Assembly (NCBI GenBank): GCA_002839445.1
Contig: PGYB01000001.1
Span: 282,735-346,734, forward strand
DNA: 64,000 nt
Direction of reading: 5' to 3'
Source: Candidatus Riflebacteria bacterium HGW-Riflebacteria-1
Lineage (GTDB): Bacteria; Muiribacteriota; Ozemobacteria; Ozemobacterales; Ozemobacteraceae
Part shown: piece by piece, positions 1 through 64,000 of the stretch
Layout of the letters: every line of letters starts with the position of its first letter
Position numbering within the stretch: the first letter of the stretch is position 1
Notes under the pieces: model-generated
What the model was told of the DNA's origin: nothing
Database searches by the model: none
The model's input: only the letters and a program-made list of their open reading frames with translations
Made by a program: the position numbers and the translations under genes

Positions 1-1
1 G

Positions 2-199
2 GGCAAAACGGGCCAGTCTCAGGAACTCATTATCCTGATCACTCCGCACATCATTGCCCAGAGCATCGAGTCTTCTGCTCCGACATCGCTGGTTCCAGCA
101 GGAATGCCTTCAACAGCTGCCACCCCGCAGCCGGCATTCACTCAGCCAGCCGGCACTATCGACGATTCATTCGACAACGCTTTCGACACCTCATTCTGA
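2..199 (+). CDS. 3' end of a secretin-family gene (GspD/PilQ-like C-terminus), partial
   Basis: Frame-2 translation from the window start reads ...GKTGQSQELIILITPHIIAQSIESS...DTSF and stops at TGA 197-199. ELIILITPHII matches the conserved secretin C-terminal motif (ELLIFxTPxIV). The provided ORF 54..383 is in a different frame and is less plausible. Confidence 0.45.
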   Translation, partial: GKTGQSQELIILITPHIIAQSIESSAPTSLVPAGMPSTAATPQPAFTQPAGTIDDSFDNAFDTSF

Positions 200-290
200 C
201 AACTCCGACACAAAAGGGGCTGAACCTAAGGGTTCGGCCCCTTCTCCTTTTAGTCTGTTTAACGCATTCCGCGGGAAAAGCGCCGCGCAG

Positions 291-1463
291 CTAACTGCCT
301 GGCAGGCGCTTCTGCTCCTCGCGAAGCCTGGCGAGACGCGCGCTGACCTGCTGCAAGGTCTCTCCGCCGGTCATTTTCACTAGCTGAGACGCCAGTTCTA
401 TTGCAATTATAGACTCGGCTACCACTGCTGCCGCGGTTATCGCCTGGGTATCAGAGCGATAGAATTCTGGCTGGGCCAGCTGGCCTGAACGCAGATCAAC
501 AGAGTCTACCCGAGCATTGGCAGGCAATGGCTTCATGTGAAAGCGCAAAAGCAGCGGCGCCCCGTTGCTCATACCGCCCTCAAGGCCGCCGGCGTAGTTA
601 GTCATCCGCGACCAGCCATTTTTTGAGTCGTAAGCAATCGGGTCAGCGGCGGGACAGTCTCCAGATGCCTGTTGCAGAGCCATGCCAATTTCAACACCCC
701 TGACCGCAGGTATGCTCATCAGCAACCCGGCAAGTCGTGAATCAAGGCGCAGATCGTGCTGGGTATGGCTGCCCAGGCCAATCGGCAGATTCCAGAATAT
801 GACGGCGGCAGTGCCACCAAGACTGGCATTATCAGAGGCAGCCGAGTCAACCAGTCTTTTCCATGATTGAATAATCGCCAAATCAGGCGTCATGAAATCA
901 TCGCCGCCGGCAGCAATCAATTCAGCAAGAGCAGCCGGACTCTGATTGTAGTCAATGCTTGCAGTAATTCCACCAAGGCATTCGACCAGACATAGTGATC
1001 TTACCTCTAGCGCTTCGAGCAGACAGCGCGGCGGCACTGACAACGCAGTGCGCATTACTGTTTCGCGAGCTGAAGCACGTTCGCGAATGTTTCGGCAATC
1101 ACTCAGGCCGTATTTGACAATACCAGGCAAGTCAGCGTGGCCCGGCAACGGCACGTGGATGGCAGAGCTCTGGTCATGCGCCGCAAGAGACACCCCGTCG
1201 GCGCCAGGACTTGTGAATTCAGCATTGCCAATCTGTAAGGCAATCGGGGCACCAGTAGTATAACCAGCACGCAACCCGGCGGTTACAGTTACCTCGTCAG
1301 TCTCGATTTTCTGCCGCGCACCGCGTCCATAGCCGGCTCTTCGTCGCCGCAGCAGGCTGGCAAAACATTCGGGAACAACCTCTACTCCTGACGGCATGCC
1401 CTCGAGTATGCCGGTAAGCGCGGCTCCATGTGATTCGCCGGCGGTGAGATAGCGCAGGCCCAT
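291..1463 (-). CDS. aroC: chorismate synthase
   Basis: MGLRYLTAGESHG... N-terminus and full-length similarity to AroC. The real ATG is at 1463-1461, preceded by GGAG. The ORF track's upstream extension to 1541 was rejected. Confidence 0.9.
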   Translation of the reverse strand: MGLRYLTAGESHGAALTGILEGMPSGVEVVPECFASLLRRRRAGYGRGARQKIETDEVTVTAGLRAGYTTGAPIALQIGNAEFTSPGADGVSLAAHDQSSAIHVPLPGHADLPGIVKYGLSDCRNIRERASARETVMRTALSVPPRCLLEALEVRSLCLVECLGGITASIDYNQSPAALAELIAAGGDDFMTPDLAIIQSWKRLVDSAASDNASLGGTAAVIFWNLPIGLGSHTQHDLRLDSRLAGLLMSIPAVRGVEIGMALQQASGDCPAADPIAYDSKNGWSRMTNYAGGLEGGMSNGAPLLLRFHMKPLPANARVDSVDLRSGQLAQPEFYRSDTQAITAAAVVAESIIAIELASQLVKMTGGETLQQVSARLARLREEQKRLPGS

Positions 1464-1647
1464 AGTGAATCTCCTGATAACTGCCAGATTTCTTCGCCCC
1501 ATTTTAACGCACCCGGCAAAATAGCGCAAAATAACTCTCAAACAAAGGCTGCAAAATGTCGATTGATTTCCTGATAAAGAAAATAAGCAGATATCCCTAA
1601 CCTTTGGCAGAAATTCTGCCGATATATCGTTTAGGGAAGGTATTATT

Positions 1648-2211
1648 TTGGCAAACTTGAATCCAACACTGGACAGACAGCATCAGGCCGCAGTAGAACT
1701 GCTCGGCCGCGAGCCGCGTACGCCTTTTACGATTAAGACCCTTTGCCCGGATGGCACACCCCAAGTGCTGATGGCAGACCCGGTTTTTAAGGAAGATGGT
1801 GTCTGGAAACCGTTTCCAGCTTTTCTGTGGCTGGTCTGCCCGCGACTCAAGAATCTGGTTGCCGATCTTGAACAGAAAGGTCAGGTCAGGGAATTCTCGC
1901 AAAAACTGTCTTCTGATGACGACTTCAAAGACAAGTTTCTGCATGGCCAGAATGAAATTGCCAGACTTCGGGTCAGCATGGCCGAAAAGATCTACCCAGG
2001 CGAGCTGCCTGAACATATTAGAGAGATTCTGAGCACAACGACCATTGCCGGCAGTAGAGATTTCAAGGGCGTAAAGTGCCTGCATTCACACCTCGCGCAG
2101 GAACTGGCTTTTCATAACAACCCGATCGGTGCAGAGGTGCTCGAACAGGTAAAAAATTGCAGCAAGACAGATTGCTGTGGCAAATACAACTCCATAAGGA
2201 GCGATCTATGA
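1648..2211 (+). CDS. DUF501-family protein
   Basis: KPFPAFLWLVCPRL motif, as recalled for DUF501. Its stop overlaps the flgF ATG (ATGA). Confidence 0.45.
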   Translation: MANLNPTLDRQHQAAVELLGREPRTPFTIKTLCPDGTPQVLMADPVFKEDGVWKPFPAFLWLVCPRLKNLVADLEQKGQVREFSQKLSSDDDFKDKFLHGQNEIARLRVSMAEKIYPGELPEHIREILSTTTIAGSRDFKGVKCLHSHLAQELAFHNNPIGAEVLEQVKNCSKTDCCGKYNSIRSDL

Positions 2212-3047
2212 TTCGCGGTATCTATACTGCTTCGTCATCAATGCTGTGCGAGATTGTCCGGCAGGACATGGTAGCGAACAATCTGGCCAACGTTGACACG
2301 GCAGGCTTCAAGCAGGATCAGGGCATTTTCAAGGAACTGCCGACAATGGTTCTGCGCAAGGTCAACGATGGGCAGCTTTACCCGCCCCGCCCCTTCTACA
2401 AGTTCCCCAAAATCGGCGAACTGGGCACCGGCGTCATTCTCGACGAATCATTCACCAATTTCAAGGCTGGCGCTTTTGAACACACAGGAAACGAACTCGA
2501 CATCGCGCTCGAGAACGAGAAAGCATTTCTTGTGGTTGAGTCGGACAAGGGAACCAGATTCTCGCGTGACGGCATTCTGAACATAAATCAGGAAGGTTTT
2601 CTGACCAACATGCACGGCGATTATATTCTCGCCGACAGCGACCCAGTCGACGAAAACCCCGGCAACATCCTTGATGCAGAAGGCAACCTCAACACAAGAC
2701 TGCAGAGAGTCCAGGTTGGCGAGGGACAAGCCGTAACCATAGACCGCGACGGAAGAGTACTCATCGACAATGTGCCGGCGTTCAGAATCGCCCAGGGCAT
2801 GGCTGCTGACCGCAAGGCCTTTCGCAAGGAAGGCGCCAACAAATTCGTGCAGGCTTATGGCGAGGTAGCAAGGGCTGAGGGAAACATCAAGCAGGGCTAC
2901 GTCGAAAAGCCGAATTTCAGCCTGGTCGAGGAAATGGTGCGCATGATCGAAGTATCACGCGCTTATGAAGCAAATTCTAAAGTAATTCAGTCTCACGATG
3001 GCCTTCTTGACAAGGCGATCAACTCGGTTGGCGCAACCAGGCGCTGA
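2208..3047 (+). CDS. flgF: flagellar basal-body rod protein FlgF
   Basis: MIRGIYTASSSM...NNLANVDTAGFK N-terminal rod motif and C-terminal VEEMVRMIEVSRAYEANSKVIQ. AGGAG RBS before ATG 2208. Lies immediately upstream of flgG. Confidence 0.75.
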   Translation: MIRGIYTASSSMLCEIVRQDMVANNLANVDTAGFKQDQGIFKELPTMVLRKVNDGQLYPPRPFYKFPKIGELGTGVILDESFTNFKAGAFEHTGNELDIALENEKAFLVVESDKGTRFSRDGILNINQEGFLTNMHGDYILADSDPVDENPGNILDAEGNLNTRLQRVQVGEGQAVTIDRDGRVLIDNVPAFRIAQGMAADRKAFRKEGANKFVQAYGEVARAEGNIKQGYVEKPNFSLVEEMVRMIEVSRAYEANSKVIQSHDGLLDKAINSVGATRR

Positions 3048-3081
3048 CGCATAATCTGAGCGAACCGGAGGAAAAAAGCCT

Positions 3082-3870
3082 ATGATGAGAGCATTGTGGT
3101 CTGCATCAACCGGCATGAAAGGCCAGGAGCTCAACATTGCCGTTGTCTCCAACAACCTTTCGAACGTTACTACAACAGGGTTCAAAAAGAGCAGGGTCGA
3201 CTTTCAGGATCTGATGTATCAGACTCTGGCAGAGCCAGGCGCGCCGATATCTAGCGACAACACCTACCCGGTAGGCATTCAGCTCGGTCACGGTGTCAGA
3301 CCAGTTGCAACCCAGCGCATGTTCAGCCAGGGCGAATTCCAGCAGACCGAGCAGCCGCTCGATGTTGTAATCGAAGGCAAAGGTTTCTTTCAGATCCAGC
3401 TGCCTAATGGCGACACGGCATACACGCGAGATGGCGCATGGAAACTGTCAGAGAATGGCACCGTCGTAACTTCTGATGGCTACACGGTTCTTCCCGGCTT
3501 TACCATTCCGCGCGAAGCTATTGGTATCAATATCACCTCGTCAGGTATCATTGCAGCCAAAATGCCTGGTCAGGTTGATCTTGAAGTTCTCGGGCAGATC
3601 GAAACCGCCAACTTCATCAATCCGCCCGGCCTAAAAGCAATCGGCCGCAACCTTTTCATTCCAAGTGGCAGTTCGGGTGAAGCAGTGGTAGGCATTCCCG
3701 GCACCGAAGAACTCGGCGAAATCGCTCAGGGTTTTATTGAAATGGCCAACGTAAAGGTTGTTGAAGAAATGGTCAACATGATCGTTGCCCAGCGCGCTTA
3801 CGAAGCCAACTCAAAAACAATTCAGACCTCAGACACTATGTTGCAGATAGCCAACAATTTGCGAAGATAA
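3082..3870 (+). CDS. flgG: flagellar basal-body rod protein FlgG
   Basis: MMRALWSASTGM...NNLSNVTTTGFK, 262 aa, C-terminal MVNMIVAQRAYEANSKTIQ. Canonical FlgG. Confidence 0.85.
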   Translation: MMRALWSASTGMKGQELNIAVVSNNLSNVTTTGFKKSRVDFQDLMYQTLAEPGAPISSDNTYPVGIQLGHGVRPVATQRMFSQGEFQQTEQPLDVVIEGKGFFQIQLPNGDTAYTRDGAWKLSENGTVVTSDGYTVLPGFTIPREAIGINITSSGIIAAKMPGQVDLEVLGQIETANFINPPGLKAIGRNLFIPSGSSGEAVVGIPGTEELGEIAQGFIEMANVKVVEEMVNMIVAQRAYEANSKTIQTSDTMLQIANNLRR

Positions 3871-3881
3871 GGTAGGCCGTT

Positions 3882-4946
3882 TTGAATAAACTAAACCCGG
3901 CAAAACGCACTGGCATTGCTGTTATCTGCCTTGCTATGGCGCTGTTAAGCTGCCAGCAGGTCAGTGCCGCCATAAGCGCTCCCAGTGCCAGAAGTCAGAT
4001 TACTTCTCTCAAATCAATTGTGATGGTTAATGGCAGCGAAATCACTGCCGACTGCCTGATCAAAAGTGAAACCAGCGCACAGCTGCGCGAAAATCTTGCA
4101 TCGATCCAGCTTGGGCACATACCTGATCCTCTCGGAGAACTGGTTCTAAGGAAATCAGACATCCAGCGCAAGCTGGGAAAGCTGGCCGCCAGCGTTGCTA
4201 TTCCCGACTTCATTACTATCCGTAGAGCTGGCGCCATACTTAAAGGCGCTGATATCATCGAGCGCATAAGTTCGATCTGCCAGGAGCAGGTTGCCGGCGG
4301 GCTGGCAATAGACCTTTCGCGTATACCGGCAAACATTGTATTGCCGGGCGAACTGCAGAGCTGGGATATCAACACTAATTCAGATAACGTTCTGGGAATG
4401 CGCCTGTTCGTACTGACCGCGCAAACTGGCGGCGGCCCTTTCCGTCAGCTCATACAGGTTCGTGTCAGCCGTGTTGTCGAGGCAGCAGAACTGACAAGAC
4501 TGGCCAAGCCGGGAGAGCTGATCAACGGCGAAATGATCCGAAAAAAGAAAATCGAAGTTAAAAGTGATCAGAGCAATGTTCCGCTAACTTATGAAGAAGC
4601 TGTTGGAAAGTGTCTTGGCAGGTTCAAGTCAGCCGGCACCGTATTGCGCAGCAGTGATCTGTCTACCGGCCCGAAAAACATCTGCAGCAAAAGCAGTTCA
4701 AGCAATAATCTGGAAACCAGCACAGAAAGTCGTGTAAAAACGAGCTCTCGCGATTCATGGCTTATCAAGCCCGGCGAAAGTGTTGATTTCCATTTCAACA
4801 GCGGCACTCTTACGCTTAAAATACCGGCAAAAGCTGTTCAGGGCGGTGGTGAAGGCGATGAAATCACTCTGATAAATCTGCAGAATCAGCGACGCATTCG
4901 TGGAATAATCAAGGACAAAGGCAGGGTTGAATATGCACAGAACTAG
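3882..4946 (+). CDS. flgA: flagellar basal-body P-ring formation chaperone FlgA (SAF/ChapFlgA domain)
   Basis: Signal peptide and C-terminal GDEITLINLQNQRRIRGIIKDKGRVEY, typical of FlgA. Positioned between flgG and flgH. TTG start with an AAGGTAGG RBS. Confidence 0.6.
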   Translation: MNKLNPAKRTGIAVICLAMALLSCQQVSAAISAPSARSQITSLKSIVMVNGSEITADCLIKSETSAQLRENLASIQLGHIPDPLGELVLRKSDIQRKLGKLAASVAIPDFITIRRAGAILKGADIIERISSICQEQVAGGLAIDLSRIPANIVLPGELQSWDINTNSDNVLGMRLFVLTAQTGGGPFRQLIQVRVSRVVEAAELTRLAKPGELINGEMIRKKKIEVKSDQSNVPLTYEEAVGKCLGRFKSAGTVLRSSDLSTGPKNICSKSSSSNNLETSTESRVKTSSRDSWLIKPGESVDFHFNSGTLTLKIPAKAVQGGGEGDEITLINLQNQRRIRGIIKDKGRVEYAQN

Positions 4947-5532
4947 ATCAATATTACTGGCTATGGCCATAGTGCTGGCTTTCAGCAATTCTGCTACAGC
5001 TGCCGGTTCGCTGTGGCTCAGCGGAAACGATCTTTATTCATCAAAAAATTCTCGCGAATACCGTCCCGGCGACATAATCACCATAGTTATTTCTGAAGAA
5101 TCGAATGCCCAGTCAAAAGCTACCACAAACACTCAGAAAGACAGCACAGTTGAAGTCTCATCTGGTCCCGAAATCCCGATAGTCAAGAATCTGGTCAAAA
5201 ATTTTGTTGGCAAAACCGAGAGTTCAAGTGAATTTGACGGCGAGGGCACAACAACACGTTCGGGCAAATTGACCGGTACTATTACAGCCACAGTTCTGGA
5301 AGTAATGAGCAATGGCAACCTGCTCGTCGAGGGCAGCCGCTCAATTGTAGTAAACCGCGAAACCCAGATCATGAAAGTTCGCGGTGTCGCCAGACCTCGC
5401 GATATCGACGCCAACAACATCATCAATTCAAAACTTCTCGCTGATGCCCAGATCAAGTTCGACGGCAGAGGCGTTGTCGGCAGAGTCAATCGCCCCGGCA
5501 TAGTAACCAGGCTTTTTCAGAGCGTTTTGTGA
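4927..5532 (+). CDS. flgH: flagellar L-ring lipoprotein FlgH
   Basis: Signal peptide, GDIITIVISE...SNGNLLVEGSRSIVVNRETQIMKVRGVARPRDI, typical FlgH. Start is TTG 4927 or ATG 4933. Confidence 0.85.
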   Translation: MNMHRTRSILLAMAIVLAFSNSATAAGSLWLSGNDLYSSKNSREYRPGDIITIVISEESNAQSKATTNTQKDSTVEVSSGPEIPIVKNLVKNFVGKTESSSEFDGEGTTTRSGKLTGTITATVLEVMSNGNLLVEGSRSIVVNRETQIMKVRGVARPRDIDANNIINSKLLADAQIKFDGRGVVGRVNRPGIVTRLFQSVL

Positions 5533-5591
5533 CTGTGCTTTAGTTTTTCTGCAAGCGAATAGCAAGTCGCTGCAGGCAAGTTTAACGAGCT

Positions 5592-5627
5592 GCCGCCCCA
5601 AAGCTGTTGGGGCGGTTTATTTTTTTG
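5592..5627 (+). terminator. Rho-independent terminator after flgH
   Basis: CCGCCCC-9 nt loop-GGGGCGG stem (5593-5615) followed by TTTATTTTTTT. Confidence 0.55.
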
Positions 5628-5648
5628 CAGCAAATTATGCACAATACA

Positions 5649-5679
5649 TTGAACATGCATGGCAAAATCTGCTATAAAT
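5649..5679 (+). promoter_or_regulatory. putative sigma-70 promoter for the carbamoyltransferase cassette
   Basis: TTGAAC (5649-5654), 18-nt spacer, TATAAA(T) (5673-5679). The -10 is embedded in the perfect 14-bp palindrome CTATAAATTTATAG (5672-5685), a possible operator. Confidence 0.3.
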
Positions 5680-5706
5680 TTATAGTCACGCAAAGGAATC
5701 TCCTGT

Positions 5707-7536
5707 TTGTATATTCTTGGCATTTCAGCTTACTACCACGACTCCGCCGCATGCCTCGTGCATAACGGCAGTATAGTTGCGGCTGCTCAGGAAGAGCGTT
5801 TCACCCGAATTAAACATGACAGCAGGTTTCCTTTGCACGCGGTCAGCTATTGCCTTGAGCATGCCGGCATAACCATGCAGCAGGTAGACAGCCTGGTTTT
5901 TTACGAGAAGCCATTTATAAAGTTTGAACGCCTGCTTAAGACCTACCTGAGCTTCGCTCCGGCCGGCTTGACCTCATTTTTTCACGCAATGCCAATGTGG
6001 ATCAAGGACAAGCTGTTCATGAAGTCCGAGATCGCGCACCTTATCAAAGAACATTTTGCCCAACTGCCCAAAGAAATCTTTTTCTACAAACATCACCGCT
6101 CACACGCGGCTTCGGCTTTTTTTCCATCGCCGTATCAGAAAGCTGCAGTGCTCTGCCTTGACGGTGTTGGTGAATGGGCAACAACTACCGCGTGGCAGGG
6201 CTCTGGCAATCAGCTCGACCAGCTGTGGGAGATCAGGTTTCCGCACTCACTCGGTCTTCTGTATTCGGCCTTTACGGTTTATACCGGCTTTAAGGTCAAC
6301 AGCGGCGAATATAAACTGATGGGGCTCGCGCCCTATGGCAAGCCGGTTTACCGGCAACTGATTCTTGACAATCTCGTTGATGTAAAAGCAGATGGCACCT
6401 TTCGCCTTAATATGGATTATTTTGATTACTGCACCGGCCTGAACATGTTCAACGATAGCTTCTGCCGGCTTTTTGGCGGACCAGCAAAAAAAGCTGAAGC
6501 GCAGACTAGCGAACGCGAGATGAATCTGGCCAGGTCAATACAGGATGTCTGCGAAGAAATCGTGCTAAAACTCGGCACCAGCCTGCACTCCGAGACCGGC
6601 CTCGACAATCTGTGCATGGCCGGCGGCGTTGCGTTAAACTGCGTCGCCAATGGGCGCCTGCTGCGGGAAGGTCCGTTCAAGTCGATCTGGATCCAGCCGG
6701 CGGCTGGCGATGCCGGCGGAGCGGCTGGAGCCGCACTGGGTGTCTGGTTCGAACACGGCAAAAACCCGCGCCAGCCTTCGACGCCAGATATGATGCAGGG
6801 TTGCTATCTTGGGCCAGCGTTCAGCAACAGCCAGATCAAAGCTTTTCTAGACCAGCACGCTATTCCGTATGCGCAGATAGACGATCAGGCACTTTTTGAA
6901 ACAATCGCCGACGATCTCAAAAGCGAAAGAGTCATCGGCTGGTTTTCAGGTCGTATGGAATACGGTCCACGCGCACTTGGCGCGCGCAGCATTATCGGTG
7001 ACGCGCGTTCTACAAAAATGCAGACGACAATGAATCTTAAAATCAAATTCCGTGAATCTTTCAGGCCGTTCGCGCCATCGGTGCTTCGCAAAAGGCTTTC
7101 CGACTATTTTGATCTCAACTCTGACACACCATACATGCTGTTGACCGCGCAGGTAAAAAGGGAGCGCATGATCGAAACAAGCGATGAACAAAAATCATTC
7201 ACCGGCTTAAAGCTGCTCAACGTCGCACGTTCAGAGATTCCGGCCATTACTCATGTTGATGGTTCAGCGCGAATTCAGTCTGTGCACCCCGAAACAAACC
7301 CTCGCTATCACGCAATGATCGAAGCGTTTGAGAAAATAACCGGCTGCGCCGTTATAGTTAACACATCTTTTAACGTGCGTGGCGAGCCAATTGTGTGCAC
7401 CCCGCTGGATGCCTACAAATGCTTCATGCGCACTGAAATGGACAATCTTGTTCTCGAAAATTTTTATCTGAAAAAAGAAGATCAGCCTCGTGAAATCATT
7501 GAAAAACTGGGACTTGAAGCCTTTGCACCAGACTGA
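5707..7536 (+). CDS. NodU/CmcH-family carbamoyltransferase
   Basis: 609 aa. N-terminal MYILGISAYYHDSAACLV..QEERFTRIKHD (ASKHA-like) and a C-terminal carbamoyltransferase region. TTG start with an AAAGGAAT RBS. Confidence 0.85.
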   Translation: MYILGISAYYHDSAACLVHNGSIVAAAQEERFTRIKHDSRFPLHAVSYCLEHAGITMQQVDSLVFYEKPFIKFERLLKTYLSFAPAGLTSFFHAMPMWIKDKLFMKSEIAHLIKEHFAQLPKEIFFYKHHRSHAASAFFPSPYQKAAVLCLDGVGEWATTTAWQGSGNQLDQLWEIRFPHSLGLLYSAFTVYTGFKVNSGEYKLMGLAPYGKPVYRQLILDNLVDVKADGTFRLNMDYFDYCTGLNMFNDSFCRLFGGPAKKAEAQTSEREMNLARSIQDVCEEIVLKLGTSLHSETGLDNLCMAGGVALNCVANGRLLREGPFKSIWIQPAAGDAGGAAGAALGVWFEHGKNPRQPSTPDMMQGCYLGPAFSNSQIKAFLDQHAIPYAQIDDQALFETIADDLKSERVIGWFSGRMEYGPRALGARSIIGDARSTKMQTTMNLKIKFRESFRPFAPSVLRKRLSDYFDLNSDTPYMLLTAQVKRERMIETSDEQKSFTGLKLLNVARSEIPAITHVDGSARIQSVHPETNPRYHAMIEAFEKITGCAVIVNTSFNVRGEPIVCTPLDAYKCFMRTEMDNLVLENFYLKKEDQPREIIEKLGLEAFAPD

Positions 7537-7951
7537 ACAGATAGCCGCAAAAACCTTGTCAGACGAACGAGAACGCAGCAACGAACTGCGCAGTTTTGGC
7601 CTGCTTGTTGGCGCGGCGTTTCTGGCTATAGGCCTCTGGCCGATGCTGAGCCAGTCCGGAACAAGAATCTGGGCCATGCTGCTGGCAACTGTTCTTATTC
7701 TGCCAGCGCTTGTGCAACCATCATGGCTCAAAGTGCCGCACGCAATCTGGATGAAAATCGGCGCGGCGCTCGGCTGGTTCAATACCCGACTGATTCTGGG
7801 GATTCTGTATGTTGTCGCAGTAGTGCCGGTTGCTCTGCTTTTGCGCGTCACCGGCAAAACTCCGCTACAGCTCAAGTTTGACAAGACCGCAGCAAGCTAT
7901 CGTGAAAAGCCAGATTCTGACGATGATCAGAACATAACTCAACAATATTAA
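7490..7951 (+). CDS. SxtJ-like small membrane protein (carbamoyltransferase-associated)
   Basis: 153 aa with hydrophobic helices, immediately downstream of and overlapping the carbamoyltransferase. This pairing is conserved in related cassettes, from memory. Confidence 0.5.
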   Translation: MKSLKNWDLKPLHQTEQIAAKTLSDERERSNELRSFGLLVGAAFLAIGLWPMLSQSGTRIWAMLLATVLILPALVQPSWLKVPHAIWMKIGAALGWFNTRLILGILYVVAVVPVALLLRVTGKTPLQLKFDKTAASYREKPDSDDDQNITQQY

Positions 7952-7965
7952 AGAGGACCCGAAAA

Positions 7966-8145
7966 TTGGAAAATCTCGAAAAATCAACGACCAGAACCGC
8001 TACCATAGCAGAACTACTTGGCTTTCTCTGGAAAAAGAAGCAATGGCTGCTGCTGCCGATCGTCATCAGCCTGTTGATGCTGGGCATTCTTCTTACCCTG
8101 GCCAGCTCATCACCGCTCGGCACCTTCATGTATACGATCTTTTGA
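7966..8145 (+). CDS. DUF5989-like small membrane protein (SxtK-like), not in the ORF track
   Basis: TTG-start 59-codon ORF LENLEKSTTRTATIAELLGFLWKKKQWLLLPIVISLLMLGILLTLASSSPLGTFMYTIF. It resembles the DUF5989 pattern (…FLK…KKWWLLPIIL…SAVAPFIYTLF). Missed by the track because it is under 60 aa. Confidence 0.5.
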   Translation: MENLEKSTTRTATIAELLGFLWKKKQWLLLPIVISLLMLGILLTLASSSPLGTFMYTIF

Positions 8146-8209
8146 TCTCTTAATTTTTCTCGTGCTCGTTCTCGCACCTGAGCGCCCCGGCACCAGCGCA
8201 CCTGCGTGT

Positions 8210-8227
8210 CGTAATCGTAATCGATTA
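8210..8227. repeat. CGTAATCGTAATCGATTA palindromic-unit motif (copy 1)
   Basis: Direct reading. The unit CGTAATCG is its own reverse complement's partner, CGATTACG. Confidence 0.6.
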
Positions 8228-8237
8228 TCTCTATCTT

Positions 8238-8250
8238 TCTCTCTCTCTCT
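8238..8250. repeat. (TC)6 dinucleotide microsatellite upstream of the SGNH/TPR gene
   Basis: tctctctctctct read directly in the 8146-8283 intergenic region. Confidence 0.6.
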
Positions 8251-8283
8251 GACCAGATTTAGAAAAAGGATTGACCCAGTTTT

Positions 8284-17389: not shown

Positions 17390-18238
17390 ATGGTTGCACC
17401 AATTTCAATAGAGGACAGGGATCGTGCTAATCAGCACCTGGACCGCTCCATATCGTTTTCGATGTGTGGCAAAATTGACCAGGCCATTGACGAAATAAAA
17501 AAAGCCATCTCAATCGACGGCGAATTTGCACAGGCCCATAATAAACTTGGCGACTACTACATGAAAAAAGGTATGGTTAAAGAGGCGGCGGCGGCTTACA
17601 CCCGTTCACTTGAGCTTGAACCGGCCAATCAGAACTCAAGCTTTGATCTTGGCTGTTCACTTGCACATCTGGGCAAGCATGACGAAGCCCTTGAGTATCT
17701 GCGCAAGGCATTAGAGCTGAAACCTTCGCATAGCGAAATTTATGGCCACATTGGTCGTATTCTCATGATGCGTGGCGAACTTGAAGAAGCAGTATCTCAT
17801 CTTGAGCGGGCAGTATCTGCCAGTTCTGATGACATCATGTCGAGCTTCACCCTGGCCTGCGCCTACCAGATGCAGGGTCAGACTGACAACTCGGTACGCC
17901 TTTTCAAAAAGGTCATCGATCGCTACAAAACCCTTGTAGATGTGAAAAAGAGATTTGCTGAAGGGCATTATTATATTGGCCGCTCGTATTTCTTTATGGG
18001 CGATCTGGACGAAGCCATCAAACATCTCGAAAAAGCAGTTGAATATGACACTGAAGATGTAGACTATCATTACAGCTTTGGCATGTTATACAGCGATGCT
18101 GATGCTTTTTGTTCTCTTGCTGAGGTGCAACACGCGCTCGGCAAATATTCTGAAGCGCGCGAAAACATGTATAAGGCGATCAGCCTCAGCCCTGGCAATC
18201 AGCACTTCGCTCGAATCAAATCACAACTTGGAATCTGA
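17390..18238 (+). CDS. TPR-repeat protein
   Basis: Repeated A..Y.....L.P......LG TPR-like units. Sits between flgI and the rod-binding protein. Confidence 0.55.
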   Translation: MVAPISIEDRDRANQHLDRSISFSMCGKIDQAIDEIKKAISIDGEFAQAHNKLGDYYMKKGMVKEAAAAYTRSLELEPANQNSSFDLGCSLAHLGKHDEALEYLRKALELKPSHSEIYGHIGRILMMRGELEEAVSHLERAVSASSDDIMSSFTLACAYQMQGQTDNSVRLFKKVIDRYKTLVDVKKRFAEGHYYIGRSYFFMGDLDEAIKHLEKAVEYDTEDVDYHYSFGMLYSDADAFCSLAEVQHALGKYSEARENMYKAISLSPGNQHFARIKSQLGI

Positions 18239-18241
18239 TAA

Positions 18242-18550
18242 ATGAGCAGTTTCTATATCAGCCCGGCATTGCAGAAAGATCGGCTCGCAGAGCTTCCTGA
18301 AGCCAAAAAAAAGGAACTCGGCAAGTTGCAAAAAGCCTGTTCAGACTTCGAGTCAATCTTTATGCATCAGATGCTGAAGGAAATGCGCAAAACAGTAAAA
18401 AAGACCGGCATGGTTCACGGCGGGCAGGCAGAAGAAATATTTGCCGACATGCTCGACCAGGAAAGATCAAAGAGCATGAGCATAGGCCTTGGTGACATTC
18501 TGTTTATGCAACTTTCACGCTCAATCGTGCCCCCCGAAAGACCTCGCTAA
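18242..18550 (+). CDS. flgJ: FlgJ-type rod-binding protein (Rod_binding domain only)
   Basis: ACSDFESIFMHQMLKEMRK matches the FlgJ N-terminal rod-binding motif. 102 aa with no muramidase domain. Confidence 0.65.
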   Translation: MSSFYISPALQKDRLAELPEAKKKELGKLQKACSDFESIFMHQMLKEMRKTVKKTGMVHGGQAEEIFADMLDQERSKSMSIGLGDILFMQLSRSIVPPERPR

Positions 18551-18614
18551 AGACCTGCCGACAACCGGGCGTGCCCCGGATATTTCTTTGGTATTCCTTG
18601 AAAGGAAAGCTATT

Positions 18615-19904
18615 GTGGAAAACCCATCATTCACCTATCTTCAGCTTTGCGAAGAACCTGTAAAAAACATTAAGGCGGTTGCCAAGGCTATGAACCTTGA
18701 AAACACCGAAAAAATGAAAAAGCAGGATCTGATCCGGGCTATTCTCAGAGGACAGCTTAAAGAACAGGGGTTGGCCCTTTCTGAAGGCGTTCTTGATGTT
18801 ATGCCCGAAGGCTATGGCTTTGTAAGAACCAGAAGTTACGTGCAAAATGATGATGACGTTTATGTTTCGCCATCTCAGATCAAACGTTACGGCCTCATGT
18901 GTGGCGACACAATTGTTGCCCAGGTTAGACTGCCAAAAGACGACGAAAGCTACCACGCGATGTTGCGCATCGAAGCAGTTAACGGCGTCAATGTCGATCG
19001 CCTGCGCAATCGTGTTAGTTTTGAAGACGGCATACCGGTTTTTCCGACAGACCGCTTCAGACTTGAAACAGATCCAGATGACGTTTCTACCCGCGTTTTT
19101 GACCTGATCTGCCCGATTGGAAAAGGCCAGCGCGGCCTGATCGTGGCTCCGCCAAAAGCCGGCAAAACCACGCTTCTCAAGCAGGTTGCCAACGCGATAA
19201 CTACTAACCATCCTGAAGTTCTCATGCTCATCCTGCTGATTGACGAGCGCCCGGAGGAAGTTACCGACATGCGTCGTTCGGTCGACGCCGAAGTTGTGGC
19301 TTCAACTTTTGATGAACATATAACGAACCACATCAAGGTCTCTGAGCTGCTACTTGAAAAAGCAAAGCGGCATGTCGAACTTGGCCGCGATGTCGTTATA
19401 CTGCTCGATTCAATTACAAGACTGGCACGGGCATACAACATCTCAATGCCCTCGGCAGGTCAGACACTGTCGGGCGGGGTTAACCCGTTCGCGCTGCACA
19501 AGCCCAAGCGCTTTCTCGGCGCTGCCAGAAAGATCGAGCACGGCGGCAGCCTTACTGTAATTGCCACCGCGCTTATCGACACCGGCTCAAAGATGGATGA
19601 AGTGATCTTTGAAGAATTCAAGGGCACCGGCAACATGGAACTGCACCTTGACCGCAAACTGTTCAACAAGCGCATTTTCCCGTGCATTGACGTTAAAATG
19701 TCAGGTACCCGCAAAGAAGAGCTGCTCATGGATGCTGAAGATCTCAAGAAAATCATCATTCTGCGCCGGGCCTTTGACGACAAAAGTTCGCAGGAAGTCG
19801 TTGAAATGCTGGTTAAGGGTATTTCCAACACCAAAGACAACCGTGAATTTCTTGGCCTGATAAATCCGAACTACAAAAGTTCTGCAAGCAAGGGCAACGA
19901 CTGA
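18615..19904 (+). CDS. rho: transcription termination factor Rho
   Basis: Walker A GKTTLL, RFLGAARKIEHGGSLTVIATALIDTGSKMDEVIFEEFKGTGNMEL. GTG start at 18615 with an AAGGAAAG RBS aligns with the E. coli Rho N-terminus. The ORF-track extension to 18489 was rejected. Confidence 0.9.
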   Translation: MENPSFTYLQLCEEPVKNIKAVAKAMNLENTEKMKKQDLIRAILRGQLKEQGLALSEGVLDVMPEGYGFVRTRSYVQNDDDVYVSPSQIKRYGLMCGDTIVAQVRLPKDDESYHAMLRIEAVNGVNVDRLRNRVSFEDGIPVFPTDRFRLETDPDDVSTRVFDLICPIGKGQRGLIVAPPKAGKTTLLKQVANAITTNHPEVLMLILLIDERPEEVTDMRRSVDAEVVASTFDEHITNHIKVSELLLEKAKRHVELGRDVVILLDSITRLARAYNISMPSAGQTLSGGVNPFALHKPKRFLGAARKIEHGGSLTVIATALIDTGSKMDEVIFEEFKGTGNMELHLDRKLFNKRIFPCIDVKMSGTRKEELLMDAEDLKKIIILRRAFDDKSSQEVVEMLVKGISNTKDNREFLGLINPNYKSSASKGND

Positions 19905-19908
19905 CCTG

Positions 19909-20580
19909 ATGACACCTACTCAACCATTCAGCAATCGCAATCGAGCACTGCTAATTCTTCTGGGCATACTGCTCCTTCAGATGAGCGTTCCGAGCGCAGA
20001 CAGAGACTCTTTAAGTCTCAGCGCCTCTTTTTACACACCAGAAGAAGTCAAATACAACTTCTGGCAACCGGTCAAACAGATTTTCGCATCAACAGCGGAG
20101 CGCACTGCCGACCTCAGGGCGTCTTTGCTACCAGCCTTGCCGGCGGCACGGACCTTCAAAATAGTCAGTGTTACAAGCAAGAAAGCTACTTCAAGCAAAA
20201 TCTGGCCGGTCAAAGGTGCAATATCTTCGGCTTTTGGCATGCGCCGGCACCCGGTTACCCAAAGACGTTCGTTTCATAATGGCATAGATATAAAGGCGCA
20301 CAAGGGCACGAGCATTATTTCTCCGGCTGACGGAATTGTCGTGTGCGCAGCCCATGCCGGACTGCTCGGCCGCCTGGTCAAAGTTCGCACCGGAGATGGA
20401 AAAACCCTGTATTTCGGGCATATGAACCAGATAAAATGCGTTAAGGGGCAGCGGGTCAAACGCGGCACTCTGCTGGGCACAGTTGGCCGATCTGGGCGAG
20501 CTACCGGGCCTCACCTGCACTTTTCCGTATTGGCGGGTGGTCGTTACATTGATCCAACCAAGTATCTCGCGGCAAGATAA
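19909..20580 (+). CDS. M23 family metallopeptidase (LytM domain)
   Basis: HNGIDI...GTSIISPADGIVV...GHMNQIKCVKGQRVKRGTLLGTVGRSGRATGPHLHF. Confidence 0.8.
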   Translation: MTPTQPFSNRNRALLILLGILLLQMSVPSADRDSLSLSASFYTPEEVKYNFWQPVKQIFASTAERTADLRASLLPALPAARTFKIVSVTSKKATSSKIWPVKGAISSAFGMRRHPVTQRRSFHNGIDIKAHKGTSIISPADGIVVCAAHAGLLGRLVKVRTGDGKTLYFGHMNQIKCVKGQRVKRGTLLGTVGRSGRATGPHLHFSVLAGGRYIDPTKYLAAR

Positions 20581-20655
20581 AGCATTTCTCAAACCTCCCG
20601 GCAGAGATGCCGATATGTTAGATGAATCATATTTTGTCTGACGGAGACTGATCAG

Positions 20656-21723
20656 ATGCTTTTTGCCAGCAAATTCTGCCGGGCAGCCTTATTGTCAGCA
20701 TTGCTGCTGACTGCAATGCCTGTGTGGGCGACAAATTTCAGTGATATTTCCGGCGAACAGCCCGCACCAGACAAGGCCCTGTCTGCCTACGAATCAGGCT
20801 ACAAAAATTATCGCAAAGGGTTTTTCGACCAGGCCGAAGACAGCTTTATCGAGGCACTGCGTCTTGAACCAAACCTGATCAAGGCCCATTATTGGCTGGG
20901 AAAGCTGTATCGCGAACAGGGTCGCCTTGAAGACGCAATTTTTCATTGGGAAGAAGTCGAGCGCCTCAACCAGCTGATAAAATATCGACGCATCGCGCTG
21001 TCGCTTGAAAACAATGAATATCCTTCATACCCGCAGATGCTGCGAACGACCGAGAGAGCAACCCTGGCGCACGAGGCCTTTATGAAAGGTCGACATCTGC
21101 TTGACCAGGGCCACTGGGATGGCGCCGAAGTCGAGATTCGCAAAGCTGTCGAGCTATATGGCGGCAACCATCAGTATCTGCTGCAGCTTGCCAGACTGCT
21201 GTGGGACAAGGGCGAAAAACAGGCAAGCGTTAAATTCTACCGTGATCTGCTCGGCATGCGAGACGTCAGTCTGGAGCACTTTTCAGAGGGATTCAACCGA
21301 ATGATCGCGGCTAACATGGATTACGTTGCCCAGCCGCTATTGCAGACGCACCTGTTGAGATTTGCTGGAAACGCTGAATTTGAAAAAATGCGCAGTCGGT
21401 TTAAGGCAGATAACAATCACGATGTTGTGGCAGCAGGCAAAATAGTAAAAAGAGTTGACGGACAGGTAATTATAAATCTCGGTATGAATGAAGGTCTGAG
21501 TCTCTCTGATGAGTTCAGCTTGAGTCTGCGCGCATTCAAAGCCGGCGCAGCTCTTTCAGATCCAGATACCGGCGTTACCATCGGACGCGCACCCGACATA
21601 CCTTCTGCCGAACTTTTGCTGACCAAAGTTTATAAAAATACGAGCTGGGCGCTGATCCGAAGAGAATTTGGCCCAGGAGTGAAAGCAGGTGACCTGATTG
21701 AATTCAAAAAAGCAGCAAGGTGA
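20656..21723 (+). CDS. secreted TPR-repeat protein
   Basis: Signal peptide plus TPR-like repeats (AHYWLGKLYREQGRLEDAI...). Confidence 0.5.
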   Translation: MLFASKFCRAALLSALLLTAMPVWATNFSDISGEQPAPDKALSAYESGYKNYRKGFFDQAEDSFIEALRLEPNLIKAHYWLGKLYREQGRLEDAIFHWEEVERLNQLIKYRRIALSLENNEYPSYPQMLRTTERATLAHEAFMKGRHLLDQGHWDGAEVEIRKAVELYGGNHQYLLQLARLLWDKGEKQASVKFYRDLLGMRDVSLEHFSEGFNRMIAANMDYVAQPLLQTHLLRFAGNAEFEKMRSRFKADNNHDVVAAGKIVKRVDGQVIINLGMNEGLSLSDEFSLSLRAFKAGAALSDPDTGVTIGRAPDIPSAELLLTKVYKNTSWALIRREFGPGVKAGDLIEFKKAAR

Positions 21724-22174
21724 CGGAGAAAAAATCGTAGCAGCCAATCGCAAGGCTTTTCACGATTATTTTATCCTCGAAAGACTCGAAGTCGGCATCG
21801 CCCTCGTTGGCTCTGAGATGCGTCCCTGTCGCGAGGGCCGGGTTACTCTCAAAGACTCTTACGCAGAAGAGATCGGTGGACAGTTATGGCTGCATGACAT
21901 GCATATCGGCTCTAACCCTTTTTCGAACCGGATGGACCATGAGCCTGAGCGAAAACGAAGGCTCCTGGCGCATAAAAGTGAAATCATTAAATGGGGTTAC
22001 AAAGTCAGAACCAGCAGCATGACTATTGTTCCGCTAAAAGTGTATTTCAAGAACGGCAAAGTCAAAGTTGAACTTGGCCTGGCCAAGGGCAAAGCCAAAT
22101 ATGATAAGCGTGAAGCTCTGCAGAAGAAAGACGCAAAGCGCGACGCAGAAAGAGAACTGGGAGGACGCTACTGA
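21698..22174 (+). CDS. smpB: SsrA-binding protein SmpB
   Basis: IVAANRKAFHDYFILERLEVGIALVGSEM...LKDSYAEE...KRRLLAHKSEI, a SmpB signature. TTG start overlaps the upstream gene, so the exact start is uncertain. Confidence 0.85.
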   Translation: MNSKKQQGDGEKIVAANRKAFHDYFILERLEVGIALVGSEMRPCREGRVTLKDSYAEEIGGQLWLHDMHIGSNPFSNRMDHEPERKRRLLAHKSEIIKWGYKVRTSSMTIVPLKVYFKNGKVKVELGLAKGKAKYDKREALQKKDAKRDAERELGGRY

Positions 22175-23799
22175 TGCTGGCAAATATTTATCGTAATAAA
22201 ATGCCTTATGTGGCAATGGTGACTGCGATATTCATACTGGCAGGACTGGCGGGGAATGCGCAAAGTGGCTATATCAGCGCGCGCAGTTTCGCGGAGTCGC
22301 AAGGCATAGCCTACCAGTGGTTTCCGCTGCAACGCATTCTGGTAATGCGAAAAGGTCTGAAAACCGTTCGCCTGACCGTTGACGACACCAAGGCAATCGT
22401 AGACGGCAACGAAGTGGACATGGCGGCACCACCAAGAATCGATCAGGGCCAGCTGATGGTGCCGGCAACAGCCTTAACCCGTTTTTTTCTAACCAGTGAC
22501 AGCACGACACCACTAAGGGTCAGCCCGCCAAACATAGAGGTTCAGCCCCCCCTTCCGCCAGCAACGCAACGACCAGAACCAGCACGCAGTCAGCCTATAG
22601 CAGCAACTCCAGCGCCGATAGTTTCCCCACAACCTGTTGCAATAACCCCGGCGCCAGTTTCGCCACCTCAGCCCATCGCGATAACACAGCAGACAAGTGA
22701 CGAAGCGGTTCTGGTAGCACTAAGACACAGCATGCGCGAAGACCATACGAGGGTTGTGCTGGAATTCAGTAGTGACATCACCTATAGAACAGACTTTAAA
22801 GACGGCTTATATCGACTGACTGTTTCAGGATGCCGCAACCTGGTTCCCACACAACGCACGAACCCTTCTGGCAGAGATATCGCCAAGCTTGATATCAACA
22901 GCGGCCCTGATCGGAAAGGTCTGATTTTGAGTTTTTATCTTAACCAGAAAGAAAAACTACCCACAATTGAAACCGTGCGCGGCCCCTTTCGCATGATCAT
23001 CTCATTCGCTTCGCCTGATGCGCAACAGATCGCCTCGGCGCCAGCAACAATAGTTGCCAGCGCCCCAGCCGTTGTCACCAGCGCAGCTCCGCCACCGGCC
23101 AAAATGGAAGCGCCGCCGGAGATAAACCTTGAGGTGCCAACAGTCTCTCTGAACAATGAAGAATTTAAAGGGCGCACAATTATAATCGACGCCGGGCATG
23201 GTGGCAGCGACCGGGGATTCACTTTCGAAGGCCGCCCTGACGAGAAACATATCAACCTGGCAATTGCATCTCATCTAAGCAACAGCCTAGAAAAAGCTGG
23301 ATTCAAGACAATGATGACGAGAAGCAGCGACCTGGATATGTCACACGCGCAACGCCTGAGCATTGCCAACCGGCATGGCGGCGACCTCTATATTTCGATT
23401 CATCTTGGTGGATCAACTGACAGCACCAAGGCAGGTGTAGCCTGCTACAGCTACGGCAAAACAGGAACAGCAGTTGACGAATCCGCGCAAGGGTTAAGTT
23501 ACGAAGCTGTGTACAGAGAATGGCTCAAAAACACCCGTTTCGATCTCAATAAATTCCTTGCCCGCAAAGTAAACGAACGCATGGTTGAGCATCTTAAAGT
23601 GCAGAGCCGTGGTGTCAAAGATCTTCCGCTGCAACCACTGCAATTCGTCATGATTCCTGCAGTTGTTGTCGAAGCCGGGATGCTTTCTGATAAGACCGAA
23701 GGCAAGAACCTGATCAGCGACAATTATCGCAAGGCAATTGCCCAGTCAATAGCTAACGCCGTCGTAGACTTCTTCAACGGCATTGTAATCAACCAGTAA
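22174..23799 (+). CDS. N-acetylmuramoyl-L-alanine amidase (Amidase_3, AmiC-like) with N-terminal extension
   Basis: IIIDAGHGGSDRGF...HINLAIASHL...DLYISIHLGG...VVVEAGMLSDKTE. Pro-rich linker. ATG overlaps the smpB stop (TGATG). Confidence 0.8.
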   Translation: MLANIYRNKMPYVAMVTAIFILAGLAGNAQSGYISARSFAESQGIAYQWFPLQRILVMRKGLKTVRLTVDDTKAIVDGNEVDMAAPPRIDQGQLMVPATALTRFFLTSDSTTPLRVSPPNIEVQPPLPPATQRPEPARSQPIAATPAPIVSPQPVAITPAPVSPPQPIAITQQTSDEAVLVALRHSMREDHTRVVLEFSSDITYRTDFKDGLYRLTVSGCRNLVPTQRTNPSGRDIAKLDINSGPDRKGLILSFYLNQKEKLPTIETVRGPFRMIISFASPDAQQIASAPATIVASAPAVVTSAAPPPAKMEAPPEINLEVPTVSLNNEEFKGRTIIIDAGHGGSDRGFTFEGRPDEKHINLAIASHLSNSLEKAGFKTMMTRSSDLDMSHAQRLSIANRHGGDLYISIHLGGSTDSTKAGVACYSYGKTGTAVDESAQGLSYEAVYREWLKNTRFDLNKFLARKVNERMVEHLKVQSRGVKDLPLQPLQFVMIPAVVVEAGMLSDKTEGKNLISDNYRKAIAQSIANAVVDFFNGIVINQ

Positions 23800-23812
23800 C
23801 GAGGAATTAAAT

Positions 23813-24472
23813 ATGGCAAACGCACGAAAACCTTCACGGCATAACCAGGAAAAATTACTGTTTGTATTGATGGGTCTTATCGTAGTCGGGCTGATTGTAT
23901 CAGGCTATTTCTTGTTTGTTCGCAAACTTTTGCCAGAAATAGCGGCCATACCCGAGGCCAACAAGCAGGCCGCCCTGGCCGGACATGCACGACAGGTAGA
24001 AGCAAATGCCACCTCCAGCGTTGAAGAATTCATTCCTCAGGAAGAAGCACATTCGCTGAAAATTTATTTTGGGCAGAAGGGCAGCGATCTTCTGGCACCA
24101 GAGCAGAGAATCGTTCGCAAACGCACCATGCTGATAGCGCAGGCACGCCAGATTGTAGAAACAGTGCTCGAAGGCCCGGTAAATACGTCACTTTATCGCG
24201 TGATTCCGCAGGGAACAACTTTACGTGGCCTGTTTTTCGATTCAGGTGTTTTTATTGTTGATCTCAGCAAGGAGTTTGCCAACGTAAACAATTTAGGCTC
24301 ATCTGAGCAGGTCCTCAGCATTTACTCACTGGTAAATTCGCTCACCGAACTTGACCCACGTGCCAAAGTGCGCTTTCTGATAAATGGCAGTGAACCAACA
24401 TCCGATGCAGGACACATAGATATAACCCAGGCATTGACCAGGCTCAAAGAGATAAATGCCAGCGAATCATAA
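23813..24472 (+). CDS. GerMN-domain protein
   Basis: LKIYFGQKGSDLLAPEQR...FFDSGVFIVDLSKEF...VRFLINGSE pattern. Commonly partners AmiC-type amidases. Confidence 0.55.
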   Translation: MANARKPSRHNQEKLLFVLMGLIVVGLIVSGYFLFVRKLLPEIAAIPEANKQAALAGHARQVEANATSSVEEFIPQEEAHSLKIYFGQKGSDLLAPEQRIVRKRTMLIAQARQIVETVLEGPVNTSLYRVIPQGTTLRGLFFDSGVFIVDLSKEFANVNNLGSSEQVLSIYSLVNSLTELDPRAKVRFLINGSEPTSDAGHIDITQALTRLKEINASES

Positions 24473-24500
24473 AATCAGCTCATAAAAAACGTATAAAAAA

Positions 24501-24531
24501 GCGGCGATCAGAATACGATCGCCGCTTTTTT
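24501..24531. terminator. bidirectional Rho-independent terminator between convergent GerMN and pilin genes
   Basis: GCGGCGATC-agaatac-GATCGCCGC 9-bp stem, flanked by AAAAAA upstream and TTTTTT downstream. Confidence 0.65.
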
Positions 24532-24540
24532 GTTACTATT

Positions 24541-24906
24541 TTAGCCGCCCCAGGTAGAGGTAGCACAGCCATGCTGGCTGCAGAAAACTTTTTTGCCGTT
24601 AGGCAACCCTTCTTCGGTGCCTTTTACCCAGTCATAGATGCCTTCAGTTGGACACAAGGGAACACGATTACCACCCAAAAATGGTGTAAGATCAGCAATT
24701 GTCGAAGGGTATTGTTTGCGTTCAATACTATACAGCTCGGCCGTTCGGCTAAGAAGCGCCGAAAACTCGAAACACTTGTTCTGTCTCGCCAGCTCGCGTG
24801 ATCGGCGGAAATTGGGTATGGCTATTGCCGCCAGAACACCAATGATAGCTATAACTATCATCAATTCCACCAATGTAAATCCGTGTTTTATTTTTTTGCT
24901 GTTCAT
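24541..24906 (-). CDS. type IV pilin / GspG-like major pseudopilin (prepilin)
   Basis: Leader MNSKKIKHG|FTLVELMIVIAIIGVLAAIAIPNFRRSRELARQNKC..., C-terminal Cys pair. 121 aa from ATG 24906. The track's long N-terminal extension was rejected. Confidence 0.75.
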   Translation of the reverse strand: MNSKKIKHGFTLVELMIVIAIIGVLAAIAIPNFRRSRELARQNKCFEFSALLSRTAELYSIERKQYPSTIADLTPFLGGNRVPLCPTEGIYDWVKGTEEGLPNGKKVFCSQHGCATSTWGG

Positions 24907-24913
24907 TGACTTT

Positions 24914-24942
24914 ATTATACATTTGCAAGAAATATTTTGCAA
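24914..24942 (-). promoter_or_regulatory. sigma-70-type promoter for the pilin gene, with an apparently leaderless transcript
   Basis: On the minus strand: TTGCAA (24942-24937), 17-nt spacer, TATAAT (24919-24914). The ATG lies about 8 nt downstream of the -10 with no SD. The same palindromic TTGCAA could serve a plus-strand promoter (TACTAT at 24960-24965) for the NHL gene. Confidence 0.35.
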
Positions 24943-25003
24943 ATCATATTTTTTTGATTTACTATACATGAACAACGAAAATGATCTGAAGGAAAATGGC
25001 TTC

Positions 25004-25903
25004 ATGCTTAAAAAGACACTCGCCTTAGCAATGATATTGTTTGTCGGACTCAGCACTGGCTGTGTACCCAACAAGTTCCAGTTTGAGAAAGAATTTGGAA
25101 AGTCGGGTTCGAATAGAAGAGAATTTCTCAGTGCGACTGACATGGATCTAACTTCCAAGGGCGACCTCGTCATTGCCGACGCAGGCAACACACGCATTCA
25201 AGTAATCACCACCAACGGCGACTCAGTAATGGTTGCCGGCGAATCTGGTCGTGAAGGATACAAACTGCAGAGCATAACCGGCATTGGCGTAAATCCTTTG
25301 ACCGACGACGTACTGGTCTGCGATCAACGCGGCAACAAGATCGTCAGATTCGATTCCGCAGGTGAACCCAACCTGAGAATCGTTGACAAGATGAAGTTCC
25401 CGATGGACGTGTGCATAGACCGCAAGGGCAACAGCTATGTAATTATGTCCAAGCAGTCCGAAATATACAAATACGATGCCAATGGCAAGTATTTAGCCAC
25501 AATTGGTGGCTCAGGCAAGGCTGCGATGCTGTTTCCCACATCTATCCTGCTGCACAATGATCACCTTTTCATCACAGATTTTGGAGCCAAGCGCGTTATT
25601 AAGCTAGGTCTGGATGGTAATTTTGTCGGCGAGTACAAAGACAAGGGCGAATACGAAGAGATCAAAGGGCCATCTGGCATGCATATCGACAACCTTGGGA
25701 ACCTGTACATTCTCGACCTTGGTGAAGTTCCGGTTGTTATTCTTTCCCCTGATGGCAAGCTGATCTCGAAGGTTGGCGATTTTGGCAATCAGCCTGGCCA
25801 GTTTCTTTACCCAACCGGGGTAATCGCCAAGTCCCCAGAAGAGATCTATGTTCTCGATAACAGTCGCAACACCATTCTGAACTTCAAAATGAAGCCTGAA
25901 TAG
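25004..25903 (+). CDS. NHL-repeat lipoprotein (beta-propeller)
   Basis: Lipobox LSTGC, repeated ...DxxGNLYVxD.. NHL-like blades. AAGGAAAA RBS before ATG 25004. Confidence 0.65.
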   Translation: MLKKTLALAMILFVGLSTGCVPNKFQFEKEFGKSGSNRREFLSATDMDLTSKGDLVIADAGNTRIQVITTNGDSVMVAGESGREGYKLQSITGIGVNPLTDDVLVCDQRGNKIVRFDSAGEPNLRIVDKMKFPMDVCIDRKGNSYVIMSKQSEIYKYDANGKYLATIGGSGKAAMLFPTSILLHNDHLFITDFGAKRVIKLGLDGNFVGEYKDKGEYEEIKGPSGMHIDNLGNLYILDLGEVPVVILSPDGKLISKVGDFGNQPGQFLYPTGVIAKSPEEIYVLDNSRNTILNFKMKPE

Positions 25904-25922
25904 ACCAGCAATCACAGGCGCA

Positions 25923-26948
25923 GTGACTTTCACCAAGATTTTCCGCTTCACCGCGGCGCTGCTTATTTTCGGTTCAATCGGGATGTTCATCGGTTTTCTG
26001 CAATGGTTTGACGAAATGGCCAAACCATTAGGCACTGAGGTGCGAACCGAGATTTTCATTGAACCGGGCAGCAACACCAGACAGATTGGCGCCCAGCTGA
26101 AAGCTCGAAAAGCCATTCGCAGCGCGCTGGCCTTTCGTATTTATATAAGATTTATCGCAGTAGACCAGCGCCTTAAGCCGGGTGCATATTCATTTGCCGG
26201 CAACGAAACCCTTTACGAGGTGATTTTCAAGCTGCTGCGAGGTAACATGCCGACAGTCCAGGTTACAATTCCTGAGGGCATTACCATAGTAAAAGCCGCG
26301 GCAATTCTTCAAGACAGTGGCATCTGTGCTGCACCGGATTTTATCAATGCAGTTTCGAACCCACAGCTTCTTGGAAAGATATTCGCAGACTGGCAGCTTA
26401 TTCCTGCCGCTGAGGGACTCATTTTTCCTGACACATACAGCTTTAATCGACCAAGTTCGGCAGAAAAAGTGGCCGAACGCATGTTGCGCCTGACCAGATA
26501 CCAGATTGACCGCATTTTCGCCGAACCTTTGCCAGCAGGGCTAAGTCAGTATGAAGGCTGCGTTCTCGCCTCGATTGTCGAAAAAGAAGCCGCTCTGGCT
26601 TCAGAACGTGATGTAATTGCTTCAGTTTTTTATAATCGCCTGCAGCGCAATATCAAACTTGAATCTTGTGCAACCGTTCTTTACGCGCTCGGTTCACACA
26701 AAAACAGACTTTTGTTTGAGGATCTCAAGATAAATTCACCTTATAACACCTACCTGAATACCGGGCTGCCGCCCACCCCAATCGCAAATTTTGGAGCTTC
26801 AGCGATGAACGCGGTTGCAAAACCAGCCGAAACAGACTATCTTTACTTCGTCTCAGACGGAAATCGTGGTCACAAGTTCGCGCGCTCACTGAGTGAACAC
26901 AATCGTTACCGCAACGAATTTTTCAAAATCCGAAAGAACGCCAGATAA
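25923..26948 (+). CDS. mltG: endolytic murein transglycosylase MltG (YceG-like)
   Basis: N-terminal TM, PEGITIVKAA..., LIFPDTYSF, ESCATVLYALG, NSPYNTYLNTGLPPTPIANFG, the YceG signature. GTG start. Confidence 0.85.
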   Translation: MTFTKIFRFTAALLIFGSIGMFIGFLQWFDEMAKPLGTEVRTEIFIEPGSNTRQIGAQLKARKAIRSALAFRIYIRFIAVDQRLKPGAYSFAGNETLYEVIFKLLRGNMPTVQVTIPEGITIVKAAAILQDSGICAAPDFINAVSNPQLLGKIFADWQLIPAAEGLIFPDTYSFNRPSSAEKVAERMLRLTRYQIDRIFAEPLPAGLSQYEGCVLASIVEKEAALASERDVIASVFYNRLQRNIKLESCATVLYALGSHKNRLLFEDLKINSPYNTYLNTGLPPTPIANFGASAMNAVAKPAETDYLYFVSDGNRGHKFARSLSEHNRYRNEFFKIRKNAR

Positions 26949-27784
26949 TGCAATCAATGAAAAAACTTTTAAAATCTACTTTACTGCTGTTCTGCTGCCT
27001 GATCACGATTAGCTCGTCTTCCGGTGCCACTGAAAGCGCCAGAATAATTTCTCTGGTGCCCTCGCAGACCGAGCTACTTTTCCATATGGGTCTTGGCAAT
27101 CTGGTTGTTGGCACTTCAGACTACTGCAACTACCCAGAAGAGGCCAGAAACAGACCAAGAATTGGTGCATTAGAGCTGAATATCGAACGCATAATGTCTC
27201 TGCGCCCCACCCTGCTTGTTGATGTAAACAGCATGCACAAAAAGTACGAAATGCTGTTCGCGCAGCTTGGGCTTAATTATCTCAACTTTACAGTTACCCG
27301 TCTTGATCAGCTGCCGAAGATGGCTGAAGAACTCACCCGGATTATCGGCCGCCCCGAAAAAGGCCTGGAGTTTGCCATGTCCTGGCGAAAGCAGACAGCT
27401 GAGATGACCGGTCAGCAGAGTTCCAGCATGCCAAAAGTGTATTTTGAGATCTGGGACACACCCTTGCAGGCAGCAGGTGGCAGCAGTTATATCGGCGACA
27501 TGATCAAGGCAGCCGGAGGAGAAAACATACTCAGCGATCCGGTTGATTTTCCTGTGGTCAACCCTGAAACCATTATTCAGGGTAATCCTGACGTGATCAT
27601 AATTGCTTACCCGCTACCCGACCCGATATCTCTTGAGACCAGGCCAGGCTGGCAAAATCTCCGGGCAGTAAAAAATCATCAGATCCATATTCTAGACCAG
27701 GACCCCTTCATCAGGCCTGGCCCGCGTAATATCGAAGCTCTGCTGCAGCTGAAGAAAATTTTCGATAGTGCCTGCCGACGCTAG
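26948..27784 (+). CDS. periplasmic substrate-binding protein, BtuF/FhuD-like (Peripla_BP_2)
   Basis: Signal peptide, RIISLVPSQTELLFHMGLGNLVVGTSDYCNYP...RIMSLRPTLLVD. No cobalamin riboswitch seen upstream. Confidence 0.7.
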   Translation: MQSMKKLLKSTLLLFCCLITISSSSGATESARIISLVPSQTELLFHMGLGNLVVGTSDYCNYPEEARNRPRIGALELNIERIMSLRPTLLVDVNSMHKKYEMLFAQLGLNYLNFTVTRLDQLPKMAEELTRIIGRPEKGLEFAMSWRKQTAEMTGQQSSSMPKVYFEIWDTPLQAAGGSSYIGDMIKAAGGENILSDPVDFPVVNPETIIQGNPDVIIIAYPLPDPISLETRPGWQNLRAVKNHQIHILDQDPFIRPGPRNIEALLQLKKIFDSACRR

Positions 27785-27815
27785 CGCGCCGCAATTTTGC
27801 TCAGGGGTTTATAAC

Positions 27816-29030
27816 ATGAAGGTTCACAGAATGCTTTATCTGCTTGCTTTTCTGACTGTCTGGCAATTTGCCGGCAATGAATTGCGCTGCGAAGCCGAGA
27901 CACTGCATGAAAAACTCTGGGTTAAGCTTGTGGTCGCAAGTGACACTGCCGATTTTCGCATCAATCTTCCGCATGATGGCTGTCTGTCGATCTTATCAAC
28001 TGTTCCAGGCCGCAAACAGAGAGATGTTTTGTGGGGACCGCGCATCATGAAGAAGGGCACCTATCGTCTACCCCTGCCTGCCGGACGCGTAGCAAATCGT
28101 TCAGGCTCGGTTGAGCTGTTCAATATTGAGATTTACGAAAGTCAGCAGACCGGATCGCGAGGAAGCGGTGAACGCCAGTTCAACAACCCGTCAGGAGTTG
28201 ATTTCGACACGGTTAAGGGCGAGATTCTTATCGCCGACACTGGGAATGACCGCATAGTCAGGCTGGCCAAAGACGGCAGGTTCATTGCCCAACATGGGGG
28301 TTTTGGCCTGTCATTCGGCGACAAAAGCGAAGAACGCGAAGACAGTCTCGACGATCCTTACGACGTTGCTGTCGGCGGGTTTTCTAACTTCTACGTATCT
28401 GACCACAATAACGAGAGAATCTGCATATTCGACTCTTATCGCAGTTATAAGGGCACACTTTTCCCCAAAAAAGATGACCGCAGAAATCGTTTAAGCAGGC
28501 CGCGAGGCATCAAGGTTGACAGCGAAAACAACATCTGGGTAGTTGAAGGCAGGGCTGACCGGGTGCTCAAGATTTCGCCTTCAGGCGACAAATTATTCGA
28601 GGTCGGCGGTTTTGGCTGGAGCGCGCAGCAGCTCAAAGATCCAACCCAGATTGATATCAGCAGCGGCGGCGAAATCTATATAGCTGATCGCGGCAAGGGG
28701 AGAATAGCTATTTTTGATCGCCTGGGCTCATTTATCGGCGAGATCAAAGATCATCTCAAATCGCCGGCGGGCGTGGCAATAGACGAAGACGGCCTGATTC
28801 TGGTCTGCGACGATCAGACCAACGAACTGGGACTATACACGCCGCAAGGCATCAGATTACGCCATCTTGGCGAGTGTGATGGCACAAGTTTTCGCCGACC
28901 AGCAGACATCACTGTTACCAGCAGCGAAATCTACATGGCGGACAGCGGCAATCATAGAATACTTACTTTTCAACGAAAAAAAACCGGCAGCAGTGTAGCT
29001 TGGCAAGCAACCCCGGCTGTGTTAGAATAG
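27816..29030 (+). CDS. NHL-repeat secreted protein
   Basis: Signal peptide, then six NHL-like repeats (ADTGNDRIVRL, SDHNNERICIFD, ADRGKGRIAIFD, ADSGNHRILTF). Confidence 0.65.
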   Translation: MKVHRMLYLLAFLTVWQFAGNELRCEAETLHEKLWVKLVVASDTADFRINLPHDGCLSILSTVPGRKQRDVLWGPRIMKKGTYRLPLPAGRVANRSGSVELFNIEIYESQQTGSRGSGERQFNNPSGVDFDTVKGEILIADTGNDRIVRLAKDGRFIAQHGGFGLSFGDKSEEREDSLDDPYDVAVGGFSNFYVSDHNNERICIFDSYRSYKGTLFPKKDDRRNRLSRPRGIKVDSENNIWVVEGRADRVLKISPSGDKLFEVGGFGWSAQQLKDPTQIDISSGGEIYIADRGKGRIAIFDRLGSFIGEIKDHLKSPAGVAIDEDGLILVCDDQTNELGLYTPQGIRLRHLGECDGTSFRRPADITVTSSEIYMADSGNHRILTFQRKKTGSSVAWQATPAVLE

Positions 29031-29062
29031 CGCTACAAGAATAAATAGCAGGAGCGCAATCA

Positions 29063-30037
29063 TTGAATCACCGTAAACTTCGAGTATTATGCTGCCTAAT
29101 ATTGGGCATGTCGCTCTTAATTATGCAAACCGGCTGTAGCAAAAAAAAGTCGCGGCCTTCAAAGCAGACGGTGAAGCTGTCTGAATCAACAAAGACTATC
29201 GCCCTTGAAGACCTGATGCCTAAGGCCAAATCTGTTACCGGCAAACTCAAATCGCATGTAGCTGAGAAGGTTCAGAACGAATACATGTATGGCACTCTTG
29301 CCGGCCAGTATGGAAAATTTGACACCGCCGAGAAATATCTGCGCAAAGCTATACGCATGGAGCCCCTGCTGATAGAAGCGCACCATAATCTTGGCCTCGC
29401 CTGTTACAAGCAGGGCCGAATCGACGAGGCTGTCGCGTCTTGGCGGCGCACTCTTGAGCTGGCGCCCAATTACGCAGAAACCTACTATAACCTGTCTATT
29501 TTTCTCTTTGACATGGGCCGCGAAGAAGATGGAATCAAAATGCTCAACACATGTATACGCTACGAGGCTTTTCATCTGAAGAGTCGCTACGCGTTGGGGC
29601 GCATAATGCAGCGCCGCGGGCAGAGCAAAGAAGCTATCAGGCACTTTCGTGCCTATCAGAGTCGTGATAAAGGCGACGTCAAAGTGCTGATCGCTCTGGG
29701 CGAACTTTATCTTATCGAAGGCCAACTTGATGCATCCCTCAAAGAATTTGAGACTGCTGCCAGAATTGACGACAAAAATCCCAACGTGCAGTATCAGCTG
29801 GGCGTAGCCTATCATCGCAGAGGCCTGCTTGATCAGGCGATACTGAACTATCGCCGGGCTGCCGAGTTATCGCCAAATCATGTTGATGCCTATATCAATC
29901 TTGGTGATATTTATTCAAGCCGCAATGAGCTTGCCTCGGCGCTTGCTTCCTACAACACTGCACTTGCCATTAACCCGACGAACAGTTACGCATCACGCAA
30001 GGCAAAACAGGCTGAAGCAAAGCTTCTGGACAAATAA
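29063..30037 (+). CDS. TPR-repeat lipoprotein
   Basis: Lipobox MQTGCS, TPR units (AHHNLGLACYKQGRIDEAV...). Confidence 0.6.
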   Translation: MNHRKLRVLCCLILGMSLLIMQTGCSKKKSRPSKQTVKLSESTKTIALEDLMPKAKSVTGKLKSHVAEKVQNEYMYGTLAGQYGKFDTAEKYLRKAIRMEPLLIEAHHNLGLACYKQGRIDEAVASWRRTLELAPNYAETYYNLSIFLFDMGREEDGIKMLNTCIRYEAFHLKSRYALGRIMQRRGQSKEAIRHFRAYQSRDKGDVKVLIALGELYLIEGQLDASLKEFETAARIDDKNPNVQYQLGVAYHRRGLLDQAILNYRRAAELSPNHVDAYINLGDIYSSRNELASALASYNTALAINPTNSYASRKAKQAEAKLLDK

Positions 30038-30039
30038 GC

Positions 30040-30300
30040 TTGAGACTTTTAAAGAACACCGAACCCAGGCGCAAAAAGCACCTCAGTCCAGGCGAAAAAA
30101 CCAGACTGGCAATACTTAGCAACCGCCTCAAAGTTACCCGTGAGGAAGCAGAGCGGTTGTTAGCCGGAATTGAAGCTGAAGTTGCTTCTGTTCTCGGCAT
30201 ACCAGCCACAGCGGTGGGCACAGAAACGGAATTTGCCGGCCGCGATCTTGACCTGATCCTCACTATCAACAAACAGAACATACCCCGGAAAAATCAATGA
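30040..30300 (+). CDS. small hypothetical protein (TTG start), tightly coupled between the TPR and radical-SAM genes
   Basis: 86-aa ORF with gaps of 2 bp upstream and -4 bp downstream. No recognisable motif. Confidence 0.3.
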   Translation: MRLLKNTEPRRKKHLSPGEKTRLAILSNRLKVTREEAERLLAGIEAEVASVLGIPATAVGTETEFAGRDLDLILTINKQNIPRKNQ

Positions 30301-32015
30301 AGAATGTCACAGAATCAATCACGCACTGGGAGTTACTCGAGATCGAAAAACCGGCCCGTTATCTGGGTGGCGAGGTTAATCAGGCAAAGATAAAGACAAA
30401 CCCGACTTTGCGCGTGTGTCTGGTTTTTCCAGACCTTTACGAACTGGGCATGTCGAACCTCGCTCTCAAGATATTTTATGAGACGCTGAACAATCACCCG
30501 CAAATAATGGCTGAACGAGCTTTTTCGCCATGGCCAGACTTTGAGGGGCTGTTAAGAAGAAAAGATCTGCCGCTTTACTCGCTCGAAACCGGCACGCCAC
30601 TGCATGATTTTGACGCACTGCTGGTTACGCTGCCCTACGAGATGACCTTTACCAACGTGCTCAATCTTCTTGATCTCGGTAAAGTTCCTCTGCAATGGCG
30701 CGAGCGCGAGCAGGGACCTATAGTTATCGGCGGCGGGCCATCAGCATCAAATCCCCTGCCAATGGCGATGTTCATGGATGCGATACTGATTGGCGACGGC
30801 GAAGAAGCAATTATCGAAATCTGCGAATCGCTTATAAAGACAAAAAATTCAGGTGCTGATCGTTCGAGCATTCGCAAAGAGCTCGCGTTAATTCAGGGGA
30901 TGTGGGTGCCAGAATTTGCCGGCCCGGTAAAAAAGCGGGTATTTAAGGGATTTGCCAACAGCGCACCACCGGTTAAGCCGCCAGTTCCGAATGTGCAGGC
31001 GACTCACAACCGGGCAGTGCTCGAAATATTTCGTGGCTGCATGCAGGGCTGCCGTTTCTGTAACGCCGGCTTTTATTACCGGCCAAAACGCGAACGCCCG
31101 GTAGAAAACCTGGTGGACTATGCCAGACAACTGCTGCACAATACCGGTGAAGAGTCATTGGGCCTGCTTTCACTCTCGACATCGGATTATTGCCGGCTCA
31201 ACGAACTTATAACAGCGCTCGACCAGCAAAAACTTTTTCCCGAACAGAACATTTCGATTCCATCGCTGCGCATGAATGAGAGCACGATGAGCCTTCTTGA
31301 TTCGACGCCACAGGTGCGCAAAGGTGGTTTGACTTTTGCGCCCGAAGCCGGCAGTCAGAGGCTGCGTAACGTCATCAACAAAAACATAACTGAAGAAGAT
31401 ATTATCAGCGTTATGCGCTCGACCAGCGGCTCAGACTACAGAACCGTCAAGCTTTATTTTATGATGGGTCTGCCATTTGAGACTGACGAAGATGTTGAAG
31501 CAATAGTCGACCTGGTGAAGAAGCTTGAGGCAATTGGGCGCGCCTGCCGGCCACGCAAACAAATTTCTTTGAGCCTGTCAGGGTTTGTACCAAAACCATT
31601 TACGCCGTTTCAATGGGCTGCCCAGGCCGATATGTCTGAGCTTCGCCGCAAGCGGCTGATTGTCACCCGCGGTCTCGAGCGTGGCGGCAGCAAAGTCTCA
31701 TGGCGCGAAGAGTTTTTGTGCCTGCTTGAATCAGTGCTTTCTCGTGGCGATGAGCGCGTTGGCGAACTGATTCTTAAGGCCTGGCAGCTGGGTTGCCGCT
31801 TTGACGGCTGGCATGAGCACTTTTTGCGGGAAAAATGGGAGCAGGCGTTCGCCGAAACTGGTATCGACGCGGCTAAATATCTGGGAGAGCGCCAGATCAG
31901 CGACACGCTGCCCTGGGATTTCGTCGATTTTCAGACACCGCGCGCCTATTTTGAAAAAGAGTATCTGCTGGCCGCTGCCGCCGCCCGGGAGGGAACCAAT
32001 GAATCAGCCAGCTGA
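30297..32015 (+). CDS. B12-binding-domain radical SAM protein (TIGR03960-like)
   Basis: FRGCMQGCRFCNAGF CxxxCxxC motif, 572 aa. Neighbour is DUF2344. Confidence 0.8.
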   Translation: MKNVTESITHWELLEIEKPARYLGGEVNQAKIKTNPTLRVCLVFPDLYELGMSNLALKIFYETLNNHPQIMAERAFSPWPDFEGLLRRKDLPLYSLETGTPLHDFDALLVTLPYEMTFTNVLNLLDLGKVPLQWREREQGPIVIGGGPSASNPLPMAMFMDAILIGDGEEAIIEICESLIKTKNSGADRSSIRKELALIQGMWVPEFAGPVKKRVFKGFANSAPPVKPPVPNVQATHNRAVLEIFRGCMQGCRFCNAGFYYRPKRERPVENLVDYARQLLHNTGEESLGLLSLSTSDYCRLNELITALDQQKLFPEQNISIPSLRMNESTMSLLDSTPQVRKGGLTFAPEAGSQRLRNVINKNITEEDIISVMRSTSGSDYRTVKLYFMMGLPFETDEDVEAIVDLVKKLEAIGRACRPRKQISLSLSGFVPKPFTPFQWAAQADMSELRRKRLIVTRGLERGGSKVSWREEFLCLLESVLSRGDERVGELILKAWQLGCRFDGWHEHFLREKWEQAFAETGIDAAKYLGERQISDTLPWDFVDFQTPRAYFEKEYLLAAAAAREGTNESAS

Positions 32016-32652
32016 ATACAAAACCAGAATTAATTACAGCAAGACCCGCCAGGCGCGTTACATTGCGCATCTTGACACCATTGACGTCATTTGCAAGGCT
32101 TTGCGCCGACTGCAGCTTTCGTATGCAGTCACCCAGGGCTGCCACGTCCGGCCAAAAATATCTTTCGGGCCGCCGCTGCCACTTGGTCACGCCAGCTACT
32201 GCGAATATTTCGTCATCACCCTCAATCAGGAACCTGACGTGGAATGGCTTAAAAATGCGCTTAACAAAGAGATGCCACAGGGCATGGAGGTAATATCGAT
32301 CGAGCATCCATGGAGCGATAAAAAATCGTCTGCAGGCGGCGAATGGGTGCAATATCAGCTTTATTTCAAATCGTCAGCAACGGCCGAACAGGCGCAGTCC
32401 TACCTGCTCAACCCTGATTCGTCGTTTGAAATACAGCGAAAAGGGCAGAACAAGCGCTACGTTCTCGGCAAGGCTGTGCAAAAAGCAGAATTGTCGGGGC
32501 AGGGCGACGCCTGGCTGTTGACTGCCGAATTCATTCAGGGGATCGCAGATGTGCCTTCGGTGTCGAAGATAGTCACCGCGCTTGCCGGGCACCTTGGCGC
32601 TTCCAGGGATGATTTTTATCTACTGGAAAGAACATCATTAAAAGAACTTTGA
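31999..32652 (+). CDS. DUF2344 (TIGR03936-like) radical-SAM-linked protein
   Basis: RYIAHLDTIDVICKALRRLQLSYAVTQGCHVRPKISFGPPLPLG. GGGAGG RBS. Overlaps the upstream gene by 17 bp. Confidence 0.75.
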   Translation: MNQPAEYKTRINYSKTRQARYIAHLDTIDVICKALRRLQLSYAVTQGCHVRPKISFGPPLPLGHASYCEYFVITLNQEPDVEWLKNALNKEMPQGMEVISIEHPWSDKKSSAGGEWVQYQLYFKSSATAEQAQSYLLNPDSSFEIQRKGQNKRYVLGKAVQKAELSGQGDAWLLTAEFIQGIADVPSVSKIVTALAGHLGASRDDFYLLERTSLKEL

Positions 32653-32668
32653 ACAGGAGACAGACCAA

Positions 32669-34342
32669 TTGAGTCGCAAAATATTAGTTAACATCGGCCC
32701 CTACGAATCTCGGGGCGCAATAATTGAAAATGGCAAGCTCTGTGAGCTGCTCTACGAAATTCAGGACAGCGAAAAAATAGTAGGCTGTATTTACAAGGGG
32801 CGGGTCGCCAACGTGGTATCAGGCACGCAAAGCGCCTTTGTCGACATCGGCATTCACAAGGATGCCTACCTCACGCTTACCGGCGTAGACAGCGGCGACA
32901 GTGATGACGACCTTAAAGATATCTACCGCAGTCCGATTCAGGACATGCTTAAGGTCGGGCAGGACGTGATTCTGCAAATTCTCAAAGAGCCGACGCCGAC
33001 AAAGGGACCGCGCTCGACGATGACCATTTCTTTTCCTGGCCGCTACCTGGTTTTCATGCCAAAGGTCGACCATATCGGTGTATCGCGGCGAATTCAGCAC
33101 GACCGCGAACGTGACCGTCTCAGAGCGATTGGCCGAAAAATAGCACCTAAAGGCGGTGGCGTGGTTTTTCGCACCGCATCAGAAGGTCTCGAAGAAAACG
33201 TGCTGAAAGCTGATCTTGATCTGCTGATCAAAATGTGGAACAAGGTCGAAAAGAAGATCAACAGTTCGCCACCGCGCACCATGCTGCACCGGGATATTCC
33301 GCTCACCATGAAAATTGCGCGCGACTTTTTCTCTGACGATGTCGACGAATTGATAATTGATTCAGAAGAAGGCTATCGTTCAATAATGGAAGACTGCGAG
33401 TTTCTCACTCCGCTGCAACGTGCGTCACTCGAATTATATAAGGGCAAAGAACCGCTATTTGAGAAATTCGGAATTGAAAAAGAGATAGAGCGGGCGCTCG
33501 CGCGCAAAATCTGGCTGGAATCAGGTGGCTATCTGTTCTTTGACAAGACCGAAGCGATGTACTGCATCGATGTTAACAGCGGTCGTTTTTCGGGCGGTTC
33601 AGATCTTGAAGAAACCGTATTCCGGGTAAACCTTGAAGCTGCGCGCGAAATCGCCAGACAAATCAGACTGCGCAATCTCTCGGGCATGATAATCATTGAT
33701 TTCATCGATATGGAAGCGCCATCGCATCGTTCACAGGTTCTTAAAGCGCTGCGCGAGCACTTTAAAGGCGACCGCAACAAGCCGAATATCCTCGACTTTT
33801 CTGAACTGGGCCTCGTTCAGATGACGAGAAGACGCAGCGCATCGAGTCTCGATGAGATACGCAAAGAAATGTGCCCATGCTGTCAGGGTGCCGGCAAGAT
33901 CGTTTCGGCCGCCAACATTGCCAACTGCATCCGCAAGCAGTTGAGCGAAGAAGCCAGGCGTTATCAGACCGAGAAGATAGTCATCAACGCACATCGCTTG
34001 GTTATTGATCTGCTGCGAGGTCGTGATGGCCGAGATTTGAAAGAACTTGAACGGGTAATCGAGCGCAAGCTTATTCTGAAACCGCAAAATGGCTTTGATC
34101 TTGAAGCCTGGAAGATAGAGCCGGTATTGGAGCGCGCCAGCAAAAAGCCTGAAAAGTTTCAGCCACGCGACCGCAAGTTTGACAGAAACAGAAGACCAGA
34201 GCAGGAAGCAGACGTTGCCGATAACAGCGCTGACGCTGAAGAAAATCAGACATCCGCTGAAGACTCGACTGTTGACAGCAGCAATGAAGCAGATCAGCAA
34301 AACAGTGAAGAGTTTATGCCCGACGACGATAACGATCTGTAA
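32669..34342 (+). CDS. rng: ribonuclease G/E family endoribonuclease
   Basis: S1 domain N-terminus (VGCIYKGRVANVVSGTQSAFVDIG) and catalytic core (YCIDVNSGRF, GMIIIDFIDME). Acidic C-terminal tail. Confidence 0.85.
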   Translation: MSRKILVNIGPYESRGAIIENGKLCELLYEIQDSEKIVGCIYKGRVANVVSGTQSAFVDIGIHKDAYLTLTGVDSGDSDDDLKDIYRSPIQDMLKVGQDVILQILKEPTPTKGPRSTMTISFPGRYLVFMPKVDHIGVSRRIQHDRERDRLRAIGRKIAPKGGGVVFRTASEGLEENVLKADLDLLIKMWNKVEKKINSSPPRTMLHRDIPLTMKIARDFFSDDVDELIIDSEEGYRSIMEDCEFLTPLQRASLELYKGKEPLFEKFGIEKEIERALARKIWLESGGYLFFDKTEAMYCIDVNSGRFSGGSDLEETVFRVNLEAAREIARQIRLRNLSGMIIIDFIDMEAPSHRSQVLKALREHFKGDRNKPNILDFSELGLVQMTRRRSASSLDEIRKEMCPCCQGAGKIVSAANIANCIRKQLSEEARRYQTEKIVINAHRLVIDLLRGRDGRDLKELERVIERKLILKPQNGFDLEAWKIEPVLERASKKPEKFQPRDRKFDRNRRPEQEADVADNSADAEENQTSAEDSTVDSSNEADQQNSEEFMPDDDNDL

Positions 34343-34366
34343 GCGAGGCGGCAAGAGGAGGCAACG

Positions 34367-35071
34367 ATGAGAGTAAAAACCTTTACTCTGCTGTTATTGG
34401 TTATGAGCTTGTTCACGCCGGTTCTCGGCGCAGTTGAGCTCAAATACAAATTTCGACCCGGCAACGTCTACGAATACGACCACACAGTTACCAGATCATC
34501 TAAAGTAGCTGCATTCAAGACAAACTCGAGTCAGAGCCCGATCAAAACCTCCCAGAAATTCACTTTACGCGCTATCGACTTCCAGGAAGGCGCCCACATA
34601 GTTGACGTAATCGGTGCAGGTGGCGCTTTTCGCAGATATGTTCGCGAGAACGGTGCCTTATCAGGCGCTCCCGGCGAAACCGGTGAGTCGGTGCCATTTT
34701 TGCTGTCATTTCCAGTCGGCGACTGGAAGGTGGGCGAACGGCATCAGTTGCAGCAGACTATGACGGTTGGAGCGACTTCTGTGCCGGCAACCTGGAACAT
34801 GCTGCTCAAGTCTCTTGACAATGACAAGCAGACAGCAGAAATACTATTCAACTGTTCGTTTAAATTGCCTGAAGACCGTTTGCGCCGCAAAGAATTTGCC
34901 ATGAAGGGGCGGGCAATTTTCAATTTCGAGCAGGGCATTCTGCAACAGTCAGAATGGGTAAGCACTTACCGCTTTATCTTCAGCAACCGTGAAATGGCGG
35001 TTGGCCGCGAATTATGGTTATTTGAGCACCAGAGTTCCAGCGCACTGACCTTGGCAGCGAAGAAGGATTGA
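34367..35071 (+). CDS. secreted hypothetical protein
   Basis: Signal peptide, no recognisable domain. Confidence 0.45.
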   Translation: MRVKTFTLLLLVMSLFTPVLGAVELKYKFRPGNVYEYDHTVTRSSKVAAFKTNSSQSPIKTSQKFTLRAIDFQEGAHIVDVIGAGGAFRRYVRENGALSGAPGETGESVPFLLSFPVGDWKVGERHQLQQTMTVGATSVPATWNMLLKSLDNDKQTAEILFNCSFKLPEDRLRRKEFAMKGRAIFNFEQGILQQSEWVSTYRFIFSNREMAVGRELWLFEHQSSSALTLAAKKD

Positions 35072-35074
35072 ATC

Positions 35075-36013
35075 ATGAAAAAGTTAGACAGCCTGCATCG
35101 TGAGATACGCACAATACTCCTGCTGACAGCTTTTTTTGCCGCGATCATGCCGGCTTTATCGGCACAAAGCGTGCGGCCATTTGATATCACTTCGCGCTTC
35201 AAGCTTTGGCTGCTTAACAATGAGGCGCGCGCCATGTCGTCACTCAAGTCTGACGAGATGCTGATAAGCCGTGTCAGTGCCCCTTTCGCCTTCATGCCCT
35301 TTGAATCTGCTGCGGTTGCGCAGGCAGAAGAGCGCATCTGGGCTATTCACCACAAAATATATGCTCTTGTCGATGAGCTACAGGAAATCTACAGTTTTGC
35401 CAAACATTACGGCAATGGCCGCTTCAGCATTCTTTTTAAACAGCACCGCCCGGAAATCTGGTCAGTGCTGCCCCTGCAGGTGGCGCTGCCAGGACTGATC
35501 AGCGTGGTTGCAGTTGAATATCGCAAGGCCTTTCACGCAGATCTGCTCAAAAGCCTGCAACTCGATGCCAGCCGCGACCTTGATCTTTCGGGCCGTCTGC
35601 AGCGCGCAGTTAAAAAGCTGTCTGACGAAGAATACCGTCTGTTTAATGATTATCTGGGCACATTTTCGGCTCTGTTTCCGTCTGACCCGACGGCCAGAAT
35701 CATCAGTGCCTTTATTGAAAGTGGCAGCAAAAAGCAGTTCGCGGCCGGACTCAAGGATTTTCTGCAGCCGGTTTTCACTGCACCGGTATTCAGTGATATT
35801 AATATAAGCGCGGCGCCAGTAGAACCTGACGACCCGCTTGCCGAGCTTGAAAAACTGGCAGAAATGTCGGCGGGAAGCAGCACCACTCCGGAAACAGTTT
35901 CTGAAGCGACCGCAGACGCAGACGACAGCGATATTCCTGCTCAGCCAGCTACTCCGCAAGAACTCGAACCGCCGCCACCAGGCAGCGAAGATCTGTTCAA
36001 AATCTGGGATTGA
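35075..36013 (+). CDS. secreted hypothetical protein with acidic C-terminus
   Basis: Signal peptide. Starts 4 bp after the previous gene. Confidence 0.45.
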   Translation: MKKLDSLHREIRTILLLTAFFAAIMPALSAQSVRPFDITSRFKLWLLNNEARAMSSLKSDEMLISRVSAPFAFMPFESAAVAQAEERIWAIHHKIYALVDELQEIYSFAKHYGNGRFSILFKQHRPEIWSVLPLQVALPGLISVVAVEYRKAFHADLLKSLQLDASRDLDLSGRLQRAVKKLSDEEYRLFNDYLGTFSALFPSDPTARIISAFIESGSKKQFAAGLKDFLQPVFTAPVFSDINISAAPVEPDDPLAELEKLAEMSAGSSTTPETVSEATADADDSDIPAQPATPQELEPPPPGSEDLFKIWD

Positions 36014-36028
36014 CGCTGTTAAAGCCGA

Positions 36029-37024
36029 TCAGCGGTTGTAGTAGTCTTGTAGTTTGGGCGAAGCATTGCGCAGCTTTTTGAGCGCCTTTTCTTCGACCTG
36101 ACGCACGCGCTCGCGGGTAACGCCAAGAATACGCCCGATCTCTTCGAGAGAACGCGGCACGCCGTCTTCAAGACCGAATCTCAGCTTAATCACGTTCTGT
36201 TCGCGTTCACTGAGCAAATCAAGAACGCGACAAATCTGATCGCGCAGAAGCGAGTCAACAACAGCCTCTTCCGGGCTGACCGCATCGTCATTGGTAATAT
36301 AATTTTCGAGTGAGGTGTCTTCTTTGTTACCAACAGAAACTTCGAGTGAAACTGGTTCCTGGGTGAGACGCACAACCTCTTCGATTCTTTCGATCGGCAG
36401 ATCGACCTTTTCAGAAAGTTCTTCGATAGTCGGCTCGCGCCCCTTTTCCTGAACGAAAATGCGCTGCTGCTTTCTGACTTTGTTAACTATTTCCATGATG
36501 TGAACCGGAATGCGAATAACCCTTGACTGCTCGGCAAGAGCACGGGTTATCGCCTGACGGATCCACCAGGTCGAATAGGTAGAAAACTTGTAACCGAGGG
36601 TATAGTCAAACTTATCAATCGAGCGCAGCAGGCCGAGATTGCCTTCTTGAATCAGGTCGAGAAAAAGCAGACCGCGATTTGTGTACTTTTTGGCAATGCT
36701 GACAACCAGCCGCAAGTTGGCGGTGATAAGTGCGTCGCGGGCATCCTGATCATTTTCAAGAATTCGGCGGGCAAAATCTTTTTCCTGCTCGTGAGTGGCA
36801 AGATCAAGTTTGGTCAACTGCTGCAGATAGAGCTTGACCGAATCGTCAAAAATGGCCTCTTCCTTGCGGCGTTCGCGCTCATCCTGATGGTCGAGGGGAA
36901 CATCCTCTTCTGAGCGCTTACGATAAGGGGACGCGACTTTAATATCATCGACGGCGACCTTTTTTTTGGTCTCTTTATGGTCGCCTTTGCCTTTAATGTC
37001 GCCTGCCTTAACGGTTTTAGGCAT
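36029..37024 (-). CDS. RNA polymerase sigma-70 family factor (RpoD/RpoS-like, regions 1.2-4)
   Basis: [10 protein letters not shown], region 2 ([19 protein letters not shown]...[11 protein letters not shown]), region 4 ([19 protein letters not shown]). ATG at 37024 has an AGGAG RBS. The track extension to 37087 is less likely. Confidence 0.85.
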
Positions 37025-37994
37025 TTTCCAGCTCCTCTTCGCAGCTGAACTTGCCCATGCTGCGAAACTTTTTATAGCGTTGTTCAATCAATTGTTCACG
37101 ACTCATACTCTTAAGTATCGGCAAATGAGCCTCAATCTGTTTGACAATTTCTTCGGCAGAGCGCTGATGATTGCGATGTGCTCCCCCTAGAGGTTCTGGA
37201 AGAATGCCATCAATGATGCCTGCTTCGAGCAGATTTTCGGCGCGAAGTTTGAGGGCATTGGCGGCCTCTTTCGCCTTGGTGGGGTCGTTCCACAGAATTG
37301 CCGCGCAGCCTTCGGCCGAAATTACCGAGTAAACCGAGAATTCGAACATGAACACGCGGTCGCCGATACCGATGGCCAGAGCGCCACCACTACCACCTTC
37401 GCCGGTGACAAAGCAGAGAATCGGCACACCGACATCAGACATCTCGGCCAGATTGCGGGCAATCGCGTCGCTCTGCCCGCGCTCTTCCGCACCTATTCCA
37501 GGAAAAGCGCCCGGGGTATCGATGAATATCACTATCGGCAAGCCAAAACGTTCAGCAGTTCGCATCATGCGCAATGCTTTGCGATAGCCCTCGGGATGCG
37601 GCATGCCAAAGTTACGAAAGATGTTCTCGTCAGTGTCATGCCCCTTCTGGTGGCCAATGATCATGACTTTATGGCTACCAATACGCCCTAATCCCGAAAC
37701 AATCGCCGAATCATCGCCAAATAGCCTGTCGCCATGCAGCTCGACAAATTCATCGCCGCACAACAGTTTAATCAGATCAAGAGTTGACGGCCGATTGATG
37801 TGGCGGGCCACCTGAGCTATCTGCCAGGGTTCGAGGCTGCCATAGACTTCGACCTTCAGGGCATCTACCTTATCGGTTATCGCCTGTATTTCGCGTGACA
37901 GGTCGACTTTGCCTGATTCAGAAATAGTCTGCAACTCTCTTATGCGTGATTCCAGTTCAGTGATTGATTTTTCGAATTCAAATTCTTTAGGCAT
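37017..37994 (-). CDS. accA: acetyl-CoA carboxylase carboxyltransferase alpha subunit
   Basis: [18 protein letters not shown]...[14 protein letters not shown], full-length AccA. Confidence 0.9.
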
Positions 37995-38007
37995 GTTAGC
38001 TCCCGGC

Positions 38008-38832
38008 TCAGGCGCTCAAATAGCGAAGCATTCTCGCTACAGTCGATTTAAGAACGCGGCGATGTGTCACGCAGTCAACCATGCCGTGCGCAAGTAGAAA
38101 CTCGGCACGCTGAAACCCTTCCGGGAGCTTCTGGCGTATGGTCTGTTCAATAACTCTCGGCCCGGCAAAACCGATCAGAGCACCGGGTTCAGCGATATTG
38201 ATATCGCCAAGACTGGCAAAACTGGCTGATACGCCACCGGTAGTCGGATCAGTCATGATCGATATATAAGGTACACGGGCGCGATTGAGCCTCTTGATGG
38301 CTGCCGAGGTCTTGCCCATTTGCATGAGCGAATAGATGCCCTCCTGCATGCGAGCGCCCCCGCTGGCCGACACAATTATCACCGGCAGCTTTTCGGCGGC
38401 GCCGGTTTCGAGAATGCGCGTCAGCTTTTCGCCTACTACCGAACCCATGCTGCCGCCCATGAATTCAAAATTCATGACGCCCAGCATCATTGGAATGCCG
38501 TCTATGGAAGCGCGGCCGGTAGTGACCGCTTCATTAACATCAGTTTTGGCGATCGATTCTTTGAGGCGATCGACGTAACTTTTTGAGTCAACGAAGTTGA
38601 GAGGATCAATAGAGCGGATTTCGCGATTTACTTCGACAAAAGAGTTGTCATCGCTAAGCAGGGCTATTCGATCCCAGATTGGCATGCGCAGATGCTGATC
38701 ACACTTGCTGCACAAATAGAGGTTTTTCGCGAGATCCTTGATCAGGAGGACCTCGCCACAACGGGTACATTTTTTCCAGAGATCCGATGGAACATCCCGT
38801 CTGGGACGGGTGAGCTTGTCAAACCATCCCAT
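38008..38832 (-). CDS. accD: acetyl-CoA carboxylase carboxyltransferase beta subunit
   Basis: N-terminal C4 zinc ribbon (CTRCGEVLL...CSKCDQH) and carboxyltransferase core. Confidence 0.9.
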   Translation of the reverse strand: MGWFDKLTRPRRDVPSDLWKKCTRCGEVLLIKDLAKNLYLCSKCDQHLRMPIWDRIALLSDDNSFVEVNREIRSIDPLNFVDSKSYVDRLKESIAKTDVNEAVTTGRASIDGIPMMLGVMNFEFMGGSMGSVVGEKLTRILETGAAEKLPVIIVSASGGARMQEGIYSLMQMGKTSAAIKRLNRARVPYISIMTDPTTGGVSASFASLGDINIAEPGALIGFAGPRVIEQTIRQKLPEGFQRAEFLLAHGMVDCVTHRRVLKSTVARMLRYLSA

Positions 38833-39038
38833 GGTTCACCACCACAAAAAAAGTATTATCTGAGTCATAAGCACAGTTTATACCAGATTTAACCAGCCAA
38901 TACAAGTAGTTACAGGCAGTCTCTACGCAACCGGCACTGTCGCGCCACGTCGACCCGCGAGGCGCATTTCCAAAAGAAAAAGGCGCTGTATAAGCGGCTG
39001 AGCACTATCAGAAAAAGATTGTGGTCGGGCTTGCGGGC

Positions 39039-39074
39039 AAAAAAAACTGCCACTCTCTTTCGAGAAGCGGCAGT
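39039..39074 (-). terminator. Rho-independent terminator after the cytochrome gene
   Basis: On the minus strand: ACTGCC-loop-GGCAGT followed by TTTTTTTT (plus-strand A-run at 39039-39046). Confidence 0.5.
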
Positions 39075-39094
39075 CTTGGAGGTTACGGTTGGGA

Positions 39095-40144
39095 TCAGTT
39101 AAACGGTGCGGTTTTTATTTCTACCTTGCGACTGGTGTATTCTTTACCGGTAGACTGCTCTCTGGCTTCGATGTAAACAATGTATTCGGTATCAGCCTGC
39201 AGTCCGCTCAGGACACTGTCGTAGGTGGTAAGAGCCTGACCGCCTGAGAGCAGGCTGTCGTCGGCGAGAGAGTTGTTTGCTTTGCGCACGAAGTAAGCGG
39301 TGCAGATAGAGGGTGACTTAACTTCGAACTTGATTTTGCACTTGAACGAACCGTCATTCTGTATCACCAGAGTAGTAAAAAACGAAGTTTCGTCTTCTGC
39401 TCCGCCTTCTTCACCTTCGGTTGGGGCAGCGTCAATGGTTGAATTGATCTTGGCGAGAGTTGTGAAGGTGAGAGTGCCGAAAGTCGCTGAAGAGGTGCGG
39501 TTGCCGCTCTTGTCAGTGCAGATGATCTCATAAGTGTAAACGGTCTGTGGTATGAGGCCGATCAGATCGTATTTGTGGCTGGTCTTATAAGTCATGCTGA
39601 CAGGAAATTCGAGGCGCTCGCCAGTCAAGGTGCGCAGTACGAGGCGACTCAGGCATGCTTCGTCTGATTTCCAGAGAATAGTGGCTTTAACATCAGAAAC
39701 AGAGGTGACGACCCCGCTGATAATAGGCGGAATGTTGTCGCCGAAGCCTGGCAGGCCGTTTGTGCCGTGGCAGAGATGGCACAGGCTATTGTCTGTGTAG
39801 TTATGATCGGGGTTTCTTGAAGTGTCATTGTGACAGCTCAGGCAATCGGCCTGTTGCCAGCCCGGATGCATGTTATCGAGAAGAGGCGCGTTTGAATGAC
39901 CATCAATAGTGCCGGTGCTGGGGGGAATACTTATTATTGGCGAGCTGATGGCACCGGGGTTCTGGGTTGAGCCATCAACCGGCAGGCCACCCGTCGGATT
40001 GGTTGTCTGATAAGCTCCGAGCGGGTTAAGGTTGCCGTTAGAACTCGATGAGCTCGAAGAACAACCGGCCGAAAGAAAGACAACTGCCGTAAAGAATAAG
40101 AGCAGAAGCCATGAATTCTCATGTAAGCGTCGGTAAGACTTCAT
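39095..40144 (-). CDS. c-type cytochrome lipoprotein with two CxxCH sites and beta-sandwich (FN3-like) C-terminal region
   Basis: Lipobox LSAGCSSSSSSS. Two CxxCH motifs: CLSCH and CHLCH. Confidence 0.6.
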   Translation of the reverse strand: MKSYRRLHENSWLLLLFFTAVVFLSAGCSSSSSSSNGNLNPLGAYQTTNPTGGLPVDGSTQNPGAISSPIISIPPSTGTIDGHSNAPLLDNMHPGWQQADCLSCHNDTSRNPDHNYTDNSLCHLCHGTNGLPGFGDNIPPIISGVVTSVSDVKATILWKSDEACLSRLVLRTLTGERLEFPVSMTYKTSHKYDLIGLIPQTVYTYEIICTDKSGNRTSSATFGTLTFTTLAKINSTIDAAPTEGEEGGAEDETSFFTTLVIQNDGSFKCKIKFEVKSPSICTAYFVRKANNSLADDSLLSGGQALTTYDSVLSGLQADTEYIVYIEAREQSTGKEYTSRKVEIKTAPFN

Positions 40145-40356
40145 ACTGATCTGTAACCTCCAGAAATTGAGCTGATATAAAGTGCTCTCCCGTTGTATCG
40201 GCAGATTTGTTTATGTAAATTAGAAGTCTTTTAAAAACGCCGGCAAACCAGAATATGATTTTTATGCAGATTTTTTTGCAGATTTTGTTCACAAATATGC
40301 GAAAGCTGCCGAAAAGGTTGAAGATTTTACATCGTTATCTTATTCTCAGGACAGTT

Positions 40357-40965
40357 ATGAAAGAAATCAGCAAAGCACTTGCCTGTATAGTCACACTCAT
40401 ACTCTCCGGCCTCTATTCGCTGGTCATGTATCCGCTGTATCTCTGCAGAAACCTGGGTTATCATTTCAGGTCGCCTTCGGTACTGTTATACGCCACTATT
40501 TTCTTTATCGTCGACCGCTACACCAAGCTGTTGGTGGTTAATCATTCGCATCAGCTTCCGATAAAGGTGATCGACGATTTTTTCACACTGACCTATGTTA
40601 AGAACCCTGGCGTTGCCTTTGGCTGGTTTCCCGACTGGCGGTTGCCACCCATCATTATGGCGCTGACCATGATCATCATCATCTCTTACTACAGTCTCAA
40701 ACTGCCAGAAGAAGAGCGCCTGACGCGTTGGTCGCTGGCTCTGCTCGTTGGCGGCGCGATTGGCAATCTTTATGACCGCGTCGTTTATGGTTTTGTCGTT
40801 GACTTTTTCCTGTTTCATTTTGGCTCATTTGATTTTCCGGTGTTCAATATCGCCGACATCGCAATTGACGTTGGAGTGTTCATGCTGTTCGTAGACATCT
40901 TTTTCCTCAGCCCCGATGAAGATGAGGAAAACAACAATGAAAGCCTGGCGTCAACCTCGGCCTGA
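40357..40965 (+). CDS. lspA: lipoprotein signal peptidase II
   Basis: NPGVAFGWF and YDRVVYGFVVDF...FPVFNIADIAID motifs. The start is uncertain; the ORF extends to 40255. Confidence 0.75.
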   Translation: MKEISKALACIVTLILSGLYSLVMYPLYLCRNLGYHFRSPSVLLYATIFFIVDRYTKLLVVNHSHQLPIKVIDDFFTLTYVKNPGVAFGWFPDWRLPPIIMALTMIIIISYYSLKLPEEERLTRWSLALLVGGAIGNLYDRVVYGFVVDFFLFHFGSFDFPVFNIADIAIDVGVFMLFVDIFFLSPDEDEENNNESLASTSA

Positions 40966-40971
40966 CCAGGG

Positions 40972-41760
40972 ATGTACCCGATACTTTTTTCGACGCCCTG
41001 GTTCAATGTCTACAGTTATGGCCTGTTGATAGCTCTTGGCTACGCGCTGGGAACAATCCTGATCCTCAGAGAAGCACGCCGTGAAGGTCTAAATAGCGAA
41101 GCAATTTTTGATATGCTTCTTTTGCAGCTCGTTGTGGGCATATGCGGATCAAGACTGCTGTTTGTTCTCGAATACACCCCGGAAAAGCTCAATTTTAAAG
41201 ATTTTTTTGCGTTTGAGCAGGGCGGCCTGACCTTTTACGGTGCCGTAATCAGCAGCTTCATCTTTGACCTGCTCTATCTCAAGTTTCGCAAAATACCATT
41301 CTGGAAGGTCATGGACTGCATAGGGTTTGGCCTGCCGGCAGGCATTGCCGTGGCCAGACTTGGCTGCCTGATGAATGGCTGCTGCTATGGAACCAGCAGT
41401 GATTCCCCATGGGCAATGACTTTTACCGATGCCGGGCCCGGCGGCCATCACCCGACCCAGCTCTATGAGTCTCTCGGCGCCGTTTTTATCTTTTTGCTGC
41501 TCAGGTATTTACGTGCCTGGCGCCGCAATTATGGCGAAATATTTCTGGCAGGAACGGCTTTATACGGTATTATCAGATTTTTTATCGAATTTGTCAGGGC
41601 GGAAAATCCTGTGGTAATTGCCGGCTTGACCATGGCCCAGATCATAGGAATACTGGCTCTGGCAGCCAGCGCGGTCGCCTGGAAAAAAATTGCCGCCACA
41701 AAAGACATGCGGGTCATGCCAAACCTTGATACTGTTGAAATACGGCCACGCCATGATTAA
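40972..41760 (+). CDS. lgt: prolipoprotein diacylglyceryl transferase
   Basis: MYPILFSTPWFNVYSYGLLIALGY..., ARLGCLMNGCCYG, HPTQLYES signatures. Confidence 0.85.
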   Translation: MYPILFSTPWFNVYSYGLLIALGYALGTILILREARREGLNSEAIFDMLLLQLVVGICGSRLLFVLEYTPEKLNFKDFFAFEQGGLTFYGAVISSFIFDLLYLKFRKIPFWKVMDCIGFGLPAGIAVARLGCLMNGCCYGTSSDSPWAMTFTDAGPGGHHPTQLYESLGAVFIFLLLRYLRAWRRNYGEIFLAGTALYGIIRFFIEFVRAENPVVIAGLTMAQIIGILALAASAVAWKKIAATKDMRVMPNLDTVEIRPRHD

Positions 41761-42541
41761 TGGAATCTATTTCGGGCTGCCCTACTACACTTACGGGATT
41801 CTGGTCCTTATCGCCTTTCTGGCCGGAATATGGCTGTTCAGGCGCAACGCCCGTCAACTGAGCCTTGCCGTTCCAGACCTTGTCGATCTCTCTCTGGTAA
41901 TAAGCATTTCGGGTCTGATTGGCGCACGAGCAGCTTACATATTGCTTTTTCCCGAACAGTTCAGCACCATACGTGACTATCTGGCTATTCACGAGGGCGG
42001 CCTGGTATTCTACGGTTCCTTGATCGGCGCAGTAATTGCGACGGCAATATATTGTCAGGCTACAGGGTACAGTTTCAGAAAGCTGGTCGACCTGATTGCG
42101 CCAGCAGCAGCGCTTGGGCACGCAATCGGCCGTCTGGGATGCATCAACAACAACTGCTGTTATGGAGCAGTAACAACCACATACTCTATTTACCGTCTGC
42201 CTGGCGATCCGCCAGGGCAGTTCAGACACCCAACACAGATTTACGAGAGTCTGTTTCTGCTGGTTCTGCTGTTTGTTCTCAATCGCCTGCTAAGAATTTG
42301 TTACGCTGGAACATCAACTAAAAGCGGTCTTGTCGCAGGAATTTATCTTGCGGCCTATTCTTTTTTCAGATTTCTGATAGAATACATTCGAGGCGATTCA
42401 CGCGGCGGCTTTTACACCGCCTATAATTTATCGCCATCTCAGATAACCGCAGTTATTCTGCTATTGTGTTCGGCAGCCTGTATCGCTTATGCTGTCAAAT
42501 ATCCTATTGCTAACCGGGGAAAAACCGATGAACAGAGTTGA
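41753..42541 (+). CDS. lgt: prolipoprotein diacylglyceryl transferase, tandem paralog
   Basis: MINGIYFGLPYYTYGILVLIAF..., GRLGCINNNCCYG, HPTQIYES. ATG overlaps the first lgt stop (ATGATTAA). Confidence 0.8.
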   Translation: MINGIYFGLPYYTYGILVLIAFLAGIWLFRRNARQLSLAVPDLVDLSLVISISGLIGARAAYILLFPEQFSTIRDYLAIHEGGLVFYGSLIGAVIATAIYCQATGYSFRKLVDLIAPAAALGHAIGRLGCINNNCCYGAVTTTYSIYRLPGDPPGQFRHPTQIYESLFLLVLLFVLNRLLRICYAGTSTKSGLVAGIYLAAYSFFRFLIEYIRGDSRGGFYTAYNLSPSQITAVILLLCSAACIAYAVKYPIANRGKTDEQS

Positions 42542-43457
42542 AGAATGGAGTGTCGAAAGTGACTTCGCCGGCCTGCGACTTGACCAGGCCGTCAACCAGA
42601 AGTACAAAGAAATTTCGCGCACTCTTGCCCAGGAAATGATCAAGAATGGTGAGATCCTTATCAACGGCGAATCGACCAAGCCCGGTCAAAAGCTCAAAGG
42701 CGGCGAAGCGGTGCGTATTGCCATACGCTGCGAAGAGAAAGAATCCAACATAGCGGCCACCCCGCTCGATTTTAAAATTCTTTACGAAGATAAATATATA
42801 ATTGCCATCGACAAACCCGTCGGGCTGGTCGTTCATCCAGGTGCCGGCAAAGAAAAAACAACCGTTGTGTCGGCCATACTCGGTCACACGAAACTCAGCC
42901 CGATTGGCGCCCCAACCCGTCCCGGCGTTGTTCATCGCCTTGACAAGGATACCAGTGGCGTGATGGTGCTTGCCAAGACACGTGAGGCACATCGCCGTCT
43001 GTCTGAGGCTTTTTCTGGGCGTGAGCTCGAAAAAGAGTATCTGGCAATCATTCAGGGCCACATTGTAAACCGCAAAGGCCGCATCGAAGTGGCTATTGAG
43101 CGCGACAAAATACATCGCCAGCGCATGAAAGCGACTTCGGCCGATAAGGGCCGCATGGCAATAAGCCTGTTCGAAGTGGTCGAATATCTTGAAGGGGCAA
43201 CCCTGATTAAAGTCAAAATCATGACCGGTCGCACCCACCAGATTCGCGTGCATATGGCATACACCGGGCACCCGCTGCTTGGCGACACCACCTATGGCTC
43301 AAAACGCTTGCCAAACCACGCGAAACACTTTTTGCACAGCAGTCGTCTAGTCTTTCAGCACCCGATTACCGGCAAACAAGTAGAGCTTGCAGCGCCAGTT
43401 CCAGAAGAGTTCGCTCAGGCGCTGAGTGAATTACGCAGTAGTGCCCGGGCAACATAA
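42528..43457 (+). CDS. rluD: RluA-family 23S rRNA pseudouridine synthase (RluD-like, S4 + catalytic domain)
   Basis: GLRLDQ (S4), HRLDKDTSGVMVLAKT, TGRTHQIRVHMAYTGHPLLGD. GGGGA RBS. Confidence 0.85.
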   Translation: MNRVEEWSVESDFAGLRLDQAVNQKYKEISRTLAQEMIKNGEILINGESTKPGQKLKGGEAVRIAIRCEEKESNIAATPLDFKILYEDKYIIAIDKPVGLVVHPGAGKEKTTVVSAILGHTKLSPIGAPTRPGVVHRLDKDTSGVMVLAKTREAHRRLSEAFSGRELEKEYLAIIQGHIVNRKGRIEVAIERDKIHRQRMKATSADKGRMAISLFEVVEYLEGATLIKVKIMTGRTHQIRVHMAYTGHPLLGDTTYGSKRLPNHAKHFLHSSRLVFQHPITGKQVELAAPVPEEFAQALSELRSSARAT

Positions 43458-43522
43458 AGGTTGTTTCGGTATCTTCACCTGCCGATAATTATGCAAGTAA
43501 AGATAAATGGTAAGGTATTACG

Positions 43523-43939
43523 ATGAGAATAACCGATGAATTTGTAAGGCCTGACAGTCGTCGAGGCAATTTTGCGCTTTACGCCATAGTCTTTTTGTTA
43601 TTTGGCGTCATTCTTTCTATTTTTATTTTTTTTCCACAGTTTTTAAACATGCAGTCTGGCATATACGGTATTTCGTGCCGCGAAATACGGGTTAAAATAA
43701 GAGCTGCCGTCGAAGAATACAATGTAAGCAGCACGAAAAGCATTATTCAGCCTGGCCAGAGAATCGACCTCGACACTCTCAAGGAAAAGGGATTTCTGTC
43801 TGATATCCGCTTATGCCCGCAGAAAGGTGAATACCGCTTTGACGGGATGGGCGCCATCTATTGTACGTTTCATATTTCGGAAGAGAACAAACACGTTGCC
43901 GAAAAAACAGACTCTGACACGCGGAGGGAACGACCATGA
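43523..43939 (+). CDS. small membrane-anchored hypothetical protein
   Basis: Single N-terminal TM, no motif. Confidence 0.35.
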   Translation: MRITDEFVRPDSRRGNFALYAIVFLLFGVILSIFIFFPQFLNMQSGIYGISCREIRVKIRAAVEEYNVSSTKSIIQPGQRIDLDTLKEKGFLSDIRLCPQKGEYRFDGMGAIYCTFHISEENKHVAEKTDSDTRRERP

Positions 43940-44583
43940 GCAAGCATAGACGAAGAACCTACCTGATCAAAACAGGTCTGCAGCTTAGATATATGGGTAT
44001 CATCATCTCTACCATGCTGATGGTGGCATTTGGCGTCGGCTGGACTATCTACCATACGTCATGGAGTCAGATAGCCAACACCCAGGATCTGACGATAGAC
44101 AAGCTGGCTGATATTTTTGATTCAGTTAACTCGACCCTGGTGCGCTGGATATTTGTATTTATTTTTATAATCGCGATATTATCGATATTTGTATCGCATA
44201 AAATAGCGGGACCGGTGTATCGACTCGAAGAGACAACTCGGGTTATCGCATCAGGCGACCTTACCGGCAAAATCTATCTGCGGCACGGCGACGAGCTGCA
44301 GGATCTTCAGGAAGCCTTCAACAAGATGTCAGACTCACTCTGCAAGATGGTAGCTAAAGATCGCGAAGTAATCGAAAAGCTTGTAGCGACGGGTAACCGG
44401 TTACGCGACACCATTGAGAAGAAAAATCTTGACCACAATGCTGTCGAAGCGATCAACAGTGACCTGTATGGCGTCATCGAAGAGTTGCGTCTTGTCACCA
44501 GCGGATTTAAGATTGATGAGTCTGACACCAGTTTCACACCACACTCAGAAACTGAAGCAGCAGATGCGCAAGAAACTGTCTGA
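43936..44583 (+). CDS. membrane protein with HAMP domain
   Basis: Two TMs, then AGPVYRLEETTRVIASGDLTGKIYLRHGDELQDLQEAFNKMSDSL (HAMP). No output domain. Confidence 0.5.
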   Translation: MSKHRRRTYLIKTGLQLRYMGIIISTMLMVAFGVGWTIYHTSWSQIANTQDLTIDKLADIFDSVNSTLVRWIFVFIFIIAILSIFVSHKIAGPVYRLEETTRVIASGDLTGKIYLRHGDELQDLQEAFNKMSDSLCKMVAKDREVIEKLVATGNRLRDTIEKKNLDHNAVEAINSDLYGVIEELRLVTSGFKIDESDTSFTPHSETEAADAQETV

Positions 44584-44610
44584 GCTGCAATTTTTATCCT
44601 AAATTTTTCT

Positions 44611-45459
44611 GTGCAGACTGCCGATTTAAAGACTGTCATGCGCAAACATAAGTATTTTACCAGCTTTATTCTTCTCGCCCTGGTCGTTGTTTTTCTCAAC
44701 GGCGCAAGTATTCGACGTTCGGTTGAGAGGTCTGTTAAAGATCCGGTGCCGAAAGGCCGGCCCAATTACGATGCAATGTTTGCCGATGGCAAGCTGAGAA
44801 TAGCGGTATTCTGGGGATGGGATCACCCGCGCGACACAATCATGGGCTCTTTTCCTGCTTTCGAAACACTTAACGGCAAGCGCCTGTATTACAAAGGCAA
44901 GCCGGTGCTCATCGAGATCGGCATGATCACCCAGATTAACGAAAAGCCAAAAGCGATCTTCAAGTCAGCTCTTGAAGACAAAACTATCGACATGGTCATA
45001 TATTCAGGGCACGCCCGCTACGGCAAGGGCATGGCCTTTGAATCGATGGAAGACATCTTCAAGTGCGGCAATGGCGACCTGGTCGAAGATCGGCACGTTA
45101 CACCAGCCAAAGTTTTCAAGGCAACCGCAGATGACCTTGACGCGACAAATTTCCCGCAAAGCTACAAAATTGTCATGCTCAATTGCTGCGATTCACAGGG
45201 GCATTTCCGCCAGAGCTGGGCAAGACGCTTCAAAGAATGCGGGGCTCCCGTAGAACTTTTGACCGTTGAGTTTCCAGTTTTCAACATCGCAGATCACCGC
45301 CGCGTGCTTAACCTGCTACGCGATGTGCTGGCCTTTGCTGACTGGAAAACGATCAAGAAAAACTACGATTCAGAGATCCACCGCCGCAAAAATCGCCTGA
45401 TAATCGACCCGGTATACAACCACAGCGATGATGATTTTGCCATGGACAGCGCCTTTTAA
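44611..45459 (+). CDS. secreted/anchored protein with a candidate caspase-like (clan CD) His/Cys dyad
   Basis: IDMVIYSGHARYGKG and KIVMLNCCDSQG resemble the metacaspase (Y/F)SGHG and D-x-C-H-S-G blocks. The start is uncertain (GTG 44611 or ATG 44638). Confidence 0.35.
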   Translation: MQTADLKTVMRKHKYFTSFILLALVVVFLNGASIRRSVERSVKDPVPKGRPNYDAMFADGKLRIAVFWGWDHPRDTIMGSFPAFETLNGKRLYYKGKPVLIEIGMITQINEKPKAIFKSALEDKTIDMVIYSGHARYGKGMAFESMEDIFKCGNGDLVEDRHVTPAKVFKATADDLDATNFPQSYKIVMLNCCDSQGHFRQSWARRFKECGAPVELLTVEFPVFNIADHRRVLNLLRDVLAFADWKTIKKNYDSEIHRRKNRLIIDPVYNHSDDDFAMDSAF

Positions 45460-45606
45460 TTACTTCCGCGCCGGCATTCGCCAGGCCAAATCCCCCGGCA
45501 CACTTTTATGTCTGCTCTTCTTTTTGAGCACGAGCGCTTGTGCATATGCTCCCCGATCAGCCAAAGCAACGAAATCTTGATAAATGGTATAAGATAACGT
45601 GATTTG

Positions 45607-45635
45607 TTGAACCGCAGTGTTTTTTGCTGTACACT
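45607..45635 (+). promoter_or_regulatory. putative sigma-70 promoter of the K+ channel gene
   Basis: TTGAAC, 17-nt spacer, TACACT. The ATG at 45645 is about 10 nt from the -10, so the leader is short or absent. Confidence 0.3.
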
Positions 45636-45644
45636 GAGCGGCAT

Positions 45645-46652
45645 ATGAACATTCAACAGCGCATGCTCAACCTGACCTTCACACTGCTTTTTCTGCTGCT
45701 GTGCGGGACAATTGCCTATCGCGTCGTTGAGGGTGACCACTGGACCATGCTCGATGGTCTGTTCATGACGGTAATAACTCTATTCACAGTTGGCTATTCA
45801 GAGGTCCACACTCTTTCCAACAATGGGCGCCTGCTCACGATAGTTCTGATACTTCTTGGCGGCGGCTTCATGGCCTATGCCGCCTCAACCATTGCACAGA
45901 TGCTTTTCGAAGGAAAACTTCGCGAAATTTGGGGGCTCAAAAAAATGCGTAAACAGATCGACGAATTGAAGAATCATTACATCATATGCGGTGCTGGAAA
46001 AACGGCACAGGAGATCATTAAAAGCCTTAAGAACAGCGCCCCCAGGCAGTTTGTCGTCATAGACATTGATCACAGCCGCATTGACAAGTTGCAGCAGGAT
46101 AATATTTTTGCGATCGAAGGCGACGCGACTTCTGATGAAATACTCATGGATGCTGGCATTGAGCGGGCAGCCGGGCTTGCGGTAACTTTGCCAACCGATG
46201 CCGACAACCTCTTTGTCACTCTTTCGGCGAAGGGCTTTAAGAGTGACCTCTTCGTAGTTGCCAAGGCAGAAAAAATAGACAGTATAGCCAAGTTACGCAA
46301 AGCAGGCGCCAACAAGGTTGTTTCTCCGAACATTATAGCTGGAGCCCGTATGGCGTCGATGCTTTACCGTCCATCGGTGGTTGACTTCATGGATGCTGCA
46401 CTGGCAGGCGACAGCAAGGCAATGATGATGGAGGAATTCAGGATTCAAGGTCAATCCTATCTTGATGGCAAAGCAATTAAAGATGCCGAAATCAGGCAGC
46501 GCTCAGGCGCTATTATAGTATCGGTGCGACGCGACAATGAAACCACAGTGAATCCGCTGCCAACGTTCGTTTTTAAGGCATGTGACATACTTGTGGTTCT
46601 GGGTACTGATGAGCAGATCAAGAATTTTTCACCTTTAACAGTAGTTAAATGA
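45645..46652 (+). CDS. RCK-domain (TrkA-N/TrkA-C) gated K+ channel, MthK/Kch-like
   Basis: 2-TM pore with TVGYS selectivity filter, GAGKTAQEI Rossmann (TrkA-N), C-terminal TrkA-C. Confidence 0.75.
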   Translation: MNIQQRMLNLTFTLLFLLLCGTIAYRVVEGDHWTMLDGLFMTVITLFTVGYSEVHTLSNNGRLLTIVLILLGGGFMAYAASTIAQMLFEGKLREIWGLKKMRKQIDELKNHYIICGAGKTAQEIIKSLKNSAPRQFVVIDIDHSRIDKLQQDNIFAIEGDATSDEILMDAGIERAAGLAVTLPTDADNLFVTLSAKGFKSDLFVVAKAEKIDSIAKLRKAGANKVVSPNIIAGARMASMLYRPSVVDFMDAALAGDSKAMMMEEFRIQGQSYLDGKAIKDAEIRQRSGAIIVSVRRDNETTVNPLPTFVFKACDILVVLGTDEQIKNFSPLTVVK

Positions 46653-46671
46653 CCAGGATTGGGAGGGCATA

Positions 46672-49600
46672 ATGAATTACCGATTTTCGCTAGTGGTTCT
46701 ACTAATTTTCGCAACAGCAGCTGCTCTGTTGGGTGCCAGCCAACAGGAAATCACACAGATGCAGATGCGCAACAATATACCTGCGCAGATGCAAACACAG
46801 AGCGCAAACACTGATTATAACAGCGTGCCGGCGGCCACAATTAATTCAACGAATGCCTCAGAAAACCCGGATTTTGTGCAGAGCCAGACAAAAGCAGCAA
46901 CGACCAGCATAAAAACGGTTAAGACGCTGGTTCCCTATGAAGACCTTTACAAGGTGCTCCAGCAGGATATTGGCAAGTATTTTATTTTGCCGATAGAAGA
47001 GTTCGAAAAGCTCAAATCGGCAAAAGAAGCCTGGCTGGCCTCAGCGAGCAAACCAGTTACTGCGCCGCCACCGTTGTCTTACCAGATCAATTCAGCATCA
47101 ATAGACGGTCAGATTGAAGAAAATTTTGCGCGCCTGAACGTAACTTTCAAGCTCGAAACTTTTACCGACGCCTGGCATGAAATTCCTCTTCTCTGGGGCA
47201 GTCTCGCCGTTTCAGCGGTCAGACTGAATGATGCGCTCACTACTCTCAAGACCAGCTGGATCGACACCAACACACGTCAGGTGCAGTTTGGCAAGATCAG
47301 CAAGCGCAGCAACATGATGAACATGTATCAGGCTGCTTCTGGCGGCAGCGACAGCCTGAGCCAGAATAACTGGAAAGACACTATGTTTTCTTTGCCGGTA
47401 TTTGGCAAGGGCACACACGAATGCCAGATTTCATTTGTTGTGCCGATTCAGAACATCGAAGACCTCTTTACCCTTCAGTTCAGCATGACGCGCATACCGC
47501 TCACCTTTATCGAGCTGCAGGCAAAGGATTTCATTCTTTCCATCGACAGCAGCAGCTTTAAGGATTTCACTGTCAGCGAGCAGCCGCAGGCAAAGGGCTG
47601 CACCTTCATTGGCTGGCTCGGCGCCAACAGCGACATCTCGATAAAATGGCGCAGAAGAGTTCTACGTGCAGCGATCATAGCAGATCCGGTCATTGAGCCA
47701 ACACCCGACATCGACGCACCCGTTTCAACTGAACCAGCACAGGTCAAGCCCGATCGCGTAACTGCACCCATCAAACCAATTATCTACGCACGTTCGCAAA
47801 CTCTGGTCACTCTAGGCGAGACCGCCATACATTCATACAAAATATTTGACTTTAAAATCAGCAAGGCCCCGGTAACCCAGTTCTATTTCAGCATTCCTGC
47901 CGGGGTCGAAATAGTTTCGGTAACTGGCGACCGCCAGGTCAACCAGCGCATGTTGCTTGAACACGGCCAGAGAAGGCTGCAGGTAGAATTTCAGGCTGGC
48001 CGCGAAGATGCCTGCCAGATCACTATCGCTTATGAATCTCCGGTAAATATGACCAGCGCCACGATAGGTATTCCAGAGGTTACTCCACTGCAGATAGAGC
48101 GAGAACTTGGAACCATAGCGATTGAGGCACTTACCTCAATTGAAGTGCAACCCGGAAATGATGAAAAAGAGCCACTCAAAAAAGGCGTTTTCCCGATCGA
48201 CCCGCAAGAAGCTCCGGTGACAATCAAAGCACGCGCCACCATGCCCCTGCTGCTGGCTTATCGCCACAACACCAGCCCTACCGGCATAATGCTCGGAGTA
48301 AAGCGCTATCAGGATGTGCCGCAGCAGACAGTAGTTGCCGACAGTCTTGAGGTCAAAACGACATTTACCACCAACAAGACAAGCAACTCACTGATCAGCC
48401 TGAACATCCGCAACAACAACAAGCAGTATCTTCAGCTGCAGCTCGCTTCCGGGTCTGAGATCGTTTCGGCCTTCAGAGGCGGCCAGGCTGTAAAGCTGGT
48501 TGCCGGCAGAAACGACGGCAAAGTGCAGATTCCGCTTGAAATGAGCCAGGTAGTGGGCGAAACGGTTCAGCAGAACCTGCAGATATTTTTAAAGAACCCG
48601 GTCAGCGAAGTCAAATGGCGCGGCGGCCTGGAATTCTCGCCGCCGTTGATCGACATACCGATTTCAAGATTCACCTGGTTTCTCTATGCACCAGAAGACT
48701 ACCATCTCTATGATTTTTCCGGCACGGTCAAAGACGCCAGAACGCGCAAAGACCCGTTTTTCTTCAGAGGTTTCATGCGCCTGCTTAAACTGGCGTGGGG
48801 AATCGTGACCAGCCCTGACGCAGTCTTTGGCATTGGCTTTTTTGTTTTTCTGGTATTGCTGATCGTGTCGAGAAAGCTGCTGTTCGCCATTCTCAAGGGC
48901 ATCTGGGAAATGATCTGCGCGATTTTCGGCATGCTGTTTTCCGGCAGAGGTTTCAGGCTGGGCGAACTCATGGTAGTCATCGCAGTAATCGCTGTTCTGG
49001 CGGCAATTGCCACGCCCAATTTCCGCAAAGCGCGCGAACAAGCGCGCGATAAGGCCTGCATGGCCAACATCAGGGTTCTAACCGGTGCCGTTGAAATGTA
49101 TAACATGGACAAAACACCGATGATGACTAATCTAAACATGGAACTCCTGATAAAGAACCATTTTCTCAAGAGCCCAATCATTGGAGCAGAAAAGGACTGT
49201 CGCTATGTAGCGAGCGGTAATCTGAACGAAGACGGCCAGATATACTGCCAGCTGCATGGAAACCTGGAAGGACAAAGACCTTCTGAAACAAAAGCAAGAA
49301 CGATGGCAAGTGCTGATTATGGTGCCAAGTCAATGCTGTCAAAGAGTGATGTCGCAATGGAACAGCAGGCAATGTCAGGCAGATCTGCCGACGCACCGGC
49401 AGTCGGGCAGAAACCCGGCTTTGGTGCCGCCAGAACCCATGGCATGCTGCCAATCAACACCAAATTTGTCATGACGAGAAACTACTATATGCTTGAGCGC
49501 GATCTGGTTATCTGCGACGTGGCCAGCAATGGCGCACTGATCGCCAATTCAACCAGCCCGACAGTAAGAGTCAGTTATCTGCACAATTCTGTAGTGCGCT

Positions 49601-52308
49601 CGGCCGAAGTTATTGCCTTTGTAATAGCCTTGTTCAGCGGTCTCTACTTTGTTTCTGGGGCATTCTACAAATATTCTGCCAAAATCACTTTTGCCGGTCT
49701 GATAATCGTTCTGCTCTCAATCGTAGACTTCAAGATCGGATCAGTCGGAGACAGCGCGAATACCGGCCTCTGGTTAGCACTTGGCGGCGCGTTCATCTGG
49801 AAATTCTTCTGGATACTCAGTAAGCTCAATCTGTTCAAGAGTGATGGCAGCGACCAGATACCACCTTCGATTCCACCTTCGACACCAGGAACGAGAAAAT
49901 TCAGTAATGGCGAAATGAACGCCGGCGATGTATTCGGCACCCGGCCTGGTGCTGGCTGCACCGGCATTAAAACACTGCTGCTGCTGCTTTTCATTCTGAC
50001 AGCGCTGGCGGTTTTGCCACTGGCGGCGCAGGAAACTCGTGAAGTCAGAATCATGGCGCCATTCAAGGATCTGTCAAGCATACTCCCGACAGGAGAACGT
50101 TCTGTAATCATACCAGAGAGCGACTACCGCTATCTGACCGACATCAAGGTTCCTGAAAAGCCTGAACAGTTTGCACCACAGAGTTATCAGTTCGGCTCAG
50201 TAATTTACCGTGGACACATTGAGGAGCGCGGCGTCAGGTTTGTTGCAGAATACCGATTGCAGCTCTTTAACAAAGAATGGAAAAAGATCGAACTGCTGTC
50301 ACCTGAGGTGATTCCATCAAAAGCGAGCATCAATGGGGCGGCGCTGGCGCTGACCCTCATGGAATCGCGAGGAATGGCGGCATACGGCTTTTTGACCGAT
50401 GCAACCGGCAGCGTTGACATCAGCGTAGAATTCTTCGTGCCAATGGATTCAAGCGAATTCCGGCACACCCATCGCTTTACCCTGCCGACACTTCCGGTGT
50501 GCATATCCACGCTGCATCTGACGGTTGACGAAAAAGACTGCGAGGCCTGGATCGACCCGGGAGTTCTCGGCAAAGCAGAGCGTGTGGACAACAAGTCGAT
50601 TTTCAAAGCTATTCTTCCACCAACGGCGGCGGTAAAGGTAGAGATTTACCGGACAACGGCACAGGCGGTTGCTGTAGAAACAACAGAACCTGAAGAAGTT
50701 GAGCCAGACAAGCCGGTGGTAATTGAAGAAAAGACCAGGATCAGCGTCTATCAGCTTGCCATGCTCTACTTCAGAGAAGGATTTGTCAGCGGCACGCATG
50801 TATTCGACATAGACATCAAGGGCGGCAGCGGAATTTCGAGCCTGAGCTTCATTCTGCCCGACCGCATCAGAATACAGAAGATTGACAACCGTCTCATCGA
50901 CGACTGGAAAATCAACGAAGACAGTCAACCACGCAGACTGGAAGTAGTTTTCAAGTCGCAGATCAGGGGCAAAACCCAGCTGACTATCGAATATGAAGAT
51001 GACATGCAGAATCTGAAAGACGAAAGTTATAAATTTGGCGAAATACACGTTGCCCATGCTGAGCGTTCTTCTGGAATAATCGGGATTGGCTGCCTGCAGA
51101 CTCTTGAAATTCTTGCCAATGAAACGCCGCAGGGCTTTGATACGCTTAACCCGGCCGAGTTTCTCAACAATTGGAAGCTCGAGCGCCCCGAAAAGACGCC
51201 TTACGCATTCAGATTTGTCAGGTATCCCGACGGCGTTGCCGAGGTTGGGGCTCCGGATCCGACCGTTCCCGTCAACTATTCAACTGCGGTCGCGACGAAC
51301 AGGTTGACCCTTACTATAACCCGCCCTGAAGATATCAGCGTGCAGACAGCAACGATTGATCGCGCAGAAGCGATGACCCTGCTCAATGAAGACGGTTACA
51401 TGATCACCAGGGTTGTTTATGAGGTTCGCAACCATTCACAGCAGTTTCTCAAGGTTCGCCTGCCGAAACTCGAGAGTTACGAGACCGAACTCTGGAGCAC
51501 CCAGGTCGCTGGTCTGGCGGTTCGCGCCGGCTTTGACAAAGAGAACGGTGTTTACAATCTGCCGATAATCAGTTCTCAGTCTGAGAGGGGCGAGTCAAGG
51601 GCGTTTCCGGTCGAACTGGTTTTCACAATACGCACCGGCAAATCGCTGCAGGCATTCAACCCGATAAAAATGGAACTGCCGGCAGCACACCTGCCGATCA
51701 GCGAATTGAGCTGGGTTCTTTATCTGCCGGAAGGTTATGAGCTGATGCGTGAAGTCGGCAATCTCGACCGCTCAGTAAAAGTATCTGACCTCAAGTTTCT
51801 CGACAAGCCCGATTACTTTTCGAGCGTATCAAGTGCGGTTAACATGCAGATGCGCCAGAAGGGCAATTATCAGCAGACACAGCAACAGACGCAGAGTTCA
51901 TCAGAAAAGAATTTTGGCATGGCCGGCATGCTTCCGGTCAAGTTCAATATCCCGAAAACCCAGTGGGCGACGCACTTCACCATGTTGCAGATCGAACCAG
52001 ACAGCAGACCACCGTTCATAGACGGCATGCTGGTCAACCCGCGCAAGGGCAAGGGTTTTGCCTTTCAGATACTGATGATTCTCGCCGGCATGCTGGCAGC
52101 GTTTGGACTGGTGCGTCTGGCTATAACGCGGCGCTACGGCTGGTTTATCCTGCTGGCTGTGCTTGGCATCATTCTTACTCTGGCGATCTACCTCAAGCTG
52201 TATCAGGCCGACCATTTCTTCCAGATGGGACTGTCGGCGGCACTGATCACCTGGCTGCTGTTCAGGTTCTTCGCCTGGCACCCGTCAGAAGAACAGAAGG
52301 GAGCCTGA
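46672..52308 (+). CDS. giant 1878-aa multi-module protein: secreted module A, internal prepilin-type domain, polytopic linker, paralogous module C
   Basis: Uninterrupted 5637-nt ORF. Layout: N-terminal signal peptide, ~740-aa module, TM, canonical prepilin segment (aa ~754-870), four predicted TMs, a second signal-like segment (aa ~1082), a second ~750-aa module, three C-terminal TMs. Confidence 0.6.
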   Translation: MNYRFSLVVLLIFATAAALLGASQQEITQMQMRNNIPAQMQTQSANTDYNSVPAATINSTNASENPDFVQSQTKAATTSIKTVKTLVPYEDLYKVLQQDIGKYFILPIEEFEKLKSAKEAWLASASKPVTAPPPLSYQINSASIDGQIEENFARLNVTFKLETFTDAWHEIPLLWGSLAVSAVRLNDALTTLKTSWIDTNTRQVQFGKISKRSNMMNMYQAASGGSDSLSQNNWKDTMFSLPVFGKGTHECQISFVVPIQNIEDLFTLQFSMTRIPLTFIELQAKDFILSIDSSSFKDFTVSEQPQAKGCTFIGWLGANSDISIKWRRRVLRAAIIADPVIEPTPDIDAPVSTEPAQVKPDRVTAPIKPIIYARSQTLVTLGETAIHSYKIFDFKISKAPVTQFYFSIPAGVEIVSVTGDRQVNQRMLLEHGQRRLQVEFQAGREDACQITIAYESPVNMTSATIGIPEVTPLQIERELGTIAIEALTSIEVQPGNDEKEPLKKGVFPIDPQEAPVTIKARATMPLLLAYRHNTSPTGIMLGVKRYQDVPQQTVVADSLEVKTTFTTNKTSNSLISLNIRNNNKQYLQLQLASGSEIVSAFRGGQAVKLVAGRNDGKVQIPLEMSQVVGETVQQNLQIFLKNPVSEVKWRGGLEFSPPLIDIPISRFTWFLYAPEDYHLYDFSGTVKDARTRKDPFFFRGFMRLLKLAWGIVTSPDAVFGIGFFVFLVLLIVSRKLLFAILKGIWEMICAIFGMLFSGRGFRLGELMVVIAVIAVLAAIATPNFRKAREQARDKACMANIRVLTGAVEMYNMDKTPMMTNLNMELLIKNHFLKSPIIGAEKDCRYVASGNLNEDGQIYCQLHGNLEGQRPSETKARTMASADYGAKSMLSKSDVAMEQQAMSGRSADAPAVGQKPGFGAARTHGMLPINTKFVMTRNYYMLERDLVICDVASNGALIANSTSPTVRVSYLHNSVVRSAEVIAFVIALFSGLYFVSGAFYKYSAKITFAGLIIVLLSIVDFKIGSVGDSANTGLWLALGGAFIWKFFWILSKLNLFKSDGSDQIPPSIPPSTPGTRKFSNGEMNAGDVFGTRPGAGCTGIKTLLLLLFILTALAVLPLAAQETREVRIMAPFKDLSSILPTGERSVIIPESDYRYLTDIKVPEKPEQFAPQSYQFGSVIYRGHIEERGVRFVAEYRLQLFNKEWKKIELLSPEVIPSKASINGAALALTLMESRGMAAYGFLTDATGSVDISVEFFVPMDSSEFRHTHRFTLPTLPVCISTLHLTVDEKDCEAWIDPGVLGKAERVDNKSIFKAILPPTAAVKVEIYRTTAQAVAVETTEPEEVEPDKPVVIEEKTRISVYQLAMLYFREGFVSGTHVFDIDIKGGSGISSLSFILPDRIRIQKIDNRLIDDWKINEDSQPRRLEVVFKSQIRGKTQLTIEYEDDMQNLKDESYKFGEIHVAHAERSSGIIGIGCLQTLEILANETPQGFDTLNPAEFLNNWKLERPEKTPYAFRFVRYPDGVAEVGAPDPTVPVNYSTAVATNRLTLTITRPEDISVQTATIDRAEAMTLLNEDGYMITRVVYEVRNHSQQFLKVRLPKLESYETELWSTQVAGLAVRAGFDKENGVYNLPIISSQSERGESRAFPVELVFTIRTGKSLQAFNPIKMELPAAHLPISELSWVLYLPEGYELMREVGNLDRSVKVSDLKFLDKPDYFSSVSSAVNMQMRQKGNYQQTQQQTQSSSEKNFGMAGMLPVKFNIPKTQWATHFTMLQIEPDSRPPFIDGMLVNPRKGKGFAFQILMILAGMLAAFGLVRLAITRRYGWFILLAVLGIILTLAIYLKLYQADHFFQMGLSAALITWLLFRFFAWHPSEEQKGA
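48931..49275 (+). other. embedded prepilin-type (GspG-like) domain with cryptic leader MLFSGRG|FRLGE
   Basis: In-frame ATG 48931. GFRLGELMVVIAVIAVLAAIATPNFRKAREQARDKACMANIRVLTGAVEMYNM is a paralog of the pilin at 24541-24906. G-1, F+1 and E+5 are intact. Confidence 0.6.
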
Positions 52309-52310
52309 CC

Positions 52311-53015
52311 TTGCTTATTGAAGACCCGACGACCGATGTAACGCCAAAAGGCCATGGCAATGAACTTAAGGGCGTACAGGGCATGATAATTCCCTTCATT
52401 CTGCTCGGTTTTGCGCTCTATTTCTGGAACTCTGCCCTGCTGCTGCCCATCAAGTATCTGACCGTGTTCTTTCATGAGCTTTCGCACGCACTGGCGTCGG
52501 TTTTAACCGGAGGCGAGGTTGTGCATATTGAAATTAACTCGAACCAGGGTGGCCTGGCGGTTACCCGGGGCGGCTGGCGTTTTATCGTTCTCAGCGCTGG
52601 CTATCTGGGCAGCCTGCTGTGGGGAAGCTTGATTCTGCTGGCGGCGGCGAAAACCCGTCATGACCAGCACATCACTGCCGGACTTGGCATTCTGCTGCTG
52701 CTGGTTACGGCAATATGGGTGCGCAATCTTGAGGGCGTCATCATCTGCGCGCTGACAGGGTTCGGGCTGCTCGGCATCGCGGCTTATTCCACAGAAAAGG
52801 TCTGCGACCAGTTCTTGAAGTTTCTCGGGCTGACATCATGCTTCTACGTGCTGTTTGACATCAAGAGCGATCTGATTGACCGCTCAATCAGTGTCTCTGA
52901 TGCATACAGAATCTCGGAAATGCTTCATGTGCCGGACTGGCTGGTGGGTGTTGTCTGGCTGGTAATTGCAGGTATAATAACCTGGAAAGTTCTTTACTGG
53001 AGTCTTGAAGAATAA
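52311..53015 (+). CDS. M50B-like HExxH polytopic membrane metallopeptidase
   Basis: TTG start 3 nt after the giant ORF's stop, AAGGGAG RBS. FFHELSHAL within the first TM region, about six TMs. The track ORF begins earlier at 51963, inside the giant gene. Confidence 0.5.
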   Translation: MLIEDPTTDVTPKGHGNELKGVQGMIIPFILLGFALYFWNSALLLPIKYLTVFFHELSHALASVLTGGEVVHIEINSNQGGLAVTRGGWRFIVLSAGYLGSLLWGSLILLAAAKTRHDQHITAGLGILLLLVTAIWVRNLEGVIICALTGFGLLGIAAYSTEKVCDQFLKFLGLTSCFYVLFDIKSDLIDRSISVSDAYRISEMLHVPDWLVGVVWLVIAGIITWKVLYWSLEE

Positions 53016-53030
53016 AACAAGGGGATTGCT

Positions 53031-54650
53031 ATGAGTCTGAATCTCGAACAACTGCTGATGCTACGCGACCTGCACATGAGCCTGGACGACCTGATCGAAG
53101 AACTGCAACTGCATCATGCCAACCTTGAAGCCGCGCTGGGCAAGATATATTTGTTTCTTAACCAGAAACTGAAAGTAGAAACCTTCTATGTAGAGACAGA
53201 AGACGAGAGCCTTAACCACCGCGTGTTCTGCTTTGGCCGCGGTAACGACGATATAAAGCGCAAAACGCCGCAGCTTCTTAAAATAGACCGCGCTTCGACT
53301 TTCACGACCCCAGGCCTCTTCTGGGTCGTTCAACCCATCGAGATGGGCAAAACCATAATCGGTGCCATAGGAATGGCGTTTGAAACCGAGTCAGCCCCGA
53401 CAAAAGATATGGCACCTGAAATTCTCTACACCGTGAGCGAACTGCTCGATAACTTTTTCTTCAGCATTCATATTAATCGCCTTAAACACAGTCTGATCAT
53501 GGGTATACAGTCAGCGCTGAAAAGCCATTCGATTGCCGACTCAATCGACGGTGCAGTGTATGTATTGAAAAAAGAAATACCATTTCGCAAAATGATACTG
53601 CTCTATTCAGACCATGAATTGACCGGTGTCAGCAAGATAAACTATCTGGTTTACGAAGATTACGCGAGAGTTTATGATTCGGGCGAAACACGACATCCCG
53701 GTCTCGATGATTTTGTCAAAGACACTGATGGCTGCCTGAGTGCCAATACCGACGAACTCAAAAAAGTGCTGGGCGACGACGATCTTATGGTTTCATACCT
53801 GCTTGACGGCCTTATCGATGAAGACCTGATCGGTAAAGTCATTTTTGTTCCTGAGAAGGGCGTGACTTTTTCGATTTTCTGCCGCGAGATTATTCAGGTG
53901 TTCACCGAAACTCTCAGACAACGCCTGGTCGACTTTAATCGCGAGCGCAACACTTTGCGCAAGTTCTTTTCTGACAAGGTTATTGCCCGACTGACTTCGG
54001 AGCCTGGCTACCACAAGCTTTATCTCGAGCCACGCGACACCGACATCGGCATTATTTTTGCGGACATATCTGGTTTTACCAAAATGAGCGAGCAGATACT
54101 GGTTACTCCCGAGCGCATAACCAAGTTTGTCGACACCTGGTCGAACGAGATCATCAAACGGGTGTTTCCGCTGGGTGCCTGCCTCGACAAACTGGTAGGT
54201 GACTGTATAATATTGCTGTTCGGGCCGCCGTTTTATTCTGGCACACCTGAAGAAATCGCGGAAAAGGTTATCAAGTCAGCAGAAATTATCATAGAAGTCA
54301 CTCGAACAGTTTTCATGATGCCGGAATATTCAGACATCAGAAAGCACCCGGACTACGCGAAGTTTGGCGTGGCGATTGGTGCGAATTACTGCCCGGCGGT
54401 AGTGGGTCTGATCGGGCCGAATGACGACCTGACTGCTTTCAGCTCAGGAATGAATATTACCGCGCGACTACAGGGACTGGCTAAGGCGGATCAGATACTG
54501 GTCACTGAACGGCTGCAGGAACTGATCAGGCCGATGAATATGTGGCAGCTGGTTGGACCGCAGGCAATGCCGGTCAAGAACGTTGAAAAGCCGCTGGTTT
54601 ATTATCATGTAACCAGTCTGGAGAAAGCCAATCAGGCAGGCCAGAAATAA
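53031..54650 (+). CDS. class III adenylate/guanylate cyclase with N-terminal sensory region
   Basis: IGIIFADISGFTKMSE...DKLVGDCIILLFGPP cyclase core. The ~320-aa N-terminal domain is unassigned. Confidence 0.75.
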   Translation: MSLNLEQLLMLRDLHMSLDDLIEELQLHHANLEAALGKIYLFLNQKLKVETFYVETEDESLNHRVFCFGRGNDDIKRKTPQLLKIDRASTFTTPGLFWVVQPIEMGKTIIGAIGMAFETESAPTKDMAPEILYTVSELLDNFFFSIHINRLKHSLIMGIQSALKSHSIADSIDGAVYVLKKEIPFRKMILLYSDHELTGVSKINYLVYEDYARVYDSGETRHPGLDDFVKDTDGCLSANTDELKKVLGDDDLMVSYLLDGLIDEDLIGKVIFVPEKGVTFSIFCREIIQVFTETLRQRLVDFNRERNTLRKFFSDKVIARLTSEPGYHKLYLEPRDTDIGIIFADISGFTKMSEQILVTPERITKFVDTWSNEIIKRVFPLGACLDKLVGDCIILLFGPPFYSGTPEEIAEKVIKSAEIIIEVTRTVFMMPEYSDIRKHPDYAKFGVAIGANYCPAVVGLIGPNDDLTAFSSGMNITARLQGLAKADQILVTERLQELIRPMNMWQLVGPQAMPVKNVEKPLVYYHVTSLEKANQAGQK

Positions 54651-54852
54651 CCGGGCAAAAAAGCGGTTCGCACGAAGTCACAAAGGCACGGAAATGCAGG
54701 ACAAGTCTGCGTATTAGCGGCTTTGTGCGGTCAGTCCGTATTTATAATGATACTATTCACAGAGAATTCGTTCACAGCGAAAAACTGGGTATCGGAGTTG
54801 TCTTTGTAATTGCCAGCAACGACGAGAACGATTATGGAAGGCTTAATTTGTC

Positions 54853-54937
54853 ATTCTGCACGCAGCAAGGTCGCAGAATCCATGACTTTACCGGCATTCT
54901 GGATCCTGCGACTCCGCGCAGGATGACGATTACGACG
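54853..54937. repeat. two tandem ~43-bp imperfect repeat units, each containing a hairpin
   Basis: Unit 1: cattctgc...gcagaat (7-bp stem, 54853-54879). Unit 2: atcctgcg-actccg-cgcaggat (8-bp stem, 54903-54924). Both units begin cattctg and end (c/g)atgac. Unit 2 runs into acgattacgacg. Confidence 0.5.
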
Positions 54938-55034
54938 TGCAGGATGTACTGGTGCGAGAACGAACGAAATAAGTAGAATTGGTATGATTTCGCAGATGTT
55001 GTGCCAGGGCTGAAAAATAAAGAAAGAAAAAATA

Positions 55035-55334
55035 GTGACTGCTAAAAAGACCGAAAAGGGCTGGTGGCTGTATATTATCGAGTGTGCCGACAACAGCCTG
55101 TACACCGGTATTACCAATGACATTGAGCAGCGCATGGCGAAGCACAACGAGGGAACAGCATCGCGTTATACCCGTGCCAGAACGCCAGTTCGACTGGTTT
55201 ATCGTGAGCCGCACCCGGATCGCTCAAGCGCGAGCCGACGCGAATTTGCAGTCAAGCGACTGACGCGCGATGAGAAGCTGGCGCTTATCAGCACTGAAAA
55301 CCATCTCTCTGCGCTTACCCGAAGAGATGATTAA
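55035..55334 (+). CDS. GIY-YIG nuclease family protein (YhbQ-like)
   Basis: GWWLYIIECADNSLYTGITNDIEQRMAKHN. Confidence 0.7.
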   Translation: MTAKKTEKGWWLYIIECADNSLYTGITNDIEQRMAKHNEGTASRYTRARTPVRLVYREPHPDRSSASRREFAVKRLTRDEKLALISTENHLSALTRRDD

Positions 55335-55452
55335 CGATTTAAAGATCCTTGCCAAGCAAAGGGATGTTCCTTGTCAATTCTTCATGAAAATCCTTCTGGC
55401 CGAAAAAATTCAAGAAATGAGAAGCAGGATTCACCAGGAGGCTCAAAAGTGA
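55270..55452 (+). CDS. possible orphan ribbon-helix-helix (BrnA/CopG-like) antitoxin-type ORF
   Basis: ISLRLPEEMINDLKILAKQRDVPCQFFMKILLAEKIQE resembles the RHH antitoxin pattern (…P.Q.lI…L.e.l). It overlaps the GIY-YIG 3' end in another frame. No toxin partner seen. Confidence 0.3.
   Translation: MRSWRLSALKTISLRLPEEMINDLKILAKQRDVPCQFFMKILLAEKIQEMRSRIHQEAQK

Positions 55453-64000: not shown

What the first reader, a model, noticed from the sequence alone, without database searches (positions are those of the whole stretch)
43523..45459. Candidate caspase-like (clan CD) protease next to a HAMP-only membrane protein
The 282-aa protein has hydrophobic-strand-then-His (VIYSGHARYGKG) and hydrophobic-strand-then-Cys (VMLNCCDSQG) blocks. 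Their order and spacing (~55 residues) match the caspase/metacaspase catalytic dyad.

It follows a two-TM HAMP-domain protein with no output domain and a small membrane protein, with start/stop overlaps at 43936-43939. This could be a membrane-signal-controlled protease module.
Basis: inference. Interest (0 to 1): 0.5.

Follow-up and report, generated by a model that had tools for sequence, protein, structure and literature searches.

The report
New membrane-tethered caspase-fold protease family
The 282-aa protein belongs to a previously unclassified family of caspase-fold (clan CD) cysteine proteases found throughout the uncultured phylum Riflebacteria, usually but not always encoded just after a conserved HAMP membrane protein, so the protease call holds up while a signalling link remains unproven.

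Summary
The three ORFs, the ATGA start/stop overlap and both motifs are present as described. The 282-aa ORF probably starts at ATG 44638, giving 273 aa. It matches no Pfam, NCBIfam, PADLOC or PDB sequence. It has 86 homolog clusters, all from Riflebacteria, at 53-91% identity. His134 and Cys193 are invariant in them and in 55 distant relatives at 23-31% identity, most of which carry peptidoglycan-binding domains.

The proposed HAMP-controlled module is only partly supported. In 43 informative Riflebacteria genomes the small-protein/HAMP pair is immediately upstream in 19, upstream with unrelated inserted genes in 14, and not within 3 kb in 10. In two of those ten genomes both units persist unlinked. 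The housekeeping gene rluD shares the same syntenic block. No functional coupling has been shown.

The parts
43523..43939 (+). Small membrane protein of 138 aa. It has an N-terminal hydrophobic helix and a Cys/His-containing C-terminal region that resembles the ComGC_C/pseudopilin-like segment of the giant downstream protein. It is the obligate partner of the HAMP gene.
   Evidence: ORF. No Pfam hit. BLASTP against giant protein residues 800-860 gives E 0.015. It lies directly upstream of the HAMP gene in every locus where HAMP was found with enough upstream sequence.
43936..44583 (+). Two-TM HAMP protein of 215 aa with no output domain. The HAMP domain is at nt 44188-44340, followed by a helical tail of about 80 aa.
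   Evidence: PF00672 at E 2.4e-9, above the gathering score, and no other domain. The family is 62-100% identical, 195-235 aa and restricted to Riflebacteria. It is 100% identical to CVV41_01335 of Candidatus Riflebacteria bacterium HGW-Riflebacteria-1.
43936..43939 (+). ATGA start/stop overlap between the small-protein gene and the HAMP gene, suggesting translational coupling.
44611..45459 (+). Maximal ORF of the clan CD-like protease (282 aa from GTG). The probable true start is ATG 44638, giving 273 aa.
   Evidence: ORF. Homolog N-termini. Sequence.
44656..44712 (+). N-terminal hydrophobic helix (about residues 16-34) acting as a membrane anchor. It is followed by a basic linker.
   Evidence: Kyte-Doolittle mean about 2.2 over 19 residues. 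The C-flank is more basic than the N-flank in 56 of 83 members. The AF2 model has a helix at 6-31.
44746..45420 (+). Caspase-hemoglobinase (clan CD) fold catalytic domain, about residues 46-270.
45010..45012 (+). Codon of His134, the predicted catalytic histidine. It follows strand 128-132 in the motif YSGHxRxGxG.
   Evidence: Invariant in 38/38 and 61/61 across the superfamily. It aligns with RgpB His211.
45187..45189 (+). Codon of Cys193, the predicted nucleophile, at the end of strand 186-193 in the motif LNxCDS. The preceding Cys192 is variable (C/T/A/S).
   Evidence: Invariant in 38/38 and 59/61 across the superfamily, with the two exceptions being gaps. It aligns with RgpB Cys244.

Best explanation
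Gene 44611/44638-45459 encodes a membrane-tethered cysteine peptidase with the caspase-hemoglobinase (clan CD) fold. It founds a sequence family that no curated library covers. His134, after the third core strand, and Cys193, after the fourth, form the catalytic dyad. Cys193 attacks a peptide bond and His134 acts as the general base/acid, as in gingipains, CHAT proteases and separase. A single N-terminal helix anchors the domain to the membrane. The very basic linker suggests the domain faces the cytoplasm, on the same side as the HAMP domain. The family is single-copy, strongly conserved and restricted to Riflebacteria. That pattern points to a site-specific processing or regulatory protease with a phylum-specific substrate rather than a toxin or a digestive enzyme. 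Shown here: the fold, the conservation of the dyad, the family distribution and the synteny statistics. Inferred: catalytic activity, topology, substrate class and any control by the neighbouring HAMP protein.
Confidence: 0.7

Rival explanations
1. The protease is the output of a three-gene transmembrane signalling module. The pilin-like small protein and the output-less HAMP protein sense a membrane or envelope signal. The HAMP cytoplasmic helices then activate or release the co-tethered clan CD protease, which cleaves a target. It is a special case of the best explanation, not an alternative to the fold call.
For: The small-HAMP-protease order, on the same strand with an intergenic gap of 150 nt or less, is found in 19 of 43 informative Riflebacteria genomes. 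These include deep branches where the protease is only 56-62% identical. HAMP lies within 3 kb upstream in 33 of 43. All three families are restricted to the phylum and highly conserved. The HAMP protein has no output domain of its own. The charge distribution favours a cytoplasm-facing protease domain, on the same side as HAMP. No terminator-like site separates the genes in the window.
Against: The adjacency is dispensable. An aldehyde dehydrogenase and/or a NIR_SIR gene, or three opposite-strand genes, sit between the two in 14 genomes. Ten genomes have no HAMP within 3 kb. In GCA_015232575.1 and GCA_015233565.1 both units persist on different contigs. In one of these the HAMP gene instead overlaps a HWE/HisKA_2 histidine kinase gene. 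The same syntenic block includes the housekeeping genes lspA, lgt and rluD and a K+ channel gene, so synteny alone is weak evidence. No interaction was tested.
Confidence: 0.25
2. The domain acts on peptidoglycan or other envelope peptides as a cell-wall endopeptidase or amidase with a clan CD fold, working in the periplasm.
For: Thirty of 55 remote relatives carry PG_binding_1, 15 carry PG_binding_3 and one carries LysM, N-terminal to the homologous domain. That architecture is typical of cell-wall hydrolases. The window gene lies in a block with the lipoprotein-maturation genes lspA and two lgt copies.
Confidence: 0.12
3. It is a toxin or effector domain of the Tox-Caspase type, like its distant relatives, possibly with an immunity partner.
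For: Remote relatives have toxin-like architectures. Two carry the eCIS_core/DUF4157 effector marker. P0100 is followed by a small HEAT-repeat gene. P0133 sits in an array of small unannotated ORFs. C-terminal caspase-like toxin domains delivered by PVC/eCIS have been described (PMC3482391).
Against: The Riflebacteria family is single-copy, 52-91% identical across the phylum and syntenic with housekeeping genes. It has an N-terminal membrane anchor instead of a trafficking domain and no conserved small downstream partner. The downstream gene varies between TrkA, the giant protein, MCRA and a phosphorylase. No PADLOC hit.
Confidence: 0.04
4. It is a non-catalytic caspase-fold scaffold (a pseudo-protease, like Raptor or c-FLIP), or a generic Rossmann-like alpha/beta protein unrelated to proteolysis.
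Confidence: 0.05

Closest known systems
Gingipains Kgp/RgpB (MEROPS family C25, clan CD)
   Different: Pfam PF01364 gives no significant hit for the window family. Sequence identity is about 9-12%. The family has no N-terminal subdomain A, no Ig-like domain and no T9SS C-terminal domain. The His-Cys spacing is 59 against 33 in RgpB, owing to an inserted hairpin carrying an invariant EDRH. It has an N-terminal membrane anchor rather than a secreted pro-enzyme.
CHAT-domain proteases (SAVED-CHAT 8tl0, TPR-CHAT/Csx29 7zoq and 7y9x, transmembrane anti-sigma factor DdvA 8rot)
   Different: No PF12770 (CHAT) hit. There is no fused sensor domain (SAVED, TPR or anti-sigma). No CBASS or CRISPR genes are nearby, and there is no PADLOC hit. 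Any sensor would be the separate HAMP protein, which is unproven.
Separase (family C50)
   Different: Separase is a giant eukaryotic protein with a helical regulatory region. No significant sequence match was found.
Tox-Caspase domains of polymorphic toxins (Zhang et al. 2012, PMC3482391)
   Same: The distant relatives of the family match the described pattern: PG_binding_1/LysM, and sometimes eCIS_core/DUF4157, at the N-terminus, with the caspase-fold domain at the C-terminus.
   Different: The window family is a conserved single-copy chromosomal gene with a TM anchor. It has no trafficking domain, no polymorphism and no immunity-like neighbour. I could not check whether the published Tox-Caspase alignment includes these relatives.
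Caspases/metacaspases/orthocaspases (family C14)
   Different: They are more distant structurally than C25, CHAT or C50. No PF00656 hit. There is no p20/p10 linker or known autoprocessing site.

Membership tests
Clan CD (caspase-hemoglobinase fold peptidases) | An alpha/beta/alpha sandwich whose closest structural neighbours are clan CD enzymes | tested here: met
Clan CD (caspase-hemoglobinase fold peptidases) | A His then Cys dyad, each after a hydrophobic core strand, conserved in the family | tested here: met
   His134 follows strand 128-132 and Cys193 ends strand 186-193. The remote model has the same layout. Invariance is shown. Alignment to RgpB His211 and Cys244 is, with controls.
Clan CD (caspase-hemoglobinase fold peptidases) | Three-dimensional juxtaposition of His and Cys at an active-site cleft with an S1 pocket | not testable with these tools
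Clan CD (caspase-hemoglobinase fold peptidases) | Peptidase, transpeptidase or autoprocessing activity dependent on the Cys | not testable with these tools
   This needs biochemistry.
Peptidase_C14 (caspase/metacaspase), Pfam PF00656 | A match to the family model above the gathering score | tested here: not met
   No hit at E of 1 or less for the window protein, for 38 family members or for 55 remote relatives.
Peptidase_C25 (gingipain), Pfam PF01364 | A match to the family model above the gathering score (23 bits) | tested here: not met
   The window family gives no hit. The best remote relative, P0099, reaches 22.5 bits at E 7.8e-5, just below the cutoff. Profile-profile comparison gives E 7.7e-4.
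CHAT (PF12770), Peptidase_C11 (PF03415), Peptidase_C13 (PF01650) | A match to the family model | tested here: not met
   None of these appears at E of 1 or less.
HAMP-domain transducer (ORF 43936-44583) | A PF00672 match above the gathering score, placed directly after a second TM helix | tested here: met
   37.8 bits against a cutoff of 25, residues 85-135, after the hydrophobic segment at about residues 69-87.
HAMP-domain transducer (ORF 43936-44583) | Absence of any kinase, MCP-signal, cyclase or other output domain | tested here: met
   Pfam finds only HAMP. The NCBIfam hits cover only the HAMP region of kinases and MCPs, far below their cutoffs. All orthologs are 195-235 aa with HAMP only.
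Conserved operon/module small protein + HAMP + protease | Gene adjacency retained wherever the genes occur | tested here: not met
   Immediately adjacent in 19 of 43 genomes, with 0.9-2.7 kb inserts in 14, and absent within 3 kb in 10. Two genomes keep both units on different contigs. The small protein and HAMP pair itself meets this test in every locus examined.
Polymorphic-toxin Tox-Caspase | The C-terminal domain of a multi-domain toxin with a trafficking domain and an adjacent immunity gene | tested here: not met
   The window protein has only a TM anchor plus the domain. Its neighbours vary and are housekeeping-like. Some remote relatives do fit this pattern.
Known anti-phage defence systems (PADLOC) | A match to any PADLOC model | tested here: not met
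   No hits for the five window proteins or for two remote relatives.

The most novel reading that the evidence does not exclude
Riflebacteria have a phylum-specific transmembrane signalling device. An output-less two-TM HAMP protein, paired with a pilin-like membrane protein, controls a co-tethered caspase-fold protease at the inner face of the membrane. In this reading, regulated proteolysis replaces phosphorylation, methylation or cyclic-nucleotide synthesis as the HAMP output. The giant pilin-like envelope protein encoded downstream is one candidate substrate.
Probability: 0.15. Interest if true: 0.7.

Novelty: new member of a known kind. Interest (0 to 1): 0.45.

Why it matters
The result assigns a fold and a probable chemistry to a strongly conserved "hypothetical" protein. 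That protein behaves like a signature gene of Riflebacteria, a phylum noted for its high load of unknown gene families (PMC10849945). It also uncovers a wider, unclassified branch of clan CD peptidases, the PG_binding/eCIS-linked relatives in Myxococcota, Bradyrhizobium and Bacteroidota, which current Pfam and NCBIfam models miss. If the frequent pairing with an output-less HAMP protein proves functional, it would be a new HAMP output type and a simple bacterial case of signal-gated caspase-fold proteolysis outside defence systems.

Tried and rejected
Direct sequence searches of the window protein and its family profile found nothing usable. This covers Pfam, NCBIfam and PDB sequences.

Foldseek against PDB with the full-length model returned only G-alpha and flavodoxin-like hits at TM about 0.27. 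These are an artefact of the long N-terminal helix plus a generic alpha/beta core, so I discarded them. The afdb50 library was unavailable.

hhalign against a single RgpB sequence was insensitive: E 0.12 for A2 and E 0.026 on an irrelevant segment for A1. A first local hhalign run used global mode by mistake and was redone.

My first context sample of seven loci suggested that the HAMP adjacency was unique to the window. The 48-genome survey showed this was a sampling artefact, and I corrected it.

I considered and rejected the following readings:
- A lipoprotein. The protein has no lipobox Cys, despite the lspA/lgt neighbours.
- A classical cleaved signal peptide. Basic residues follow the hydrophobic core directly, and the -1/-3 positions are not always small.
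- A defence system (no PADLOC hit).
- A metallo-beta-lactamase (NCBIfam blaEBR, E 0.036, 13.6 bits against a cutoff of 475).
- A RadC/JAB domain (E 0.09 or weaker in 8 members).

The literature search for HAMP plus caspase-like found no paper. The FESNov paper text does not identify its Riflebacteria families.

Full report
**Observation**

The + strand between 43523 and 45459 carries three ORFs: 43523-43939 (138 aa), 43936-44583 (215 aa) and 44611-45459 (282 aa from a GTG). The first two overlap by ATGA at 43936-43939. The 215-aa protein has two hydrophobic segments followed by a single HAMP domain (PF00672, E 2.4e-9, above the gathering score). It has nothing else. NCBIfam hits are confined to the HAMP part of kinases and MCPs and lie far below their cutoffs.

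The 282-aa protein contains VIYSGHARYGKG (His134, codon 45010-45012) and VMLNCCDSQG (Cys193, codon 45187-45189), 59 residues apart. Homologs start at MRK.., so the true start is probably ATG 44638 and the protein is about 273 aa.

The source is Candidatus Riflebacteria bacterium HGW-Riflebacteria-1 or a near-identical strain, because the HAMP protein is 100% identical to CVV41_01335.

**The protein family**

The 282-aa protein has no hit in Pfam, NCBIfam, PADLOC or PDB sequences. The word-indexed search of 5.8 billion proteins found 86 clusters. All are 53-91% identical, all are named "hypothetical", and wherever an organism is given it is Riflebacteria, Rifleibacteriota or Ozemobacteraceae.

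In a 38-sequence alignment, His134 and Cys193 are invariant. So are many other positions: W68, G69, E122, D123, Y131-S132-G133, R136, G138, G140, E159-D160-R161-H162, N191, D194, S195, H198, R200, E220, N225 and D228. Both motifs occur in 85 of 86 clusters, and the exception is an N-terminal fragment. The first Cys of "CC" varies (C/T/A/S), while the second never does.

A scan of 185,579 species-representative genomes found one copy in each of about 48 genomes. By their titles these are Riflebacteria-type MAGs, though a few carry other, probably mis-binned, labels. Identity is 52-89%.

**A wider superfamily**

An exhaustive HMMER profile search of 1.84 billion representatives returned 55 further proteins at E 2e-9 to 1e-3. 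They share three motifs with the window family: Y..LFADGKL..TI.VG[YF]DE, [IV]YSGHxRxGxGPDFD and YQLxxFxxCx[ST]xxY. hhalign between the two family alignments gives 99.6% probability (E 6e-25), with His on His and Cys on Cys.

Across 61 aligned sequences, Y131, G133, H134 and G138 are 61/61. R136 is 59/61. C193 is 59/61, the two exceptions being gaps.

Thirty of the 55 carry PG_binding_1, 15 carry PG_binding_3, one carries LysM and two carry the eCIS_core (DUF4157) effector marker. All that have a name are "hypothetical". They come from Archangium and Myxococcaceae, Bradyrhizobium, Flavobacteriales, Chitinophagaceae, Acidobacteriota and others.

This architecture matches the C-terminal "Tox-Caspase" toxins with PGB1/LysM accessory domains that Zhang et al. 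2012 describe for PVC/eCIS-delivered polymorphic toxins (PMC3482391). Two contexts are compatible with toxin-immunity loci, though I did not pursue them: a small HEAT-repeat gene after P0100, and an array of small ORFs around P0133.

**Fold**

The AlphaFold2 model of the window protein (38-sequence MSA, pLDDT 80, pTM 0.74) is an alpha/beta domain behind a long N-terminal helix. Its core elements run beta 61-68, alpha 74-87, beta 97-106, alpha 113-122, beta 128-132, His134, hairpin 157-171, beta 186-193 ending in Cys193, alpha 195-210, beta 214-219, alpha 225-240.

- Kgp 13.2, SAVED-CHAT 12.8, RgpB 12.2
- separases 10.8-11.9, DdvA-CHAT 10.8
- legumain 10.4, metacaspases 8.2-9.7, clostripain-like 8.9-9.5
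- Raptor 9.3, GPI8 8.7, MALT1 8.5, caspases 8.1-8.6

**Residue-level link**

I verified a recalled RgpB sequence against 1cvr and 4ief, collected 29 C25 homologs and ran hhalign locally. The remote-family profile against a 20-sequence C25 profile gives E 7.7e-4. It aligns YSGH with YTGH (His211), the family Cys with RgpB Cys244, beta1 IAVGYDEGG with CIASAEGG, and beta5 LDIIGAT with VAIIAST. A merged profile gives E 6e-3 in the same register. The shallow Riflebacteria-only profile gives E 0.17.

The real score of 33.9 exceeds a reversed control (17.9) and 20 block-shuffles (26.2 or less). Three remote relatives touch Pfam Peptidase_C25 (best E 7.8e-5, 22.5 bits against a cutoff of 23) and three touch Peptidase_C50. 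The sequence signal is therefore weak but consistent, and the fold evidence is strong.

I could not obtain model coordinates, so the His-Cys distance and a structural superposition remain untested.

**Topology**

All members have one strongly hydrophobic N-terminal segment. Both flanks are basic, but the C-flank is more basic in 56 of 83 members. The linker carries 5-19 K/R, especially in the Ozemobacteraceae branch. By the positive-inside rule (established knowledge) this argues against a cleaved signal peptide. It favours an N-out/C-in anchor, with the catalytic domain on the cytoplasmic face, the side where HAMP domains reside. This is inference only.

**Linkage to the HAMP protein**

My first seven contexts suggested that the adjacency was peculiar to the window. 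A systematic survey of the 48 Riflebacteria genome loci corrected that. Among the 43 loci with at least 2.4 kb of upstream sequence:
- 19 have the small protein and HAMP pair immediately upstream on the same strand, with an intergenic gap of 150 nt or less. These include deep branches where the protease is only 56-62% identical.
- 14 have HAMP upstream but separated by 0.9-2.7 kb.
- 10 have no HAMP within 3 kb.

The inserts are an aldehyde dehydrogenase and/or a NIR_SIR gene, or in one case three opposite-strand genes.

In two of the ten "unlinked" genomes (GCA_015232575.1 and GCA_015233565.1), the small-protein/HAMP pair survives intact on another contig. In one it overlaps a HWE/HisKA_2 histidine kinase gene by 4 nt.

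The HAMP family is itself restricted to Riflebacteria and 62-100% identical. The order rluD - small - HAMP - protease - (TrkA channel) - giant protein therefore looks ancestral in the phylum. However, the block also contains unrelated housekeeping genes, and the protease gene has been separated from HAMP repeatedly without loss of either gene. Only the small protein and HAMP form an obligate pair. Functional coupling of the protease to HAMP is possible. I put it at about 0.25 as a rival sub-hypothesis and 0.15 for the full signalling-device reading. It is not shown.

**Mechanism proposed**

The protein is a membrane-tethered clan CD cysteine peptidase. Cys193 acts as nucleophile and His134 as general base/acid. 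It most likely performs site-specific processing of a phylum-specific substrate.

The following parts are shown: the fold class, dyad conservation, family distribution and synteny frequencies. The following are inferred: catalysis, orientation, substrate class and regulation.

P1 specificity cannot be read from the available data. Both acidic residues (D71, E122, D123, D194) and basic residues (R136, R161, R200) are conserved. The invariant EDRH hairpin between His and Cys is specific to the family and unexplained.

**Comparison and novelty**

The protein works like, and is folded like, gingipains, CHAT proteases and separase. It fails the membership tests (curated model thresholds) for C14, C25, CHAT, C11, C13 and C50. 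It is best described as a new family within clan CD, that is, a new member of a known kind. Its distant relatives form a second uncurated family that probably overlaps the published Tox-Caspase concept. It matches no known defence system.

Interest is moderate. New clan CD families are not surprising in themselves. What gives the finding some value is that the protein is phylum-wide, strongly conserved and membrane-anchored, and is frequently paired with an output-less HAMP protein. That makes a testable case for signal-gated proteolysis.

Noticed in passing
window 46672-52308 (+); internal motif from nt 48949 (residue 760): A giant 1878-aa protein with no Pfam hit contains an internal type IV prepilin-like segment (GFRLGELMVVIAVIAVLAAIATPNF) followed by a ComGC_C-like Cys/His region. 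It sits in the middle of the protein rather than at the N-terminus. Orthologs of 1535-1860 aa with weak ComGC_C hits lie downstream of the protease gene in many Riflebacteria loci. Internal cleavage by a prepilin peptidase would be unusual.
   Followed up: partly
window 43523-43939 (+): The small protein has a pilin-like N-terminal helix (RRGNFALYAIVFLL..) without the Glu5. Its Cys/His-containing C-terminal region resembles residues 800-860 of the giant protein (BLASTP E 0.015). It always precedes the HAMP gene, often with overlapping stop and start codons.
   Followed up: partly
L089 4001-6342 (GCA_015232575.1): In a genome where the protease gene is elsewhere, the HAMP gene overlaps by 4 nt a 574-aa HWE_HK/HisKA_2 histidine kinase gene, which is followed by a hybrid response-regulator kinase. 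This suggests the output-less HAMP protein can be paired with different outputs.
   Followed up: no
P0091-P0145; loci L008, L009, L060-L088: An uncurated family of PG_binding_1/PG_binding_3/LysM (two with eCIS_core/DUF4157) plus a C-terminal clan CD domain occurs in Myxococcota, Bradyrhizobium (including the complete genome NZ_CP136626.1), Bacteroidota and Acidobacteriota. All members are annotated as hypothetical. It is likely of the Tox-Caspase effector type. P0100 is followed by a HEAT_2 gene.
   Followed up: partly
window 40255-42541 (+): lspA (Peptidase_A8) is followed by two tandem lgt paralogs (PF01790, E 5e-60 and 1e-52) whose maximal ORFs overlap at 41690-41760, and then by an rluD-like pseudouridine synthase. 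The duplicated lgt is also present in related loci, for example L005.
   Followed up: no
window protein residues 159-162 (nt 45085-45096): The invariant EDRH sits in a beta-hairpin inserted between the catalytic His and Cys. It is specific to the Riflebacteria family and absent from the remote relatives. Its role is unknown.
   Followed up: no
window 39095-40144 (-): A 349-aa protein has a lipoprotein-like N-terminus (..LSAGCSSS), two CxxCH motifs (CLSCH, CHLCH) and repeated beta-rich modules. It may be a small dihaem lipoprotein. This is seen only in the ORF translation.
   Followed up: no
Literature: PMC10849945: The FESNov study reports 26 putative Riflebacteria-synapomorphic novel gene families, one of them next to 'mcp'. 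The HAMP protein here is often annotated as a methyl-accepting chemotaxis protein. The small protein or the protease family may therefore be among those families, but this could not be verified from the text.
   Followed up: partly

Follow-up and report, generated by a model that had tools for sequence, protein, structure and literature searches.

A complete ComGC-like pilin domain inside a predicted giant inner-membrane protein of Riflebacteria

Type IV pilins are defined by a class-III signal peptide at the N-terminus, and prediction tools and annotation pipelines assume as much. The prepilin peptidases that remove the leader use K or R at -2 and a position on the cytoplasmic face, and mutagenesis of prepilin leaders has established that cleavage all but requires Gly at -1. 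The modular type IV pilins, such as PilB and PilC of Streptococcus sanguinis, also have the class-III signal peptide at their extreme N-terminus, and the additional module is grafted on C-terminally without TM helices, so that the subunit can enter the filament. A further pilin-like family, DUF1559, is usually linked with planctomycetes.

One uninterrupted ATG-started open reading frame of 1878 codons plus stop, encoding 1878 aa, lies in the window, the 64,000-nucleotide stretch of the Candidatus Riflebacteria bacterium HGW-Riflebacteria-1 genome that was analysed (Table 1). The NCBI gene model is 1859 aa, starting 19 codons downstream of this ATG and losing the signal peptide. Like the ComGC/GspG-type (pseudo)pilins (NF040999, TIGR01710 and PF07963 with PF26697), the protein has an FxLxELM...P22-NF sequence, a 51-residue alpha1 helix and a small three-Cys beta head. 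Unlike them, it has the motif 760 residues in, after a signal peptide, an ectodomain of 690 residues, a TM helix and an amphipathic helix, and the pilin is followed by seven more TM helices and a second ectodomain. It also has R at +2, its HMM scores fall under the curated cut-offs, and a third of the junction variants can dispense with G-1 and E+5. It shares with the modular type IV pilins a pilin moiety covalently joined to large non-pilin modules, but the giant protein is extended mainly on the N-terminal side, with its C-terminal part locked in the membrane.

Large proteins of PVC type that go under the names PulG or 'prepilin-type processing-associated H-X9-DG' (DUF1559, PF07596; P0041-P0054) belong to the same superfamily as the giant protein. 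They have the same order of beta-sandwich modules, a TM helix, an internal pilin-like helix at approximately residues 970-1130 and further modules, but are longer (2100-2900 aa), contain extra internal repeats and mostly have T, S, Q or L in place of E+5. Instead of a ComGC-type head, P0048 has DUF1559 directly after the pilin-like helix (Pfam), and P0049 and P0050 have DUF1559 in precomputed Pfam annotation. The window protein itself scored only 12.1 bits with the DUF1559 model (E 0.2), against a cut-off of 23.3.

Table 1. Features of the giant gene, its product and its immediate neighbours (window coordinates; a slash marks a possible cleavage position)
Feature	Coordinates	Strand	Basis
K+ channel gene (Ion_trans_2 + TrkA_N/C), ending 20 nt upstream of the giant gene, often syntenic	45624..46652	+	Pfam, locus comparison
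Strong Shine-Dalgarno sequence GGGAGGG, 4 nt 5' of the ATG at 46672	46661..46667	+	Sequence inspection
Whole ORF, orthologue of CVV41_01350 (Candidatus Riflebacteria bacterium HGW-Riflebacteria-1)	46672..52308	+	ORF listing, orthologue search
N-terminal signal peptide/anchor, residues 1-23	46672..46740	+	Hydropathy peak 5-23; orthologue consensus MKxR then hydrophobic stretch
Ectodomain 1, residues 76-700, beta-rich	46897..48771	+	AF2 model; paralogous to ectodomain 2
TM helix 716-732 (out to in), first half of inserted hairpin	48817..48867	+	Hydropathy, AF2; hydrophobic moment 0.12, mean hydrophobicity 0.92
Conserved amphipathic helix 736-756	48877..48939	+	Hydrophobic moment 0.36-0.39 vs 0.10-0.15 in flanking TMs
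Class-III-signal-peptide-like motif SGRG/FRLGELM, residues 757-767 (G760 = -1, F761 = +1, E765 = +5)	48940..48972	+	Sequence, orthologue alignments
Complete ComGC-like pilin domain, residues 761-~872	48952..49287	+	Alpha1 helix 763-813; P782 at +22; conserved Cys 796, 843, 859
Unit-1 'GMLPI' beta-hairpin, residues 921-975	49432..49596	+	Motif once per unit across superfamily; AF2 strands 938-946, 965-971
Unit-1 bundle, three TM helices, residues 976-1051	49597..49824	+	Hydropathy, AF2
Unit-2 signal-peptide-like TM, residues 1099-1119 (...LPLAA/QETRE)	49966..50028	+	Hydropathy, AF2
Ectodomain 2, residues 1120-1745	50029..51906	+	Paralogue of ectodomain 1
Unit-2 'GMLPV' beta-hairpin, residues 1746-1795	51907..52056	+	AF2, motif recurrence
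Unit-2 bundle, three C-terminal TM helices, residues 1796-1868	52057..52275	+	Hydropathy, AF2
Peptidase_M50B-like intramembrane metalloprotease, HELSH motif	52383..53015	+	Pfam E 2e-49

The sequence-only reading had regarded the long frame as a real fusion that could not have arisen by chance, and this was borne out. The probability of an open 1878-codon frame is approximately 1e-39, calculated as (61/64)^1878, and around 40 full-length orthologues (1808-1906 aa, 35-75% identity) were recovered from NCBI, JGI, ENA and Logan assemblies. Orthologues were present in more than 40 independent assemblies representing 32 GTDB species, nearly all of them Riflebacteria; the frame across the pilin junction was uninterrupted in the representatives of all 32 species, and the pilin segment was internal in every orthologue examined. 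An artefact of assembly or annotation that had fused three genes, a doubt raised at the outset, is ruled out because the same single frame runs over both junctions in these independent assemblies. Conservation was also unbroken through the module junctions in the orthologue alignment, and, judged from these comparisons, the fusion is genuine and under selection. A scan for promoters and terminators gave no meaningful signal.

The domain layout was derived from hydropathy and from the secondary structure in AlphaFold2 (AF2) models of moderate confidence (pLDDT 68-70, pTM 0.34-0.39). In the model, ectodomain 1 is made up of three beta-sandwich domains, at approximately residues 137-330, 370-495 and 506-690. 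Conserved positions among the orthologues include W745, F752 and F756 in the amphipathic helix, while D1019, G1026, N1030 and W1034 in the unit-1 TM bundle are invariant in the orthologue consensus. Four TM helices had been counted after the prepilin segment, but we found three and the presumed fourth was not located. Cleavage by signal peptidase I at the signal-peptide-like TM of unit 2 is conjectural.

Rather than three parts strung together, as first described, the protein is a tandem duplication of two units with the pilin inside unit 1. The two large modules are paralogues, with 21% identity over 669 aligned positions (E 3e-19), and both align end to end in an eight-sequence alignment. 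Direct comparison of the hairpin-plus-TM regions of the two units gave weak matches (BLASTP E 0.86, hhalign E 0.048), though in register, and the likeness of this part is instead drawn from the recurrence of the GxLPV motif, found once per unit in single-unit and double-unit relatives, and from matching secondary structure, as the AF2 models have a hairpin followed by three TM helices in both units. By these comparisons the two units of the giant protein are duplicates. The paralogy of the large modules was absent from the sequence-only reading.

At the position taken up by the pilin, some relatives have a plain TM hairpin (P0070, P0073 and P0078) and one has no extra hydrophobic segment (P0075). 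The giant protein may be pictured as the product of a tandem duplication. The ancestral unit would have begun with a signal anchor, followed by three non-catalytic beta-sandwich domains and a linker, and ended with a 'GxLPV' beta-hairpin ahead of three TM helices. In unit 1, a cassette of one TM helix, the amphipathic juxtamembrane helix and a whole ComGC/GspG-type pilin would have entered between ectodomain and linker, with the pilin captured from the host's own repertoire.

Both units have a signal anchor, three beta-sandwich domains, a GxLP(V/I)...IP hairpin and a terminal TM bundle, and these features define what we here call the 'beta-sandwich + GxLPV + 3TM' superfamily. A profile search recovered 4648 representatives of clusters formed at 50% identity at E<=1e-3, and 1608 at E<=1e-30. 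Pfam assigned no family at E<=1 to the whole window protein. Pfam scans of 13 relatives in all, taken as four full-length and ten mostly single-unit proteins, revealed no module family in either set, and DUF1559 was found on the pilin-like segment of one of the full-length proteins. NCBIfam matched neither module, and its sole non-pilin match was a weak one of TIGR04222 to the C-terminal TM region (E 0.76). BatD and other described families, which had been put forward as candidates for the modules (residues 24-715 and 1120-1795), were dropped as there was no Pfam or NCBIfam match. The best Foldseek matches of ectodomain 1 were ribophorin I/Ost1, integrin legs and ITIH1. In their predicted fold the ectodomains are similar to scaffold domains, among them ribophorin I and the M1 aminopeptidase N-terminal domain, but the likeness of the modules to ribophorin I/Ost1, the M1 aminopeptidase N-terminal beta-sandwich, ITIH1 and integrin alpha legs is one of fold only, with 6-13% identity, TM-scores of no more than 0.27 and no catalytic domain in the modules. 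The alternative that this was a common and already described family holds in one part only: the architecture is common within one phylum, but it is undescribed, and Pfam recognised no family on its modules in the proteins scanned.

NCBIfam pilin models (ComGC, GspG and PilA) match residues 758-824 with E-values from 8e-10 to 1e-5, in keeping with the original assignment of the segment, and the family profile aligns with solved mature pilins in the PDB from their residue 1 onward. PF26697 (ComGC_C) is recorded on orthologues, and the long alpha1 helix and small beta head correspond to the type IV pilin fold. The embedded domain is 56% identical to P0206, a free-standing pilin of 118 aa from the same organism that shares its three-Cys pattern, and on this evidence it is homologous to the free pilins of the same organism. 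Some orthologues have been named 'prepilin-type N-terminal cleavage/methylation domain' by NCBI.

Whether the segment is a canonical prepilin, as had been claimed, is a different matter, and the description fits in part. The hallmark residues G760, F761 and E765 are present, followed by LMVVIAVIAVLAAIAT and P782 at +22, and the cleavage site does lie far from the N-terminus, with G760 as its -1 residue. However, the residue at +2 is R, the hallmarks are not kept in every orthologue, and there is no short N-terminal leader. The motif begins at residue 757 of 1878, preceded by the signal peptide, ectodomain, TM helix and hydrophobic amphipathic helix, and the only leader-like feature is K/R at -2. 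The Pfam N_methyl model (PF07963) scored 10.8 bits on the giant protein (E 0.38, cut-off 21.2), covering model positions 11-26 only, compared with 41.7 bits on P0206. Similarly, the ComGC equivalog NF040999 reached 38.8 bits against a cut-off of 75, over positions 2-69 of 84, and TIGR02532 was absent among the NCBIfam matches to the giant protein at E<=1.

Variation at the junction bears directly on cleavage. Both G-1 and E+5 are kept in 44 of the 65 distinct orthologous junctions, E+5 only in seven, G-1 only in four and neither in ten, so that one or both are lost in 21 junctions while the remaining protein is intact. Seventeen of the 65 have R, M, N, T, Y, S or A at -1, and the P+22-N-F-R-K-A-R sequence and the pilin head stay conserved in the junctions without the motif. 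This pattern suggests that internal cleavage is not required for the function of the family and that the motif may be a partly retained relic. Within the core clade (41-75% identity), G-1 is present in 33, R+2 in 34 and E+5 in 34 of 35 sequences. A buried Glu is seldom preserved without function, and this near-invariance would be explained by a functional signal for cleavage or assembly no less readily than by a relic. In P0212, a protein of the same organism made up of a zinc ribbon plus a pilin, the -1 residue is P, a sign that this organism also employs N-extended pilin domains that cannot be cleaved in other proteins.

The explanation we favour, and consider somewhat probable, is that an exapted, membrane-locked pilin domain with optional or vestigial cleavage is part of a duplicated-unit inner-membrane protein. 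The embedded pilin has probably been put to new use as a domain built into the membrane rather than as a pilus subunit. We infer a single giant inner-membrane protein with approximately ten membrane passes, conserved across the phylum Riflebacteria. TM helix 716-732 would take the chain into the cytoplasm and the N-terminal half of the pilin alpha1 helix would bring it back out, and for this reason both ectodomains and the disulphide-capable pilin head would be periplasmic. The helix at 736-756 would then lie on the cytoplasmic face in place of a leader, and counting TM passes makes it non-spanning and puts the cleavage motif on the same face. The high hydrophobic moment of this helix and the secreted-type Cys pattern of the pilin head are consistent with this arrangement. 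With a mean hydrophobicity of 0.75, however, the helix is hydrophobic enough for a transmembrane position, and it is the parity argument on which the topology depends.

On the favoured explanation, the pilin would be tethered C-terminally by the seven further TM helices and N-terminally by TM 716-732 unless cut at G760. Tethered on both sides it could therefore not be extracted into a filament, and it may act as a fixed structural or docking domain. The G760/F761...E765 site would be within reach of a prepilin peptidase, and an active enzyme might split the protein into two associated chains.

The strongest of the other explanations, which we regard as a possibility though an unlikely one, makes that cut obligatory. 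An active prepilin peptidase would cleave G760/F761 in a cytoplasmic loop between two TM helices and divide a polyprotein into two chains: residues 24-760, with ectodomain 1 in a type-I anchored form, and residues 761-1878, N-methylated and headed by the pilin. This head might then engage a Com/T2SS-like assembly platform, for instance as a terminal or base pseudopilus subunit that stays tethered to the membrane. The hallmark residues, K/R at -2 and P+22 are all in place, the full motif is retained in 26 of the 32 GTDB species as well as in the majority of junction variants noted above, and the predicted topology sets the site on the cytoplasmic face. Canonical ComGC-like prepilins (RKG/FTLIE) are encoded free-standing in the same genome, and they imply that some active prepilin peptidase exists. 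The DUF1559-type segment of distant PVC-type relatives is found at the same architectural position, and some of these relatives, such as P0081 and P0050, keep G...E; two pilin classes at one position hints that the domain must match the host's own machinery.

Against this, at least six lineages have R, M, N, T or Y at -1 in an otherwise intact protein, and the N_methyl model stays below its threshold. The sole PilD-like gene found, which lies beside the canonical pilin of the phylum, encodes a protein missing both catalytic Asp residues phylum-wide. Scanned from 16 to 58 kb, the window contained no genes for type IV pilus, T2SS or Com machinery, and no comG or pil genes were found at the orthologous loci examined. 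Our literature searches turned up no earlier example of an internal class-III site, internal prepilin-peptidase cleavage or a prepilin polyprotein, and nothing relevant on Riflebacteria/Ozemobacter pili, Peptidase_M50B or PF26697. That the internal class-III signal is functional, with a prepilin peptidase or a non-canonical enzyme of the phylum processing a polyprotein 760 residues in, is doubtful. If it were true, an N-methylated pilin head, held to a 750-residue ectodomain through seven TM helices, would link a giant envelope protein to a type IV filament-like machine, and the ComGC type in Riflebacteria and the DUF1559 type in PVC-type relatives would reflect selection to match the host machinery.

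A different protease is suggested by the gene neighbourhood. The M50B-like gene is a conserved downstream partner of the giant gene, found directly 3' of it in at least 27 Riflebacteria loci, down to orthologues with 36% identity. The two genes share a strand, the 74 nt that separate them contain no terminator-like site, and the M50B protein retains the HELSH motif. This protease, not a prepilin peptidase, could process the giant protein by site-2-type cleavage of a TM helix, possibly in the helix-breaking pilin alpha1 or in the internal signal-like TM, so that the ectodomains would be released or regulated. However, synteny alone is no evidence of a substrate, the pair is missing from the P0040 lineage and from the distant relatives, and such processing is compatible with the other explanations and not exclusive of them; we consider it improbable. 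The distant relatives and one single-unit relative had no informative conserved neighbours.

Separate production of the pilin, by frameshifting or from an internal start at M754 that would yield a textbook 7-residue leader (MLFSGRG/F...), is effectively refuted, as is the joining of three genes by artefact, since M754 is present in only two of 35 orthologues and has no upstream Shine-Dalgarno sequence, and the continuous frame and conservation described above run through the junctions.

The conserved pairing with an M50B intramembrane protease and a large membrane-anchored beta-sandwich superfamily (4,648 clusters), unrecognised by Pfam in the members scanned, have been brought to light by this locus. 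Relatives of the giant protein are named in the databases either as 'hypothetical' or after the pilin piece only, and names such as 'ComGC', 'PulG' or 'prepilin-type domain protein' on proteins of 1,800-2,700 aa are misleading. The approximately 65 junction variants, some with G-1 and E+5 and some lacking them, are a natural series in which to study what these residues do in a pilin outside a filament. They also bear on whether a cut between two TM helices is within the capacity of prepilin peptidases. A complete pilin, 56% identical to a genuine free one, has been kept deep inside a protein with around ten predicted membrane passes across a whole phylum, and relatives in other phyla have a pilin-like segment at the same position.

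The giant gene is a single ORF of 1878 codons with an ATG start at window 46672-52308 (+ strand), and chance alone could not plausibly leave so long a frame open ((61/64)^1878, about 1e-39). The top database match of its product was CVV41_01350 from the same organism, Candidatus Riflebacteria bacterium HGW-Riflebacteria-1 (100% identity), and about 40 full-length proteins of 1808–1906 aa, 35–75% identical and with the same architecture, were found in NCBI, JGI, ENA and Logan assemblies. When one genome per GTDB species was scanned, the giant gene turned up in 39 loci, nearly all of them labelled Riflebacteria, Rifleibacterium or Ozemobacter(aceae), and the pilin junction region was present and open in 32 of them. 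The sequence-only reading had held that the uninterrupted frame was not due to chance and that the fusion was real, and both points stand: the fusion is genuine and conserved across a phylum. Two GTDB records with the gene (L016 and L039) are labelled Erysipelotrichia and Candidatus Methylomirabilis; 53–57% identity and identical synteny suggest that they are mislabelled or mis-binned Riflebacteria MAGs. The NCBI model of CVV41_01350 (1859 aa) begins 19 codons further on and so lacks the signal peptide. The longer form is supported by the orthologue consensus and by a GGGAGGG sequence at window 46661-46667, 4 nt before the ATG.

Features of the giant protein, laid out from hydropathy and two AlphaFold2 models (residues 1-1130, pLDDT 70; residues 700-1878, pLDDT 68) with 35-sequence alignments, and two associated genes; the slash marks the putative cleavage site
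Feature	Position	Strand	Remark
Signal peptide	residues 5-23
Three beta-sandwich domains	residues ~137-690
TM helix	residues 716-732
Helix	residues 736-756
SGRG/FRLGELM motif	residues 757-767
51-residue helix and small beta head	helix residues 763-813
Disordered linker			between pilin head and first beta-hairpin
Unit-1 beta-hairpin	residues 938-971
Three unit-1 TM helices	residues 976-1051
Disordered loop			between TMs 976-1051 and TM 1099-1119
Signal-peptide-like TM	residues 1099-1119
Second set of beta-sandwiches, then second hairpin			between TM 1099-1119 and C-terminal TMs
Three C-terminal TM helices	residues 1796-1868
Peptidase_M50B-like intramembrane metalloprotease gene	window 52383-53015	+	HELSH motif; downstream of giant gene
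PilD-like gene	L008:10489-11217		CVV41_02575, same organism; outside window

The large modules are paralogous to each other, with 21% identity across 669 aligned positions (E 3e-19), and modules from four species aligned end to end. Where separate parts strung together had been envisaged, a pilin does lie between the modules, but the modules are not unrelated. An exhaustive search of 1.84 billion cluster representatives with the module profile recovered 4648 proteins at E<=1e-3 and 1608 at E<=1e-30, ranging from about 350 to 2830 aa with up to nine matched stretches each. The ectodomain module thus marks a very large superfamily (P0056-P0203 among its members); members with a source label belong to Acidobacteriota, Verrucomicrobiota, Riflebacteria and one Altiarchaeales MAG. 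Relatives are named 'hypothetical protein' or after the pilin piece only, and no Pfam family was found in the modules of the members scanned. Single-unit relatives (~650–810 aa) contain one ectodomain, one 'G-x-LP-V/I...IP' motif and terminal TMs. The motif occurs twice in double-unit relatives, and the giant protein has GMLPI at 924, ahead of TMs 976-1051, and GMLPV at 1752, ahead of TMs 1796-1868. The repeating unit is therefore a signal anchor, three sandwiches, a linker, a GxLPV hairpin and three TMs; compared directly, the two hairpin-plus-TM regions are in register but show weak sequence similarity.

Unit 1 carries an insertion between ectodomain and linker, made up of TM 716-732, helix 736-756 and the pilin. 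At that site a plain TM hairpin is found in the relatives P0070, P0073 and P0078, and no extra hydrophobic segment is seen in P0075. PVC-type relatives (2100–2900 aa) likewise have a pilin-like helix at this architectural position, followed directly in P0048 by Pfam DUF1559, which the precomputed Pfam column also shows for P0049 and P0050.

The embedded domain represents an entire pilin of the ComGC type, one that is recently related. Residues 758-824 fit the NCBIfam models for ComGC, GspG and PilA (E 8e-10 to 1e-5), the family profile aligns with solved mature pilins (GspG 5wda, geopilin, PilA) from residue 1 onward, and PF26697 ComGC_C matches the orthologues weakly. Residues 754-880 alone retrieved free-standing pilins of 116–132 aa (55–57% identity) with PF07963 and PF26697. 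One of these, P0206 from the same organism (MRSRKG/FTLIELMIV...PNFRKARQQARQKAC...EKDC...QC), shares a three-Cys pattern with the embedded pilin, and residues 755-~872 are the counterpart of the whole free pilin.

Because a signal peptide precedes ectodomain 1 and the pilin head has the Cys pattern of secreted pilins, the chain must cross the membrane an even number of times between the two. The hydrophobic moment of helix 736-756 is 0.36-0.39, compared with 0.10-0.15 for its neighbours, and the polar or small residues of the helix lie on one face. This segment is read as a putative interfacial helix, which would place G760/F761 at the cytoplasmic face.

This topology favours use of the class-III signal, as does the conservation in the core clade of G760 (33/35), R762 (34/35), L763 (35/35), E765 (34/35) and P782 (35/35), together with F761 and K/R at -2. 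Other observations count against its use, and we consider obligate internal processing by a prepilin peptidase unlikely. The embedded pilin scores 10.8 bits with Pfam N_methyl, below the cut-off of 21.2 (free pilin, 41.7). Anchored on the invariant P+22-N-F, the 65 distinct junction sequences divide into 44 with both G-1 and E+5, seven with only E+5 (R, M, N, A, S or Y standing at -1), four with only G-1 and ten with neither; one or both are thus lost in 21/65, and the site is degenerate in 6/32 species. The helix, PNFRKAR and the head stay conserved throughout. Mutagenesis has established that prepilin peptidases essentially require Gly at -1, and cleavage therefore cannot be essential for the family. 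The residue that takes the place of a lost E+5 is mostly S, T, N, Q or H, in keeping with a polar role in helix packing.

Two other proteins of this organism also count against use of the signal. P0212 (CVV41_00495; L010:8001-8513; 170 aa) has an N-terminal zinc ribbon (CxxC...CxxC), then KSKSP/FTLIELL and a ComGC-like head. The residue at -1 is Pro, so this second N-terminally extended pilin is presumably not cleavable. Source records place it on a 608-kb contig, similar in length to that of the giant gene. The gene after the canonical pilin encodes a 242-aa PilD-like protein with the four-Cys A24_N_bact domain only. Alignment with canonical enzymes showed that both catalytic Asp are missing from it and from its orthologues in Riflebacteria (~95 clusters), 'xDLxxxIIPD' being replaced by 'LFVRNEV' and 'GxGDxK' by 'FAWGCLS'; PF01478 is present in homologues from outside Riflebacteria. 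The PilD-like protein may be a pseudo-peptidase, or may have the methyltransferase function only.

The window regions scanned (16–58 kb) carried housekeeping genes, and neither pilus nor secretion machinery was found there. A K+ channel gene ends 20 nt before the giant gene, and upstream of both, a 282-aa ORF with no Pfam match (window 44611-45459, +) is conserved in most Riflebacteria loci (57–89% identity). At window 40255-42541 (+), an LspA (signal peptidase II) gene precedes two Lgt (prolipoprotein diacylglyceryl transferase) genes in tandem that overlap slightly, an order also seen in locus L005. In at least 27 Riflebacteria loci (among the window, L001, L005 and L011-L049), the M50B-like gene is the next one downstream of the giant gene, and this holds down to orthologues of 36% identity. 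This conserved pairing makes its product a plausible processing or quality-control partner. The gene is absent beside the giant gene in the lineage of P0040 and in distant relatives, and we regard M50B-mediated processing as improbable. An artefact or internal start is scarcely credible, and a start at M754 was excluded, Met occurring there in 2/35 sequences and without a Shine-Dalgarno sequence.

The cleavage motif of the embedded pilin is, on balance, probably optional or vestigial. Obligate processing by a prepilin peptidase, if true, would be of far greater interest. The reading that assumes least is that of an exapted, membrane-locked pilin domain, set within a duplicated envelope protein whose superfamily is undescribed.

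Follow-up and report, generated by a model that had tools for sequence, protein, structure and literature searches.

The window analysed here, a stretch of 64,000 nucleotides from Candidatus Riflebacteria bacterium HGW-Riflebacteria-1, carries on its forward strand a gene for a giant protein (CVV41_01350 at NCBI; Table 1), and the Shine-Dalgarno (SD) sequence gggaggg lies upstream of its start. About 40 full-length homologues of 1810-1906 aa, with identities of 35-75%, were collected, and the gene was located at 34 species-level genome loci, all of them from Riflebacteria. By sequence comparison, this giant inner-membrane protein is conserved throughout Riflebacteria. The two exported modules of the protein, A and C, matched each other in BLASTP at 3e-19 across ~670 aa, and are placed on either side of a pilin domain and a series of hydrophobic helices. 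Because of these full-length homologues and species-level loci, and because the same plan recurs in distant proteins of ~2500 aa, we conclude from the alignments that the fusion of the pilin within the giant protein is real and old. One locus (L015) was considered as a natural split of the giant gene into two genes (P0039 and a gene for 745 aa). The break proved to be a frameshift inside T6 and not a clean split at T7, and L015 is therefore uninformative on processing.

Table 1. Features of the giant protein and of related genes in the window. Positions are those of the window, residue numbers (res) those of the giant protein, and a slash within a sequence marks a known-type or candidate cleavage position.
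Feature	Position	Strand	Basis
Minor-pilin-like gene, ...ADKQRG/FTLVEAVIG	10702..11394	-	Pfam N_methyl 1.1e-5
Second minor-pilin-like gene, junction Gly codon	11903	-	sequence
Standalone pilin gene, leader MNSKKIKHG/FTLVELMIV, 35% identical to embedded pilin	24541..24906	-	sequence, comparison
Giant ORF, 1878 aa, CVV41_01350	46672..52308	+	ORF and homologues
Predicted Sec-type signal peptide, N-terminal, res 1-22, ...ALLGA/S	46672..46737	+	hydropathy; family alignment MKxRF..hydrophobic..A/E
Module A, exported beta-rich domain, paralogue of module C	46738..48756	+	BLASTP of A against C
Conserved amphipathic helix FFFRGFMRLLKLAWGIVT before H1, res 696-713	48757..48810	+	AlphaFold2 (AF2) helix, model 56-73; conserved DPFFFRGF motif
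H1, predicted transmembrane helix, out-to-in, res 716-733	48817..48870	+	hydropathy; AF2 helix 715-733
H2, predicted cytoplasmic amphipathic helix in place of pilin leader, res 735-755, contains the ATG	48874..48936	+	hydrophobic moment; AF2 helix 735-755
Class III-like junction FSGRG/FRLGE; G760 = -1, F761 = +1, E765 = +5	48937..48966	+	sequence, profiles, PDB alignment, family alignment
Complete pilin domain, res 761-867: alpha1 helix 763-813 and ComGC_C-type head	48952..49272	+
Variable, low-confidence linker after pilin head	49273..49440	+	alignment variability; pLDDT <50
Small conserved beta element GMLPINTKF..., predicted periplasmic	49441..49584	+	conserved columns; AF2 strands, model 298-331
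T4, T5 and T6 helices, res 972-1051; T4 strongly hydrophobic, T5 and T6 marginal	49585..49824	+	hydropathy, moment, AF2
T7, internal signal-peptide-like segment, res 1099-1119; candidate signal peptidase I site A1119/Q1120	49966..50028	+	inspection of family alignment
Module C, exported all-beta multidomain region	50029..52056	+
C-terminal hydrophobic helices, three: two strong, one marginal	52057..52275	+	hydropathy
Peptidase_M50B-like polytopic metalloprotease, intact HELSH, likely TTG start 3 nt past giant stop	52311..53015	+	Pfam 1.4e-48; SD; motif

The preliminary description had placed a pilin segment with a class III-type junction inside the giant protein, and our analysis bore this out for a whole pilin. 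The NCBIfam profiles ComGC (7.8e-10), GspG (1.6e-8) and, above its cut-off, IV_pilin_GFxxxE matched the embedded pilin, the matches covering residues 759-824. In a sequence search of the PDB, F761 corresponded to the first residue of PilA4 (6xxd) and GspG (5wda) in their mature forms. The embedded pilin was 56% identical, ungapped over 110 aa, to the organism's own standalone pilin encoded beside a PilD-like gene, and its identity to standalone pilins was 55-56% over the whole mature pilin. It has both the long alpha1 helix and a globular head homologous to known pilins; C796, C859 and G863 of the head are invariant, and C843 and H862 nearly so. The glutamate at +5 (E765) lies in a hydrophobic stretch of ~21 residues that is accompanied by the proline at position 22 (P782), and across the 40 homologues of the crown clade L3 and P22 were present in all and E5 in 39. 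Deep Riflebacteria lineages and many representatives of 50%-identity clusters do not have E5. The short, mainly hydrophilic N-terminal leader of a prepilin is also missing, since the junction is at residue 760 and a hydrophobic amphipathic helix comes before it. On this evidence, the pilin signature is far beyond chance, and residues 761-867 are a genuine whole type IV pilin that closely copies the pilus subunit of the cell itself. A neighbour-joining tree of embedded and standalone pilin heads gave no resolution: the sampled embedded heads and all close ComGC_C-type standalone pilins had nearest neighbours of their own class, and the window's divergent standalone pilin (24541-24906) was just 22% identical to its nearest neighbour.

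We examined the membrane topology around the pilin using hydropathy, hydrophobic moment, AF2 helices and a parity argument from the paralogous modules. The hydrophobic segments proposed earlier, among them the four helices that lead from the pilin head to module C, were found at their places by hydropathy and AF2. H1 had a family median Hessa sum of 0.24. H2 had the highest hydrophobic moment, 1.37, compared with at most 0.78 for the other segments, and carries six K/R residues in the homologue P0040. Since modules A and C are paralogues, and A stands behind a cleavable-type signal peptide, both should lie outside, which requires an even number of membrane crossings around the pilin insert. 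The positive-inside rule, when computed, was not discriminating (net +2.8 for the flank before H1, on the periplasmic side, and +3.8 for the cytoplasmic loop). The earlier topology, with module A periplasmic, a helix leading in, a cytoplasmic amphipathic stretch, the pilin helix inserted N-in/C-out and its head periplasmic, fits hydropathy, moment, AF2 and the parity of A and C. A location of the junction on the cytoplasmic face, with the pilin head in the periplasm, is therefore a supported prediction. AF2 modelled the junction itself as a loop of low pLDDT (residues 756-762).

The sequence across the junction is M754-L-F-S-G-R-G760/F761-R-L-G-E765-LMVVIAVIAVLAAIATP. Translation confirmed that M754 is encoded by an in-frame ATG (48931-48933, forward strand) seven codons upstream of G760/F761, and that the pilin N-terminus with E765 follows. 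The preliminary description had called MLFSGRG a textbook leader and suggested that initiation at this ATG might produce a standalone pseudopilin. This peptide is hydrophobic with a single basic residue, whereas real prepilin leaders encoded in the window and elsewhere in the genome are basic, such as MNSKKIKHG, ...ADKQRG and ...SRKG. The frame and the leader-like spacing of seven codons would suit internal initiation, but the family did not preserve the start: position -7 was F21/Y8/L6/M2/W2/S1 in the 40 homologues and F16/W6/M4/Y3/L2/A1 in 32 species genomes, so that Met occurred in just two and four sequences, respectively, and F, Y or W, which are unable to initiate, predominated. No purine-rich SD stretch was present within 15 nt of 48931, unlike most real starts in the window, and neither a conserved start codon nor a ribosome-binding site for an independent internal gene was found there. 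The product would run on for 1125 residues and not 120, and no unfused relatives were found, the fusion being kept in every homologue. With Met at 2.7% of the giant protein and 4.3% of its central region, at least one Met in the eight upstream positions is expected by chance in 20-30% of cases. Judged by these counts, the ATG is no better than chance, a coincidence and not a start codon; it marks a hydrophobic position in H2 at which this lineage happens to have Met. Internal initiation at 48931 is thus scarcely credible.

The cell has pilins of the usual kind. Besides the genes listed in Table 1, genes for PilQ/O/N/M lie just left of the window, and the MAG holds a pair of genes for a pilin and a PilD-like protein. 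From this gene content, a type IV pilus (T4P) partner system is present in the cell, consisting of standalone and minor pilins, PilQ/O/N/M and the pilin/PilD-like pair. No T4P gene adjoins the giant gene.

Pilin heads were also found in other settings. The distant ~2500-aa proteins have the same order of module, transmembrane helix, pilin, transmembrane helices and module with a pilin of another type, which in P0049 is DUF1559. Heads of the ComGC_C type, either joined to alpha1 or lacking it, are reused at internal or C-terminal positions of unrelated multidomain proteins; by reading of the sequences, these include a Ser/Thr kinase-like protein (P0242), a VIT-vWA-looking protein (P0213) and tandem heads (P0161 and P0155), also behind a Sec signal peptide. 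Classification of 150 representative matches by motifs at fixed offsets was unreliable for standalone pilins with other alpha1-C spacing, and inspected sequences were used instead.

Directly downstream of the giant gene, an M50B-like gene was found at 21 of 22 testable genome loci, and at eight of nine Riflebacteria-type loci fetched by protein look-up. With its intact HExxH motif and this conserved linkage, its product could form a protease-substrate pair with the giant protein, which would be the putative substrate. An association of the M50B neighbour with the Gly/Glu motif was considered and rejected, as the gene is also present at L043 and L044, where the motif is degenerate, and together with P0011 and P0033, where R occupies position -1. 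On inspection, T7 showed a Sec-type n-h-c pattern with a Pro around -4 to -6, as helix breaker, and small residues at -1 and -3 (Ala/Ser at -1), resembling the N-terminal signal peptides of these same proteins. The candidate cleavage site in T7 precedes a near-invariant RE[IV]R[IV]MAPF motif (REVRIMAPF in the window). The second proteolytic step that the preliminary description had implied is speculation, for which the linked M50B-like protease gene and the T7 segment are candidates.

These observations may be explained if evolution inserted a complete pilin, with a ComGC/GspG-like alpha1 and a ComGC_C head, in frame into a two-module giant protein. The pilin's short leader would have been replaced by the transmembrane helix H1 and the cytoplasmic amphipathic helix H2, which would return the chain to the cytoplasm and allow the pilin helix to insert N-in/C-out like a normal prepilin. 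The head would then lie in the periplasm, followed by the flexible linker, four helices and module C. We suggest that the embedded pilin is retained within the giant polypeptide as a pilin mimic, whose alpha1-N helix (Glu5, Gly14, Pro22) and head would let the giant protein dock on the cell's pilins or on the type IV pilus machine. Docking could link both periplasmic modules with the base of the pilus, with the giant protein possibly serving as a membrane-tethered last or anchoring subunit. We hold this reading at about even confidence; we infer docking because the pilin residues are retained and the pilin type is matched to the lineage, and on these grounds only. Some observations count against a mimic: E5 has been lost in deep lineages and in many 50%-cluster representatives, so that pilin-type packing may be dispensable for the core function; reuse of the ComGC_C head in unrelated proteins means that the head could be a generic periplasmic module; and the giant gene has no adjacent T4P gene.

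Cleavage of the giant precursor by prepilin peptidase at G760/F761, on the cytoplasmic face, would have a different outcome. Module A would remain anchored by H1/H2, and the C-terminal product would begin as a mature pilin, perhaps N-methylated, which a linker of ~100 residues and four helices would keep attached to module C. The freed N-terminus of this pilin could then insert at the base of a pilus or pseudopilus. Gly-1 is known to govern processing and Glu5 filament assembly, and Ala at -1 is tolerated by PilD (10.1101/459388). Position -1 was Gly in 38 of the 40 homologues and G27/A4/S1 in 32 genomes, and it is accompanied by K/R at -2, F+1, E+5, the hydrophobic alpha1-N and P22. The junction is also predicted to lie in a flexible cytoplasmic loop of low confidence, in a genome with normal-leader pilins and T4P machinery, and the motif has been kept here but has decayed where the pilin module was reused merely as an anchor, which suggests selection on the junction. 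Against this, non-permissive residues arose repeatedly at -1 (R in P0011 and P0033, S in L031, M in P0146, Y in P0156 and N in P0148; several lineages have R, S, M, Y, N or T there, or lack E5). Because FRLxE persists despite R, M or Y at -1, cutting of the junction is, as far as the family alignment shows, not required family-wide. Moreover, positions -5 to +9 are near-invariant throughout, including F-5, G-3 and R+2, which are atypical of PilD substrates, and the conservation of G-1 may therefore reflect a structural turn. The 'leader' here would be a membrane-anchored polypeptide of 760 residues, unlike any prepilin-peptidase substrate that we know of. Finally, CVV41_02575 (P0080), the only PilD homologue found in this MAG, matched A24_N_bact (5.6e-32) but has no A24 domain and lacks both catalytic Asp residues, and a search of 546 kb of Riflebacteria DNA, a small fraction of any genome, yielded no A24 domain. 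Cleavage at G760/F761 is thus sterically possible, but it is weakened by the family comparison and we consider it doubtful.

Extension of such cleavage to a polyprotein with three sites, in which the N-terminal signal peptide would be removed by signal peptidase I, the G760/F761 junction cut by prepilin peptidase and a site at or near A1119/Q1120 cut by signal peptidase I or the M50B-like protease, would leave a pilin tethered by four helices that caps or anchors the pilus base between two separately anchored modules. This scheme appears distinctly unlikely. Processing in or near a membrane helix by the M50B-like protease, instead of or besides prepilin peptidase, could be favoured by the gene's position 3 nt past the giant stop, the intact HELSH and the conserved linkage. 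Its presence at the degenerate-junction loci L043 and L044 means, however, that it is not tied to the G/F site, and operon linkage by itself is no proof of proteolysis of a neighbour; we judge this highly improbable. A search of the literature on Peptidase_M50B returned nothing, and we know of no PF13398 (M50B-like) protein with a characterised substrate or function. Alternatively, the pilin helix and ComGC_C head may be a reused membrane anchor with a periplasmic binding or sensor module, unlinked to pilus assembly or prepilin peptidase, in which case the class III-like residues would be evolutionary leftovers or reflect local packing of H2 against alpha1. The internal or C-terminal heads of P0242, P0213, P0161 and P0155, with a degenerate alpha1 or none in some, are consistent with this, as are the degenerate junction motif in deep giant-protein lineages and distant phyla and the lack of linked T4P genes. 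Reuse as a mere anchor fits poorly with the fact that the crown clade, at an overall divergence of 41-75%, retains G14, P22 and E5, the last of them within a membrane helix, whereas co-opted copies have lost these residues. Furthermore, the embedded pilin type tracks that of the host phylum (ComGC_C here, DUF1559 in P0049), which is most easily explained by interaction with the host's pilins. Simple reuse as an anchor is therefore unlikely, and the retained, docking pilin mimic is the reading that we prefer.

To our knowledge, the class III signal stands at the extreme N-terminus of every known prepilin-peptidase substrate and pilus subunit. In the present case, a complete pilin lies 760 residues into a polytopic protein, phylum-wide, and the same plan appears in ~2500-aa proteins with other pilin types. 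No precedent was found in a literature search for internal class III signals, Riflebacteria pili and DUF1559 pilins. If the three-site maturation were true, it would provide the first case of a class III signal peptide at an internal site, and any cut at the junction would extend the reach of prepilin peptidase to internal sites and polyprotein-like maturation. If uncut, the pilin would be a naturally occurring 'tethered pilin' that could sense the base of the pilus or serve as its anchor or cap, and type IV filament machines would be coupled to large periplasmic modules in a new way. More broadly, the results suggest that pilin helices and heads are reused more widely, whether to anchor proteins in the membrane or as sensor modules, and that Riflebacteria have PilD-like proteins in which the catalytic dyad is missing.

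The closest relatives in layout are the two-module giants of ~2500 aa (P0041-P0051, with a DUF1559 or PulG-like centre), which share the order of module, transmembrane helix, pilin helix and head, about three transmembrane helices, module and C-terminal transmembrane helices, and whose modules are homologous to those of the Riflebacteria protein. They differ in their pilin head family, in the replacement of Glu5 by Q, T or V in P0041-P0045 and P0048-P0049 (it is kept in P0050 and P0051), and in having no M50B neighbour at the one locus examined. Site-2 protease and other M50 metalloproteases offer a parallel for a polytopic HExxH protease encoded next to a polytopic membrane protein, here a putative substrate. 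Pilins of the ComGC/GspG type (N_methyl PF07963 and ComGC_C PF26697) are homologous over the full length of the embedded domain and share with it G-1, F+1, E+5, G/A14 and P22, as well as N-in/C-out insertion, a long alpha1 and a small head in which Cys residues are conserved. Unlike in these pilins, the embedded site lies at residue 760 of 1878 instead of the N-terminus. Where they have a hydrophilic leader, the giant protein has an exported module of 700 aa, a transmembrane helix and an amphipathic helix, and it continues C-terminally into four helices and a second module; Arg takes the place of Thr/Ser at +2, and the F at -5 and the G at -3 show little or no variation. The modular pilins PilB and PilC of Streptococcus sanguinis likewise combine a pilin moiety and bulky extra domains in one polypeptide (10.1101/459388; see also PMC9934059). 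Their class III signal peptide is N-terminal, the extra domains, which are soluble, occur only at the C-terminus, and their processing and incorporation have been shown, whereas the pilin of the giant protein is internal and predicted to be tethered to the membrane on both sides.

The pilin signature embedded in the giant protein, between its paralogous beta-rich modules A and C, is real. From the ATG at 48931 the residues read M-L-F-S-G-R-G760|F761-R-L-G-E765-LMVVIAVIAVLAAIATPNF, where G760 and F761 occupy positions -1 and +1 of a class III-like junction. Residues 759-824 matched the NCBIfam models ComGC (7.8e-10) and GspG (1.6e-8), and this part of the protein, as an isolated segment, scored above the cut-off of the prepilin N-terminal methylation model. 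A search against every PDB sequence paired F761 with residue 1 of two mature proteins, Thermus PilA4 (6xxd) and GspG (5wda). Residues 754-867 were 55% identical over 111 aa to the 116-aa standalone pilin P0056 (6e-34) and 56% identical over 110 gapless positions to the organism's own pilin encoded beside a PilD-like gene (1e-35); with another standalone pilin, encoded in the window (see table), the identity was 35%. AlphaFold2, run with a 37-sequence alignment, predicted alpha1 as a helix of 51 residues (763-813), together with a small head, at a pLDDT of about 90. The matches cover a whole pilin and more than its helix. The head contains invariant Cys796 and Cys859, and Cys843 and His862 conserved to at least 90%, all common to standalone pilins; they may bind a metal, or form a disulfide that leaves one Cys free.

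Coordinates of the features discussed, relative to the window
Feature	Position	Strand	Remarks
Minor-pilin-like cluster	10702-15909	-	N_methyl protein at 10702-11394
Second prepilin-like junction, MRSG|FSFVE	11903 (Gly codon)	-	in minor-pilin-like cluster
Standalone ComGC/GspG-like pilin	24541-24906	-	MNSKKIKHG|FTLVELMIV...; between Germane-domain and NHL-repeat genes
Listed NHL ORF	24638-25903		
TrkA-type K+ channel gene	45624-46652	+	upstream of giant gene
Giant gene	46672..52308	+	single ORF, 5,637 nt; 1,878 aa
Conserved Cys796 to His862 of pilin head	49057-49257	+	
T7 helix	49966-50028	+	residues 1099-1119
Peptidase_M50B-like polytopic metalloprotease gene	52311-53015	+	Pfam 1.4e-48, HELSH intact
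Adenylate/guanylate cyclase gene	53031-54650	+	downstream of M50B gene

The product of the giant gene is identical to the hypothetical protein CVV41_01350 of Candidatus Riflebacteria bacterium HGW-Riflebacteria-1. An assembly artefact as the source of the fusion is excluded by about 40 independent full-length homologues that keep it (1810-1906 aa, 35-75% identity). Scanning of species-representative genomes yielded 34 giant-gene loci, in Riflebacteria/Ozemobacteraceae throughout except for two apparently mislabelled records. Distant proteins of ~2500 aa share the plan (module, TM, pilin helix and head, about three TMs, module, TMs), with an embedded pilin from another family (DUF1559 in P0049). 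Some members of the giant family have already been annotated by pipelines as 'prepilin-type N-terminal cleavage/methylation domain-containing protein'. The upstream start at ATG 46672 is supported by the SD sequence gggaggg and by homologues that align from MKxRF; in the public annotation of P0001 (1859 aa) the start appears to be 19 codons too late, so that the signal peptide is lost. At L015:5971-11507 (GCA_054685995.1) gene calling split the giant gene in two because of a frameshift inside T6, one of the four helices (T4-T7) that separate the pilin head from module C; the likely explanation is a sequencing error or a pseudogene. The TrkA-type channel gene and the cyclase gene recur near the giant gene in several Riflebacteria loci.

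Membrane segments were scored across the family by summed hydrophobicity, using the Hessa scale. Strong segments were found family-wide at the N-terminal signal peptide, H1 (716-733), the pilin helix, T4, T7 and two C-terminal helices, while T5, T6 and the last helix were marginal. H2 (735-755), the helix just before the pilin, had the highest hydrophobic moment (1.37, compared to <=0.78 elsewhere) and carries six K/R in the most divergent homologue, which suggests an interfacial cytoplasmic helix and no membrane span. AlphaFold2 helices at 715-733, 735-755, 763-813, 972-998, 1002-1022, 1024-1051 and 1099-1118 confirmed the four helices that the preliminary description had placed between head and module C. 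Both modules must be periplasmic, since A is preceded by a cleavable-type signal peptide and C is a paralogue of A; this requires H1 to run out-to-in, the pilin helix in-to-out, and T4-T7, after the head, to hold an even number of spans. Charge bias by itself was indecisive. Hydropathy, the H2 moment, the predicted helices and the A/C paralogy indirectly support the topology proposed earlier, with the junction on the cytoplasmic face.

The preliminary description had offered two possibilities, internal initiation at 48931 or PilD-type cleavage at G760|F761. The in-frame ATG (M754) indeed lies seven codons before the junction. However, initiation there is rejected, since the -7 residue varies (F21/Y8/L6/M2/W2/S1 in 40 homologues; F16/W6/M4/Y3/L2/A1 in 32 genomes) and no purine-rich SD precedes the ATG, unlike the majority of genuine starts in the window. 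Position -7 is one hydrophobic site of an amphipathic helix, and the chance of a Met in eight upstream codons is 20-30%. Nor is MLFSGRG a textbook leader: true leaders of this genome are basic (MNSKKIKHG, ...ADKQRG, ...SRKG). The original observation thus stands, save for the significance given to the ATG.

As for cleavage, PilD processing requires Gly at -1, with Ala tolerated and Ser or bulkier residues not, and Glu5 is needed for filament assembly, not for processing (10.1101/459388). In the crown clade, to which the window protein belongs, G-1 is kept in 38/40, E5 in 39/40, and L3 and P22 in 40/40. Atypical junction residues are near-invariant as well (F-5, 40/40; G-3 and R+2, 39/40 each), and with the whole stretch so conserved, G-1 may be a structural turn. 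A non-permissive residue at -1 has arisen repeatedly with FRLxE still intact (R in P0011 and P0033, S in L031, M in P0146, Y in P0156, N in P0148), and F1 and E5 are lost entirely in deep lineages and in many 50%-cluster representatives (L040, L043, L044, L047, P0149, P0150, P0153, P0154, P0166). Together, these three patterns weaken the case for a cut and mean that cleavage is not a conserved requirement of the giant-protein family; a cut at G760|F761 in the window lineage is possible, if rather unlikely.

The genome has pilins and PilQ/O/N/M; the genes for the PilQ secretin, PilO, PilN and PilM lie at L010:11265-16198, left of the window and immediately past the chorismate synthase gene at its edge. 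CVV41_02575 (P0080), the only PilD homologue found in the MAG, retains the Cys-rich A24_N domain, but no A24 domain was detectable in it. In an alignment with canonical enzymes both catalytic aspartates are absent (VIDLHT replaced by SVLFVRNEV, GMGDVK by FAWGCLSF), a loss common to all Riflebacteria PilD-like copies examined, and 546 kb of scanned Riflebacteria DNA gave no match to the A24 domain. In Riflebacteria the 'prepilin peptidase' genes come immediately downstream of canonical G|FTLIE pilin genes (CVV41_02575 locus, L014:10001-10729; L007:10438-11205; L008/L009). Judged by sequence, these Asp-less proteins could be pseudo-peptidases or act solely as methyltransferases, and the question arises what processes the neighbouring pilins. 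In the window, the listed NHL ORF shares its 5' end with the standalone pilin gene; the real start of the ORF is probably later. The 724-aa and 425-aa ORFs after the minor-pilin genes had no Pfam match and may encode pilus-associated proteins.

Two further processing candidates were seen. The M50B-like gene, whose probable start lies 3 nt beyond the stop of the giant gene, is directly downstream in 21/22 testable species loci and 8/9 Riflebacteria-type loci fetched by protein look-up; it is absent from the P0040 locus, L040 and the one distant locus examined, and its presence does not follow the junction motif. In its n-h-c form T7 resembles the N-terminal signal peptides of giant-family proteins, with Ala/Ser at -1 and then a near-invariant RE[IV]R[IV]MAPF motif (REVRIMAPF in the window), making A1119|Q1120 a candidate signal peptidase I site.

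The best-supported reading has a complete pilin paralogue inserted, in the orientation proper to a prepilin, into a giant envelope protein of two modules; as far as we could find, the literature searched holds no earlier description of this architecture. The embedded pilin would most likely be a membrane-tethered pilin mimic, docking to pilins or to the pilus machine of the cell. Searching 1.84 billion representatives with residues 680-1140 returned the giant family and many other, unrelated multidomain proteins with a ComGC_C head, internal or C-terminal, and alpha1 absent or degenerate (among them P0155, P0161, P0164, P0178, P0213 and P0242). By our own reading of the sequences, rather than a domain scan, P0161 carries a Sec signal peptide followed by four heads in tandem, P0213 has a VIT-vWA-looking architecture, and P0242 is Ser/Thr-kinase-like with a sole membrane helix that looks pilin-derived. 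The G|F...E motif has decayed in these copies. In this group, pilin modules are thus put to new use as anchors or as modules in the periplasm; compared to them, the assembly residues kept in the giant crown clade stand out.

Follow-up and report, generated by a model that had tools for sequence, protein, structure and literature searches.

A giant Riflebacteria protein with two collinear paralogous modules, an inserted type IV pilin-like domain and candidate processing sites

Type IV pilins and the pseudopilins of type II secretion systems (T2SS), such as ComGC, GspG and PilA, carry a class III signal motif, G↓FxxxE (the arrow marks the cleavage position), and a hydrophobic stretch of ~21 residues that forms part of a long alpha-1 helix, with a small, Cys-paired head behind it. 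Prepilin peptidases are known to act on short N-terminal leaders. In 'modular' pilins, extra modules are carried at the C-terminal side, and Planctomycetes have a prepilin-like group of their own, the DUF1559/H-X9-DG proteins. A second set of described proteins is beta-rich and anchored in a membrane: BatD (PF13584), of the aerotolerance operon, combines a signal peptide with a periplasmic part rich in beta structure and a membrane anchor at the C-terminus, and subunit 1 of OST (yeast Ost1, human ribophorin I) has a tandem beta-sandwich fold with a C-terminal TM anchor. Here we compare with these systems a giant protein of Candidatus Riflebacteria bacterium HGW-Riflebacteria-1, in which two membrane-anchored, beta-rich modules and a pilin-like domain are joined in one chain.

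The giant ORF lies at 46672..52308 of the window, as we call the whole 64-kb stretch of DNA that was analysed, and it and all of its features given below are on the plus strand. It encodes 1878 aa and has 100% identity to CVV41_01350 of HGW-Riflebacteria-1, which is annotated as a hypothetical protein. An N-terminal signal peptide (46672..46737, aa 1-22) was identified by hydropathy and ortholog alignment and is followed by a variable, Q/N-rich linker that reaches ~aa 80. The GenBank start is placed 19 aa downstream, and the signal peptide is thereby lost from that gene model. Full-length orthologs (~40, 1808-1906 aa) with identity down to 35% come from independent assemblies, and the fusion is therefore real. 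In one MAG (L009), the giant gene is called as two ORFs, as would be seen if three neighbouring genes (module A, pilin and module C) had been fused by an assembly or annotation artefact. However, that break is a lesion and no gene boundary (a conserved Trp codon reads TGA, and there is a frameshift), and the ORF is uninterrupted in the ~40 assemblies and also single in thousands of PVC relatives. We give an artefact practically no credence and regard it as already refuted by the ortholog ORFs and the PVC relatives.

Modules A and C are collinear paralogs. The ectodomain of module A (46912..48771, aa ~81-700) is made of three beta-sandwiches, A1 (aa ~130-330), A2 (aa ~366-535) and A3 (aa ~545-690), and closes with the family motif ISRFTWFLYAPEDY, while that of module C (50041..51786, aa 1124-1705) is divided into C1 (aa ~1165-1330), C2 (aa ~1350-1520) and C3 (aa ~1540-1705) and closes with ISELSWVLYLPEGY. 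When aa 1-740 were compared to aa 1082-1878, BLASTP returned a single collinear alignment of 669 columns with 21% identity (E=3e-19), and profiles built from 36 orthologs were aligned by hhalign over 542 columns with a probability of 99.9% (E=9e-37). Both modules are all-beta arrays, and one sub-domain has additional copies in PVC relatives; generic Ig-like or beta-sandwich repeats in both could thus be imagined to account for the likeness with no duplication at the level of modules. Such repeats would not be expected to match one to one and in order, as A1-C1 (1.4e-13), A2-C2 (9e-14) and A3-C3 (2e-14) do, with 12/12 of the non-corresponding pairs non-significant, or to yield one alignment that spans the whole modules. 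The generic-repeat explanation has a negligible chance of being correct and is, by the sub-domain comparison, already refuted. BLASTP, hhalign and sub-domain order all agree on a tandem internal duplication of modules A (aa ~80-700) and C (aa ~1124-1705), and the relationship is highly significant. An NJ tree kept the N- and C-copies apart as clades, both in Riflebacteria and in one PVC group; its deep order may fit one ancient duplication or several alike.

The original prediction had proposed this duplication from short blocks, and the self-alignment extends it far past them. The N-proximal blocks lie at aa 89 and 1131, and signal-peptide-like hydrophobic segments do open both modules (aa 1-26 and 1093-1123, by hydropathy). 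The blocks near the module ends (aa 664 and 1676) are shared, but they are identical at 9/19 positions and so not almost identical, and in module C the block is ~100 residues away from the TM anchors that it was said to precede directly, with a helix and a beta-hairpin between. This end block is the best-conserved motif family-wide, and its W and P are near-invariant among 19 diverse sequences.

The duplicated unit is bigger than the modules and runs from a signal peptide of the cleavable type, through an all-beta ectodomain of three domains (~600 aa) and a linker, to a beta-hairpin and a membrane anchor of three helices. The tail of unit 1 (49483..49824) holds a hairpin at aa 938-971 (GMLPINTKF) and three TM helices at aa 972-1051; the tail of unit 2 (51967..52275) holds a hairpin at aa 1766-1788 (GMLPVKFNIP) and three TM helices at aa 1795-1868. 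In independent AF2 models, a hairpin with three TM helices closes unit 1 (aa 938-1051) and unit 2 (aa 1766-1868), the unit 2 tail being supported by hydropathy as well. An HMM of the C-terminal hairpin also matched the mid-protein region of 39 of the 186 two-unit relatives (best E=2e-10). Within the giant, the hairpin likeness is weak (motif FG..GMLP[IV]K.KF), and because hhalign gave an E of only 0.06, the two tails are claimed from the two AF2 models and the family-level HMM matches together, not from the giant's own sequence alone. Module A was modelled with a pLDDT mostly of 80-90. The pTM was low in both AF2 models (0.35-0.38), and inter-domain geometry is therefore not readable from them. 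Hydropathy and charge distribution led to one coherent topology, which sets ectodomains A and C and the pilin head towards the periplasm and has the prepilin motif at the cytoplasmic face.

Ahead of the pilin, an extra TM helix carries the chain to the cytoplasmic face and is part of a segment with an amphipathic, K/R-rich cytoplasmic stretch (48814..48948, aa 715-759). The canonical class III (prepilin) signal motif follows at 48949..48966 and reads G760↓F761-R-L-G-E765, with G at -1, a hydrophobic residue at +1 and Glu at +5, and leads into the hydrophobic LMVVIAVIAVLAAIATP. The type IV pilin/pseudopilin-like domain (48952..49266, aa 761-~865) has an alpha-1 helix of 51 residues, a small beta region and the pair Cys843/Cys859; AF2 places the helix at aa 763-813, with short strands after it. 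The domain matched ComGC (7.8e-10) and GspG (1.6e-8) in NCBIfam, in both cases below the curated cut-off (38.8 vs 75 bits and 34.7 vs 88.9, respectively). Against the PDB, its profile matched PilA-N at 3e-11 and GspG at 3e-10, and matches to PilA-N, GspG and PilA chains spanned 3e-11 to 1e-4. PF26697, precomputed for many orthologs, was rejected as the family of the modules, as this model is ComGC_C, matches the orthologs weakly and covers the pilin part.

In its G↓FxxxE, hydrophobic stretch, alpha-1 helix, Cys-pair head and profile matches, the giant's pilin thus resembles ComGC, GspG and PilA. The setting differs from that of type IV pilins, 'modular' pilins included. The short basic leader (about 5-30 aa) typical of a class III signal is not present, since the motif is preceded by 759 residues that take in a signal peptide, 600 aa of ectodomain and a TM helix; the signal thus stands 760 residues in, behind a folded periplasmic module and a TM helix. 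The C-terminus of the giant's pilin is tethered to three TM helices and a second unit of 750 aa. Its head is ComGC/GspG-like, unlike that of the DUF1559 proteins.

The two copies had been thought simply to flank the pilin. The duplication holds; the flanking does not, as the pilin and the one extra TM helix (aa ~715-865) appear to be inserted within unit 1, in its juxtamembrane linker. Among 137 two-unit representatives searched by HMM, the pilin was found in 29, and no pilin-like segment in 103. Planctomycete-type relatives (P0048-P0050) have a full DUF1559 domain (E=4e-44) between the modules at exactly the same position. Different pilin types use this one insertion point, which indicates a functional link with pilin-like domains that recurs in this family.

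The family was defined by profile A3, with the core motifs R-N-x3-QFL-x-V-x-LP and W-x-[LV]-[YF]-x-P followed by the hairpin and TM helices; the giant has two such cores, at aa 366-700 and 1350-1712. It is very large and uncharacterised, occurs in PVC-group bacteria and Riflebacteria, and has 9,554 clusters at 50% identity, of which 3,741 have E<=1e-30. Nearly all of the top 150 clusters are two-unit giants, and most top matches are two-unit proteins of 2,100-2,800 aa from Verrucomicrobiota, Lentisphaerota and Planctomycete-like bacteria, mostly without the pilin. The named members that were sampled are all 'hypothetical' and come from Verrucomicrobiota or Lentisphaerota. Single-unit (P0046, P0055 and a 1143-aa gene in L006), two-unit and two-unit plus pilin architectures were found. 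The modules had no match in Pfam (E<=1 for the giant, E<=5 for 10 diverse members) or in NCBIfam, scans of these proteins returning pilin-related or TPR matches only, and a description of the family was not found in the literature.

A kinship of the modules with BatD or a similar DUF had been suggested and finds no support in Pfam or NCBIfam. Divergent BatD proteins would have the same C-terminally anchored, periplasmic layout, from signal peptide through beta-rich ectodomain to TM anchor; one single-unit relative (P0055) has TPR repeats, and another adjoins an ECF sigma/anti-sigma pair. On the other hand, PF13584 had no match in the giant at E<=1 or in the 10 diverse members at E<=5, NCBIfam likewise had none, and the Bat-operon genes (MoxR, DUF58 and vWA BatA/B) were not found at the 10 loci inspected. 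With a sequence relationship not detectable and the giant outside a Bat-operon context, membership of the BatD family is very improbable.

The predicted fold of the modules resembles Ost1/ribophorin I and the N-domain of M1 aminopeptidases. The best Foldseek matches of the module A model were to OST subunit 1 (PDB 6c26_1, 6s7o_E, 6ezn_A and 8b6l_O), and the giant, as modelled, is like ribophorin I/Ost1 in having tandem beta-sandwiches on the luminal/periplasmic side and a TM anchor at the C-terminal end. However, identity in the structural alignments is just 8-11%, and homology is unproven; Ost1 has two domains and one TM, whereas a module has three domains and a hairpin with a three-TM anchor, and the giant's context is bacterial and without OST. 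Ribophorin_I (PF04597) had no Pfam match in the giant or 10 diverse relatives, Peptidase_M1_N and DUF4139 were not among the Pfam/NCBIfam matches of the same proteins, and the module core profile matched nothing among PDB sequences at E<=10. The N-terminal beta-sandwich of M1 aminopeptidases (tricorn factor F3, LTA4 hydrolase and ERAP1) and of TAF2 is like one sub-domain only, and the giant has neither the thermolysin-like catalytic domain of these aminopeptidases nor HEXXH.

A gene for a Peptidase_M50B-like membrane metalloprotease (52311..53015, plus strand; HELSH motif; Pfam E=3.4e-49) follows the giant, with a probable TTG start 2 nt past the giant's stop and AAGGGAG ahead of it. In 6/7 Riflebacteria loci, five of them outside the window, this gene directly adjoins the giant's stop or overlaps it, at protein identities down to 41%; this adjacency was not found in PVC loci, nor beside P0040. 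On the other side, 19 nt upstream, lies a TrkA-type K+ channel gene (45624..46652, plus strand), a neighbour conserved in L003, L004 and L007. Also upstream is a conserved 282-aa ORF (44611-45459). By eye it had been taken for caspase-like (YSGHA...NCCDS), an assignment that was dropped, with no Pfam match at E<=10 and a non-significant best PDB match (E=0.11). Genes for a type IV pilus, T2SS, prepilin peptidase or assembly ATPase were not found in the 64-kb window, nor was a pilus or secretion machine in the neighbourhoods inspected, and outside Riflebacteria these held no conserved partner.

An internal signal-peptide-like segment (49948..50028, aa 1093-1119), identified by hydropathy and ortholog alignment, combines a basic n-region, an h-region 18 aa long and a c-region of the small-x-A type (LAA↓QE). 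It is kept in 36/36 aligned orthologs directly ahead of the conserved module C start, REIRVMAPFKEL, and in each of them the c-region keeps a small residue at -1 and a permissible one at -3. Taken with the prepilin motif and the adjoining M50B gene, conserved features that we read as processing signals kept by selection, this suggests that in the Riflebacteria clade the giant may be cut into pieces. Prepilin peptidase would cut at G760↓F761 and part module A, with its own TM anchor, from the pilin, which would stay tethered to the unit-1 anchor, and signal peptidase I may cut at ~A1119↓Q1120, after the internal signal peptide, and free unit 2. The M50B intramembrane protease, probably co-transcribed, may share in the processing. 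A single gene would in this way supply A, a tethered pilin and C at a fixed 1:1:1 stoichiometry, and the pilin could serve to attach the complex to a machine for type IV filaments or type II secretion. The paralogous units would pair as a fused pseudo-heterodimer derived from a homo-oligomeric single-unit ancestor and build a large scaffold in the periplasm, based on six membrane helices; the Ost1/M1-N-like fold suggests that extended chains of polypeptide or glycan in the envelope would be bound. To our knowledge, a 760-aa leader with a folded periplasmic domain has no precedent for prepilin peptidase. Our best explanation, to which we lean somewhat, is a duplicated unit with a pilin insertion, a pseudo-heterodimer scaffold and probable processing in the Riflebacteria clade.

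The same architecture could instead be left unprocessed, as one polytopic polypeptide of about 10 TM helices, in which the pilin alpha-1 would be an arm of a TM hairpin, the internal 'signal peptide' an uncleaved TM helix and the pilin head a periplasmic domain. G↓[FIV]xxxE is intact in 34/42 Riflebacteria-type proteins and decayed in the other 8/42, G-1/E+5 are decayed in several PVC relatives as well, and prepilin cleavage is therefore not essential family-wide. Many Verrucomicrobial and Planctomycete relatives retain the helix with a degenerate motif, most two-unit relatives are missing the pilin, pilus-machine genes were not found nearby, and the covalent fusion is kept in thousands of clusters, which suggests that linkage itself is useful. 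Against this, GKG↓FRLxELMIV is almost invariant across orthologs otherwise only 41-75% identical, a constancy that a plain TM helix would hardly account for, the -1/-3 residues of the internal signal peptide are kept across orthologs, and the membrane protease gene abuts or overlaps the giant's stop codon. An unprocessed giant is a credible, if less probable, account. A bolder version of the processed giant, which we consider unlikely, is a membrane polyprotein with internal prepilin-peptidase and signal-peptidase sites and a dedicated M50B protease, yielding two Ost1-like subunits and a tethered pilin coupled to a type IV filament machine. If true, the giant would hold the first internal class III signal peptide, the polyprotein would be the first functional handle on a ~10,000-cluster PVC/Riflebacteria family, and the giant proteins of this family might even be kin of OST subunit 1 in prokaryotes.

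A repeat unit and a domain anatomy are now defined for a very large family that had no Pfam or NCBIfam model covering the modules, and to which many Verrucomicrobiota, Lentisphaerota, Planctomycete-like bacteria and Riflebacteria owe some of their largest proteins. From its size, its lack of models and the length of the giants, the family is therefore probably an important, unrecognised component of the envelope, and the predicted Ost1/M1-N-like fold offers a first testable hint towards periplasmic polypeptide or glycan handling. For the biology of type IV filaments it is a surprise that a strongly conserved prepilin-peptidase motif lies deep within a polytopic protein; should the motif be used, the substrate range of prepilin peptidases would be wider, and the giant would provide a natural membrane-tethered pilin.

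The giant protein is encoded on the + strand of the window by a single uninterrupted ORF of 1878 aa (46672-52308) and matches a 'hypothetical protein' of Candidatus Riflebacteria bacterium HGW-Riflebacteria-1 at 100% identity. Independent metagenome assemblies contain about 40 full-length orthologs (1808-1906 aa, identity down to 35%). Thus, the fusion is genuine, and an assembly artefact is ruled out. The GenBank model (P0001, 1859 aa) starts 19 codons 3' of the ATG at 46672 (window 46672-46731), and since this cuts off a signal peptide that is present in all orthologs, its start is probably mis-annotated. In one MAG (L009:9100-9300), the giant is broken within the cytoplasmic linker joining its two units, where a TGA in place of a conserved Trp codon is followed by a frameshift, and is called as genes of 1054 aa and 745 aa. 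The break could stem from a sequencing error, mark a pseudogene or reflect a natural split where the two units meet.

Modules A (aa ~81-700) and C (aa ~1124-1705) are paralogs, as was originally predicted from short similar peptide blocks and signal-peptide-like hydrophobic segments. The blocks were located at aa 89, 1131, 664 and 1676, and the hydrophobic segments at aa 1-26 and 1093-1123. The similarity extends well beyond the blocks. When aa 1-740 were compared with aa 1082-1878 by BLASTP, one collinear alignment of 669 columns was obtained (21% identity, E=3e-19), and a profile-profile alignment of the two modules, with each profile built from 36 orthologs, covered 542 columns (probability 99.9%, E=9e-37). 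AF2 models divide each module into three beta-rich sub-domains, and when these were compared individually, they matched their positional counterparts only (A1-C1, 1.4e-13; A2-C2, 9e-14; A3-C3, 2e-14), and all non-corresponding pairs were non-significant. This strict one-to-one matching excludes the explanation that A and C are merely alike as generic repeats.

AF2 models of aa 27-1060 (pLDDT 72) and aa 1124-1878 (pLDDT 76) display a common order of all-beta ectodomain, poorly ordered linker, two-stranded beta-hairpin and three TM helices, with hairpin and helices together occupying aa 938-1051 of the first half and aa 1766-1868 of the second. The motif FG..GMLP[IV]K.KF is common to both hairpins, a marginal match (hhalign E=0.06). 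An HMM built from C-terminal hairpins alone was run on 186 two-unit relatives and found the same element mid-protein in 39 of them (best E=2e-10), and this family-level sequence evidence for a duplicated hairpin is better than the match within the giant. P0046, a single-unit relative of 1051 aa, follows this plan too, with a signal peptide, an ectodomain and a hairpin-like motif LHIDLPTQGLRYRF, as well as three hydrophobic stretches read by eye. Because the two models, the hairpin HMM and P0046 agree, the repeat unit is taken to be signal peptide, ectodomain, linker, hairpin and three TM helices, with unit 1 at aa 1-~1055 and unit 2 at aa ~1093-1878. We hold the architectural conclusions to be nearly certain.

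The modules had also been thought to flank a pilin. The internal duplication stands, but the pilin is an insertion within unit 1, located after module A and ahead of the unit-1 hairpin. It comprises an additional TM helix extended by a K/R-rich amphipathic segment (aa 715-759), a prepilin motif (G760|FRLGE765), a 51-residue pilin helix (aa 763-813) opening with a 21-residue hydrophobic stretch, and a small head containing Cys843 and Cys859. The segment matches ComGC, GspG and PilA models, all under curated cut-offs, and PDB chains of PilA-N, GspG and PilA (3e-11 to 1e-4); the precomputed PF26697 match on giant orthologs is ComGC_C. The additional TM helix pairs with the pilin helix as a membrane hairpin, and the topology downstream is therefore unchanged. 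The charge distribution, read by eye with the positive-inside rule, is consistent with periplasmic placement of both ectodomains, the pilin head and both beta-hairpins, and with a G|F site at the cytoplasmic face.

A profile of the conserved C-terminal module core (alignment A3, 19 diverse sequences) was searched against clusters at 50% identity and matched 9,554 at E<=1e-3 and 3,741 at E<=1e-30. Almost all of the 150 best matches are 2,100-2,800 aa long with about six matched stretches each, corresponding to two modules, each of which has one sub-domain in extra copies. Every member sampled is a 'hypothetical protein' from Verrucomicrobiota, Limisphaerales or Lentisphaerota. The pilin-like segment between modules is present in 29 and absent in 103 of 137 two-unit representatives. 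In the Planctomycete-type P0048-P0050, a DUF1559 / H-X9-DG domain (E=4e-44) occupies the giant's pilin site, and G-1/E+5 are missing from several PVC inserts. In a crude NJ tree, N-copies and C-copies group separately in Riflebacteria and in one PVC group; the tree leaves a single ancient duplication undecided. On a Planctomycete-like contig, the two-unit giant P0049 has a 1143-aa single-unit paralog (L006:3471-6902, core HMM E=4.5e-88) as its immediate upstream neighbour, so that three units follow one another. Upstream of P0046 are an ECF sigma factor and an 820-aa protein (L005:3885-7017), the latter with an N-terminal Cys-rich anti-sigma-like motif and a start overlapping P0046; these neighbours point tentatively to envelope-stress regulation in part of the family.

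Searches of Pfam, NCBIfam and PDB sequences found no match covering modules A or C. Structural matches are at ~10% identity with low TM-scores, and the resemblance of the modeled module to OST subunit 1 (Ost1) and the M1 aminopeptidase N-domain is one of fold, with homology undemonstrated. A suggested BatD relation was unsupported, with no Pfam or NCBIfam match on the modules and no Bat genes, nor any pilus or T2SS genes, in the window.

The genes around the giant are housekeeping. Upstream are lspA, two lgt paralogs, rluD and genes for a HAMP protein, a 282-aa membrane protein and a TrkA-type K+ channel; downstream are a Peptidase_M50B gene, adenylate cyclase, a GIY-YIG protein and a LuxC/LuxE/GNAT cluster. 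The lgt paralogs (Pfam LGT 5e-60, 1e-52) follow lspA in tandem with a slight overlap (window 40255-42541), and the pair recurs in the related locus L003. The membrane-anchored 282-aa ORF (window 44611-45459) has counterparts in L003, L004, L007, L008 and L009, no Pfam match at E<=10 and non-significant PDB sequence matches (best E=0.11); a caspase-like protease, suggested by a His/Cys pattern seen by eye (YSGHA...NCCDS), was rejected for want of any supporting match. The LuxC-like acyl-CoA reductase fused to an AMP-binding domain, LuxE-like acyl-protein synthetase and GNAT protein (window 58358-63330, - strand) also adjoin the giant locus in L003, L004, L008 and L009. Elsewhere in the window are two large - strand ORFs of 724 aa and 425 aa (12383-15909; no Pfam match at E<=1e-3) and a flagellar P-ring gene, FlgI (16150-17262, E=2e-104), away from other flagellar genes and beside TPR proteins and rho, which is consistent with a diderm envelope.

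The gene order (282-aa ORF)-(K+ channel)-giant-M50B is kept within Riflebacteria. In the window, the M50B-like membrane metalloprotease (HELSH motif, 52311-53015) has a probable TTG start 2 nt past the giant's stop, behind AAGGGAG. The adjacency is shared by L003, L004, L007, L008 and L009 at giant identities down to 41%, with the start 2-10 nt past the stop or, often, overlapping it by 4 nt. M50B does not adjoin P0040, the most divergent ortholog, in which the prepilin motif is likewise lost, and is absent from the PVC loci inspected.

Together, the two units may act as a fused pseudo-heterodimer, a periplasmic scaffold resting on a six-helix base, and the precursor might be cut in the Riflebacteria clade of the window giant. 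A metalloprotease gene abutting or overlapping the stop codon argues for cutting, as do GKG|FRLxELMIV, which hardly varies across 34 of 42 Riflebacteria-type proteins while overall identity falls to ~41%, and an internal signal peptide that keeps its basic n-region, 18-residue core and SPase-I-compatible c-region in all aligned orthologs. Arguing against cutting are the decay of the prepilin motif in some lineages, the lack of a pilin in most family members, the absence of a prepilin peptidase gene from the window, and the placement of a class III signal internally, after a folded periplasmic domain, for which we know of no precedent. A processed polyprotein is doubtful, and the reading as an unprocessed polytopic protein is about equally so.

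In the giant, a tandem-duplicated envelope protein is combined with a modular pilin, both of them known kinds, and a new kind of molecular system is undemonstrated. The finding is of more interest than two similar halves would be: it shows how a huge uncharacterised family is built and reveals an unusual embedded pilin.

Follow-up and report, generated by a model that had tools for sequence, protein, structure and literature searches.

The M50B-like protease and the class III cyclase encoded in succession downstream of a giant pilin-bearing ORF in a Riflebacteria genome are best read, with a probability of roughly 60%, as two ordinary, independently functioning genes amid a long series of housekeeping and envelope genes that all lie on one strand. 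The adjacency of the giant gene and the protease gene is a conserved lead, and the cyclase looks like an incidental neighbor. The DNA analyzed, here called the window, is a stretch of 64,000 nt from Candidatus Riflebacteria bacterium HGW-Riflebacteria-1 (assembly GCA_002839445.1, contig PGYB01000001.1, positions 282,735–346,734 of the forward strand).

According to the reading that we prefer, the protease would stand on its own as a polytopic zinc metalloprotease from the PF13398 family and most likely hydrolyze membrane-embedded or juxtamembrane peptide segments, with a role that would be common to its orthologues in many phyla and thus independent of the giant protein. In Riflebacteria the gene would have been inherited beside the giant gene, with which it is probably co-transcribed, and the giant protein may be one client of the protease. 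The cyclase is predicted to be a class IIIb adenylyl cyclase of the homodimer type that resides in the cytosol. Its cAMP synthesis would be tied to a small-molecule signal through two GAF-like domains at the N-terminus and a helical linker that is conserved, and its position beside the protease gene is probably a clade-specific accident of gene order.

Layout of the locus and properties of the encoded proteins

Both genes were found where the original prediction had placed them, with the protease gene starting just past the TGA stop codon of the giant ORF (52306–52308), behind its own Shine–Dalgarno-like motif, and the cyclase gene coming next (Table 1). The gaps are 2 nt between the giant and protease genes and 15 nt between the protease and cyclase genes, with the AAGGGGA motif lying inside the 15-nt spacer. 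A terminator scan found no terminator-like site at either junction, and this close spacing across terminator-free junctions is consistent with co-transcription of all three genes. Promoter and terminator scans of the window were otherwise uninformative, and no RNA elements or tRNAs were found within it. Among the neighbors in the window are genes for RpoD-like, AccA/AccD, LspA, two Lgt, RluD, Rho, RNase G and MltG-like proteins.

Table 1. Features of the locus, in coordinates of the window
Feature	Coordinates	Strand	Remarks
HAMP215, two-TM HAMP-domain protein	43936..44583	+	215 aa; PF00672
unk282, conserved membrane-anchored protein	44611..45459	+	282 aa; no known family; 57–82% identity across the phylum
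K+ channel with TrkA_N/TrkA_C (RCK) domains	45624..46652	+	Directly upstream of the giant ORF; Pfam
Giant membrane protein ORF	46672..52308	+	1878 aa; internal pilin between two large modules that are related to each other
Prepilin-peptidase-type cleavage site, G760|F761-R-L-G-E765	48949..48966	+	Inside the giant ORF; GspG/PilA alignment
Shine–Dalgarno-like AAGGGAG	52297..52303	+	Inside the giant ORF, at its 3' end; 7 nt ahead of the protease TTG; sequence reading
M50B-like polytopic zinc metalloprotease gene (predicted activity)	52311..53015	+	234 aa; TTG start; alternative ATG 52383; PF13398
HExxH codons, H55-E56-L-S-H59	52473..52487	+	Predicted helix 2; 100% invariant in 95 sequences
D183-I-K-S-D187...S196-D197 codons, candidate third zinc ligands	52857..52901	+	Invariant acidic residues
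Shine–Dalgarno-like AAGGGGA	53019..53025	+	5 nt ahead of the cyclase ATG; sequence reading
Soluble GAF-like/GAF-like/class IIIb adenylyl cyclase gene (predicted product cAMP)	53031..54650	+	539 aa; ATG start
Two GAF-like sensor domains	53031..53960	+	Cyclase residues 1–310; modeled fold, unrecognized by Pfam
Cyclase catalytic domain	54027..54617	+	Residues 333–529; D345, K387, D391, T468, N475, R479; alignment to CyaB/CyaC
GIY-YIG protein	55035..55334	+	99 aa; PF01541; most constant neighbor of the cyclase

The protease had been described as a polytopic HExxH protein of about 234 residues, and this held: the gene has 234 codons, and its product matched PF13398 (Peptidase_M50B-like) in Pfam with an E-value of 3.4e-49 and 167.7 bits (cut-off 26) over profile positions 7–199 of 201, with HELSH at residues 55–59. 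The motif had, however, been assigned to the first transmembrane helix, and it sits in the second predicted membrane helix (H42–65 in the AlphaFold model). That model, with a pLDDT of 86.8, comprises seven long helices and a beta-hairpin that follows the HExxH helix. Homologues numbered 750, the best being 99% identical and from a Riflebacteria MAG, and H55, E56, H59, D183, D187 and D197 were all 100% invariant among 95 protease sequences, 47 of which came from other phyla. The first 24 residues are conserved in neither sequence nor length and were modeled at a pLDDT of 37–45, and the downstream ATG is a possible alternative start; two homologues (P0048 and P0116) carry no Met at the position of that ATG, and the upstream start was the one chosen by gene callers in homologues.

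The top Foldseek match of the protease model was the site-2 protease (S2P) mjS2P, at a low global TM-score of 0.24. In Pfam, the canonical M50 model (PF02163) gave no match to the protease at E ≤ 0.01, PF13398 being the sole family reported, and a regular-expression search found no NxxPxxxxDG or LDG motif. Searching the PDB with a profile of the protease family returned no S2P chains at E ≤ 10. Only spurious GPCR matches were obtained from this sequence profile; the link to S2Ps is apparent by fold alone. Judged from the model, the protein would be a remote, minimal relative of the site-2 proteases that would work like an intramembrane metalloprotease. In the literature searched, PF13398 or M50B-like proteins had incidental mentions, with no functional study and no demonstrated activity or substrate, so that membership of the family says little on function and even general membrane proteolysis is something that we infer. 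The search also gave no link of Rv0359 to a site-2 protease.

That the next gene encodes a class III cyclase was confirmed, as the product matched PF00211 (Guanylate_cyc) over residues 336–517 with an E-value of 6.5e-10, above the gathering threshold, and showed the cyclase fold with all six canonical catalytic residues kept. Among 25 cyclase homologues D345, K387, D391, T468 and R479 were invariant, and N475 was at least 90% conserved. The metal-binding residues D345 and D391, together with the transition-state residues N475 and R479, align to their counterparts in CyaB and CyaC, and T468 aligns with the Thr of 'DFT'/'DYT' in CyaC/CyaB. The positions of K387 and T468 are those that we take to define class IIIb, with a substrate-defining Lys and a Thr replacing the class IIIa Asp. 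Since the six canonical residues are present in this pattern, the enzyme is predicted to be a class IIIb adenylyl cyclase with cAMP as its product.

The N-terminal part of the cyclase had been called uncharacterized. It was not recognized by Pfam (no GAF sequence model matched residues 1–330 at E-values up to 5), but the region is not without a fold, residues 1–310 being modeled as two domains with the GAF fold. In the linker, R296, Q297, R298, D301, N303, R304 and E305 were invariant or nearly so among the 25 homologues, as expected for a cyclase transducer element. No membrane segment was found in the cyclase, which points to a soluble protein. The family of its N-terminal domains is small, with 116 cluster representatives, and was found in Riflebacteria and Myxococcota, the GAF-like/GAF-like/cyclase architecture being present in the latter without the protease. 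A reading of the genes as a defense system was also considered and rejected; PADLOC matched the cyclase domain only weakly and generically to PycC (E 1.4e-5) and left the other genes without a match.

The giant protein matched no Pfam family. Its N- and C-modules match each other at 20–24% identity, the second opening with a signal-peptide-like segment, and about 40 full-length homologues of 1808–1906 aa were found. Residues ~750–820, the N-terminal region of the pilin, match GspG/PilA/geopilin chains, with NCBIfam pilin models below threshold; residue 1 of the mature GspG/PilA pilins aligns with F761, and G760 was invariant in eight giant homologues. The protein has about nine hydrophobic segments, some of them internal and leader-like, and membrane-helix clusters at residues ~710–790, 970–1030, 1095–1120 and 1795–1850. 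Neither type IV pilus machinery nor a prepilin peptidase was found among the window ORFs scanned. Two distant pilin-containing giants of 2100–2900 aa (P0161 and P0169) have no protease or cyclase nearby.

The protein unk282, encoded upstream, gave no Pfam match at an E-value of 10 (15 orthologues) and no PDB match, profile search included. It is predicted to be extracytoplasmic and membrane-anchored, and has invariant YSGH..G and NCCDS motifs.

Gene order across Riflebacteria and in other phyla

Gene order was counted over 33 species-level Riflebacteria loci, compared as 20-kb loci and not as whole genomes. The giant gene was directly upstream of the protease gene in 24 of the 31 assessable loci and absent in seven, and the cyclase gene was directly downstream in 19/33 and absent in 10. 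All three genes were contiguous in 11 loci, giant and protease stood without an adjacent cyclase in nine, and protease and cyclase without the giant in seven, the remainder being truncated loci. When loci were instead anchored on the giant gene, the protease was adjacent in nine of 11 assessable cases. The three-gene unit of the original prediction is thus supported in part only: the adjacency of giant and protease recurs widely, but the trio does not behave as one unit. The genes are moreover far from co-occurring wherever any of them occurs, with the giant or the adjacent cyclase lacking at the loci just counted, the protease found alone at 47 loci in other phyla, and two full-length giants of a divergent lineage, at 35–36% identity (L089 and L104), having no protease within 8–10 kb downstream.

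In the protease tree, adjacency of giant and protease was seen on all of the deep Riflebacteria branches, mostly with gaps of 1–10 nt (1 nt in L001, 9 nt in L006 and 10 nt in L003, as well as the window; 84 nt in L005), and in L005/L030 the pair is kept although both flanks differ. Adjacency this deep and tight usually indicates a functional link, so that part of the job of the protease in Riflebacteria may concern the giant protein. At one giant-less locus (L004), 4 nt separate the K+ channel gene from the protease gene that directly follows it.

In the protease tree, adjacency of the cyclase was limited to a single clade, where it persists at giant-less loci. A gut/rumen clade, whose locus lacks the giant gene, has kept the protease and the cyclase, and other clades have kept giant and protease with the cyclase elsewhere. 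In one giant-plus-protease genome the cyclase orthologue lies ~39 kb off on the same contig, at another locus it is 6.5 kb away from the protease, and in L003 an opposite-strand gene stands between the two. The GIY-YIG gene follows the cyclase wherever the latter is in the block with a long enough flank, also in L003 and L099, in which the cyclase does not adjoin the protease. On the upstream side, unk282 comes immediately before the protease at each of the seven species loci without a giant gene; at most of the remaining loci it is likewise upstream, and HAMP215 is in most cases conserved ahead of unk282.

The protease orthologues at the 47 loci of other phyla share 40–48% identity and identical catalytic residues, and have neither giant nor cyclase beside them. 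Their 68 immediate neighbors, as annotated with Pfam, comprised chorismate synthase (five), MFS transporters (four) and scattered housekeeping genes, and BLAST clustering of neighbors gave no cross-phylum cluster, with synteny only within phyla, such as Poribacteria. A gene of 1815 aa upstream of the protease in L077 was considered as a giant homologue and ruled out, being an unrelated DEAD/helicase-like protein. The Riflebacteria literature found has no mention of this locus.

Alternative explanations and significance

The alternative that survives best leaves the cyclase outside and takes the giant and the protease as a functional pair, the protease cutting in or near the membrane-helix clusters of the giant protein, or clearing the stubs left by prepilin peptidase and signal peptidase, much as RseP clears remnant signal peptides. 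We regard this as possible, though not probable. Besides the adjacency counts, from which the pairing seems ancestral on the protease tree, it is favored by short gaps that suggest translational coupling, by the persistence of the pair between different flanks, and by the many hydrophobic segments of the giant protein, its internal leader-like ones included. The protease is nevertheless kept, with its catalytic residues unchanged, at giant-less loci (seven species and L004) and in the other phyla, and one giant lineage manages without an adjacent protease. Furthermore, HAMP215, unk282 and the K+ channel are conserved in the block at equal depth, and the adjacency is therefore not specific to the pair; cleavage of the giant by the protease is itself a conjecture. 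A narrower form, in which the Riflebacteria enzyme would be devoted to maturing the giant precursor or clearing its stubs, at the helix clusters between the three modules and once prepilin peptidase and signal peptidase have acted, appears doubtful. If true, it would provide the first substrate for the whole PF13398 family and a first instance of pilin delivery by way of polyprotein processing.

It is quite unlikely that the core of the block consists of HAMP215, unk282 and the protease, perhaps with the cyclase, and that the giant is an inserted passenger; in regulated intramembrane proteolysis, unk282 would then serve as a site-1-type protease and the M50B-like protein would make the site-2 cut. 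The position of unk282 ahead of the protease at giant-less loci, its N-terminal membrane anchor and a conservation that exceeds that of every other gene in the block would fit such a scheme. Against it, unk282 matches no family or solved structure, its possible likeness to a clan CD His/Cys dyad (H134/C193) is a reading of two motifs, it was undetected in giant-plus-protease loci with adequate upstream flank (L005/L030, L006/L025, L033 and L039), and the block contains neither an anti-sigma-like substrate nor a sigma factor.

The full unit as originally proposed, in which giant, protease and cyclase would together process and signal, with intramembrane cleavage freeing the pilin or the modules and cAMP coupling this to a signal, is very improbable. 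The three genes do follow one another closely, with none in between, both in the window and at the other loci of that type, but the cyclase keeps to its one clade, there even without the giant, and elsewhere lies apart; it is soluble, with GAF-like sensors of its own, and has the GIY-YIG gene rather than the protease as its most constant neighbor. Release of the pilin N-terminus requires no new protease either, as the pilin has its own canonical prepilin-peptidase site. Finally, it is hardly credible that the M50B-like protein is no protease in vivo but, for example, a zinc-binding membrane scaffold or another hydrolase. The literature search gave no PF13398 member with a biochemical characterization, the protein lacks the third-ligand motif that is canonical in S2Ps, and the global fold similarity is low. 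Against this, the HExxH with its catalytic Glu and the three Asp are invariant across phyla, as expected for an active metallohydrolase, and the S2P-like succession of helix, beta-hairpin and GxxxS helix appears to be present.

With two independently functioning genes as the preferred explanation, little changes as the results stand, the protease and the cyclase being from known families and separable from the giant gene. What is useful is a clear negative for the three-gene unit, an annotation of the cyclase within a GAF-like/GAF-like/class IIIb adenylyl cyclase family (~116 clusters, Riflebacteria and Myxococcota), and a phylum-wide giant–protease adjacency that offers a concrete candidate substrate for the widespread PF13398 family.

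Comparison with known systems

The window protease resembles other PF13398 members in its length (~230 aa), its polytopic character, the membrane helix that holds the HExxH and the SDA motif that is conserved close to the C-terminus, and differs from them solely by its genomic position after the giant pilin-bearing gene in Riflebacteria. With the site-2 proteases RseP, mjS2P and SpoIVFB it would, according to its model, share the HExxH within a membrane helix, the beta-hairpin that follows and a GxxxS in the next helix. Unlike these, it has the invariant D183/D187/D197 in place of NxxPxxxxDG, no PDZ or CBS accessory domain, and no anti-sigma or pro-sigma substrate gene near it.

The window cyclase has all six catalytic residues, including the Lys/Thr pair, in common with CyaB of Pseudomonas aeruginosa (3r5g) and CyaC of Spirulina platensis (1wc0/1wc1). 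On the sensor side, where those enzymes presumably have N-terminal sensor or membrane regions, it carries two divergent GAF-like domains. Although these match no Pfam GAF model and no PAS domain is present, the overall design, with a tandem GAF-type sensor, a long helical linker and a class III catalytic domain, is likewise that of the phytochrome-linked cyclases (6fht) and of Anabaena CyaB1/CyaB2, which Kanacher et al. in 2002 reportedly described as a tandem GAF followed by a cyclase.

Gene layout, the protease and the cyclase

Both genes lie where the original prediction had placed them, 3' of the gene for the giant, a 1878-aa membrane protein in which two related modules flank an internal pilin. 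The 15-nt spacer between protease and cyclase contains AAGGGGA. The first 24 residues of the protease showed no conservation and were modelled by AlphaFold at low confidence, and ATG 52383 is a possible alternative start, against which stand two homologues without Met at that position and homologues annotated with the upstream start. In the gap downstream of the cyclase gene, Rfam matched nothing and a simple scan showed no terminator-like site.

Features of the window and of compared loci
Feature	Locus	Position	Strand	Remarks
LspA and two tandem Lgt paralogues	window	40255..42541	+	signal peptidase II (LspA), then prolipoprotein diacylglyceryl transferase (Lgt) genes 40972..41760 and 41690..42541, slightly overlapping
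unk282	window	44611..45459	+	282 aa, N-terminal membrane anchor
Giant ORF	window	46672..52308	+	1878 aa; TGA stop 52306-52308
Shine-Dalgarno-like AAGGGAG	window	52297-52303	+	inside 3' end of giant ORF, ahead of protease TTG
Protease gene	window	52311..53015	+	TTG start, 234 codons; PF13398
Cyclase gene	window	53031..54650	+	ATG start, 539 codons; PF00211
Gap 3' of cyclase	window	54651..55034		384 nt; sole ORF an unconvincing 83-codon GTG frame, 54725..54976
GIY-YIG gene	window	55035..55334	+	99 aa
LuxC-like/LuxE-like pair	window	58358..62138	-	
GYF_2/AIM24 gene	L003	10775-11797	-	between protease and cyclase
GIY-YIG gene	L003	13496-13759		
LuxC-like/LuxE-like pair	L003	13766-17496		genome at 59% identity
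GIY-YIG gene	L099	24067-24306		
Distant giant	L087	8001-15605		
Distant giant	L088	8001-16091		

The protease matched Pfam PF13398 (Peptidase_M50B-like, E 3.4e-49) and belongs to that family, not to canonical M50; NCBIfam holds no model for it or for the cyclase. A homologue at 99% identity (P0001) was found, and the giant and cyclase products were 100% identical to HGW-Riflebacteria-1 proteins, so that the best matches assign the window to Candidatus Riflebacteria. The AlphaFold model, built from a 15-sequence alignment (pLDDT 86.8), has seven long helices, with H55-E-L-S-H59 in the second, not in the first transmembrane segment as had been proposed; that helix runs straight into a beta-hairpin (residues 69-86), after which comes a G97xxxS101 motif. 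Its top Foldseek match was mjS2P, with a probability of 0.95 but a TM-score of only 0.24, and the canonical NxxPxxxxDG motif was not found in the sequence. H55, E56, H59, D183, D187 and D197 were 100% invariant among 95 protease sequences, 47 of them from other phyla. We read the protease, on sequence and model, as a probable minimal, divergent relative of intramembrane metalloproteases, selected for catalysis. A literature search turned up no functional work on PF13398 members.

Residues 336-517 of the soluble cyclase matched PF00211 (E 6.5e-10), confirming the class III assignment, and its closest solved structures were class IIIb CyaB (3r5g, E 1.3e-15) and CyaC (1wc1, E 1e-13). All six canonical residues are present (metal D345 and D391, substrate K387 and T468, transition state N475 and R479), five of them invariant and N475 at least 90% conserved among 25 homologues. 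A Lys and Thr substrate pair is the ATP-specific pattern of class IIIb, and the predicted product is therefore cAMP. The N-terminal part, earlier regarded as uncharacterised, has a recognisable GAF-like fold: in the model (pLDDT 90), two helix/sheet/helix units (residues ~5-160 and ~168-310) are followed by a long conserved helix and the catalytic domain, and the model aligns over 327 residues with a phytochrome-linked cyclase, although no GAF family was matched in Pfam. Searched exhaustively with HMMER, residues 1-330 matched only 116 cluster representatives, nearly all 515-580 aa long and thus of the same architecture; Myxococcota also carry full-length homologues.

Gene order within and beyond Riflebacteria

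Protease-anchored loci were collected by individual look-ups and a scan of species-representative genomes, and all window proteins were compared with every locus by tblastn, the protease being the constant element by design. Among 33 Riflebacteria-type loci, the giant was directly upstream of the protease in 24 (absent in 7, undeterminable in 2) and the cyclase directly downstream in 19 (absent in 10, undeterminable in 4), with all three contiguous in 11. Four arrangements recurred: unk282, (TrkA_N/TrkA_C K+ channel), giant, protease, cyclase, GIY-YIG; (K+ channel), giant, protease, without cyclase; HAMP, unk282, protease, cyclase, GIY-YIG, without giant, in gut and rumen MAGs; and, at locus L004, unk282, K+ channel and protease, the last two 4 nt apart, with both giant and cyclase lacking. 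When loci were instead anchored on the giant (a metagenome scan plus L089), the protease came next in 9/11 assessable cases, the two exceptions being the most divergent full-length giant lineage (35-36% identity).

In a neighbour-joining protease tree the giant adjacency was found on every deep Riflebacteria branch and is thus probably ancestral; its losses fall in L004 and in the gut clade, a group nested next to the clade of the window. Cyclase adjacency was limited to one major clade, where it was kept after loss of the giant from the locus. One genome with giant and protease but no cyclase at that locus has the cyclase orthologue on the same contig, at a distance of ~39 kb. L003 is a complete Ozemobacteraceae chromosome of 5.2 Mb, and there an opposite-strand gene wedged between protease and cyclase would break any co-transcription of the two. 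The cyclase is separable from both giant and protease.

Outside Riflebacteria, protease orthologues at 40-48% identity were found at 47 loci, including Myxococcota, Desulfobacteraceae, Poribacteria, Rhodobacteraceae, Planctomycetes, Verrucomicrobia, Acidobacteriota and Hydrogenedentota. Neither giant nor cyclase lay near the protease at any of these, and 68 immediate neighbours were mixed housekeeping genes. Four MAGs labelled Candidatus Methylomirabilis, Erysipelotrichia or Candidatus Avigastranaerophilus (L013, L019, L029, L037) carry the Riflebacteria-type block, with proteases 46-74% identical to that of the window; these labels probably reflect mis-binning or mis-assigned taxonomy.

The genes for HAMP215 (a 215-aa two-TM HAMP protein), unk282, (K+ channel), giant and protease form an old syntenic Riflebacteria block, embedded in a same-strand housekeeping run with RpoD-like, AccA/AccD, LspA, two Lgt and RluD genes upstream and Rho, RNase G and MltG-like genes farther upstream. 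Within this block conservation is highest for unk282 (57-82% identity across the phylum), which directly precedes the protease at giant-less loci; no Pfam family or solved structure matched it, even by profile. Judged by eye, its invariant motifs IYSGH[AG]RYG (H134) and LN[CT]CDS (C193) recall the dyad of His and Cys in peptidases of clan CD (caspase/gingipain-like). At every locus where the cyclase is in the block and the flank reaches far enough, GIY-YIG follows it, also where the cyclase is displaced from the protease, and GIY-YIG is thus a more faithful neighbour of the cyclase than the protease is. In L090 the cyclase occurs by itself, and GIY-YIG is absent. The downstream Lux-like pair, syntenic in L003, encodes a LuxE-like acyl-protein synthetase and an 864-aa protein in which a LuxC-like acyl-CoA reductase is joined to an AMP-binding domain.

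The giant protein and its possible processing

The giant reads as a three-unit fusion of an N-module with a signal-like start, the internal pilin and a C-module sharing 20-24% identity with the N-module; that the giant is a genuine single ORF is shown by some 40 full-length homologues (1808-1906 aa). The pilin opens with a canonical, complete prepilin-peptidase site, G760|FRLGE, whose F761 aligns with mature residue 1 of GspG and PilA, so release of the tethered pilin by the protease, as the original prediction had it, is unnecessary as far as the pilin N-terminus is concerned. At the start of the second module, residues ~1093-1122 (...LPLAAQE) form a signal-peptide-like segment resembling the giant's own N-terminus, and with these two sites housekeeping peptidases could already suffice to cut the precursor; a putative role of the protease in stub-clearing or further cleavage is possible.

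Very distant metagenome giants of 2100-2900 aa (P0161-P0174) also contain an internal pilin-like segment, some with an H-X9-DG / SBP_bac_10 domain, and giants with embedded pilins appear to be a wider phenomenon. No M50B-like gene was near those checked.

Block, pair or unit

Our preferred reading, at a probability of about 0.6, is that both genes are ordinary members of known families and were inherited within a conserved block: the protease would be a broadly conserved stand-alone membrane metalloprotease, and the cyclase a soluble class IIIb adenylyl cyclase under GAF-like regulation. The main rival, a functional pair of giant and protease without the cyclase, draws on a genuine conserved adjacency, with gaps mostly of 1-10 nt, which the giant-anchored search still met in most lineages; we consider it unlikely, since the protease is kept with unchanged catalytic residues at giant-less loci inside and far outside the phylum, and cannot rely on the giant for its function. 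The original prediction had joined all three into one processing and signalling unit, and of this the recurrent giant-protease adjacency held up, whereas full contiguity at only 11 of the 33 loci and the separable cyclase make the complete unit very improbable. For PF13398, a widespread and uncharacterised family of proteases, the conserved adjacency points to one concrete candidate substrate.
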